From: Candidatus Sigynarchaeum calidifontis
GTDB lineage: Archaea; Asgardarchaeota; Lokiarchaeia; Sigyniarchaeales; Sigyniarchaeaceae
NCBI GenBank assembly: GCA_030587475.2
Contig: JAUQYZ020000050.1
Span: 1 to 36,337 of the forward strand
DNA: 36,337 nt
Reading direction: 5' to 3'
Shown here: piece by piece, positions 1-36,337 of the stretch
How the letters are laid out: every line of letters begins with the position of its first letter
Numbering within the stretch: position 1 is the first letter of the stretch
Notes under the pieces: model-generated
Databases searched by the model: none
What the model was told of the DNA's origin: nothing
Seen by the model: the letters and a program-made list of their open reading frames with translations, nothing else
Position numbers and translations under genes: made by a program

Positions 1-2
1 CA

Positions 3-830
3 ACAGAGGAGCAACCGATGGTGCTTTAGATCAATAATAATTTGTTTGCGCTGGGTATTGCCGTCTTCAGGGGCATGAACGTGTTTAATATCGAAGCGAC
101 CGCAACTGGCGTCAAGGCAACCACTGTGCCCGCTAGCACGCCGAAAGACGCGATAGACAAGACCGAGAAGACCGTCCACGAGGCCGAGTTATGTCTCGTT
201 TCGATCGGGCGAGCGAAAGTGTCGCAGAATTTGGGCCTGGAGCAGCTCGGCGTAAAGGTCGAGAAATCGCAGGTCATGATCAACAAGGACACGTGCGAGA
301 CCGACGTGAAGGGTATCTACGCGATAGGCGACGTGACGGGCGTGTTTATGCTCGCGCACGTGGCATCCCACCAGGGAGACGTTGCAGTCGCAAATGCACT
401 CGCTAGCATCGGCGGTTTCGATGTCAAACCCCGGGTCGCGAATTATAGCTGCATCCCCTACACGATCTTCACCAGTCCGAACATAGGTTCCGTAGGCCTG
501 CGTGAAAAAGCAGCGAAAGACAAGCACGGGTCGGTGAACGTCGGTCGATTCTTCTACGCGAGTTTGGGTAAAGCAAAATGCATGGGCGAGGAAGAAGGCT
601 TCATGATGGTGGTTGCCGATGCGAATACCGACCAGATCGTCGGGGCGACGTGCATCGGTGCGGAGGCGCCCGAGCTCATATCGGAGATCACCGTCGCCAT
701 GCACCACAAGATCAAGGTGCACGAGCTCGGCGAGGTCGTCCACAGCCACCCGACCATCTCGGAGATGGTGCTCGAAACGGTCGAGGACGTGCATGGCATG
801 GCCATCCATAAAGTCGGCCGTCGCAAGTGA
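3..830 (+). CDS. lpdA: Dihydrolipoyl dehydrogenase (pyridine nucleotide-disulfide oxidoreductase), C-terminal part; gene begins upstream of the window
   Basis: GIYAIGDV, MLAHVASHQG, IPYTIFTSPNIGSVG and C-terminal HSHPTISE motifs of class-I flavoprotein disulfide reductases. The N-terminal FAD-binding/CxxxxC region is absent. There is an in-frame TAG at 27-29 near the window edge. Confidence 0.85.
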
Positions 831-984
831 TCTGTGTCGAGACACGCCGGCATGACCCATCCGTCTTTTCTTTTTTCAACTTTACTTTTCTCTCGATACA
901 CTTTCTCGTGCCGGCAGCGAAAATCACATTTTTAATCCAGCGACAAGACGTTAATACATGTTCTAAATGGAAACGGAAGTTACC

Positions 985-2454
985 ATGAAGGTCGTGCTCG
1001 TTTACCCGAATTACCTGGAATCCTTCTACGTAATTCCAACATCTTCTCACTTGCCGATAGGGTTGGCGATGATCGCAGCGGTGCTTCGGGATGCCGGGCA
1101 CGACGTCACCGTGATCGATGCGACCGTACAGAAATTGAACATCCATCGCCTCACGAGGCGGGTCGCGCAGAACCAGCCGGATATCATCGGTATCACTGCA
1201 AACGTGGCGTTCGGCTGGAAAGCCTTGCTCACGGGCAAGTGGTTGAAACGTGCCCTCCCCGCGAGCAAGGTGATCTTCGGCGGTCCCTGGCCATCGACAG
1301 AATATCAAGCGTTGCTCGATCGCGGGGCCGCGGACATCGTCGTGATCGGCGAAGGAGAACGCACCATAGTCGCCCTGCTCGACGCTTTGAAAGCTGGAAC
1401 GCCCTTGGAAAATATAAAGGGCATCGCGTTTAAAGGCTCTGCTGGCATCGTTGCAACCGATAGACCGCCGTTGATCGATGACCTCGACGCGCTTCCATTT
1501 CCTGCATGGGATCTGTTCCCAAGCCCGAGTAAATACGTGATTAGCTCGAAGGGGAAGAGGCATTACCCCATCATGACTTCACGGGGATGCCCGTTCGATT
1601 GCATTAACTGCACGAAGTTCATACACGGGTACAAGATACGAACTCGTTCTATCGAGAACGTGATCGCGGAAATAAAATATTTACGACAGCAATTTCACGC
1701 CGACGAGATCGTATTCATCGACGACGGGTTCAACTTCAACGTCGAACGCACAGAACTGCTGTGCGACGCGATAATAGCACTCGATTTCAAGATCCATATC
1801 CGGTGCCCGAGCATCCGGGCCGACCGGCTCACCCCGCGGCTTGCCTGGAAACTCAAGGAAGCGGGCGCTTATGACGTGGCTGTCGGCATCGAGTCCGGAA
1901 ACCAGGCCATCGTGAATAATATCGGTAAAAACCTCGATCTTCACGCTGCAAAGCGTGCAATACGTTTGTTAAAAAGGCTCCGGATATTGACGATGGGTTT
2001 CTTCATGGTGGGGTTGCCTGGCGAGAATATCCACACGGTTCTCGATACCAAGCGGTTCATCATGGAATCCGGGCTCGACATCGTCGATATCTTCAAGATC
2101 GTGCCAATACCCGGAACCAAGCTCGCAGACATCATCGCCAAGAACGCTATCATCCTTGAAGACCCCCAGAAGCGTATGCAGTTCTATTCATACGACAAGC
2201 CCGTGTTCGAGATGCCCGGTATGCCACGCGAGCTCGTCATGCTCGCCATCAAGGACATGTACCGGTCGTTCTACATGAATGCTCGCAAGCTCTCGTGGTT
2301 TGTAAAACAAGTCGCCGTCACGAATTGGCGATGGTATATGAGCGCGTTTTTGCTCGTTTTGCGTCACGTTTTTCGAAAAGACCCGGAAAGAGGCACGCGA
2401 GACGTGAAGGCGGTCATCCTGGAGAAGATCCGAAAAGGAAAGTCTGACATGTGA
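985..2454 (+). CDS. B12-binding domain / radical SAM protein (class B methyltransferase-like)
   Basis: N-terminal cobalamin-binding domain (PIGLAMIAAVL, VIFGGPWPS, VVIGEGE) and SRGCPFDCINC CxxxCxxC motif. Alternative start at 967. Confidence 0.9.
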   Translation: MKVVLVYPNYLESFYVIPTSSHLPIGLAMIAAVLRDAGHDVTVIDATVQKLNIHRLTRRVAQNQPDIIGITANVAFGWKALLTGKWLKRALPASKVIFGGPWPSTEYQALLDRGAADIVVIGEGERTIVALLDALKAGTPLENIKGIAFKGSAGIVATDRPPLIDDLDALPFPAWDLFPSPSKYVISSKGKRHYPIMTSRGCPFDCINCTKFIHGYKIRTRSIENVIAEIKYLRQQFHADEIVFIDDGFNFNVERTELLCDAIIALDFKIHIRCPSIRADRLTPRLAWKLKEAGAYDVAVGIESGNQAIVNNIGKNLDLHAAKRAIRLLKRLRILTMGFFMVGLPGENIHTVLDTKRFIMESGLDIVDIFKIVPIPGTKLADIIAKNAIILEDPQKRMQFYSYDKPVFEMPGMPRELVMLAIKDMYRSFYMNARKLSWFVKQVAVTNWRWYMSAFLLVLRHVFRKDPERGTRDVKAVILEKIRKGKSDM

Positions 2455-2470
2455 GATGCGGCCAAGCTCT

Positions 2471-3517
2471 TTACAAGATACCGAGCATGGCTAGGAACAG
2501 GATCATGAACGCGCCGACAAGTAGCGGGTTAAGGATGTTGTCCATGATTCGCTTCGAGAAAATATCGATCGCGGCGAACACCAGCGCATTGCCTATACCC
2601 ATGGCAATCACTTGTAGCCAAGATACATCTGGCCACGGTACCGCCACGAACCCGAGCAAGGTCATTGCAAATGCCACGCTGCAACCGGCGAGCAATCCCT
2701 CCCACGACTTGTGCGGACACGCCTTTATCTTGTGCTTCCCGAACTTTTTTCCTATGAGCGACGCGCTTGCATCTGCCAGGCTCTCGACGAGAGCGACCGT
2801 TACGAAGACAGTGAAGGGGCCGAACAAGAAGGGCATGAGGCAGAGCACGACGGGGATGGACGAGATGAGGGCCTGCGCCTCGCTCTCTTTCAGGCTGCTT
2901 GCGAACCACTTGTGTGCCCAGTCCGGCGTTAGCCAGAAAAGCTTGTTGTAATTGATGAGTCGAAGCGTTTCGGCGAGCATGAACATCGCCACGAAAGCGT
3001 AGCCAATGGTAACGATGGCAAAATAGGCGAATCCCCTTTTTGTTACCCCCAAAGGCAAGCTTGGTTCTAATAATATCGACAAGAAGTGTATGATCAAGAT
3101 GACACCCACGGGGATGAGATGCAAGAGCTTGCGGAGCGCGTCACGCTTGGGATCCATCGCGAAGCCCGCGTTTTTTTCCATCAATCGCTTATAACTGCGT
3201 TCTTCCTTGCGTGCTGGGTTCTTCCTTGCAAGGAAGATCTCGCGGACGATGTATCCCGTCAAGAAAAGCAAGAACCCGTAGAGCAGGATATCTGCCAGCA
3301 AGAAAAACGTGTCCTCCCACGTGGACGAAATGCCCGTCGTGCCATACATGAAAGGGAACGTGATGCAGCAGAAGTAATAGATACATGCCATCAAGAAATC
3401 GTTGATCGAGCATTCGCGAAGTTTCGGATCCTTGTAATGCTGAAAGGCGATGATCGTGCTAAACACTCCGAAGGCGAAATACATGACCGAAATAGGTAGG
3501 GCGTACAATGAGACCAT
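2471..3517 (-). CDS. CTP-dependent dolichol/phytol/diacylglycerol kinase-family membrane protein
   Basis: LRKLLHL, ADASASLIGKKFGKHKI, KSWEG and DNILNP motifs plus many TM helices. Start uncertain (3517 or 3535). Confidence 0.75.
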   Translation of the reverse strand: MVSLYALPISVMYFAFGVFSTIIAFQHYKDPKLRECSINDFLMACIYYFCCITFPFMYGTTGISSTWEDTFFLLADILLYGFLLFLTGYIVREIFLARKNPARKEERSYKRLMEKNAGFAMDPKRDALRKLLHLIPVGVILIIHFLSILLEPSLPLGVTKRGFAYFAIVTIGYAFVAMFMLAETLRLINYNKLFWLTPDWAHKWFASSLKESEAQALISSIPVVLCLMPFLFGPFTVFVTVALVESLADASASLIGKKFGKHKIKACPHKSWEGLLAGCSVAFAMTLLGFVAVPWPDVSWLQVIAMGIGNALVFAAIDIFSKRIMDNILNPLLVGAFMILFLAMLGIL

Positions 3518-3692
3518 ACACAACACGCAATTCACGTTGCCAGAACCAAGACTCCGATCTTGCTTGGACTCGATGGGTTAAATGCGTTAGCGCCCTTTAC
3601 ATTCAATTAATAACAATCCGGCCTTTTTTTAATACCCCGACATGACCTGGGTAAAGTTAAGTGAGCTCGGGTGAAGGATATATGGAGCGTCG

Positions 3693-4052
3693 ATGGTCGA
3701 CAAGAATCCCCCAAAACCCGAGGTATCAAAGGATCCTGATGCAATGGTCGATGAAATCCTTGGATATATAGATATCATCAAGAAAAAGCTCGTTGGCGAT
3801 GACTTTTCCACGCTTGCTGCCAAGGTATACAATCTTGAAACTTTTACACCCGAAAAATGCCCTGAATGCGGGAATCTGCGCCAGATTTTCTTCATGCTCT
3901 TGCAACCCGGCGAGAACTTGTTCGATAACGTCGGGCCGGATAAAACCATCACGAACTACAAGTTATTTTGCCTCGAATGCACGAAAAAGATTAACGTGCT
4001 CCCGCCCGGTTCCGGCAAGAAAAAGGCACGGGAAAGGCCTGGGGACGAGTGA
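3693..4052 (+). CDS. Small hypothetical Zn-ribbon protein
   Basis: 119 aa with CPECG and CLEC pairs. GGAG upstream of the ATG. Its TGA overlaps the ATG of the next gene (TGATG). Confidence 0.65.
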   Translation: MVDKNPPKPEVSKDPDAMVDEILGYIDIIKKKLVGDDFSTLAAKVYNLETFTPEKCPECGNLRQIFFMLLQPGENLFDNVGPDKTITNYKLFCLECTKKINVLPPGSGKKKARERPGDE

Positions 4053-4816
4053 TGAGACCAACGGCTGCCCCTGATTCGTTCGAGGACTACGCACGTCACA
4101 ACCACCGGTACCACCCGGCCATCTTGAAAGCTGCAATCGCGTTATTCAAATTGCACCAGGACGATTTTTCCAGTTTATTCGCATCAGATACCGACATCAA
4201 GTTATTTTTCAACGCTATCAAGAACGCCAAGGTCGTGATCCTGAACGCCGGCAAAATCGTCAGTGGCCGGCGGGCGCCGGCGAAGCGAAAGAACCCGTGC
4301 CTGGAGTATTTTTGCTGGTACCCGGAAAAGATTAGCCGTTATTTTAAGTCGCGATCAAATTTCCTCGGTTTTCTTCGATTCGTCCGCGACGTCGATGGAA
4401 GATTACGTTCGGATACCAGGCAATCGAATAATGACAAGGCCACCAAAAAACGTCAGACGGGCGACACGCCATGCTTCATGCTCGCGGACCATCCGATATG
4501 GGCGAGCGGTGTGCTGAACAAGCCGGGCAGGCACGTTGGCAATACATTTGACATGGCGACCTTCGAGGGATTCGTGTTCTTCATGCACGAGGCGTTCCAC
4601 GTCATGCAATGGTTTCGTTCACCGATCAGGCTGCTTTTCGAGTACGTGAAAGCGGTCGTCAAGTCGATAGCGCTGTCTGCCGGGCATATCCCGTGGGCGC
4701 ACGAACTCATCGACTTCGAGGTCGAGGCCATGGTATTCCATAACAAGCTCTGGAAGCTGCTCGATTCGTGGTCGGGCGCCAAAGAATTTCTCTTGACCTT
4801 TGAAAAATATAGGTGA
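4052..4816 (+). CDS. Hypothetical protein with HExxH zincin-like motif (DUF4157-like)
   Basis: MHEAFHVMQW with downstream FEVEA. Translationally coupled to the upstream ORF. Confidence 0.6.
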   Translation: MRPTAAPDSFEDYARHNHRYHPAILKAAIALFKLHQDDFSSLFASDTDIKLFFNAIKNAKVVILNAGKIVSGRRAPAKRKNPCLEYFCWYPEKISRYFKSRSNFLGFLRFVRDVDGRLRSDTRQSNNDKATKKRQTGDTPCFMLADHPIWASGVLNKPGRHVGNTFDMATFEGFVFFMHEAFHVMQWFRSPIRLLFEYVKAVVKSIALSAGHIPWAHELIDFEVEAMVFHNKLWKLLDSWSGAKEFLLTFEKYR

Positions 4817-4834
4817 ATTCAAGTAGAAGAGCGC

Positions 4835-6037
4835 TTATTTTTCCCCGGCGGCGACGGCCTTGAAACGCTCGACGATGAAATCGCAGTGCTGCTTCGTGAG
4901 GAGCGGGTGCGTGTCGATACCGATGAGACGCTTGTTGACCTCCTCGCAGTTCGGGCAAAGGCCTTGCTTGTGCTTGGGCATCTTGAAAGGCAGGAACGAG
5001 TCGCCCTCCTGGAACACCTTGGTCATGTAAAGAGGCTCCGGGTAAAGGATCTTCGTGAATGCATTCTTCCGGTTGAGCGCGTTGACCATTGACTTGCCAT
5101 CCTTGAAACCTAACTTCTCGAACTCCAACAAGCCGCCCCACCAGTTGCAGGAGGGCTCGGCATAGTCGGGCACTTCGGGAACCTTGATTCCCTTCACGTT
5201 CTTGAGTTGCTCGTTGAGGTAAAACCATGCTGCTTGCCGTTTGCGGTTGTTTATTTTCACGACCTTCATCTGCGCGAGGCCAACCGCGGCGGAGAGCTCG
5301 GTTGGACGCAAGTGCCAGCCAAGGCGTGCAAACACGTACCACGAGGACTCGCCGTGGTGGCGCACGATCCTGCATTGCTCGGCCAGCTTGTCATCGTTGG
5401 TCGTGATCATGCCGCCCTCCCCCGTGGTCATGTTCTTGCTCGGGAAGAAGCTGAAGCAGCCCGCGTCGCCGATCGAGCCAACCATCTTGCCCTTGTACTT
5501 GGCGCCATGCGACTGGCACGCGTCCTCCAGGAGGAAAATCCCTTTCTCCTTGCACACCTCCACGAGCGGATCCATGTCGGCGGGCATACCCGCGAGGTGC
5601 ACCGGGATTATGGCCTTGGTCCTTGGGGTTATTTTCTTGATCGCATCGTTCGGGTCCATGTTATAGGTCTTGAGCTCGATGTCGGCGAAAATTGGCATGG
5701 CGTTCGTGTGCAACACGCTGCTGGCCGTGGCCATGAACGTGAACGGGGGCACGATGACCTCGTCGCCTGGGCCGATATCTTTAGCCCGTAAAGCGCAGAA
5801 CAAGGCCGCCGTCCCGGAATTGACAAAGATCGCGTGCTTGACACCTATCCATTCTGCAAATTGCTTCTCGAATTCCTTGTGCGCGAGCCCATCGAGGATG
5901 TCTAAACGCTTGGATTTTAGAACCTTTATGATCTCTTCCAGGGTCGCATCGAATTCGAAACGCTCCTCGTTTAAAAAGTTGAGACTTTCCTCCTTGGAGA
6001 ACTTTTTAATTAGCTTGTCGATTTCCTTTGGATCCAT
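4835..6037 (-). CDS. DegT/DnrJ/EryC1/StrS family PLP-dependent aminotransferase
   Basis: NSGTAAL, IIPVHLAG, EDACQSHGA and FSFFPSKNMTTGEGGMITT (PLP Lys). Alternative start at 6061. Confidence 0.93.
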   Translation of the reverse strand: MDPKEIDKLIKKFSKEESLNFLNEERFEFDATLEEIIKVLKSKRLDILDGLAHKEFEKQFAEWIGVKHAIFVNSGTAALFCALRAKDIGPGDEVIVPPFTFMATASSVLHTNAMPIFADIELKTYNMDPNDAIKKITPRTKAIIPVHLAGMPADMDPLVEVCKEKGIFLLEDACQSHGAKYKGKMVGSIGDAGCFSFFPSKNMTTGEGGMITTNDDKLAEQCRIVRHHGESSWYVFARLGWHLRPTELSAAVGLAQMKVVKINNRKRQAAWFYLNEQLKNVKGIKVPEVPDYAEPSCNWWGGLLEFEKLGFKDGKSMVNALNRKNAFTKILYPEPLYMTKVFQEGDSFLPFKMPKHKQGLCPNCEEVNKRLIGIDTHPLLTKQHCDFIVERFKAVAAGEK

Positions 6038-6199
6038 GGCATTCACTTCGGGTGATGGCATGCAAATAACTTGTTATCGAAACACGTGGCACGTGCTAGA
6101 GTTCCAAAACCGATTTAATACCATATTTCAATAATCGTGATATGTAGTTATACTACACGATTATGTTGTCAAGTGGCCATAACATGCCTTTTTTGTGCT

Positions 6200-6235
6200 A
6201 TGCTTTATATCTATAATGTTTATAAATAACGTCTT
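6200..6235 (+). promoter_or_regulatory. AT-rich archaeal promoter region (TATA boxes) upstream of tbp, divergent from the DegT gene
   Basis: TTTATA at about 6204 and TTTATAAATA at about 6219 in an AT-rich intergenic region. GGTGA SD at 6276-6280 before the tbp ATG. Confidence 0.5.
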
Positions 6236-6288
6236 TTTAAATCAATAATAAAACCGTGTTTTTAAAGCTTCTATCGGTGATTCACCCC

Positions 6289-6951
6289 ATGGCAAAAAAA
6301 CGCACTGCTGCGGCATCGAAAAGTGAGTCCTCTGGCGGGGAAGTAGAGATCAAGCCCGAGTGGAAAATTGAAAATGTAGTGGCTACTGTATCAATCGAAC
6401 TTGAACAACCGGGCGAAAAAATTGATTTGAACCAGATCGCACGCAAATATACAGATTGCGAGTACAATCCGGAGCGCTTTCCTGGGCTGGTCATGCGCGT
6501 CGAGGATCCCAAGGCCACGATCCTCATTTTCAGCACCGGAAAGATGGTCGTGACAGGTTTGCGACAAGCCTCCGAGGCAGAGACCGTCGTGAACAACGTC
6601 ATCAACAAGATGAAGAAAGCGAAGGTCAACATCAAGAACGAGCCGGAGATAACGATCCAGAACATCGTCGCGAGCGGCGACCTCCACACGTCCATCGACC
6701 TCAACGAGGCCGCTATCATCATGGAGAATGCCATGTACGAGCCAGAAGTGTTCCCCGGCCTCATTTACCGCATGCAAGAGCCCAAGACCGTTTTCCTCAT
6801 CTTCAGCACTGGGCGCATCGTGTGCACGGGTGGTAAAACGAAGGAGATCGTCGGCGAGGCGATCGAGAAGCTCGTGCAGCAAGTCAAGGAATACGGCGTC
6901 GCAGGCGATCAAGGCGAGATCGAGGGCGGCGACGATTTCGACTTTATCTAA
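6289..6951 (+). CDS. tbp: TATA-box-binding protein
   Basis: Two TBP repeats: ENVVAT...YNPERFPGLVMR...LIFSTGKMVVTG and QNIVAS...YEPEVFPGLIYR...LIFSTGRIVCTG. Acidic C-terminal tail. Confidence 0.98.
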   Translation: MAKKRTAAASKSESSGGEVEIKPEWKIENVVATVSIELEQPGEKIDLNQIARKYTDCEYNPERFPGLVMRVEDPKATILIFSTGKMVVTGLRQASEAETVVNNVINKMKKAKVNIKNEPEITIQNIVASGDLHTSIDLNEAAIIMENAMYEPEVFPGLIYRMQEPKTVFLIFSTGRIVCTGGKTKEIVGEAIEKLVQQVKEYGVAGDQGEIEGGDDFDFI

Positions 6952-7155
6952 TCCTGCAATTCCTTTCTATTATCAAGAACATGCTTTATCTCTCGATCAA
7001 CCGAGTTTGGCATCGCCGGTTAAATGTTATATGATCACTTCAAGACTGGCAAGGCTTTCCGCGATACTTTATATGATCGCGTTCTCACGCCGAAGGATGC
7101 TTGAAGCCGAATTTTTCTCCTAAATATTAACAAAGAATTAGAAAACAAGAATAAA

Positions 7156-8226
7156 TTAGTTGTCTTTAGATTTTTCGACTTGTTTTTTCAATTTCTTGGA
7201 TTCCTTCGCGATCTGCCTCTTCTGTTTCTCGAGCTCCGCCTTTTTCTTCTCGAGTTCGGCCTTCTCGTCCTTTAAATTCCTGATCTGTTGCTCCTTGCGC
7301 TTGGCCATGATCGGGCCGAGATACCTGCGCAAGTAAATGATCGCGCCGATAAGGAGCCCGGCAAACTGGGCGATATAGGTCCAGATGTAACCACTTTGGA
7401 TTGTCGTGTAGAAGGCCGTGAGGAAAAGCACGAAGGGCATGGTACCCGCGATGGCACTAATGGCGACGCACGCGGCGACGATGATGATGATCTCGTACTT
7501 GAAGGGTTTTCGGTGAGTGAAATAGAAGATGCGTAACCAACCGAAGATAAAAGCGGCACAGATAGGCGTGAACACGAGGGTTCCCGCGCCCAGGAACAGC
7601 ATCATGATGTCAGCGAGATGCTGCCGGATGGTCTTTAAATACTCCTGGAGCCGCTGCTGTTCCGTGATTTCGACCTTCGCATATTCCTTTTTCATCTCGT
7701 ATATTTTCTTCCTGAACCTGTGCTTGATGTTCGTCAATCCCTTCTTGATAATGTCGCCCGTCGTGATGGTCGTGACAGATAAAAAGTCGCCCTTCCATAG
7801 CGGCCGGATGTACAAGCTCCACATGAGCGAGACGATGCCGTAGACGAACAAGACCTTATCGAGCCAATTGTCATCCACAGATTCGCCTCTGGTGATTTTC
7901 ATGACGCCACTAATGATCTTGTAGGGCCCTTGATAAACAAGCAAACCGAAAATGATGAGCACCATGACCACGAGCAATAGCTTCAGCTTTTTCTTGTTTT
8001 CATCGCCCTTGAACCGCGATTCGAGCTTGGTAAGGAGAAATATCGTGACCCCGGCAATGCCTATCACGTTACCGAATCCTGCAAGGAATTTCACGACGAT
8101 CAAGAAGATGACGAGCGTGAAGTGCAAGCTTTTATCGCCGGTCAAAAGTAAAAGGAGCATAACGGCGGTAGTCGCGCCCAGCATCGCGATCCACGTGATC
8201 GCGAGTTTTTTTTCCCACGGATCCAT
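7156..8226 (-). CDS. Hypothetical polytopic membrane protein with C-terminal Lys/Glu-rich coiled coil
   Basis: About 7 hydrophobic segments. The C-terminus EKAELEKKKAELEKQKRQ has heptad character. Confidence 0.75.
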   Translation of the reverse strand: MDPWEKKLAITWIAMLGATTAVMLLLLLTGDKSLHFTLVIFLIVVKFLAGFGNVIGIAGVTIFLLTKLESRFKGDENKKKLKLLLVVMVLIIFGLLVYQGPYKIISGVMKITRGESVDDNWLDKVLFVYGIVSLMWSLYIRPLWKGDFLSVTTITTGDIIKKGLTNIKHRFRKKIYEMKKEYAKVEITEQQRLQEYLKTIRQHLADIMMLFLGAGTLVFTPICAAFIFGWLRIFYFTHRKPFKYEIIIIVAACVAISAIAGTMPFVLFLTAFYTTIQSGYIWTYIAQFAGLLIGAIIYLRRYLGPIMAKRKEQQIRNLKDEKAELEKKKAELEKQKRQIAKESKKLKKQVEKSKDN

Positions 8227-8362
8227 GATTTTTCACTTGCATCAAAGCCGATGATTTGATCAAAGCTGCAAGCATTATTGATTGTTTAGGCACCCGCATT
8301 AGCTTGGATAACGGGAACCACATCTCGCCTTTTTTTTTATAAGCAAAATGTTAATTCCCCCA

Positions 8363-8397
8363 CGAAAGTTTTATTGCTTGTGCAAGTCAATTGCACA
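8363..8397 (+). promoter_or_regulatory. BRE/TATA promoter plus palindromic operator TGTGCAA-N5-TTGCACA
   Basis: CGAAAG-TTTTATT at 8363-8375, followed by a perfect 7-bp inverted repeat at 8379-8385 / 8391-8397. Confidence 0.55.
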
Positions 8398-8454
8398 CGT
8401 TCACGCGTGAGGATTGATCCAAATCGCGTGGATACATTTCACGAGGAAACCAAT

Positions 8455-8769
8455 ATGAAGATTACCACGTCTTCACAAGCAAAAGAATACATCGAGAACG
8501 AGGAAAAGAAACGCGGCAAGCAATGTGTCATCGCAATCGCGGAATCGCAATATCGCAGTTGATCGGGCGCGGTCTGTAGCACCATCGTTGTCGATCTCGT
8601 TGACTCTGATGCTTTCTATCTCGAAAGTCACCGGGACGAGTTCACCAGGGAAGATGGTGGCTTCAGGCCCGTGTACGTCCTCAACAGCGTCCGGAAAAGC
8701 ATCCCCGAAACGTTCGAGGTTGACGCGTATGGTTGGGGGCCATTTAAATCCCTGGTCTTACGCCGGTGA
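8455..8769 (+). CDS. Putative selenoprotein (HesB-like / CC-Se-type small protein), 104 aa, in-frame UGA (8560-8562) read as Sec36
   Basis: GAGG SD and ATG at 8455. The frame stays open for 68 codons after the UGA: MKITTSSQAKEYIENEEKKRGKQCVIAIAESQYRS-U-SGAVCSTIVVDLVDSDAFYLESHRDEFTREDGGFRPVYVLNSVRKSIPETFEVDAYGWGPFKSLVLRR. The N-terminus follows the HesB/IscA-like pattern. A SECIS-like hairpin lies immediately downstream. Confidence 0.8.
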
Positions 8770-8778
8770 TTTCCCGTG

Positions 8779-8850
8779 ATCCCGCTCCGATGATCCCGCC
8801 CCGTCAAACGAACGGGGGGTGGGGGACGGGGACTGCAAGTCCCGCGGGAT
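8779..8850 (+). promoter_or_regulatory. Eukaryote-like SECIS element in the 3' UTR
   Basis: Helix I CTCCG(8785-89)/CGGGG(8827-31). Core ATGA(8790-93) opposite GA(8825-26). Helix II TCCCGCCCC(8794-8802)/GGGGTGGGG(8816-24). Apical AAA at 8806-08, 12 nt after ATGA. Outer helix ATCCCGC(8779-85)/GCGGGAT(8844-50). Confidence 0.8.
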
Positions 8851-8904
8851 TTTTTATCTCGATGATTGTCACGAAAACGAAGTGAATATCAAAGGTGCAG
8901 GCAC

Positions 8905-9348
8905 ATGGCGGATACGAGAACTGAAGATGACGAGCTGGATCAAATCCGGCAAAAGAAGCTAGCGAGCTTGATGAGAAGACAAGCATCGCCATCATTGCCA
9001 GGCGATGGAAAACCAATTCATGTCGAGTCAGTGGAACAATTCAAGGAAATCATAGAGAATTACCAAGACACGCCCATTCTCATCGATTTCTGGGCGGAAT
9101 GGTGCGGGCCATGCAGAATGCTCGCGCCCGTATATGAAAAAATTGCCGAGATGTACAAGAACCAGGCCATTTTCTTGAAGGTTAACTCGGACGAGCTTGC
9201 ATCGCTCGCCCAGTATTTCCGCGTGACGAGCATACCAGATGTCGTGCTTGTCCATCACAAGGAGGTCAAGGCGGTCTGGATCGGGCTGCGCCCTCTGGAA
9301 TTTTACAAGAGGGAGCTCGACAACCTGCTAGCATCCGTCGAACCGTGA
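8905..9348 (+). CDS. trxA: Thioredoxin
   Basis: IDFWAEWCGPCRMLAP active site and SIP cis-Pro motif. Archaeal-type N-terminal DELDQIRQKKL extension. Confidence 0.95.
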   Translation: MADTRTEDDELDQIRQKKLASLMRRQASPSLPGDGKPIHVESVEQFKEIIENYQDTPILIDFWAEWCGPCRMLAPVYEKIAEMYKNQAIFLKVNSDELASLAQYFRVTSIPDVVLVHHKEVKAVWIGLRPLEFYKRELDNLLASVEP

Positions 9349-9390
9349 TTGATTGTTCTATTTCGAGAACTAATAGCCGGGTGGTCATAC

Positions 9391-9756
9391 ATGCAAGTGT
9401 ACAGGTTCTTCAATGCAAGCGAGAGCGATCCTACCCCTATCCAGCTTGAAAAGCTGTTCGACTGCTTGCTGGGGTTGTCCCGCGCCGAGATTTCCGTGCT
9501 CATGCGTATCCTCGCCCATCCAGGTAATTGCTGCCAGGAGCTAGCACGAGCGGAGAGAAAAGACCGTTCCGTCGTGCAAAAGGTGGTGAAGAAATTGTTC
9601 GATCGCGGCTTGATCCGGCGCGAGGAGCTCGAACGGGGTAAGTTGACATACATGCCTCTCCCGCCAGACGAGATGCGTGACTTGCTTCTGCGCCGGATCG
9701 ATGAGACCCGCTTGCGCATGATTGACGTGGTCTATCGGGCATTCGGTCGGGCGTGA
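9391..9756 (+). CDS. Winged-HTH transcriptional regulator (archaeal COG3355/TrmB/MarR-like)
   Basis: CLLGLSRAEISVL...ELARAERKDRSVVQKVVKKLFDRGLIRR...LTYMP pattern. Contains three Cys, including a CC pair. Confidence 0.8.
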   Translation: MQVYRFFNASESDPTPIQLEKLFDCLLGLSRAEISVLMRILAHPGNCCQELARAERKDRSVVQKVVKKLFDRGLIRREELERGKLTYMPLPPDEMRDLLLRRIDETRLRMIDVVYRAFGRA

Positions 9757-9858
9757 TTCCTCCGAAAATCGCGTTCATTACATGTTAACATGTGCCGCAT
9801 GTACCGAATGTCCCAAGCCTGTACAATCCCTCAAGCAATGATAAAGGAGGTAAAAGGG

Positions 9859-10494
9859 TTATGCGGTGTCGGTTTTCGGCGCGGAAAGCAGCACGGACTT
9901 GAGCAGCTTGCACTCACGAATGGGCACGATCTCGTTCGCGATGCGCTTGATGTCCCGCTCGATGTTACCAAACACCATTTCTTGCACGAATTCCTTGCAG
10001 CCAAGCGTGTTGCCTTTTTCGGTGAGAATATCAGAGATGATCTTCCGGATGGTTTTCTGCTGGGAACTCTTCGCCATGTTGAGCGTGAAGACTGTACCCG
10101 TGATGCGGAACACGTAATCGTCTTTCGTCTTGATGTCGATGATGTTCTGGATGCGGTTGGAGCCCCTGCGTATGAGGCTACGGATGAAATCCCTCGTCAG
10201 CTCGTGACCTATAAATTGCGTGTTGGCGAGGTTCCCGTTTACTTTATTGATGCGGAACCGTAACTTGATGCTTGCATCCTCGAAATCTTGCGTGAAATCG
10301 AATAAAGAGTTTTCCAACACGCGCTGGTACAATATTTCTTCCTCGGCCGCTGGTGTTTGGCCGATATAAATGTTATCGAATTCGGGAGACGCGTGGATCT
10401 CGTACCACTGTTTTGCTTTCCAGCGGTCGACCACTTTCTTTCCCCGGCGCTTTGATGCCGTGGGAGCAGCCCCTTCTTGCTTGGCTTTCACCAT
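9859..10494 (-). CDS. rps3ae: 30S ribosomal protein S3Ae (eS1)
   Basis: DRWKAKQWYEIHASPEF, TQFIGHELTRDFIRSLIRRGSNRI, QQKTIRKI and IVPIR motifs. Confidence 0.96.
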   Translation of the reverse strand: MVKAKQEGAAPTASKRRGKKVVDRWKAKQWYEIHASPEFDNIYIGQTPAAEEEILYQRVLENSLFDFTQDFEDASIKLRFRINKVNGNLANTQFIGHELTRDFIRSLIRRGSNRIQNIIDIKTKDDYVFRITGTVFTLNMAKSSQQKTIRKIISDILTEKGNTLGCKEFVQEMVFGNIERDIKRIANEIVPIRECKLLKSVLLSAPKTDTA

Positions 10495-11006
10495 TAAAGA
10501 TCACGTTGAGTATCCGAACATCGGTACAAGGGATTGAAATCACGGCCGTATTAAACCATTCTTTTGCGGCACGGCCGTTCTTGTGAAAATCATCCGCACG
10601 TTGATGACCATGTTGAATACCCGCCCCCTTCCAGATATCACGTGATGATCGAAGTTCTGGAAGTAAACATTATTCACGTGCGCGGTTTGCACGAGTCCCG
10701 ATCAAATGTCGTTCTAGGCCATAATATAGGCTAAAGCAAACCGGATAACATCTGATTGGAACCGGTATTAATTCTTCTGGTATTGCGAAACTCGCAAACC
10801 AGCTGATTTCAAGTCGTGAATAACGCAACGCTCTCAGCTATATTTGATTCTTCGTGTCACAAAACGGGTTCTTTTCGCAAAAACCAAGCATGTCGGGCCG
10901 CTTTCTGTCGCTTTGCTTTTTATCATTTCGTTATTTTGCCGAGTTTTCGTGATAGCGAAAACAAATAAATACCCGCAAACGTAAGGTTAATCGCCGGGAG
11001 TGGATC

Positions 11007-11237
11007 ATGATGAATAAAGCGCTAAATGTTACATCAAGCAAGGGGGGGCGTTATCCCAATCCGAAATATGCACGTCCCTTCGTGGCAGAAGTCTTTAAGG
11101 TACATGATCCACCATGCCCTAGCTGTAAAAATGATATGGAATTCTACATCTTCGAGAACTTCCAAGGCACGGGACAAGATTACATACAATGGTCTTGCGA
11201 GGGATGCGGTTTCTTCAAGAATGTCGAGATATTGTGA
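11007..11237 (+). CDS. Small Zn-ribbon protein
   Basis: 76 aa with CPSC and CEGC. GGAG upstream of the start. Confidence 0.6.
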   Translation: MMNKALNVTSSKGGRYPNPKYARPFVAEVFKVHDPPCPSCKNDMEFYIFENFQGTGQDYIQWSCEGCGFFKNVEIL

Positions 11238-11292
11238 TCTCGCGGAGAGCTTGATTCGTTTTTTTCCTGAAAGTTAATGCTTCAAGTGAGTG

Positions 11293-12507
11293 TCATTTTG
11301 CTTTTTTATTGCTTGCGAGCGGTGAAATGGCCCGAAGGGAACTCACGATCTCCTTTAACGTGTCCACGAAGCGATCTGCCATCTCTTTCGTCGTCGAACG
11401 CCCTATCGTGACCCGCAAGCTGCCGTGGGCGGTTTCCGGGTCCCGGCCGATGGCGAGGAGCACGTGGGATGCCTTCAAGTTATGGGAGGAGCACGCTGAC
11501 CCGGTCGACACCTCGAACCCTGCCAAGTCTAGACGCAAGAGCATCGACTCGCCCTCGACGTACTTCATGCTCACGTTCACGTTGTTCGGGAGCCGCTTGG
11601 TGCGGTGGCCGTTGAGCATGCTGTCGTCGATCTCGCGGAGGATCCGGTCGATCATCCAGTCCCGGATAGCCATTTCCCGGTTGCTTTCCTCGCTCATATC
11701 ACGGAACGCGATCTCGCAAGCCTTCGCGAGACCGGCAATCCCGGCGACGTTTTCAGTTGCGGGTCGGAAACCGCGCTCGTGGCCACCACCGTGGATGATT
11801 GGCTGCACGTACTTTCCGATTTTCTTCGTGAATCCACCCCCCTTGATGTACAAGAAGCCGACGCCCTTCGGCCCGTAGATCTTGTGTGCGGATGCGGAGA
11901 GCATATCGACGCCCAACTTGCTTGGGTCGGTGGAGATCTTGCCGAATGATTGCACTGCGTCCGTGTGGAACACGATCCCCCTGGCCGCGCATATCTCGCC
12001 AATCTCGGCGATCGGCTGGATCGTCCCGATTTCATTGTTCGCGTGCATGATCGTGACGAGGATCGTCTCGGGCGTGATGGCCGCACGGAATTTTTCCATG
12101 TCCAGGATGCCGTCCGCATTAACGGGCACTGCGGTGGTCTTGAACCCCCCCGCTTCGAGCTGCTTGACGGTATTCAAGACAGCTGGATGTTCGATCGCCG
12201 ACGTGATCACGTGGTTGCCCCGCTTGCGCCCGGCGAGCGCAGCCCCCTGGATGGCAATGTTGTCCGACTCTGTGCCGCTGCCCGTGAACACGATCTCCTC
12301 GGGCATGGCCCCTATACACCGGGCGACCGTGGCCCGCGCCCGCTCCACGATCTCCCGGGCATCCTGGCCGATCCCGTGCAGCGATGACGGGTTCCCTGGG
12401 TGGTGCCGGTACACGTCGACCATTACATCGAGCACCTCTGGCAATACTGGTGTCGTGGCGGCGTGGTCCAGGTATATTTTTTCTCCAGCATTCAAATCAA
12501 TGCACAT
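11293..12507 (-). CDS. iscS: Cysteine desulfurase (IscS/NifS group I)
   Basis: IYLDHAATTP, GNPSS, HTDAVQ, SAHKIYGPKGVG (PLP Lys) and STGSACSS (catalytic Cys). Confidence 0.95.
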   Translation of the reverse strand: MCIDLNAGEKIYLDHAATTPVLPEVLDVMVDVYRHHPGNPSSLHGIGQDAREIVERARATVARCIGAMPEEIVFTGSGTESDNIAIQGAALAGRKRGNHVITSAIEHPAVLNTVKQLEAGGFKTTAVPVNADGILDMEKFRAAITPETILVTIMHANNEIGTIQPIAEIGEICAARGIVFHTDAVQSFGKISTDPSKLGVDMLSASAHKIYGPKGVGFLYIKGGGFTKKIGKYVQPIIHGGGHERGFRPATENVAGIAGLAKACEIAFRDMSEESNREMAIRDWMIDRILREIDDSMLNGHRTKRLPNNVNVSMKYVEGESMLLRLDLAGFEVSTGSACSSHNLKASHVLLAIGRDPETAHGSLRVTIGRSTTKEMADRFVDTLKEIVSSLRAISPLASNKKAK

Positions 12508-12802
12508 CGACAAAACTATTGAATTCTATATCTCAATATCGCGCATGGTAAAAGAATTATCTTGGTTTTTCTAATGTATTCGCCCTAAGGTAAAACACGT
12601 GGAGATAAAATGTTCATTTGTTTCTGGAAAAACGCAGTGCTATCACTTCACGCGGTGTTTCCACGATTATACGTTACAGATTCGTTCGAAGCATAGCTTA
12701 TAATGTCTACGTTATGTATGGCAAGGAATAGAATATTTATCTATTTTAGAACCTAGTTTTTAGATGGTCTTACCTAGAGGACAACAATAGGTTGAAATAA
12801 AC

Positions 12803-15800
12803 ATGAAAAAATTACCCAATTTCGCGTTAATGATAAGCATTCTTTTCACGTCTGCCATTTTATGCTCCTATTTTTGCATCGAGATGGTCAATTTCGATAA
12901 ATCCCGTTCCGCAAGCAAAAACCTCGGCGAAATCAGACAGGCAACCCCTCATCCCGTCATCGTTGTCGATGGGGACGTGGAACTTGGCAGCGTGCCGGGC
13001 ATAACCGGGAATGGAATTGAAGGCGACCCGTTCGTCCTCGATAGCTTCGAGATCAACGGGACCGGTTCATCATACGGTATCTATATCAGAAATACCAAAA
13101 GCTGGTTGAGGATCAGCCATTGCTCGATTTTCAAAGCATATTACGGGATCCTCTTGGAAAACTGCACGAATGTCGTCGTGGAGCATAACAACATAACTTA
13201 TAACACGGATACAGCTCTAAAAATCGAAAATTGTCGAAACATCTCGGTGAACAGTAACAATCTTGAACATAGCGATAAAGGATTGTGGCCGAGGTACGTG
13301 AATAACACGAGCATCACGAATAACAACGTGACATGGGCAAGGCTCGGGATGTACTTGGATCGTTGCTTGAACGTGAGTATTACATACAATAACGCTTCTC
13401 GCAATTCGGATCTAGGATGCTCTCTGAATTATTGCACGGTGCGCTCCCCCATCAAGAACAACACGTTCGATCACAATGCAGGGAATGGGTTTTCCGTGAG
13501 CGGCACGAACAACACGAACATCACCGGAAACTATGCCCGGTATAATGGTGGTTCTGGTATTGCGTTAAGCAGCTCGTTCAATAGTATTATCGCGTCAAAC
13601 ATTGTCTTGCATAATAAAGTTGGCATCGAGTTGAATAACTTCTGCAATGGAACGAAAGTCGTTCGAAACAACGCGTCCTTTAACACGGAAGCGGGCTTGA
13701 AAATGGAATCGATACGGAACGTCACGGTCTCGAATAACAATTTAACATGGAATAATTATGGCGCCAGGCTATCATTCACTTCCAACATCACGTTCTCGAT
13801 GAACAACGTGTCCTGGAATGATAGGAATGGATTGGACTGCTTTTTTTCGAGCAACAACACGGTAAAGAACAATGAGCTCTCCAACAACGGTGGAAGCGGG
13901 CTTTATCTATCAGTAGGCCAGTTCAACCACGTGTTCTCGAATAATATGGCCTTCAACCAAGCGAACGGTGCGACCATCTATGGATACAACAACAACTCCC
14001 TCTATTCGAATATAATAGCCCACAATTTCAACCACGGGATATCCATCGAGCAAACTCATAACAACACTGTATACTTGAACAACGTGACGAGCAGCGGTCG
14101 GGTCGGGATCAACGTGGAATATTCCCATGATAACTTGATATTCACGAACCGTGTCTGCGGGAGTGGCTGGTCAGAAGGTTACTGCTCTGGCACCGGTAAC
14201 AAATGGGACAATGGCTCGCGCGGTAACTGGTGGGGCGATTATAAAGCACGCTACCCCTATGCTGATTTCGACGCGGTCGAATGGAAGACCCCATACCAGA
14301 TAAACACCACGACGTGCCACGACAACCATCCCTTGATCTTGTACCCGGTCGTCTCGCACCCGCCAGACCTGGTCTACCTGGAAGGTACAACCGGGCATAA
14401 AATCACGTGGGTCGTGAATGGTTCGGCCATCACGACCGGCCTCTTCAACATCACGAGGGACGGCACCTTCTTGATGTCGAGCGGGTGGACATCGGGCACG
14501 CCTATCGAGGCGATCGTCGATGGCTTGTCCGAAGGAGAATACGAATATAAACTCGTCGCGTGGGACGGCACGGGTGAAACTTGCCAGGACATCGTGTGGG
14601 TGATCGTAAACGTCGCTCCAGCCATCGAAACCCCGCCAAGCGATATCATCTACGTGTACGGGGAATCCGGAAACGAGATTTCCTGGATCATCACGGACAC
14701 GAGCATGGGAACGGCTACCTACTTGATATTGCAGAATGGATCGAGCGTGGATAGCGGGTCGTGGATCTCTGGAGATCCCGTTACCATCAACGTTGATGGT
14801 CTCGCTGTGGGGGATTACAACTACACGATCATCGCAGATGACGGGCTCGGTGGCATCATCGTTGACGAAGTCATCGTCCACGTCATCAATCTTGACCCGA
14901 CCATCACGAATCCGGCAGACATCACTTGTGATCGCGGTGGCACGTCCGTCTTTGTTAATTGGACGATCACAGATTCAAGCGTTGCGGTTGGTGGGAGTTA
15001 TTTCAAAATCTATCTTGATAACGTTTTTCAGTATTCTGATCTATGGGTTCCTGAAATACCCGTCAGCGTATTGGTTAATTGGTTTAATGTTGGGGTGCAC
15101 AATCTCACGATCATCGCGTACGATGGCTGGGGCGGTAGCGTGGCCGATCAAGTGAACGTGACCGTGCTCAACGTCGCGCCGGTTCTCAACAGTCCCCCTA
15201 TCGACATTTCATACGAGTTCAATGGAGGTGGATTCAATTGGGTTTGTTGGACGTTCCATGATGATAGTATCGCTTTGGGCGCGTTTTACGAGATTTACGT
15301 GGATGGCGGTTTGGTTATCTATTCGACCGAATGGAATTCAGGTACAGATATATGGTATCGTGTCGATTTCCTGAGTCTCGGTGACCACAACGTCACGATA
15401 CGCATCGATGACGGTTATGGAAGCACTCTCCAAGACGAGGTTACCGTGCACGTGTACAACGTGGATCCGGTCGTGACACATCCAGCGGACGTGAGTTTCG
15501 TGCAAGGCACATCCGGCAATTCGATTTCATGGACAGTTACCGACTTGAGCTACATGCTGCACAATTACTCGATCTTCGTCGATGGTGTTAAGAGGGCATC
15601 GGGATATTGGAACTCGGGTTCGCCCATACATTTCAACGTCGACAGCTTGTCTGTCGGCACGCACAACGTCACGATCGTGGTTGATGATGGCATTACTCAA
15701 GTGCAAGACACCGTGATCGTGACCGTCCAAGCAAGAACGATTCCTCCGGACAATACGGCCCTCGCGATGTTCATCGTGCTCATCTGTGTCAGTGGAGCCG

Positions 15801-15874
15801 CGGGGGTTGGCATTGTCGTGATTGTCAAGAAAAAGAAGGGGTTATCTCGCCGGGATGCAAGTGAAAGCAAATAA
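12803..15874 (+). CDS. Secreted, membrane-anchored surface protein: NosD/right-handed parallel beta-helix, five Ig-like repeats and a C-terminal TM anchor
   Basis: N-terminal signal peptide, Asn-rich beta-helix repeats, WDNGSRGNWWGDY...DNHPL closing motif, repeated W..TD/W.SG/DG.G...D.V.V.V units, then a TM helix and KKKK. Confidence 0.88.
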   Translation: MKKLPNFALMISILFTSAILCSYFCIEMVNFDKSRSASKNLGEIRQATPHPVIVVDGDVELGSVPGITGNGIEGDPFVLDSFEINGTGSSYGIYIRNTKSWLRISHCSIFKAYYGILLENCTNVVVEHNNITYNTDTALKIENCRNISVNSNNLEHSDKGLWPRYVNNTSITNNNVTWARLGMYLDRCLNVSITYNNASRNSDLGCSLNYCTVRSPIKNNTFDHNAGNGFSVSGTNNTNITGNYARYNGGSGIALSSSFNSIIASNIVLHNKVGIELNNFCNGTKVVRNNASFNTEAGLKMESIRNVTVSNNNLTWNNYGARLSFTSNITFSMNNVSWNDRNGLDCFFSSNNTVKNNELSNNGGSGLYLSVGQFNHVFSNNMAFNQANGATIYGYNNNSLYSNIIAHNFNHGISIEQTHNNTVYLNNVTSSGRVGINVEYSHDNLIFTNRVCGSGWSEGYCSGTGNKWDNGSRGNWWGDYKARYPYADFDAVEWKTPYQINTTTCHDNHPLILYPVVSHPPDLVYLEGTTGHKITWVVNGSAITTGLFNITRDGTFLMSSGWTSGTPIEAIVDGLSEGEYEYKLVAWDGTGETCQDIVWVIVNVAPAIETPPSDIIYVYGESGNEISWIITDTSMGTATYLILQNGSSVDSGSWISGDPVTINVDGLAVGDYNYTIIADDGLGGIIVDEVIVHVINLDPTITNPADITCDRGGTSVFVNWTITDSSVAVGGSYFKIYLDNVFQYSDLWVPEIPVSVLVNWFNVGVHNLTIIAYDGWGGSVADQVNVTVLNVAPVLNSPPIDISYEFNGGGFNWVCWTFHDDSIALGAFYEIYVDGGLVIYSTEWNSGTDIWYRVDFLSLGDHNVTIRIDDGYGSTLQDEVTVHVYNVDPVVTHPADVSFVQGTSGNSISWTVTDLSYMLHNYSIFVDGVKRASGYWNSGSPIHFNVDSLSVGTHNVTIVVDDGITQVQDTVIVTVQARTIPPDNTALAMFIVLICVSGAAGVGIVVIVKKKKGLSRRDASESK
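14350..15730 (+). repeat. Five tandem ~92-98 aa Ig-like domain repeats within the surface protein
   Basis: Repeat starts SHPPDLVY, TPPSDIIY, TNPADITC, SPPIDISY and THPADVSF. Each has W-x2-(T/H/N), W.SG and L..G.(Y/H)N.TI...DG. Confidence 0.75.
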
Positions 15875-16001
15875 TACAGAGTGAAAAGAGTACAAGAGTG
15901 GAGTTCACAAGGAAAAACGCCGTGATTCCATCTTTTTTTCTCTTATTTATGATCGTTCCTTGGTAAACAATATTTTTCTTCTCCCCCACCAATTGAGTAT
16001 C

Positions 16002-17030
16002 ATGAGTTTGGAGTTGCCTCGCTGGGCGATGGGGCCGTTCATCCGCCCCGAGGGCCAGAACCCGGTCCTACGCCCTGATCCGGACTTCGTATTTCGATGT
16101 CCCGTGCGAAAAAAAGCAGTTCATTGGGAAGCGCTGCACGTCTTCAATCCCGCGGCTATCGTGTTCAACGACAAGGTCTATTTGCTCTATCGCGCCGAGG
16201 ATGATTATGGAAAGATGAAGATCGGCAGGCATACGAGCCGGATCGGCCTGGCCTGGAGCGAGGACGGTATCCATTTCCAAAAATCCCCGGAGCCCGTCCT
16301 ATTTCCTGGCGGCGACGACCAGAAACGGTACGAGTGGCCAGGTGGCTGCGAGGACCCCCGCATCGTGGAGGGGGAGAATGGCGAGTTCGTGCTCGCTTAC
16401 ACGCAAAAGGACCATCTCATCTCCCGGCTCGGCATCGCCACGTCGAAGGACCTGGTGCATTGGAAGAAGCACGGGCAAGCGTTCCACGATAACGTGCCGC
16501 CATGGACGAGCCTGGGCACGAAAGCGGCGTCTATCGTCTGCTCGGTCGTCGACGGGCGGCTAAAAGCCACGAGAGTAAACGGCAAATACTTGATGTATAC
16601 GGGCGTCCGGGGCATCCGCACGGCGACATCGGACGACCTGATCCATTGGGTGCCGCATGATTGGATCGTCAAGCGACGGGAAGGATTTTTCGACGTGCTC
16701 GTCGTCGAGGCGGGGCCCCCCGCTGTCTTGACCGGCGATGGCATCGTCTTGATCTACAACGGCAAGAACGATGCCGAGCGAGGGGATAAAACGCTGTCGC
16801 ACCACCTCTATACAGCTGGTCAATTGCTGTTCGATGCCCAGAATCCCACGAGGTGCATCGGCCGCCTGGATCACCCGTTTTACAAGCCTGAATTGCCTTT
16901 TGAACTGACCGGGCAATACGTTGCTGGTGACACGTTCATTGAAGGGCTTGTCTATTTCCGGGAGAAGTGGTTCATGTATTATGGTTGTGCGGACTCCGTG
17001 GTCGGCGTGGCTATCTGGGATCCGAAATGA
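16002..17030 (+). CDS. Glycoside hydrolase family 130 (DUF377, five-bladed beta-propeller) protein
   Basis: VFNPAA, LLYRAED, SRIGLAWSEDGIHF, GCEDPRI, VEAGPP, FIEGLV and MYYGCADS motifs. Confidence 0.88.
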   Translation: MSLELPRWAMGPFIRPEGQNPVLRPDPDFVFRCPVRKKAVHWEALHVFNPAAIVFNDKVYLLYRAEDDYGKMKIGRHTSRIGLAWSEDGIHFQKSPEPVLFPGGDDQKRYEWPGGCEDPRIVEGENGEFVLAYTQKDHLISRLGIATSKDLVHWKKHGQAFHDNVPPWTSLGTKAASIVCSVVDGRLKATRVNGKYLMYTGVRGIRTATSDDLIHWVPHDWIVKRREGFFDVLVVEAGPPAVLTGDGIVLIYNGKNDAERGDKTLSHHLYTAGQLLFDAQNPTRCIGRLDHPFYKPELPFELTGQYVAGDTFIEGLVYFREKWFMYYGCADSVVGVAIWDPK

Positions 17031-17346
17031 TGCCATCCCGAACGAAGGATTTTCAGAACCTCGATCCTGGCATCGTTCTCTTGTCCTCCTTATTCCTTCC
17101 CTTATGTGTGTGGGACGAAACGCTCGAGATCGAGCGGGATCCGCGTGCTCGTGTGCGTGACGGGTTATTCGTGATCGATCGATCTTCAGTATAGGAAAAT
17201 AACAACCGAAGATAGATCCAAGGGCGTGTTTCTCCCGCCTCTGACTGCAAAAAATATTAAACGGCGTTCATGAGCTGCATCAAGCCCAATCTAGTGGGTA
17301 TGAGTTAGGGTTATTATCTTTCGGATTATCAAGGTGCGAGTGTACC

Positions 17347-19410
17347 ATGTCTGCAGACAAAGGAACAGCATCGATCGAGAATGTCGATGCCGAAAAACAA
17401 AAGATCTACTACCCGAATCCAGAGCTCGCCAAGAACGCTCGGATCAAGGATATGAAACAATACAAGGCCTTGTGGGAGCAGTCGATCAAGGATCCCGAGA
17501 AATTCTGGGGAAACGAGGCGAAAATGGTCGACTGGATCGAACCATTCAAGATGGTATGGAAAAAACCGGCAGACAAGAAGGAATTCGTCGGTGAATGGTT
17601 CTATGGTGGCAAGTTAAATGTTGCCTACAACTGCGTTGACCGCTGGGCCAAGAAATACCCCGACGCGACGGCGCTCATCTGCGTCAGGGAAACCGAGAAG
17701 CTTGACAAGGTCGACAAGTACACGTACAAGACCTTGCTCGAGAAGATGAACAAGACGGCCAACGCGCTCAAGTCGCTCGGCGTGAAAAAGGGCGACCGGG
17801 TCTGTATCTGGCTGCCAATGATCGACATGTTACCCATCACGATGCTTGCATGCGCTCGTATCGGAGCCATTCATAATGTCGTTTTTGGCGGCTTTTCCGC
17901 CGATTCCGTGGTAGAGCGGATCAACGACTCGGCCTGCAAGCTCCTGGTCGTCGCTGACGAGGTCATGCGCTCTGGCAAGGCGCGCCCCATGAAGGAAAAC
18001 CTCAAGGGGCTCATCGAGAAATGCCCGTCCATCGAGAAGGTCTGCGTCGTAAAATTGACCGGCAATCCGAACGTCTACAAATACGAGAAAGACATCGACT
18101 TTTCGGCGCTCATCGAGAAGCAGAATACTGATTGCCCATATGAAACCATGGATTCGGAGGATCCCCTTTTCATATTGTACACGTCGGGCTCGACAGGCAA
18201 ACCCAAAGGTGTCGTGCACACGACGGCTGGTTACCTCATCTACGGGATGGTTTCAAACAAGTACGTGTGGGATTACTCATGTCTCATCGATATGAAGGGC
18301 GAAACTGACCCATCGAAGCGCGATGTTTGGTATTGCACCGCGGACATCGGGTGGATTACCGGCCACACGCAGATCGTCTATAGTCCGCTCGCGCTTGGAG
18401 CCATCTCAGTCATGTACGAGGGTGTACCAACTTGGCCTCACGGAGGCCGGTTCTGGGAGATTTGCGAGAAATTTGGTGTCACGCACTTCTACACGGCCCC
18501 CACGGCTCTCCGCTCGCTCATGTCAATCGGTAACGAAAACGTGACGAAGTGGAACCTCGATAAGCTCAAAATGCTCGGCACGGTTGGCGAGGTCTGTAAT
18601 TTCCCTGAATGGAAATGGTATTGGACTATCGTTGGCAAGGGCACGACTGGCGACAAGCCCGTCGGTCGCCCGATCGTCGATTCCTATTGGCAAACCGAGA
18701 CCGGCAGCTACATGATGGTTAACCTTGGCGCTATAACGCCCATGAAGCCTGGATCATGTACTTTCCCTTTCTTCGGCATCAACCCCGTTCTCCTCGACGA
18801 GGAAGGTAAAAAGGTCACGGAACCGAACACGCAAGGGTATTTCTGCTACGATATGCCCTGGCCTGGCATCATGCGCACGGTCTGGGGTGATCACCAGCGT
18901 TTCATCAACACGTACCTCGTGCAGTTCCCTGGCTATTATGTCACGGGTGATTTCGCGTTAAAAGACAAGGACGGGTATTGGTTCATCCTCGGCCGGGCTG
19001 ACGACGTGATCAAGGTGTCCGGCCACCGCCTCGGTTCTGCAGAGGTCGAGGCCGCCATCAACAGCCATCCCAAGGTCGCCGAGAGTGCCATCGTGCCGTA
19101 CCCGCACCCTGTCAAGGGGAGCACGATCTTTGCCTACGTCACGCTGATGAAAGGCGTCGAGCCATCCGACGCGCTCAAGGCCGACATCCAGAAGCACGTG
19201 CGCACGGTCGCCGGCCCCGCGGTGTTTCCAGAAATCATCATGTTCACCCCGGCAGTCCCGAAGACCCGGTCGGGCAAGATTATGCGGCGCATCCTCAAGG
19301 CCATTGCCTTACAAGAGAGTAAACTTGGCGACATCACGACACTGGCGAATCCAGAGGTTGTCGATGCATTGATCGAAGCTCGCAAGAAACTAGGCGAGAT
19401 CAAGTTCTAA
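17347..19410 (+). CDS. acs: Acetyl-CoA synthetase (AMP-forming)
   Basis: YTSGSTGKPKG, ADIGWITGH, WQTETG, GRADDVIKVSGHRLG and PKTRSGKIMRR motifs. Confidence 0.95.
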   Translation: MSADKGTASIENVDAEKQKIYYPNPELAKNARIKDMKQYKALWEQSIKDPEKFWGNEAKMVDWIEPFKMVWKKPADKKEFVGEWFYGGKLNVAYNCVDRWAKKYPDATALICVRETEKLDKVDKYTYKTLLEKMNKTANALKSLGVKKGDRVCIWLPMIDMLPITMLACARIGAIHNVVFGGFSADSVVERINDSACKLLVVADEVMRSGKARPMKENLKGLIEKCPSIEKVCVVKLTGNPNVYKYEKDIDFSALIEKQNTDCPYETMDSEDPLFILYTSGSTGKPKGVVHTTAGYLIYGMVSNKYVWDYSCLIDMKGETDPSKRDVWYCTADIGWITGHTQIVYSPLALGAISVMYEGVPTWPHGGRFWEICEKFGVTHFYTAPTALRSLMSIGNENVTKWNLDKLKMLGTVGEVCNFPEWKWYWTIVGKGTTGDKPVGRPIVDSYWQTETGSYMMVNLGAITPMKPGSCTFPFFGINPVLLDEEGKKVTEPNTQGYFCYDMPWPGIMRTVWGDHQRFINTYLVQFPGYYVTGDFALKDKDGYWFILGRADDVIKVSGHRLGSAEVEAAINSHPKVAESAIVPYPHPVKGSTIFAYVTLMKGVEPSDALKADIQKHVRTVAGPAVFPEIIMFTPAVPKTRSGKIMRRILKAIALQESKLGDITTLANPEVVDALIEARKKLGEIKF

Positions 19411-19585
19411 AAAGTCTTCTTTCTTTTCTATTTCTAACGAAACAACTTCGCATTCGTCTTATCCTAGATAATGTGGAAGTTTGATTTATCAGCCATCGCG
19501 CGGTAAAATCTTGGCAATTTTCCAAGTTTGTCTGTTTTTTTAGTTAGAGCTTCAAATATATAAGAGAAATAAAATCACTATCGAC

Positions 19586-20596
19586 ATGTACATGTCTCCC
19601 GTGGATAATGACCCCATGTCGAACATCAGGGACCTGACCGTTTTTCAAAAAACGGACGACGTGTTCTTCTACAAGATAACCTGTAAAACAGGCTTGATAG
19701 TGGGGATGATTATATACGAGACCGTGCTAACGATCTTCACCCTTGTTACTTTTTTCCTTCCAGGCACATACGATATTTATCTCCAGCTAGCCGTGCGGAT
19801 TACTGCTCTTTCACTTCAAGTGTCGTTCACGATCCATTTCATTGCCGGGGCTCAAGTGACTACGATCTTCGTCAAGATCGACAAGGTATCGGGTATCGTG
19901 GCACGTTTAATGAAGAAAAAACCGTTTAAACCGTGGTACGTGGATATCGCACGCTTATCAACGATACGGAGTGTCGTGATACAAAAACTTACATATCCGA
20001 CTGAAACGCGCGGTCGCGGTGTCTATACGAGCGTGTCGCTTGATATGACATCGGGGATCATGGATATCCTTCCAGAGGCGAATTTCAAGCGGATGGAAGG
20101 ATTCCAGATGTTTATCGCCAGCTTTCTATGGGGATCGTTCCAAGAACCACGAGGCCCGACAGGATCTGCGCTTGAAAGAGTAACAGCTAGGATCCAGAGC
20201 CGGATCGATAATCCTGGCTTTCAAGAACCGCAAAAAGAGATTGATTGCCACTTTGAAGAGTTGAAGGCCACGATCCGGCGCATTAATCCTGGTGGACACG
20301 TAATGGGACATGCTCCCACGGCGTACAATAGCCGGTTCAAGAAAGAAATTACCCTCGTGCTTTCGGATCCTATTCATGATCGAATCGCTTTACAAAACAT
20401 TGAACGGGATCTAGGGCTTGAGGACACGGATAGAATGCGCGAGCGATTAATCGTGTTGTCCCGTGCGATAGAGCGCACCTTTGTGGCATCTAATATTCAT
20501 TCATTGCCAGAGAAAGTAGAAAGGATTTATATCCTGGTGCTTTTCTGCCTTGCCCGCGCCGCCAAGTTGCAACGGAGCCGTGATATCAAGCACTAG
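19586..20596 (+). CDS. Hypothetical protein with two N-terminal TM helices
   Basis: 336-aa ORF with two hydrophobic segments near aa 35-95 and a TATA-like sequence upstream. No motif recognised. Confidence 0.6.
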   Translation: MYMSPVDNDPMSNIRDLTVFQKTDDVFFYKITCKTGLIVGMIIYETVLTIFTLVTFFLPGTYDIYLQLAVRITALSLQVSFTIHFIAGAQVTTIFVKIDKVSGIVARLMKKKPFKPWYVDIARLSTIRSVVIQKLTYPTETRGRGVYTSVSLDMTSGIMDILPEANFKRMEGFQMFIASFLWGSFQEPRGPTGSALERVTARIQSRIDNPGFQEPQKEIDCHFEELKATIRRINPGGHVMGHAPTAYNSRFKKEITLVLSDPIHDRIALQNIERDLGLEDTDRMRERLIVLSRAIERTFVASNIHSLPEKVERIYILVLFCLARAAKLQRSRDIKH

Positions 20597-21126
20597 GCGC
20601 GTGACGAATTGAAAATTCACCAGCTTGCCATTGACTTGCCATAAAAAACTTTTAGATCTCCCGTGATTCAATCGGGAATTGCATCTATTAGATAATTCTT
20701 GTCGACCAGTATATCGCATATACGATCGGCTGCCTCTTACAGATGCAATAATCGAAATCTTTATACATCGAACGAGATCCATAAATGTCCAGGTTGCGAT
20801 TCATTCGCTTGCAAATCAAGACCACGAGGACATATTTGCTCTCTTGATATCGTTAGTTCGATATTATTTTGTAAATACGGGCCTTGGGAAAGTCTTTGGG
20901 TCGAGATTCGTGATGCAATTATCAAAAAAGGCATTTTTCATTTCAATCCTGCATCATCTTTGTCGCTGTTAATGTTCCATGGCAAAAAAAAAAAAATAAC
21001 TTAGGATGAGAAAAGACCGTCAATTCACTGGCCATCGATCGTGGCAATTCTCCGCTTCAGCGTGGATATGACCACGATGCCTCCATTCTCGTTACAATCG
21101 CCTCTGGATAGTTAAGATAGTGGCGC

Positions 21127-22353
21127 TCATCGTGCCGATGCACTGGCGATCTCGCTCGTCGATTGTCGAATCGATGAAAACGATCTTGCAAGGAACAGCA
21201 TTGCGAAGCACTGAATCACGACGACGAACACGAGACTCCAGATGAACGGTGCTCGAAGATCCGTGAAGGTGCCATACACGAGGCCACTCAAGACGAAACC
21301 AACGCCGTAAACCGTGTTGAATATGCCATAGGCCAAGCCTCGTGAAGATATCGGCGTGAGGTCCGCCACTGCCGCACGATAGATCGATTCTTGCATTCCA
21401 AGAACGACACCAAAGAAGATCGCTGCCCCGAAAAGCGAAATGACTTGGGTTTCTATCATGACCAGCAATGCAGGAAACAACGATAGCACGAAAGAAGAAA
21501 ACAAGACCTTTCTACCGAATTTATCATAAAGTATCCCGCTTATGAGTGCTACAGGGGCATCCACGCATTGGATGATCAAGTACACGAGGGGAACGACCCA
21601 GAGCATGCCGGTCGGTTTGAAAATTTCAGTAGCCTTGAAGAGAATCAAGGAGGCTGGTATAAGACCTGCCGTGTTCAAGAATACTGCTAAAGAGTAGATA
21701 TAGAACGACTTTCCAAGCTTGTACCTTTCTCTTGCAGCTTTCGGCTTTTCAGGAATGAAAATTGTCGGGCCGACACGTTTATAGGTGCAGGTCAAAACAA
21801 CAATGAGCATGAGAAACGGGATCGCGAGAAAGCCAAGCGACATGTTATAATTGTTGCCCGTGACGCCGATGATGACCGTCACGATGAGCGGGCCGATTAT
21901 CGCGCCGATTTGATCCAGCAATTCGTGGATACCGAACGCCTTGCCTGCTCCGACACCCTTGCTGATGAAGGACAAGACGGTGTCCCTCGATGGAGACCTG
22001 AACGCTTTCCCAACCCTTTCGGTTAGGACGAGTACAATGGCAATTTCAAGGCCAAGGGGAATTCCTAAGAAAGGGATTGCACCGATCAAGCCGTACCCTA
22101 TAAAAATGAATGTCCAATATGCCCGGGTGGAATCCGCAAGAAAACCACTCAACAACCGCAATGCATACCCTAAAAAATCCCCAAAGCCTCCGACCAGCCC
22201 GACGAGAACAGCGCTCGCGCCGAGGAATTCTAGATAACTCGGGACGATGCCTCGCGCTCCCTCGTAAACTATATCTCCCAGCAAACTCACGATCCCGAAG
22301 AGAAGGATACCGATCTTCGCAGCTTTCAACCGTTCACTTTCTTTTTCATTCAT
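21127..22353 (-). CDS. MFS transporter (12 TM)
   Basis: VSLLGDIVYEGARG, SGFLADS, ERVGKAFRSPSRD, GILYDKFGRK and SRGLAYGIFN motifs. Preceded by a fluoride riboswitch. Confidence 0.92.
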   Translation of the reverse strand: MNEKESERLKAAKIGILLFGIVSLLGDIVYEGARGIVPSYLEFLGASAVLVGLVGGFGDFLGYALRLLSGFLADSTRAYWTFIFIGYGLIGAIPFLGIPLGLEIAIVLVLTERVGKAFRSPSRDTVLSFISKGVGAGKAFGIHELLDQIGAIIGPLIVTVIIGVTGNNYNMSLGFLAIPFLMLIVVLTCTYKRVGPTIFIPEKPKAARERYKLGKSFYIYSLAVFLNTAGLIPASLILFKATEIFKPTGMLWVVPLVYLIIQCVDAPVALISGILYDKFGRKVLFSSFVLSLFPALLVMIETQVISLFGAAIFFGVVLGMQESIYRAAVADLTPISSRGLAYGIFNTVYGVGFVLSGLVYGTFTDLRAPFIWSLVFVVVIQCFAMLFLARSFSSIRQSTSEIASASAR

Positions 22354-22435
22354 CCCAACCGTTCTCCATCATTTTCGAGTTTTGTTACATCTACTTCGAA
22401 GAAAACAACCATTTTCATAATCTTTGGTTGTGCGT

Positions 22436-22503
22436 TTAGAAGCTATCAACCTTGCAAAAGGCAGTTTAGAAAGACCTCATTCTCGGAGGGCCTCATCTCC
22501 ATT
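22436..22503 (-). ncRNA. Fluoride riboswitch (crcB motif) upstream of the MFS gene
   Basis: Minus strand reads GGAGATGAGGCCCTCC-GAGAATGAGGTCTTTC-TAAACTGCC-TTTTGCAAGG-TTGATAGCTTCTA. P1 is GGAG/CTCC, with the conserved GATG and AAAC.GC, and pseudoknot GAGGC/GCTTC. Confidence 0.85.
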
Positions 22504-22835
22504 ATTCAGATGGTTACTGTTCATAAAAATGTTCTCAATCAACCCGATTGCATGTCGAGAATGGATGAAATATGAGTTTGATGGTGAAATCCAAGCAATT
22601 TCGATACAAAACGTATCAACATGCTTTGACTTGACGAGAGAACCACCAGTCATTTTTTTTGGCAAGAATCTTCTGTCTTCATGGTAGTCTGAGGCACAAG
22701 CATACTCTCGATGGATTCCATCAACCATGTCATGTTTCTAAATCATTCCAACCCTTTTTGGGATTAATGCTTGATAAAAAAGAGCTTGAATATGGAAAAA
22801 TGAAAAACATTAAAGGAACTAACGGAATTCAAATG

Positions 22836-22906
22836 AATGGAGATGAAGCTCTCCGAGAAAATTTTTTTTGTTCTAAACTGCCTTCTGAGAGGATGATAGC
22901 TTCTAC
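22836..22906 (+). ncRNA. Fluoride riboswitch (crcB motif) upstream of the short ORF / P-type ATPase
   Basis: GGAGATGAAGCTCTCC-GAGAAAATTTTTTTTGTTC-TAAACTGCC-TTCTGAGAGG-ATGATAGCTTCTAC. P1 is GGAGA/TCTCC and the pseudoknot is GAAGCT/AGCTTC. Confidence 0.88.
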
Positions 22907-22957
22907 CCAGAGCATCTTGTATAGTATCAAGCAATATAATTCAAGACGGTGAAGCTA

Positions 22958-23047
22958 ATGGCAACGAACGAACTCGATCAAGTGAAGATCTGGATTTACC
23001 GGAAGACCGGGATCTTAGGAAGGTCGGATCAAGCATTCAAGAAATAA
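22958..23047 (+). other. 29-codon ORF (MATNELDQVKIWIYRKTGILGRSDQAFKK) directly after the + riboswitch; leader peptide or gene remnant
   Basis: GGTGA SD at 22948-22952, ATG at 22958, TAA at 23045-47. Confidence 0.35.
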
Positions 23048-23130
23048 CGATTAGATGTAACTAATATTTCAAACAAATTTTTCGAAATCATCGCGTCTCA
23101 GCGAAAAAAAAAGCAAACAATCACCAGCAC

Positions 23131-24204
23131 GTGAATAAAACGATACACGAAAAGACTAACAAGAACATCGAACCCGAAGCGGATAACGCGCGCAAAGGAG
23201 ATATTCTCCTTTTACAGGCAGGCGATCTCGTCTCGGCCGATGTCAAGCTCATCGAAGCTAACGGTTTAGAAGTCGACGAGTTCGAGTTGACCGGGGAAAT
23301 TATGCCCGTGAAAAAGGAGATTGGTGAAGGAAAAGATATCAACGTGTATAATGGTAGTCGGGTGATAAGAGGGCATGCGAAGGGGGTCGTTATTGCAACC
23401 GGTGCAAAAACCGAGTACGGGGAAATCCTATCGATGCGCTACAGGCTAGTGAAGCGTAAAAATCCCCCCTTATTAAAAAAAAGGTTTTTTCTCTTACCCA
23501 TTCTCTTGATTCCGCATTTTCTAGTTGATTTCTTCATAGCTGGCGACCTTCTGCGCGGGTGTTTGATACACGTCGCAATCGCGTTCTTTCTCGTCTTTAT
23601 ACAGAATAGTGAATTGTTCAAATACATCCTTCTTTCACGTGAAGTTGAAAAATTGCAGACGAAACACGTCCAGTTCCATGACGAGACCGTATTGGAGGTT
23701 TTCGATTCCCTCGATGTTATCTGTTTCGACAAGACCGGAGTACTGACAACCCAAGACCTCGAAGTGAAGCAAGTCCATCTTGCCAACGGCACGCCGGATA
23801 AAGACTCGCGCATTTTCGACTTGATCCGCAATGCGTGTGCATTATGCAACGACATCGTCTTCTTGGAAAAGATAAAACATGCAGACCCCCTCGATAGAGC
23901 CATGTTATCCTTTGCATCAAGGAATGGTGTAGACATCTACGAGATCAAGTTGAAGTACAGGCGGATCTACGAGGAACCATTCGATTCAGAACGAAGGTAT
24001 ATGGCTTCTGGGTTTGAACTTGTTGGTGATAAAAAAAAACTATTCCTGGTAAAAGGAGATCCCGAGATCATAATGAAGATGTGTAAAACTTATATCACGT
24101 GCTCGGGAGACGAGAAAGAGATAGACCTGGATTTCATGACGGCGATTAATCCAAAAAACGAATCATTAAATGGCCCGATGGCCTTCCCGGGCAAGATCAC
24201 GTGA
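23131..24204 (+). pseudogene. Truncated cation-transporting P-type ATPase (A domain, phosphorylation site, part of N domain)
   Basis: GDLVSADVKL, DEFELTGE, ICFDKTGVLT, DPLDRAML, PFDSERRYM and VKGDPE are present. The ORF stops before the DPPR/TGD/GDGxND motifs and the C-terminal TM helices. Confidence 0.75.
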
Positions 24205-24213
24205 TGTATCCAA

Positions 24214-24408
24214 TTACTTGAAGGAGGGCATAACCGGCTTTACCGGCTTGCTAACGTTGCTTTTTGCCTTTGCATCTGCCGATGCTTGTACCTTCAATTT
24301 CTCCTTCTCGAGCATGTCGATGCATTCTTTTAGCTGGAAGATCGCATCATCGTACGTACCCGCTTTTATGAGAAGCTTTACCGAGTCGAGGATTTCTTCT
24401 ACGCTCAT
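24214..24408 (-). CDS. Small hypothetical helical protein (64 aa)
   Basis: MSVEEILDSVKLLIKAGTYDDAIFQLKECIDMLEKEK..., helical-hairpin/TPR-like. Likely start 24408. Confidence 0.5.
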   Translation of the reverse strand: MSVEEILDSVKLLIKAGTYDDAIFQLKECIDMLEKEKLKVQASADAKAKSNVSKPVKPVMPSFK

Positions 24409-24622
24409 GGGATTCACACGATATCTCTGCTTTTTTATCGCATGGAGTGATTTCTTTTTGAACAATATAATATCCTTTTCTTTGTTAATCACAAGTATGA
24501 AAGTTTTTCTCGCAGCGTAACTTCTCAAAAACAAAATGACTCGTACGATCGGGCCGCGGGGCGTGCTTCTTCCTGCTCGGGGAATCTATAATTAAAAAGA
24601 AGACTATCCGGAGAAACGCAAA

Positions 24623-25339
24623 ATGCAATTCAAGTTTGATCCACACATCCACACGAGATTTTCCGATGGAACTATCTTCTATAACGGCATTGCCGATCTC
24701 AAGTACTTGGTCAAGCGGGACAAGATCACGGCATTCACGGTCACTGATCACAACACGACCCGCGGCGTGAAGTACGCAAGGCGGGTTTGCGAGTCGCTTG
24801 GCCTTGTTTTCATCCCTGGCATCGAAATCTCGGCAAAAGAGGGCCACCTCGTTGCCTACGGGCTCTTGGAATGGAACAAAGGCGCATACCAGCTAACGGT
24901 CGACGAGGTAATCGACGCGTGCCGTGCGGCAGGTTCGGTGATCGTCGTCGCGCACCCGATGGACAGGCGCATGGGGATCAAGCAACTCATGTTCGAGCCG
25001 AGGATCTACAAGCGGGTCGACGGTTTCGAGTATTACAACGGCGCCACGCCGCTCAATGCGGTTCACCTGAACAAGCACGGTATCCAGCAACTCCATGGCC
25101 TTTGCAGGTATGCTGGATCGGACTGCCACTCGCGCGTACTTTTCTGCAAGTTCCACGTGCTAGTCGATGCAGCATCAAGCAAGCTCGACGACATCCTCGA
25201 TGCAATGCGCGACAAGCGAAATGTAACCGCTGTCGGCCCGGTCATGGATATCCCGCATTGGATCGCGGATTTCCCGCCCGCATTCACCCGCCGCCGCGAG
25301 ATAAAGCGGTTAGAACGACTTGGTAAGGTAACAGATTAA
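24623..25339 (+). CDS. PHP-domain metal-dependent phosphoesterase
   Basis: DPHIHTRFSDG, VTDHN, IPGIEIS, GH, VAHP and GSDCH motifs. Confidence 0.9.
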   Translation: MQFKFDPHIHTRFSDGTIFYNGIADLKYLVKRDKITAFTVTDHNTTRGVKYARRVCESLGLVFIPGIEISAKEGHLVAYGLLEWNKGAYQLTVDEVIDACRAAGSVIVVAHPMDRRMGIKQLMFEPRIYKRVDGFEYYNGATPLNAVHLNKHGIQQLHGLCRYAGSDCHSRVLFCKFHVLVDAASSKLDDILDAMRDKRNVTAVGPVMDIPHWIADFPPAFTRRREIKRLERLGKVTD

Positions 25340-25363
25340 ACATGTGGTTTGAAGGGGTGCTTG

Positions 25364-25795
25364 CTAATCGATCCTTTGTAGATATGTGTCGAAATCCCCA
25401 TCGAACGATGCTATTTTATCAATCTCATTATGTCGACAAAGAACGACATTTGAGGCATCAACGAAGCTGAGATATTGCTTCTTGGTTTTTGCCTTTTTAT
25501 TGTGATTCTGGAACAGCGTCCAAATATCCTCTAGAATAGCCACATTTACATCGAGCAAGCGAACTACTCGCGTTGAACCCGAGAACATCTCGTGAAACTT
25601 GTCGATGATTCTGTTATTATTCGATGTTCGAATCAAGATCAGCGTGGCAGTCTCAGCAATCACGAAGGTGGACGTGAAGATCAATCCATAGTTGCCTCCT
25701 GCCATAGCTCGAAACATGCGGACGCTCGTCTTGTGATTCGGATCTAAAGGGTGGCACAGCCCAAGAAAAAAGCTTGTGTCGAGGAATATCCCCAA
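25364..25795 (-). CDS. vapC: PIN-domain toxin (VapC)
   Basis: IFLDTSFF, VIAET, LSFVDAS and IASFDGDF acidic PIN motifs. TTG start behind a GGGTGA SD. Confidence 0.88.
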   Translation of the reverse strand: MGIFLDTSFFLGLCHPLDPNHKTSVRMFRAMAGGNYGLIFTSTFVIAETATLILIRTSNNNRIIDKFHEMFSGSTRVVRLLDVNVAILEDIWTLFQNHNKKAKTKKQYLSFVDASNVVLCRHNEIDKIASFDGDFDTYLQRID

Positions 25796-25808
25796 AATTC
25801 TCACCCGA

Positions 25809-26093
25809 TTAAATTGAATACGCGTCATTATCGAATTCGGAAGCAAACGTGGCATGAACGTTATAAGGCACGTCTGTGAACGTTTCAACTTCCTCGATAA
25901 AGCGCTCCGCGATGTCGGGCGTGAGGACGGGCATCGATGATGCTATGCGCAAGATATCCTCGAACTTGGCATTTGCATATTCTATGCATAGATCTAATGT
26001 CTCTTGTTGCGAGATTTTCCGCCCCAAGCGTAAAATTAGTTTTGCTTGGAGATCATCGATGAGCTTTTTGTTCGTAATTTTGATTACTGCCAT
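25809..26093 (-). CDS. Putative antitoxin (VapB-type) upstream of the PIN toxin
   Basis: 94 aa. Basic N-terminus (LQAKLILRLGRKISQQETLD) and acidic C-terminus. 13 nt upstream of vapC. Confidence 0.7.
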   Translation of the reverse strand: MAVIKITNKKLIDDLQAKLILRLGRKISQQETLDLCIEYANAKFEDILRIASSMPVLTPDIAERFIEEVETFTDVPYNVHATFASEFDNDAYSI

Positions 26094-26100
26094 GATTATC

Positions 26101-26139
26101 TGAGTAACCTATAATACTATTGGTATAAAAAGCTACTCA
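26101..26139 (-). promoter_or_regulatory. TA operon promoter with inverted-repeat operator TGAGTA...TACTCA
   Basis: IR arms at 26101-06 and 26134-39 flank the minus-strand TTTTTATA box about 30 nt upstream of the antitoxin ATG. Confidence 0.5.
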
Positions 26140-26313
26140 CCACGTGGCATTATACAGTGCTTATAAGCAATACACATTCGTGATAAACACGACTTGCACG
26201 GCTTAATCGACCTTCATCAAATAGTGTGTTCTGAATGCTATTCGCCCTGCTTGCTTTTATCATACGCCGCGTGTTAAAGTGGCTGGAACGGCGAGGCAAT
26301 GGGCGGGAGGAGG

Positions 26314-27183
26314 TTATAGGCGTCGCTTCAGAGTGAGCGCGCCAGAAGGGCATTTCGTGGTGCAAAGACCACATCCCACGCATTTTCTCGGCTCATAGGC
26401 CATTTTTCCTCCCGCATCGTGCATGGCGCTGAAATGGCAGCGCTGCAAGCATGTTTTGCATTGTTGACACTTGCTCGCGTCCCACGCGGCTATGAAATCC
26501 GACTTGACGACCGCGGGGAAGCCCCATTTCCTCGTGTTCGATAAAGTCAAGCAAAAATCCGGGTGGCACGCGCATATGATGTAGAAGTAGTCGGGCGATG
26601 GGAAGAAGATGAGCTGGTGCACGTATCCCTGGTCGTTCCACTCGACGAGTTTGCGCTCCACCTCTTCGTAGGTCAAGTTCCTGGATATCATCTTGTGCGG
26701 GTCGTTTGCGGCCATGGTGTTGATGGCTTGCAGGTTCTGGCCCCACCCGAGCGCGAGGCAAGAATACCGGTCGGGCGAGCTGGCCTCTTTTTTCCCGTAG
26801 GTGCGGTAACAATAGCACCAGTTCAGGGACCGGATGGGGGTACGCTTGGCGATCTCGAGGATCTGCTGGCTTGGCATCACGGCCGTGCCCACGTCGTCGA
26901 TCCTCACGTTCAAGGGCACTATCTTCGAGCCCCACTTGCCATCAAGCAAACGCATCAACCGCGCGCGTGTCGACGGGACAACTTTACTCGTTATTCTGAC
27001 GCCCTCCATGATGGCGAGTTCCAGCGCACCGAATAAGATCGACAAGGCTTGCCCGAGCTTCTTGTTCCGATTGATGTACGCATACCACTGCGCGAGGCCT
27101 TTCACGCGTTTTTCAAGGAGCTTCAAGATGGAACGGGGCTGGTTCGCTGACGGGTTGCCAAGTTGGCCGTAAAAACGGTACAT
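26314..27183 (-). CDS. 4Fe-4S ferredoxin-domain protein
   Basis: C-terminal CQQCKTCLQRCH and CVGCGLCTTKCP, plus additional Cys motifs CYC and CACHPDFC. Confidence 0.85.
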   Translation of the reverse strand: MYRFYGQLGNPSANQPRSILKLLEKRVKGLAQWYAYINRNKKLGQALSILFGALELAIMEGVRITSKVVPSTRARLMRLLDGKWGSKIVPLNVRIDDVGTAVMPSQQILEIAKRTPIRSLNWCYCYRTYGKKEASSPDRYSCLALGWGQNLQAINTMAANDPHKMISRNLTYEEVERKLVEWNDQGYVHQLIFFPSPDYFYIICACHPDFCLTLSNTRKWGFPAVVKSDFIAAWDASKCQQCKTCLQRCHFSAMHDAGGKMAYEPRKCVGCGLCTTKCPSGALTLKRRL

Positions 27184-27247
27184 GATAGATAGAAGCGGTC
27201 GTGGGAAAAAAAAAATGAGAATGGCACGCGGTGGGAAGCGGCGCTAC

Positions 27248-28294
27248 TTACAGCTCGACGGGCACCCATCTTTTCTCCTTGATTGACCGGTACCCGGCGT
27301 CCAGGATGGCGTTCACGACCACGCCGTCCTTGAATGTCTCGATGGGCATCTTGCCGTCCGCGATGCAGCGCGTGAAATGCTTGAGCTCGTCGTAGTACCC
27401 GTATACCATGTACTCGTTGGGACACGGGAATAGCCAACCCTTGTCGACCTCGCCTTTCTCGACCGTGTACCCCGCCCCGCGGGCGCTGAAGATCTTGATG
27501 CCCGTCTCGCGGGTGGGATCGACGAACAGCGCTCCTTCCTTGCCGTGTATTTCCATGCGGAGGTCGAGGCCCGCTCTGGTGCTCCACGAGTTCTCCGCCT
27601 GGCCGATCTGGCCGTGCTTGTATCGCACGACGATGAGGCAGTTGTCTTCACCCCGGGTCTTGTCCTTGTGCACGACGAGATCGCCCCATTCCATGACCTC
27701 AGCCGGCGTATCGTTGCCGAAGACTTTCCGCGCGACCTCGACGCAATGGCAGCCCATGTCAAGCGCGACGCCACCACCCGACCTGCTGATGTCCCAGAAA
27801 TGCGCCGCGTGCGGGCCGCCGTGGGCCTCGCGTGACCTGACCCAATAGGGATCGCCGAGTGCCCCGTTCTTGACCGCTTCGTAAGCGTACTGGTACAGCG
27901 GGAAGAAGACTTGATTCTCCGCGTAGCAGTGGATGACGCCCGCCTTCTCCACCGCCTTGAGCATTTCTTTCGCTTCCGCGGCGGTGCGTCCCAGGGGTTT
28001 CTCGCAGATCACGTGCTTGCCGTTCTCCGCTGCCAGTTTCGCGGCTTTTGCGTGCAAGTCGTTCGGGATACCGATTGACACGGCGTCGATCTCCTTCATA
28101 TTGCAGATCTTGTCAATCGCCTCGTCACCCGAGAATGCGACCTTGATGCCCCATTTTTGGGCGAATTTTTCCGCGTGCTCTCTCGTGTACGAACCGACCG
28201 CCACGATTTCGACGTTTCCGAGTTCCTTGTAGGCTTGCATATGGAAATCTTGGAGAAAACCCGATCCCAGGAGGCCCAGCTTGATGGTTTTCAT
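27248..28294 (-). CDS. Gfo/Idh/MocA family NAD(P)-dependent oxidoreductase
   Basis: LGLLGSGF Rossmann motif, GKHVICEKP and GGGVALDMGCH. Start at 28294 or 28300. Confidence 0.93.
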   Translation of the reverse strand: MKTIKLGLLGSGFLQDFHMQAYKELGNVEIVAVGSYTREHAEKFAQKWGIKVAFSGDEAIDKICNMKEIDAVSIGIPNDLHAKAAKLAAENGKHVICEKPLGRTAAEAKEMLKAVEKAGVIHCYAENQVFFPLYQYAYEAVKNGALGDPYWVRSREAHGGPHAAHFWDISRSGGGVALDMGCHCVEVARKVFGNDTPAEVMEWGDLVVHKDKTRGEDNCLIVVRYKHGQIGQAENSWSTRAGLDLRMEIHGKEGALFVDPTRETGIKIFSARGAGYTVEKGEVDKGWLFPCPNEYMVYGYYDELKHFTRCIADGKMPIETFKDGVVVNAILDAGYRSIKEKRWVPVEL

Positions 28295-28617
28295 GGCCAT
28301 CGATCTCTGTAACAAGTGCCGTGCTGGATGTCAATGGGAACGAGGCCTACAAATAACTAAAGCTGCAGTTAAATTACGATCAAGGTGTAAATAGGAATAG
28401 AGCAAAGAGAATGCTCGATATCTTAATAACGAGCTAAATGCCACTCCAAGATATTATATTAACAATATTGTTTCACCGATTACCAAAAGCAAACCGATTA
28501 ATCCTTCTTCGATCAGTTAAATAAAAGATACAAATACTCGTGATACTATGCCTTGTACAGAGAGAGTATGTTGCTTTCTTTGGAAACATCCTTGATGTTG
28601 TTGGAGAAAAGACAACA

Positions 28618-29427
28618 ATGAAGATATCGTATTATGCTGCAAGGATCTTGATCGGCGCCACGACGGCTTGGATCGGCGCCGCCGTGGTGATCTGGCTCTT
28701 CGGTGAGCCCTGGTTCACCGGTTTCGACGAGTTAGTCTCGATATCTTTTGTCTCGTTGATGATCATCGCGTCTCTGGCCTTGGCAGGAATATTCTTGCTG
28801 CTCCTTGGCAGCACGTACAATTTTACCTCTACTATGGGAAAAGTTTGGATGTTACTCGGTATCGGCGTGTTCCTTTGGCTCGTTGGTGAATTCATCTTCT
28901 TCATGTACGATCTCCAGGGTATCGAACCGTTCCCGAGCATTGCTGATTACTTTTACTATGCTGCATATGGGCCAATAGCTGCAGGGTTGATTATACAAGT
29001 GCGTTTGCTCAAGGTGAAGCTCAAGGGGTTGGAAGCAACGATCATTGTCATCATTTCCGTGCTCTCGGGCCTGACGATTTCCTATTTTGTCCTGTGGCCC
29101 GCATTTGCATCCTTCATTGAGGCACCATATGACCCGATCGTTCTTATTGCCGGAACGATGTATACCGTCCTTGATATCGTGCTCCTGATTTTCGTGTATG
29201 TCGTGTCGGCAAAGCTTCGCCATGGCAAGATTAACGCAGCGTGGATCCTGGTCCTGGTCGGTCTCGTCATGACCACGGTTGCGGACAGCTTGTATTGGAT
29301 AGCAGATTTCAATGGTATTGACATTACTTTTAACTGGTATGATCTCGCATTCATTATAAGCTATTTATTAATCGTCATGGGTGCAATCAAGGGCATTAAC
29401 ATCATCTCCACCACCTTCTCCACGTGA
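28618..29427 (+). CDS. Polytopic (7-8 TM) membrane protein resembling stand-alone membrane sensor domains
   Basis: W..LGIG..LW..GE...Y......PFPSIADYFY...Y pattern and W.L...G......AD..Y...Y/WYDL, as seen in membrane sensor modules of kinases/cyclases. Confidence 0.7.
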   Translation: MKISYYAARILIGATTAWIGAAVVIWLFGEPWFTGFDELVSISFVSLMIIASLALAGIFLLLLGSTYNFTSTMGKVWMLLGIGVFLWLVGEFIFFMYDLQGIEPFPSIADYFYYAAYGPIAAGLIIQVRLLKVKLKGLEATIIVIISVLSGLTISYFVLWPAFASFIEAPYDPIVLIAGTMYTVLDIVLLIFVYVVSAKLRHGKINAAWILVLVGLVMTTVADSLYWIADFNGIDITFNWYDLAFIISYLLIVMGAIKGINIISTTFST

Positions 29428-29434
29428 ATTAGAA

Positions 29435-30124
29435 ATGGGATTGAACGGCTTCATCGTCATGGATGCGGGCGGGGCCCCCATCTACTGCAACGTGCACTAC
29501 ACGAAGCTGGCAGTGGAACCCACGCTCATCGCCGGCTTTCTTTCTGCGGTTCAAACGTTCGCTAAACAGCTGGTGTCCGATGCGGGCTCCGGGATCAGCG
29601 AAATGACCATGCAAAACATGAAGATCCTTTATCGGAACATTGAAAACTACAATTTTATCGGTTTGGTCGAATCGGACGATAGCTTGAAATCAGTCGAGCC
29701 GGTCATGGAACATCTCATTTGTATATTCCTAGGCAAGTTCCGGAACATCTTGCGCAGTGGTCAAATCCAAGACATTTCCCATTTCACCAGTTTCGACTTG
29801 TTTTTTGAAAAATGGCGGCTCGCGAAGGAGAAGGACCTGCAAAAAGTCATCGAGAATTCTTGCCCGACCGTGCTTCAAGGTACCCTGAACAAGCTGGTGA
29901 ACTTTTTCCCGGCCCCCGACCTGGTCAAGATCAACCCGGCCATCTTGAAAGGCATCGGCAAAAAGTTGATCTGGGTCGATTCACGCATCGATCAAGGGGA
30001 GGAAGACCGCATCATGTCCGAGTTGAAGAAGAAAACCGAGATAATTTATGGTCCCGGTACTTTCGAATCGGTCGAGCGGGAGGTCAAGAAAAACGTCGAG
30101 ACTGATAAGCTCTTGCACCCTTAA
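29435..30124 (+). CDS. Longin-like domain protein (Asgard eukaryotic-signature type) with additional C-terminal domain
   Basis: N-terminal FIVMDAGGAPIY...PTLIAGFLSAVQTFAKQL...ISEMTMQNMKILY...FIGLV...F..KF...DISHFTSFD matches the longin pattern. Starts 7 nt after the membrane gene. Confidence 0.75.
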   Translation: MGLNGFIVMDAGGAPIYCNVHYTKLAVEPTLIAGFLSAVQTFAKQLVSDAGSGISEMTMQNMKILYRNIENYNFIGLVESDDSLKSVEPVMEHLICIFLGKFRNILRSGQIQDISHFTSFDLFFEKWRLAKEKDLQKVIENSCPTVLQGTLNKLVNFFPAPDLVKINPAILKGIGKKLIWVDSRIDQGEEDRIMSELKKKTEIIYGPGTFESVEREVKKNVETDKLLHP

Positions 30125-30241
30125 ATACCAGATCTTCACGGCACGCTAGAAAAAAGTGGCGTTGATCCATGGACAATGGATATCTGAAAAGCGCGTGGAA
30201 GTAGCGAGAAATGAATTCGAATTAAAAAGCGTGGAATAAGC

Positions 30242-31870
30242 CTAACGGTTTCTGATACTGAATCCTTTTGCCTCCAAGCCCTTGAGCAGCTTGTAACAAA
30301 TGGAATCAGCCAAGGCGATCCACGATGCCCACAAGATGTTCTCCGACGCGCCGACCGTGGTCCATGTCTTCTCGCCGTCTCTCGTCTCGATGAGCACGCG
30401 TACCTTGGAACCCGTGCCAGACTGGTCCGTGATGCGCACCTTGTAGTCGCTGAGTGTTATGTCCTTTACCTCTGGATAGAAGTGCTCGAGTGACTTGCGA
30501 AGGGCGTTATCCAGCGCGTTGACAGGGCCATTACCCTCAGCCGCCGTGAGAAAGTCGCGGTCGTTGACGCGGACCTTGATGGTGGCCTCGGACCTGGGTT
30601 GACCGTCACCGTTGACTTCTGTAATGACCCGGAATCGTTCCAGCATGAAGAACTTGTTCTTGAGCCGGCCCGGGTTCGCGGGATCCTGTACAGTACCCTT
30701 CATGAGAAGCTCCAAGGATGCATCTGCCGATTCGTAGGCGAAACCTTCGTTCTGGAGAGCCTTGATATTGGCGAGTATCGCCTTTGCCTTCTCGTCCTCT
30801 TTCTCCAGGTCAATGCCAAGCTCCTTGGCTTTTTCAAAGATCGCTGCTTTGCCCGCGAGGTCTGAGATGCTGATCCGGCGCTCGTTGCCCACGAGGCTTG
30901 GATCGATATGCTCGTACGAGACGACGTCCTTCAAGATCGCGTCGGAGTGCATGCCTCCCTTGTGCGTGAATGCATTAGCACCAACGTATGGATGGCCGAC
31001 CTCCTCCTTCAAGTTCGCGACCTCGTATATGAACGTGGATATTTCCTTGAGACGCTTGAGCTGTTCGTTTGAGATCACGTCTGTGAAACCCATTTTAAGC
31101 TTGAGGTTCGGGATAAGCGTCGTCAAATTGCAGTTGCCACATCGTTCGCCAAGGCCGTTGATCGTGCCATGTACTTGAGACACCCCGTGCACCACGGCGA
31201 CGAGCGAGTTGGCTTGCGAGACCCCGGCGTCGTCGTGGCAGTGGATGCCGAGTGGTACCGCGATCTCTTTCCTTACCGCATCGATAATCTGCTCGATTTC
31301 ATGCGGGAGAACCCCCCCGTTCGTGTCACACAGCACGATCCAGTCCGCTTTCTCCTTCTGTGCTGCCTTGAGCACGTCCATTGCGTATTTCGGGTTCTGT
31401 TTATAGCCATCGAAGAAATGTTCGGCATCGAAGATGACCTCGCGACCCTGGGATTTCAAATACCGCGTGGAATCAGCGACCATGGCCAAGTTTTCTTCCA
31501 GGGTAGTTCGAAGGACATTCGTGACGTGACGATCCCAGGACTTGCCCACGATCGTCACCGCGGGCGTACCCGCTTTTAACAACGCCTTGATGGACGCGTC
31601 CTCCTCGACCTGGCAAGATGGACGCCGTGTCATGCCAAATGCCGTGATCCGTGCCCCGAGATCCATCGTGCTAAGTTGCCGGAACACCTGGTCATCCACC
31701 TTGTTGGATCCCGCGAATCCCGGCTCGATGTAATGTATCCCGAGTTTGTCAAGCTTCTCCACGATCTTGACCTTGTCCGAGGCGGAGAAGTTCACGTTTG
31801 CTTCTTGGGCCCCGTCACGGAGTGTTGTATCGTACAAGAAAACGCGGTACTGGCTCGATGCTGATGTCAT
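30242..31870 (-). CDS. cimA: Citramalate synthase (DRE-TIM, LeuA/CimA family)
   Basis: YDTTLRDGAQ, FDAEHFFDGYK, LCDTNGG, GIHCHDD, GERCGN, HKGGMH and AEGNGPVNALD motifs, with the LeuA-type regulatory domain. Confidence 0.9.
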   Translation of the reverse strand: MTSASSQYRVFLYDTTLRDGAQEANVNFSASDKVKIVEKLDKLGIHYIEPGFAGSNKVDDQVFRQLSTMDLGARITAFGMTRRPSCQVEEDASIKALLKAGTPAVTIVGKSWDRHVTNVLRTTLEENLAMVADSTRYLKSQGREVIFDAEHFFDGYKQNPKYAMDVLKAAQKEKADWIVLCDTNGGVLPHEIEQIIDAVRKEIAVPLGIHCHDDAGVSQANSLVAVVHGVSQVHGTINGLGERCGNCNLTTLIPNLKLKMGFTDVISNEQLKRLKEISTFIYEVANLKEEVGHPYVGANAFTHKGGMHSDAILKDVVSYEHIDPSLVGNERRISISDLAGKAAIFEKAKELGIDLEKEDEKAKAILANIKALQNEGFAYESADASLELLMKGTVQDPANPGRLKNKFFMLERFRVITEVNGDGQPRSEATIKVRVNDRDFLTAAEGNGPVNALDNALRKSLEHFYPEVKDITLSDYKVRITDQSGTGSKVRVLIETRDGEKTWTTVGASENILWASWIALADSICYKLLKGLEAKGFSIRNR

Positions 31871-31946
31871 GTTCATTACCACGTGACAACTAAATAATCG
31901 AGCCCTTTTATGCCATGTCGTTCATCGCTAGTTTCCAGGTGCCCCA

Positions 31947-33215
31947 TCACGACAAGAACGAGGCGATTATGAGGGCCATGGTGATCGAGAAAAAAAGAAT
32001 CGCGGACGACGTGATAGCTGCCTCGCGAGTGATGGTGGTGAAGCCTTTTGTGAATGTATAAAGCATGTCCATGTTCCGGAAGACTGATGTCGCGGCAACG
32101 ATTCCCTTACCCGCGGAAATGGGCGCGAACTTTCGCATTCTTACACACGACGCCGCGAGCAGCTGTTTGACAGCCGAGGGTTTTGCATCCGGCTTTGCCG
32201 ACAAGATCGCGGCGACCAGGCCCGTTAGAATCGCAACGGAAACAGAATTTCCCGTGAAAGCCGCGTAATACTCGTTCTCATCAAGGATCGAATCCTTCCA
32301 CGAGCTTTTTTCCACGTTCAAGGACACGACATGTTCACAAGGCAAGCAGAATTCCGGCTTGATGGACGTACTTTTTGGATTCCCACGACCGCTGAATACC
32401 GAGACCTTGAAGTTTATTGACGTGGAACCCGTCGTGAGCACGCATTCGAAACATCCCGGCATGCCGATCGTTCCTTGCAGCGGGCCATGATTGCCAGCCC
32501 CGCAGCAAAAAAACGTGGAGCGGGTCTCGGAGAGCACGCGCAGGTAGCACTCGAAAATGGTCGATGAGACAACCCCTGGACGTGAACTGAACGGCATGCA
32601 TATTATCTTGATCCCGTTCCCCACGGCATCGTCAATCGCGGCAAGAACGTCTCCAAGCAAGCCCCGGCCATTCTTGTCGAACGCGACGCAATCCATGATG
32701 CTTACCTTGCGCGCCATTCCCTTGAAGCGGCCCCGAGACATTGCCCCCGACCCGCAGATGATGCCGGCGATCGAAGTCCCATGGCCAGCATCGAGGCCAC
32801 GTGCGGTATCGAGGTACTCTTTCCTCTTGATCTCGCGTCCCGCGAGGTCCGGATGGGCGGCGTCGATACCCCCATCGATAATCGCGATGGTCAGGCCATC
32901 CCCTTGGAATGGCCCATAGATCGACGAGTTGATCACGTCCATGTCAAGAATCGAACTCGCCGAAACACGTGACAAGAATAATTCTGTCTCTCGCTCCTTG
33001 GATTCGATCCCCGTCCTCTCGGCTAGGGCCGCATCGAGAGCATTCTCATCCAGCGGGCCCGTTTCCGCTTCTAATATAATGATAGGCGCAAGAACAAGCT
33101 TGTGCACCACGTGGAATTGGGTCTTGCCATCTTTTTCGGCTTCATCATTCTTGCAATGTCTCGCAACGAAGGTAGCCATGTCCTCGTTGGTCTTGAATTG
33201 AGCGATGATGCGCAC
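31947..33215 (-). CDS. S8 (subtilisin-like) serine peptidase with C-terminal TM helix
   Basis: IAIIDGGID (Asp), GHGTSIAGII (His), AGNHG (oxyanion Asn) and TGNSVS (Ser; canonical GTSMA). Probable GTG start at 33215. Confidence 0.82.
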   Translation of the reverse strand: MRIIAQFKTNEDMATFVARHCKNDEAEKDGKTQFHVVHKLVLAPIIILEAETGPLDENALDAALAERTGIESKERETELFLSRVSASSILDMDVINSSIYGPFQGDGLTIAIIDGGIDAAHPDLAGREIKRKEYLDTARGLDAGHGTSIAGIICGSGAMSRGRFKGMARKVSIMDCVAFDKNGRGLLGDVLAAIDDAVGNGIKIICMPFSSRPGVVSSTIFECYLRVLSETRSTFFCCGAGNHGPLQGTIGMPGCFECVLTTGSTSINFKVSVFSGRGNPKSTSIKPEFCLPCEHVVSLNVEKSSWKDSILDENEYYAAFTGNSVSVAILTGLVAAILSAKPDAKPSAVKQLLAASCVRMRKFAPISAGKGIVAATSVFRNMDMLYTFTKGFTTITREAAITSSAILFFSITMALIIASFLS

Positions 33216-33316
33216 GAGGATCCTAACGAGCCAGCACGATATATAATTGTTGCCCGGGCTCCGATAATTCCATCTGGCAATTGTTATATCGCCGTGCCTC
33301 GTGTCCTGGTTTGACC

Positions 33317-34516
33317 ATGGATCCATCTGAATTCGAATTAAAGGTCGAGGTGCTCTTCAAGGGTTTAAAGGTAAAGGTAAATGCAAAGGCATCTCCACCC
33401 CCGATCAACGATGGCTCGGCAAGCGGCGCAACGATCGACAGCGTCTCACGCAAAGGCGGGGCGGGGCCAGCTGGAGGCATGTTCGTGACGTACGATGACA
33501 AGTTCCAAGTGAACGTGCCGATGCAAGGCCAGATGACTCGCGACTCTGATTTGATCATCACGGAAATTCCCTTATCTGGAAATTTCGACGTGTTCAAGGA
33601 ATCAAGTGCTGGAATACTGGATCCATACAAGCGCTTCTGGAAAATACCAGCGCCGTCGTTTTACGAAGACATGTACATGCCGAAGGATCGTCTCGGCATC
33701 GGCAGTGGCATCAAGTTTCGCAAGATCGCCCTTGTCCACGGCACCGATTGCGTCGCCACGACCATCAACCAGTCGTGCAAGTACTGGCGCTGCGGCACGC
33801 AATGCGACTTCTGCGCCATCGAGGAATCCTTGAGAGACGACCAGACCTTGTCGAGAAAGGACCCGGATGCCCTCGTCGCCTTCACCGAGAAAGCCCGTGC
33901 GGAGAAGCGCGTGAAACACTTCACGCTCACGTCGGGAACGCAAGATAGGCCAGATGGCGGTGCCCTGGAATACGTGCCGTTCGTCGATGCATTGAAACAC
34001 AATTTCAAGTACCCCGTGCACGTGCAAATCGCCCCGGTCAACAAGATGGAGTACTTGGACAAGCTGTACTATGCCGGGGCTGACAACATCGGGATCCACA
34101 TCGAGACCTTTCCCGATGCGAATCGCCGGTTGCACACGCCCGGCAAGAGCGAGATCCCCCTCGCGGCGTTCGAGAAGAATTGGGACTACGCGGTGACCCT
34201 TTTCGGCGAAAACCAGGTCGAATCATACTTGCTTGTTGGCCTGGGAGAAACGTTACCGGATTTCAAGACGGCGGTTGACCTGCTCGTGAATCACGAAGTG
34301 ATACCCCTCGTTGTCCCGGCGCGGCCTATAATCAACACGAGCTTCGAGAAGAACAAGCTCGCGGGGCATGAAGAGCTTGTCCAGCGGTATATTTACGCCG
34401 CAAAGCGTTTGCACGAGCAAGGATTGAAGCCAGAGAAGGCAATCGCGGGCTGCGTGAGATGCGGCGCGTGCAGTGCCATCAAGGAGGCAGTGCGGGTCGT
34501 TCAACATTATCTGTAG
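33317..34516 (+). CDS. Radical SAM protein (MSMEG_0568-like / biotin synthase-related)
   Basis: RKGGAGPAGG, IALVHGTDCVATTINQSCKYWRCGTQCDFC and C-terminal GCVRCGACSA motifs. Confidence 0.85.
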   Translation: MDPSEFELKVEVLFKGLKVKVNAKASPPPINDGSASGATIDSVSRKGGAGPAGGMFVTYDDKFQVNVPMQGQMTRDSDLIITEIPLSGNFDVFKESSAGILDPYKRFWKIPAPSFYEDMYMPKDRLGIGSGIKFRKIALVHGTDCVATTINQSCKYWRCGTQCDFCAIEESLRDDQTLSRKDPDALVAFTEKARAEKRVKHFTLTSGTQDRPDGGALEYVPFVDALKHNFKYPVHVQIAPVNKMEYLDKLYYAGADNIGIHIETFPDANRRLHTPGKSEIPLAAFEKNWDYAVTLFGENQVESYLLVGLGETLPDFKTAVDLLVNHEVIPLVVPARPIINTSFEKNKLAGHEELVQRYIYAAKRLHEQGLKPEKAIAGCVRCGACSAIKEAVRVVQHYL

Positions 34517-34551
34517 CAATTTTTAAGTTTATTCCCGCGAATGTAGGACTC

Positions 34552-35334
34552 ATGCCAAAAAACATACTCTCTTGCCGCGTCGGCTCGTACGGCCCGTTCG
34601 CGATGCACGCGTACGAACATCTTGCAGAGATCGGCGTGCATTTCATCGAGACGGGTTTACCACAAGGTTCCGAGGCGATCGAGCTCCTCAAGGACATGCT
34701 AGGCGAGTTCAAGATCCAGGTGGCGAGCTTCCAAGTCGGTTTCGACCCGCTCGGCAAGGATTTCCAGAAACAGATAGACGAGGCCATCGCGGCGTGCGAT
34801 GCATTCGGGACCAAGGTCATCTTCACGTCGATAAAGGGTGAAAAAGGTGGTGCCAAGAAAAACGAGAAATTGTTCGCGCAGCTGCGCGTCCTTGGCGACC
34901 AGGTTAAACCAAAGGGCATCAAAGTGTGCCTGGAGACGCACCCCGAGCTCGTGCTCAATGGCAAGGTCGGAAAGGCGACGATGGAGGCCATAAACCACGA
35001 CGCTATCCGCATGAACTTCGATACCGCCAACATGTATTATTACAACAAGGGAATCGACTCGTCGGTCGAGCTGGATCACTTAATCAAGTACGTGGGCAGC
35101 GTGCACTTGAAGGAGACAGATGGCAAATTCCATTCGTGGTGCTTTCCGGCGCTCGGCGACAAGCGAGGGGTCGTGAAATTCCCCGTGATCGTTAAGAAAC
35201 TGAACGATGCTGGCTTTTTTGGCCCATGGACGATGGAAATCGAAGGCGTCAAGGGTGAAAAGCTGACTCTCGAGCTCGCGAAGAAACGCGTGGCGGATTC
35301 GGTTGCGTACCTTAGAACAATCGGGGACTTCTGA
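34552..35334 (+). CDS. Sugar phosphate isomerase/epimerase (AP-endonuclease-2 / xylose isomerase-like TIM barrel)
   Basis: LETH, NFDTAN, VHLKE and MEIE metal-binding motifs. Confidence 0.88.
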   Translation: MPKNILSCRVGSYGPFAMHAYEHLAEIGVHFIETGLPQGSEAIELLKDMLGEFKIQVASFQVGFDPLGKDFQKQIDEAIAACDAFGTKVIFTSIKGEKGGAKKNEKLFAQLRVLGDQVKPKGIKVCLETHPELVLNGKVGKATMEAINHDAIRMNFDTANMYYYNKGIDSSVELDHLIKYVGSVHLKETDGKFHSWCFPALGDKRGVVKFPVIVKKLNDAGFFGPWTMEIEGVKGEKLTLELAKKRVADSVAYLRTIGDF

Positions 35335-35373
35335 TTCATCTTCCTTTTTTTGCACGCTTGCATTAATTCTCCC

Positions 35374-36234
35374 ATGAGACTTGGTTTTTCATCAATGGCG
35401 CTGGAAGAAGAGATGCTCTTCAAGCGGGGGCCATTCCCGACCGAGCGTGCCCTGCTCGATGCCATGCTCGATTGGGTGCGCAAATCGCTGGAATTCGGAG
35501 AGGAGAACGCCTTCGATTTCGTCGAGCTCATCATCGAGAGCCCGCTGATCGACAATGACGAGAACCTGGCCGAATTGCGCGATGCAATCGAGTCGTTCAA
35601 GATCCCCGTGAACTTCCACGCGCCCTTTATCAACAATAACATAATTGATTTTGCTTATCAGCTGCGGGATGGCTCGATCCGCGAGTACGAGATCGTGGTC
35701 GATTTTGCCCGGTCGATCAAGCGACCCCCTACCACGATCACCATCCACCCGGGGCGGCAGCAATCGTTCCTGTTGCCGATCTGGGGAAGCTTGCGGGAGG
35801 TATACTTCGAGCAAGCCATGCGGCGGCTTGGAAACCGAAAGCGGCCCGCGCAAACGAGCTTGTGCGTGGAGCAGCTGCCCATGAACTCCAATTTTTTCAA
35901 CAAGATCGACGACATCGTCGCCATCGCTGCGAAGGATTACTTCAAGCAATTCCGGCTCACGTTGGACACGTCGCACATGTGGATATGCGAGGACTTGCCG
36001 GGCTTCGATCGTTATTTCAATCTACTCGGGCCATCGATCGCCAACATGCATTTCGTCGATAATAAAACGAAGGATAACGATCCGCACGTGCCGGTCGGCA
36101 AGGGTGTCATCGATTTTGCCGAGATCGCGCGGTGCATGAAAAAGTACAGGTATGACAAGGACATCACGATCGAGCACGGGGGCACCGTGGAGCTGCTGCA
36201 AGCTCGCGACTTCGTGAGGTCCTTGCTGAAATAG
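35374..36234 (+). CDS. Sugar phosphate isomerase/epimerase family TIM-barrel protein
   Basis: HAPF, TIHPG, VEQL, LDTSH, MHFVDN, DPHVPVGKGVIDF and TIEH motifs. Confidence 0.85.
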   Translation: MRLGFSSMALEEEMLFKRGPFPTERALLDAMLDWVRKSLEFGEENAFDFVELIIESPLIDNDENLAELRDAIESFKIPVNFHAPFINNNIIDFAYQLRDGSIREYEIVVDFARSIKRPPTTITIHPGRQQSFLLPIWGSLREVYFEQAMRRLGNRKRPAQTSLCVEQLPMNSNFFNKIDDIVAIAAKDYFKQFRLTLDTSHMWICEDLPGFDRYFNLLGPSIANMHFVDNKTKDNDPHVPVGKGVIDFAEIARCMKKYRYDKDITIEHGGTVELLQARDFVRSLLK

Positions 36235-36246
36235 GATGACGTCGTG

Positions 36247-36263
36247 TTTTCCTTTTTTTTTTT
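36247..36263 (+). terminator. Oligo-T archaeal terminator
   Basis: TTTTCCTTTTTTTTTTT directly after the last CDS. Similar T-tracts follow lpdA (865-890), the SECIS (8850-8855) and the gene ending at 35334. Confidence 0.45.
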
Positions 36264-36337
36264 ACACGCGCAAATCGATCGATGCAATAACCCCGCCGAG
36301 ATTTATGGCAACCATCACCAAGCTACCGAACTTGATG

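Follow-up and report, generated by a model that had tools for sequence, protein, structure and literature searches.

A predicted short selenoprotein with an IscA-like fold and a eukaryote-like SECIS element in a Lokiarchaeial genome

The UGA-containing gene and its homologues

Within the window (the whole stretch of 36,337 nt analysed here), a gene on the forward strand at 8455–8769 starts with an ATG at 8455, preceded at a distance of 7 nt by a Shine–Dalgarno motif on the same strand (GAGGA, 8443–8447) whose GAGG is retained in relatives. The frame meets a TGA at codon 36 (8560–8562) in the context YRS-U-SGAVC, continues for 68 sense codons, among them the codon of Cys41 (8575–8577), the partner in a U-x4-C motif, and ends at a second TGA at 8767–8769. 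The first-pass annotation had described an ORF with a good Shine–Dalgarno sequence, a UGA at codon 36, 68 further sense codons and a second UGA, all of which are present, and had called the gene overlooked; it is indeed absent from the list produced by standard ORF calling of the window. Conservation among homologues, profile searches and a predicted structure together point to a product of 104 aa with an IscA/HesB fold, in which residue 36 would lie in the loop of a β-hairpin (strands 24–34 and 40–50). Judged from sequence, 8455–8769 is very probably a single selenoprotein gene, with UGA codon 36 predicted to be read as selenocysteine (Sec). An RNA-library contig from a relative (94% identical) spans 8395–8785 with the UGA intact, which is a weak hint, as carry-over of DNA is possible.

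Searches with the read-through protein recovered homologues in five other genomes (31–81% identity), each with one TGA at the site of codon 36, and the UGA site is also shared by five independent contigs. With a profile built from six sequences, 38 of 400 Asgard genomes yielded 46 matches, of which 45 have one TGA, and a 40-sequence profile found matches in 86 of the 400; exactly one in-frame TGA is present in 95 of the 98 matches that the latter profile gave in Asgard genomes at E<1e-15. Among the UGA genes that were extracted, the TGA falls at the motif in 51 of 51, and position 36 is the sole invariant column among 40 family members. Conservation on both sides of the UGA, named as a check when the gene was first proposed, is confirmed by pN/pS values of 0.16 on the 5′ side and 0.19 on the 3′ side in seven close copies, indicating purifying selection on both.

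The same data bear on the possibility that the locus is a nonsense pseudogene or a pair of small genes encoding 35 aa and about 60 aa. Public gene calls do divide it into ORFs of about 50 and 60 aa, the full matches returned by the initial protein search all corresponded to one half of the query, and one family copy of the cultured Promethearchaeum syntrophicum is annotated as a 51-aa hypothetical protein, DSAG12_04220, which corresponds to the C-terminal half. In the window genome, however, codon 45 reads GTT and no in-frame start follows the UGA before residue 73; codons 37–44, which would be non-coding under a split reading, show synonymous changes only, with no amino-acid change, among the seven close copies; both halves form one domain in the model; and the stop at this site in the extracted genes is always TGA, never TAA or TAG. 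Given the conservation, the pN/pS values, the synonymous codons 37–44 and a start only at residue 73, we regard both the pseudogene and the two-ORF annotation as ruled out, with a probability close to nil.

A second alternative to Sec is that the UGA encodes Trp (genetic code 4) or is decoded by read-through as some other, selenium-free residue. Of the full-length homologues in the protein library, 31 have Cys and 29 have Trp at site 36, and Trp homologues had been named at the outset as an argument against Sec. All four of the Trp records that were checked match their own DNA only if TGA is translated as W with code 4, that is, they are UGA genes mistranslated by gene callers, whereas two Cys records use genuine TGC/TGT codons and the natural sense replacements at the site are Cys. 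Furthermore, TGA ends 896 of 1593 long frames in the window genome, more than any other stop, the gene itself uses TGG for Trp94, and the sole tRNA with a UCA anticodon found in the genome is tRNA-Sec. A Trp or selenium-free reading is accordingly given a very small probability, and Sec remains the preferred reading.

In a tree built without named bacterial sequences, the window gene's own family forms a clade supported at 100/97, which is joined weakly to the other U-x4-C clade (72/86). One Cys homologue (L070:117–422) nests within a Sec clade and represents a recent Sec-to-Cys change in which the SECIS element is retained and its core has changed from AUGA to UUGA. Paralogues at L079:1474–1806 and L082 (genomes G004 and G011) carry two adjacent UGA codons (K-G-U-U-G), with no obvious canonical SECIS element in the first 110 nt 3′ of the gene. 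At L027 (G208), and likewise at L021, L023, L024, L041 and L043, two or three paralogues (U-T-x3-C, a Cys form and U-S-x3-C) stand in tandem; every UGA copy in these clusters has its own SECIS element or a variant of it, and the Cys copy has none. UGA homologues with SECIS-like 3′ UTRs are also found in Asgard genomes beyond Lokiarchaeia (L073, L074 and L077, from G307, G180 and G174). Additionally, one record (G002, L089) is titled Candidatus Bathyarchaeota and its genome is placed in the Lokiarchaeial family of the window; it is probably mislabelled.

The SECIS element and the Sec machinery

Downstream of the gene, on the forward strand at 8778–8851, lies a predicted eukaryote-like Lokiarchaeial SECIS element, recognized by its fold, its recurrence in homologues and covariation, on which the first-pass annotation had not remarked. 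Its core begins 21 nt past the terminal UGA and 228 nt from the Sec codon, and is composed of AUGA (8790–8793), an upper stem of 8–9 bp with a loop opened by AAA (8794–8824) and GA (8825–8826). The fold further includes, on the same strand, a side hairpin (8829–8843) and a closing stem (8778–8785 with 8844–8851), which together produce a three-way junction.

A SECIS element is present downstream in 47 of the 51 UGA homologues, nearly always less than 50 nt from the stop, and TGA and AA are invariant among the 47 aligned elements. Because RNAalifold gave no consensus on the MAFFT alignment of these 47 elements, base pairs were counted on the named structure. Compensatory change is seen at all eight stem pairs, in 78 cells compared with 27 after shuffling, a count that exceeds every slid control; the percentage of paired positions is biased upward, as the elements were chosen with a pairing score. 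At the score of the window element, the search pattern gives 18 hits in 10 Mb on both strands, including selD, vhuU and hdrA-type elements. A covariance model of the elements returned the window site and one weak match only in the genome, the pattern scan performing better, and Rfam gave no meaningful match around the gene. No SECIS element was found 3′ of the Cys paralogue in the L027 cluster, nor of 29 Cys-type VhuD genes. Four of the 51 UGA homologues were without a canonical element in the scan, two of them looking like variants and two showing none. At L024:1498–1845, ACGA replaces AUGA, and at L020 a candidate SECIS overlaps the coding end; at L005 and L006, hairpins are present with no AUGA core.

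The side hairpin recurs 3′ of the GA in 40 of the 47 elements (6.6 expected) and in 10 of 11 independently chosen vhuD elements (1.4 expected). Such a hairpin on the 3′ side, its loop often containing GC(A/G), is a feature of Lokiarchaeial SECIS elements of several gene families (L122–L134; C15, C31, C63 and C153). In the window genome, SECIS elements lie 3′ of a vhuU-type peptide, two hdrA-type genes and selD (C15:631, C63:68815, C153:14294 and C31:15357).

The Sec machinery, which had been assumed for Lokiarchaeia in general, is represented in this genome by tRNA-Sec and SepSecS, located on the same contig, and by SelD, which contains an in-frame UGA of its own (G-U-S-C-K); both SelD and SepSecS score above their cut-offs. 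Candidates for EFSec (241.7 bits against a cut-off of 242.25, with the next GTPase at 163.7) and PSTK (103 bits against 290.5) fall below the curated cut-offs. Asgard selenoproteins have been recognized by at least three Sec machinery genes, a known selenoprotein gene and a conserved UGA with Cys homologues and conserved flanks (PMC11227280, Huang 2024); all of these are found here, namely the machinery, the known selenoproteins selD and a vhuU-type U-x-x-C peptide, and the UGA/Cys conservation. The genome also has two large tRNA arrays, one of 11 and the other of about 20 genes; among them is a tRNA-Thr that has an AGT anticodon, unusual for an archaeal chromosome, and the contig carrying them is possibly a mobile element or a contaminant.

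The Sec reading of codon 36 that was first proposed thus stands on Cys and TGA homologues, flank conservation and the Sec machinery of the genome, and we hold with high confidence that this UGA is decoded as Sec through the SECIS element. Codon 36 would be read by tRNA-Sec and EFSec under the direction of the element 228 nt downstream. Only 21 nt separate the SECIS core from the terminal UGA, which would escape recoding and end the protein, because a UGA too near a SECIS escapes recoding under the minimal-distance rule (PMC4989117, Mariotti 2016).

Gene neighborhood, fold and proposed function

Upstream of the gene, a TATA-box-like element on the forward strand, TTTATAAG (8336–8343), is kept in six of seven aligned upstream regions and is a probable archaeal promoter. 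Just 3′ of it, a palindrome (TGTGCAA-N5-TTGCACA, 8379–8397) is a probable operator and the sole site in the genome with 0–1 mismatches. Downstream, on the forward strand, are a thioredoxin gene (8905–9348; WCGPC, TIGR01068/PF00085), likely co-transcribed, and a gene for a TrmB/Lrs14-like winged-HTH regulator (9391–9756) which, from its domain match and neighborhood, is a candidate binder of the palindrome. Farther away, a cysteine-desulfurase-like gene (Aminotran_5) occupies 11293–12513 on the reverse strand, 2.5 kb downstream, and an ORF for a P-type ATPase (23131–24204, forward strand), just 357 aa long, is followed by short ORFs and is possibly a split gene.

Within the gene's own family the palindrome precedes the gene by 42–76 nt, as it does in one sister-family subfamily, and a contig without the thioredoxin and HTH genes is also without the palindrome. 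In three complete relatives it outnumbers its control (8 vs 3, 15 vs 2 and 8 vs 2). It stands upstream of thioredoxin reductase and NadA in two complete relatives, upstream of a CxxxxxxC gene that is thioredoxin-like by eye in two relatives, and upstream of a Cys-only paralogue in one; in the window genome, no palindrome precedes thioredoxin reductase. The form TGTGCAW-N5-WTGCACA, found at 8379–8397 and at L139, L140, L144, L150 and L154, probably marks a Lokiarchaeial regulon. A dsrE/dsrF/dsrH (tusDCB)-like operon in the window genome has a weaker palindrome overlapping its start (C140:76091). Ten genome loci, from two families, have a thioredoxin gene next to the selenoprotein gene, five with it downstream and five with it divergent; in G003 the thioredoxin–HTH pair is relocated and still together, and in G021 the pair is divergent from the family copy. 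Both the thioredoxin neighbor and the palindrome are absent from many homologues, including all of the largest Lokiarchaeial family.

AlphaFold2 modeling of the protein gave pLDDT values of 90.6 and 93.2. The best structural matches of the model are IscA, SufA, DsrR and their relatives, with IscA (1r94) at a Foldseek E of 2e-4, a TM of 0.63 and a VIA Z of 9.3–9.5 (rmsd 3.1 over 92 residues), and DsrR at Z 7.4–7.9; the link to this fold rests on the model, since PDB sequence searches gave nothing credible. Judging by position, Sec36 would occupy the hairpin loop that holds the first Cys of IscA. Over its whole length the model corresponds to IscA residues 1–92 only. The C-x-C ligands of IscA lie in the tail past this region, and the window protein, as modeled, is without the C-terminal CxC. 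Among the 51 UGA genes, Cys is present at U+5 in 28, at U+1 in 21 and at neither position in two, and within the last 15 residues in three. A U-x4-C arrangement with an additional upstream Cys had been proposed: U36-x4-C41 is conserved, but Cys24 is not, being present in 2 of 40 rows and replaced by Met in a close relative, so that Cys24 was rejected as a third ligand and is probably not functional.

With this fold, the selenoprotein might be an A-type Fe–S carrier or iron chaperone like IscA and SufA, in which Sec36 and Cys41 of two subunits serve as ligands. That IscA and SufA are the top structural matches speaks for this, as do the lack of any canonical PF01521 carrier found in the 89%-complete window genome, the nearby cysteine desulfurase, and the palindrome upstream of NadA, an Fe–S enzyme, in relatives. 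However, the model stops short of the C-x-C tail, Cys in the final 15 residues is confined to 3/51 genes, the desulfurase gene is linked only in close relatives and at one other locus, and the IscA-like DsrR, also matched structurally, is reported to be without Fe and Fe–S binding in the title of Grimm 2010, cited in PMC11406059. We therefore consider Fe–S carriage unlikely.

DsrR also enters into another possibility, that the protein is a carrier of S or Se (as persulfide or perselenide), a soft-metal or metalloid binder, or a regulator resembling DsrR. A single exposed Sec with a nearby Cys fits such chemistry, DsrR is among the top structural matches, the weaker palindrome overlaps the start of the dsrE/F/H-like operon, and, as read by eye from sequence, one sister subfamily lies beside a LarE-like sulfur transferase gene and another beside P-type ATPases. 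Yet these neighbors vary between subfamilies, the dsrE site overlaps the start codon and may be due to chance, and the window shows no linkage of the gene to selD, selB or a sulfurtransferase. A role of this kind appears improbable as well.

The thioredoxin neighbors, and a palindrome common with thioredoxin reductase in relatives, lead us to favor a thioredoxin-linked oxidoreductase, a redox role to which we assign roughly even probability and which we rank above both Fe–S carriage and the handling of S, Se or metals. More specifically, and again at about an even chance, the protein may be a small selenol oxidoreductase of a thioredoxin regulon, working through a pair formed by Sec36 and Cys41 or Cys37. 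For this locus we infer Sec insertion, a Se–S bond, a thioredoxin partnership and a regulator–operator pairing. Sec36, in an exposed hairpin loop, would pair with Cys41 (Cys37 in the U-C subfamily) in a selenenyl-sulfide/selenolthiol cycle; the neighboring thioredoxin would re-reduce the Se–S bond; and the adjacent HTH regulator would control the gene via the upstream palindrome. A broader and rather doubtful proposal is that of an ancestral, Lokiarchaeia-wide Sec oxidoreductase on an IscA scaffold (U-x4-C or U-C), fed by thioredoxin and belonging to an undescribed Asgard redox regulon with thioredoxin, thioredoxin reductase and the HTH regulator on a TGTGCA-N7-TGCACA operator, with a three-way-junction SECIS whose extra arm may recruit an archaeal SECIS-binding factor.

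Relation to known selenoproteins and SECIS elements

A survey of more than 400 Asgard genomes reported seven selenoprotein families, which it identified through homology with families already known, with HesB/IscA unmentioned (PMC11227280), and a 2026 review gives 11 selenoprotein families for all archaea, the window family missing (PMC13188914). The initial suggestion of an undescribed member of the Asgard selenoproteome agrees with its absence from both lists. A literature search, covering mostly papers outside subscription journals, retrieved no Asgard HesB or CC/Se selenoprotein and no three-way SECIS. As the family, which extends across Lokiarchaeia, occurs in 86/400 Asgard genomes, often in several copies, Asgard selenoproteomes have been undercounted, and as it is mis-annotated even in cultured P. 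syntrophicum, the prediction is testable now. A short gene with its own SECIS element, a recoded UGA and a terminating UGA also represents a compact natural reporter for Asgard decoding without SBP2, and the locus offers a redox-linked context for HesB/CC-Se proteins of unknown function.

The decoding mechanism itself is already of a known type. The window element shares with the lokiSECIS, or type I eSECIS-like element, the AUGA, a stem of 8–9 bp, an A-rich loop, the GA, a position near the stop and a gene ending in UGA (PMC4989117; PMC11227280). Its core spacing is 31 nt, compared with the usual 29 (PMC4989117), and lies within the type I model (PMC11227280); an upper stem of 7–15 bp, a loop of 8–20 nt and covariation, which delimit type I eSECIS-like elements, are all found. 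The side hairpin and closing stem are not mentioned for the lokiSECIS/type I element in those portions of PMC4989117 and PMC11227280 that describe it.

The initial label of a HesB/IscA-like protein holds for the IscA fold of the model, but the nearest curated family is the bacterial CC/Se motif family (NF041239) and not the HesB-like family TIGR01911. NF041239 is the only recurring family, matched by 18 of 40 family members at E<0.01, and close relatives match its profile positions 1–88 of 91. Against a cut-off of 40, the window protein scores 14.9 bits and one relative 40.2; no score above the cut-off was obtained in the 41 genomes searched by DNA. PF28096 is recorded for a close relative.

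The CC/Se motif family (NF041239/PF28096, CC_Se_fam), first predicted in Moorella thermoacetica, likewise consists of small proteins, about 100 aa long, whose Sec or Cys lies in the equivalent region. Its motif, given as CxxU in the 2026 review, where the family is not marked as archaeal (PMC13188914), is otherwise a vicinal Cys/Sec pair, whereas the window protein has U-S-G-x-x-C and a sister subfamily U-C-G; decoding differs as well, relying on a bacterial SECIS beside the UGA in CC/Se genes and on a eukaryote-like SECIS in the 3′ UTR in the window gene. TIGR01911, from Methanococcales and anaerobic bacteria, is also an IscA-related archaeal selenoprotein of unknown function, and its HesB-like member has been 75Se-labelled in M. 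maripaludis (PMC11097638). It has a UxGP motif, in contrast to U-S-G-A in the window protein, and a different SECIS type, and it gave no match in the window genome at E≤1 (cut-off 66 bits). The A-type carriers IscA and SufA (PF01521), and DsrR, share the predicted fold at 15–18% identity, with Sec replacing Cys in the window protein, which scores 13.7 against the PF01521 cut-off of 26.3. Formally a member of none of CC/Se, TIGR01911 and the A-type carriers, the window protein is a divergent CC/Se relative with an IscA fold.

Follow-up and report, generated by a model that had tools for sequence, protein, structure and literature searches.

A pair of divergently oriented fluoride riboswitch aptamers lies in a 36,337-nt stretch of DNA (hereafter the window), which is contig C129 of an Asgard archaeal assembly of 5.0 Mb in 269 contigs that is 89% complete. 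Both aptamers are very probably ordinary members of the crcB motif family (RF01734) that carry an optional hairpin; a single promoter-plus-aptamer unit would have given rise to both by inverted duplication, and each would now stand at the head of one of two divergent transcripts. Family membership by score, the helices with their covariation and the gene contexts were observed directly; binding of fluoride, the ON logic, control at translation, the promoters and the part played by the MFS permease are predictions. Few riboswitch classes are common to bacteria and archaea, and the fluoride riboswitches are among them; those described here belong to this known class and are not a new structural variant, in a lineage for which our literature search found no paper treating riboswitches, fluoride and Asgard archaea together. 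The Asgard-like host proposed in the initial annotation of the window agrees with the acetyl-CoA synthetase encoded in it, which is 74% identical to the protein of a 'Promethearchaeota archaeon' metagenome-assembled genome and 71% identical to that of a 'Candidatus Heimdallarchaeota archaeon' chromosome; the phylum Promethearchaeota belongs to the kingdom Promethearchaeati, which comprises the Asgard archaea.

The presence of two crcB-class aptamers on opposite strands, as first annotated, is borne out by covariance-model searches, which gave an RF01734 match on each strand, well outside what chance would produce. When the window was searched against all families of Rfam 15 at the curated thresholds using cmscan, the aptamer on the forward strand (the + copy) was the sole match; its score of 38.8 bits exceeds the gathering score of 34, with an E value of 1.9e-7 for a search of the full window. 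A permissive cmscan of positions 22300-23200 returned the aptamer on the reverse strand (the - copy) at 30.6 bits, with an E value of 2.2e-6 in this 901-nt search and of 2.9e-6 genome-wide; it falls below the gathering score because of the penalty for its insert (see below) and two substitutions in its pseudoknot strand. Both alignments span the full model (positions 1-64), and the conserved unpaired nucleotides, i.e. GAUG in the P1 loop, AAC in the linker and UGAU before the pseudoknot strand, are unchanged in both copies. The P1 helix (4 bp closing an 8-nt loop) and the P2 helix are likewise present in both, and so are all the elements listed in the initial annotation, namely P1, GAUG, UAAACUGCC, P2 (there called 'P3') and UGAUAGCUUCUA (Table 1). 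Relative to the Rfam consensus GGAGUU/GACUCC, the pseudoknot of both copies is altered on both strands in a compensating manner, and the subtype GAAGCU/AGCUUC is common among the archaeal matches that we collected. In the - copy five of the six pseudoknot positions are paired by inspection, one of them as G.U, and the terminal position is a C.A mismatch.

Table 1. Features of the divergent aptamer pair and of its two arms (positions are those of the window; paired strands are separated by a slash)
Feature	Position	Strand	Details
MFS permease	21127-22353	-	intact, 408 aa; Pfam MFS_1 6.9e-17
Leader of - copy	22398-22444	-	hairpin ACAACCA 22431-22425 / UGGUUGU 22411-22405, then UUUUCUU
RF01734 match, - copy	22430-22509	-	
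Pseudoknot, - copy	22494-22489 / 22444-22439	-	GAGGCC / AGCUUC
P2, - copy	22462-22459 / 22452-22449	-	GCCU / AGGU; outer pair G.U
P1a, - copy	22483-22480 / 22471-22468	-	AGAA / UUCU
P1, - copy	22500-22497 / 22488-22485	-	GGAG / CUCC
Spacer between divergent units	22510-22829		320 nt
TATA-like AT-rich element, - unit	22529-22522	-	UUUUUAUG; about 22-31 nt upstream of P1
TATA-like AT-rich element, + unit	22808-22815	+	CAUUAAAG; about 22-31 nt upstream of P1
RF01734 match, + copy	22830-22912	+	
P1, + copy	22839-22842 / 22851-22854	+	GGAG / CUCC
P1 loop, + copy		+	AUGAAGCU, includes conserved GAUG
Pseudoknot, + copy	22845-22850 / 22898-22903	+	GAAGCU / AGCUUC, after UGAU; 6/6 Watson-Crick by inspection
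P1a (optional hairpin), + copy	22856-22859 / 22871-22874	+	AGAA / UUCU; 11-nt loop
U8 run	22862-22869	+	inside the P1a loop of the + copy
Linker, + copy	22875-22879	+	AAACU
P2, + copy	22880-22883 / 22890-22893	+	GCCU / AGGA; outer pair is a G.A mismatch (cmscan NC mark)
Predicted expression platform, + copy	22897-22957	+	UAGCUUCUACC 22897-22907 pairs with GGUGAAGCUA 22948-22957
29-codon ORF	22958-23047	+	MATNELDQVKIWIYRKTGILGRSDQAFKK; first reading frame, 45 nt after the + aptamer (ORF list)
T5 run	23076-23080	+	after the 29-codon ORF
A9 run	23103-23111		just before the ATPase fragment
Type-II P-type ATPase fragment	23131-24204	+	357 aa; Pfam E1-E2_ATPase, Cation_ATPase

The closest genomic relative of each copy is the other; the term 'near-identical' that had been applied to them is somewhat generous, as they share 78.6% identity over 70 nt. 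They give two inverted repeats, one of 35 nt (89%) and one of 24 nt (92%). Their divergent orientation is as annotated: each lies, in the sense orientation, within the 5' leader of a separate gene. The two units can also be aligned at the sequence AACAUU, which lies at an equal distance from P1 in both, and each has a TATA-like element upstream; judged from the sequence, these elements would fit putative promoters whose transcripts would start just before P1. The spacer ORFs, which overlap the aptamers, are without support, and a scan for bacterial-type promoters and terminators gave nothing useful. A DNA search for the locus gave no match in one genome of the same genus and in two of the same family, and these three genomes thus offer no close counterpart with which the leaders could be compared. 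The G+C content is 0.40-0.50 over positions 19500-24500 of the window versus 0.52-0.60 on both sides, and the nearest relatives of the MFS gene are found in other Asgard families; the MFS-riboswitch-ATPase stretch may be an acquired island.

Directly after the P1 3' strand and before the AAAC linker, both copies carry an insert that can form a 4-bp stem AGAA/UUCU (P1a); cmscan puts its length at 18 nt for the + copy and at 15 nt for the - copy. The insert and its capacity to form an extra stem had been noticed in the initial annotation, with a slightly different length (16-19 nt), and had been interpreted as a structural variant of the aptamer. This interpretation does not hold, as an optional helix is marked at the same site in the original crcB alignment (crcB.sto, supplement of Weinberg et al. 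2010, PMC2864571), whose SS_cons line places it between P1 and the AAA/GAA linker. In that alignment it is carried by about 17 of 58 rows examined, or about three in ten, including those of Methanosarcina barkeri, M. acetivorans, Pyrococcus, Picrophilus, mycobacteria, Gloeobacter and Zymomonas.

Similar hairpins were found at the same insertion site in a third copy of the host genome on contig C214 (AGAC/GUCU; 32.8 bits) and in a genome of the same order, G027 (CAGACCG/CGGUCUG, UGGCA/UGCCA and AGAU/AUCU). From six sequences, i.e. the two window copies and those of C214 and G027, we have built our own covariance model, R1, against which the + copy scores 78.5 bits, and a search with R1 revealed more hairpin-bearing copies in other Asgard families, including two 1.4-Mb genomes with the hairpin GGGU-GUAA-GCCU. 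RF01734 matches from 150 Thermoplasmatota-type and 150 Thermoproteota-type genomes were also aligned to R1, and the hairpin was seen among these as well. In total, P1a is present in 17 of the 52 archaeal fluoride riboswitches collected, with stems as diverse as GGGC/GCCC, UGGC/GCCA and GGCA/UGCC. Over these 52 sequences, 98% of the cells are paired overall (P1, 99.5%; P2, 98.0%; pseudoknot, 98.4%; P1a, 92.6%), and both-sided changes occur in 14 of 18 pairs, with three to five such pairs per helix, five of six in the pseudoknot and three of four in P1a; these counts lean towards the model, since the alignment was fitted to it. The observed pairing values were reached by none of 500 shuffles, and in slid controls pairing dropped to 36-59%. 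The P1a hairpin is a long-documented optional element of the family rather than a new architecture; without a new aptamer form to its credit, the pair loses much of the surprise that it first held. A scan of 596 Gb of contigs with the 16-mer GGAGATGAAGCTCTCC gave at least 120 matches, mostly by chance and in unrelated bacteria, the pattern being too short; this result was set aside, apart from some of the matching loci, which served as handles for other phyla.

In the leader of the + unit, the predicted expression platform brings the pseudoknot 3' strand, contained in UAGCUUCUACC, into pairing with GGUGAAGCUA, which contains a Shine-Dalgarno-like GGUGA just before the AUG at position 22958. 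This helix appears in the unconstrained minimum free energy fold of the leader. Its duplex energy is -13.3 kcal/mol, a value that only 5 of 300 shuffles attain, and over the 230 nt downstream the pseudoknot strand has no better partner. Furthermore, the leader folds at -23.4 kcal/mol when the pseudoknot strand is free and at -14.8 kcal/mol when it is blocked, and with blocking the ribosome-site GGUGA is released from pairing. A translational ON switch is predicted for the + unit, since the pseudoknot strand would sequester the ribosome site: fluoride, together with Mg2+, would lock the pseudoknot of the P1 loop with the 3' tail, which would otherwise be paired to the ribosome-binding site of the first ORF, so that binding of the ligand would free GGUGA and the AUG for translation. 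In the C214 copy, the 3' tail CUGCCAUCAC is complementary at 9 of 10 positions to GUGAUUGCAG at its own Shine-Dalgarno sequence (by inspection, without statistics).

The 29-codon ORF has no copy or relative elsewhere in the genome by tblastn, and it shows no similarity to other riboswitch-controlled proteins. Remnants of crcB, of an Na+/H+ exchanger, of the MFS gene, of the prenyltransferase-like gene and of the two unknown riboswitch-linked proteins (see below) were looked for in this ORF and over positions 22900-24700, and were rejected for want of significant similarity. The ATPase ORF that follows comprises only an A domain, two hydrophobic segments, the DKTGVLT motif and an N domain, TGEI and DKTGVLT being variant motifs, and it corresponds to positions 137-467 of the 854 positions of the NCBIfam model. 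All its homologues in 200 Asgard genomes have a length of about 900 aa, and none exceeds 36% identity to the fragment; a full-length homologue aligns to the window by tblastn only at residues 141-468, and the N- and C-terminal parts were found in no frame of the window. The ORF is probably a gene remnant, or else a very unusual truncated protein. The + arm, which now appears to lead only to the 29-codon ORF and this truncated P-type ATPase, looks decayed. Archaeal transcription is terminated by oligo-T tracts, and the U8 run inside the P1a loop of the + copy could end transcription within the aptamer; against this, U5 runs are also present in related aptamers of its clade. The U8, T5 and A9 runs of this region (Table 1) may be signals for termination in archaea, or else places where assembly errors are likely.

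The - unit, on the other hand, precedes an intact MFS permease gene, the start codon of which lies 76 nt downstream of the aptamer, and whose product has only weak drug/H+ antiporter-like matches in NCBIfam. The hairpin in its leader (inverted repeat I4) is weak, at -5.8 kcal/mol. Around this hairpin an alternative 5-bp pairing of the pseudoknot strand GCUUC with GAAGU (about 22397-22393) can form, with constrained folds at -26.2 versus -24.5 kcal/mol; this pairing, at -5.7 kcal/mol, is at chance level, 243 of 300 shuffles reaching the best value of -5.8 kcal/mol, and nothing above chance was found for a Shine-Dalgarno-sequestering or terminator platform in the - leader. The permease is presumably induced by fluoride, by a read-out mechanism that is not evident from the sequence. 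Of the bidirectional fluoride-responsive regulon proposed in the initial annotation, the two divergent leaders are borne out, whereas the word 'regulon' is generous for a locus in which one arm consists of a 29-codon ORF and an ATPase fragment.

It is possible, if somewhat unlikely, that only one of the two switches still works, either because the + unit is a decaying duplicate that has lost its cargo or because the - aptamer is drifting and has become uncoupled. The truncation of the ATPase to residues 141-468, the orphan status of the 29-codon ORF and the U8 run inside the aptamer would fit the former, and the sub-threshold score, the weakened pseudoknot and the lack of a significant alternative pairing would fit the latter. 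Every conserved nucleotide and all helices, however, are kept in both copies; the + unit retains a strong and specific Shine-Dalgarno-sequestering helix, which would be expected to decay if it were unused, and the gene behind the - unit is intact and normally spaced from it.

A further question is whether the - riboswitch controls a new fluoride-resistance transporter, i.e. whether the MFS permease exports fluoride or relieves fluoride stress in Asgard archaea without Fluc (CrcB) and CLC-F, which we consider rather unlikely. No CrcB or CLC was found in the host genome, which is 89% complete; yet, of 301 Asgard genomes sampled, no more than 23 were found to have CrcB/Fluc (PF02537), and these are concentrated in a few families (e.g. 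9 of 11 genomes of family f16), so its absence says little. We had considered the CrcB/CLC absence as evidence for an MFS exporter and set it aside, CrcB being missing from about 92% of the sampled Asgard genomes anyway. Many Asgard families outside the window's own order have orthologues of the permease, at 40-53% identity, and within 1.5 kb of the closest of these (45-53% identical, in about 20 genomes) there is no riboswitch. In the genus g39, whose genomes also lack CrcB but contain CLC, an MFS homologue that is 39-40% identical (L224 1468-2667) lies about 160 nt behind a fluoride riboswitch, which is canonical, hairpin-less and of a different subtype, with scores of 59.8, 26.7 and 23.0 bits in three genomes. 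The arrangement there, on one strand (L224:1247-3741, G118:C122; L223, L225), is a riboswitch, the MFS homologue, a second riboswitch and a prenyltransferase-like gene. Related MFS genes in two Asgard genera are preceded by two different aptamer subtypes, and our search found no paper on MFS genes linked to a fluoride riboswitch. This second association favours a role of the permease in fluoride resistance; against it, besides the CLC of the g39 genomes and the closest orthologues without a riboswitch, no MFS gene lies behind any of 40 non-Asgard archaeal riboswitch loci, and the permease resembles generic drug/H+ antiporters. That this MFS family was recruited twice, by two fluoride-riboswitch subtypes in two Asgard genera, as an exporter of fluoride or of something related to fluoride appears distinctly unlikely. 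CrcB and EriC-F were reportedly recognised through the link of their genes to the riboswitch; riboswitch-linked genes are a proven guide to fluoride-resistance functions, and the riboswitch-linked permease of the two genera is therefore a testable candidate for fluoride resistance.

It is highly improbable that the two RF01734 matches are chance look-alikes or recognise another ligand: one copy does score under the curated cut-off, and the downstream genes are atypical, neither the MFS permease of the - arm nor the short ORF and P-type ATPase fragment of the + arm being a validated fluoride gene, but the E values of 1.9e-7 and 2.2e-6, the compensated pseudoknot, the unchanged GAUG, AAC and UGAU, and the same-subtype homologues that precede crcB in other Asgard genomes all argue against it.

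Fluoride riboswitches occur in Asgard archaea, though sparsely: RF01734 was found in 6 of 41 close relatives (E <= 0.01), and R1 matches in 8 of 151 sampled genomes across the Asgard phylum. The hairpin-bearing copies elsewhere in Asgard archaea precede crcB, with or without DUF190, or an Na+/H+ exchanger, and crcB and the Na+/H+ exchanger are classical fluoride genes. The third aptamer of the host genome (L002:976-1058; G000:C214, - strand) precedes a 245-aa protein (L002:210-947) without Pfam or NCBIfam match, and falls under the Rfam cut-off because of its optional hairpin. Routine annotation pipelines will miss both this copy and the - copy of the window, which score below the cut-off. In G027, two direct aptamers of 42.4 and 34.3 bits, both with P1a, lie 1-2 nt apart (L012:1427-1583; G027:C151:5062-5218, - strand) upstream of a 159-aa protein, also without Pfam or NCBIfam match; the two unknown proteins behind these riboswitches of the clade are unrelated to each other. 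A weak RF01734 match in the host genome (L004:668-773; G000:C19; 22.6 bits) has canonical P1 and pseudoknot strands, with 54 nt in place of P2, and may be a degenerate or long-P2 copy; the ORFs downstream of it have no family match. In our archaeal sample, the commonest gene directly behind a fluoride riboswitch, at 24 of 42 loci (L168-L192 and others, alignment A7; L140-L142), encodes a protein of about 285 aa with a Prenyltrans alpha-alpha toroid domain; one of these loci belongs to the Asgard genus g39 and the rest are mostly of Thermoproteota type. To our knowledge, there is no described link between this protein and fluoride. The biological value of the Asgard fluoride riboswitches lies in the genes that they mark.

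The window copies share with the crcB motif (RF01734; PMC2864571) the P1 helix with its 8-nt loop, the AAC linker, P2, the pseudoknot, GAUG and UGAU, as well as the position in a 5' leader and the optional helix that separates P1 from the linker, and they show no structural difference; what differs is the sequence of the pseudoknot and the genes downstream, which are usually crcB, eriC or antiporter genes in RF01734. Genes linked to fluoride toxicity include crcB, eriC-F, those for Na+/H+ antiporters and enolase, and others. The closest likenesses for the hairpin in that alignment are those of M. barkeri (NC_007355.1/4790369-4790299; AGAU...GUCU) and M. acetivorans (NC_003552.1/4831358-4831427; UGAU...GUCA), each with a 4-bp hairpin at the same site followed by AAACC. 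Their stems are almost the same as those of the window copies, whereas their P2 is shorter and their tail is the canonical GAUGACUUCU, and they belong to Euryarchaeota, not to the Asgard archaea. The fluoride riboswitch of Thermococcus kodakarensis, the transcript of which has been described (PMC4247193), is cited as the one natural riboswitch of an archaeon to have been tested in vivo, and presumably acts on translation (Speed et al. 2018, cited in PMC8241225). Like the window copies, it lies upstream of a non-crcB gene (TK0513); unlike the window pair, it is a single copy adjoining a crcB gene. Among the Asgard archaea themselves, other copies (L137, L138, L139, L143, L013 and L012) show the same architecture, including P1a with the stems CGAU/AUCG, UGGC/GCCA, AGAU/AUCU and GGGU-GUAA-GCCU; they differ in that the start codon follows the aptamer after only 4-16 nt, the genes concerned being crcB with or without DUF190, or the Na+/H+ exchanger. 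The pair of G027, finally, is arranged in tandem, in contrast to the divergent pair of the window.
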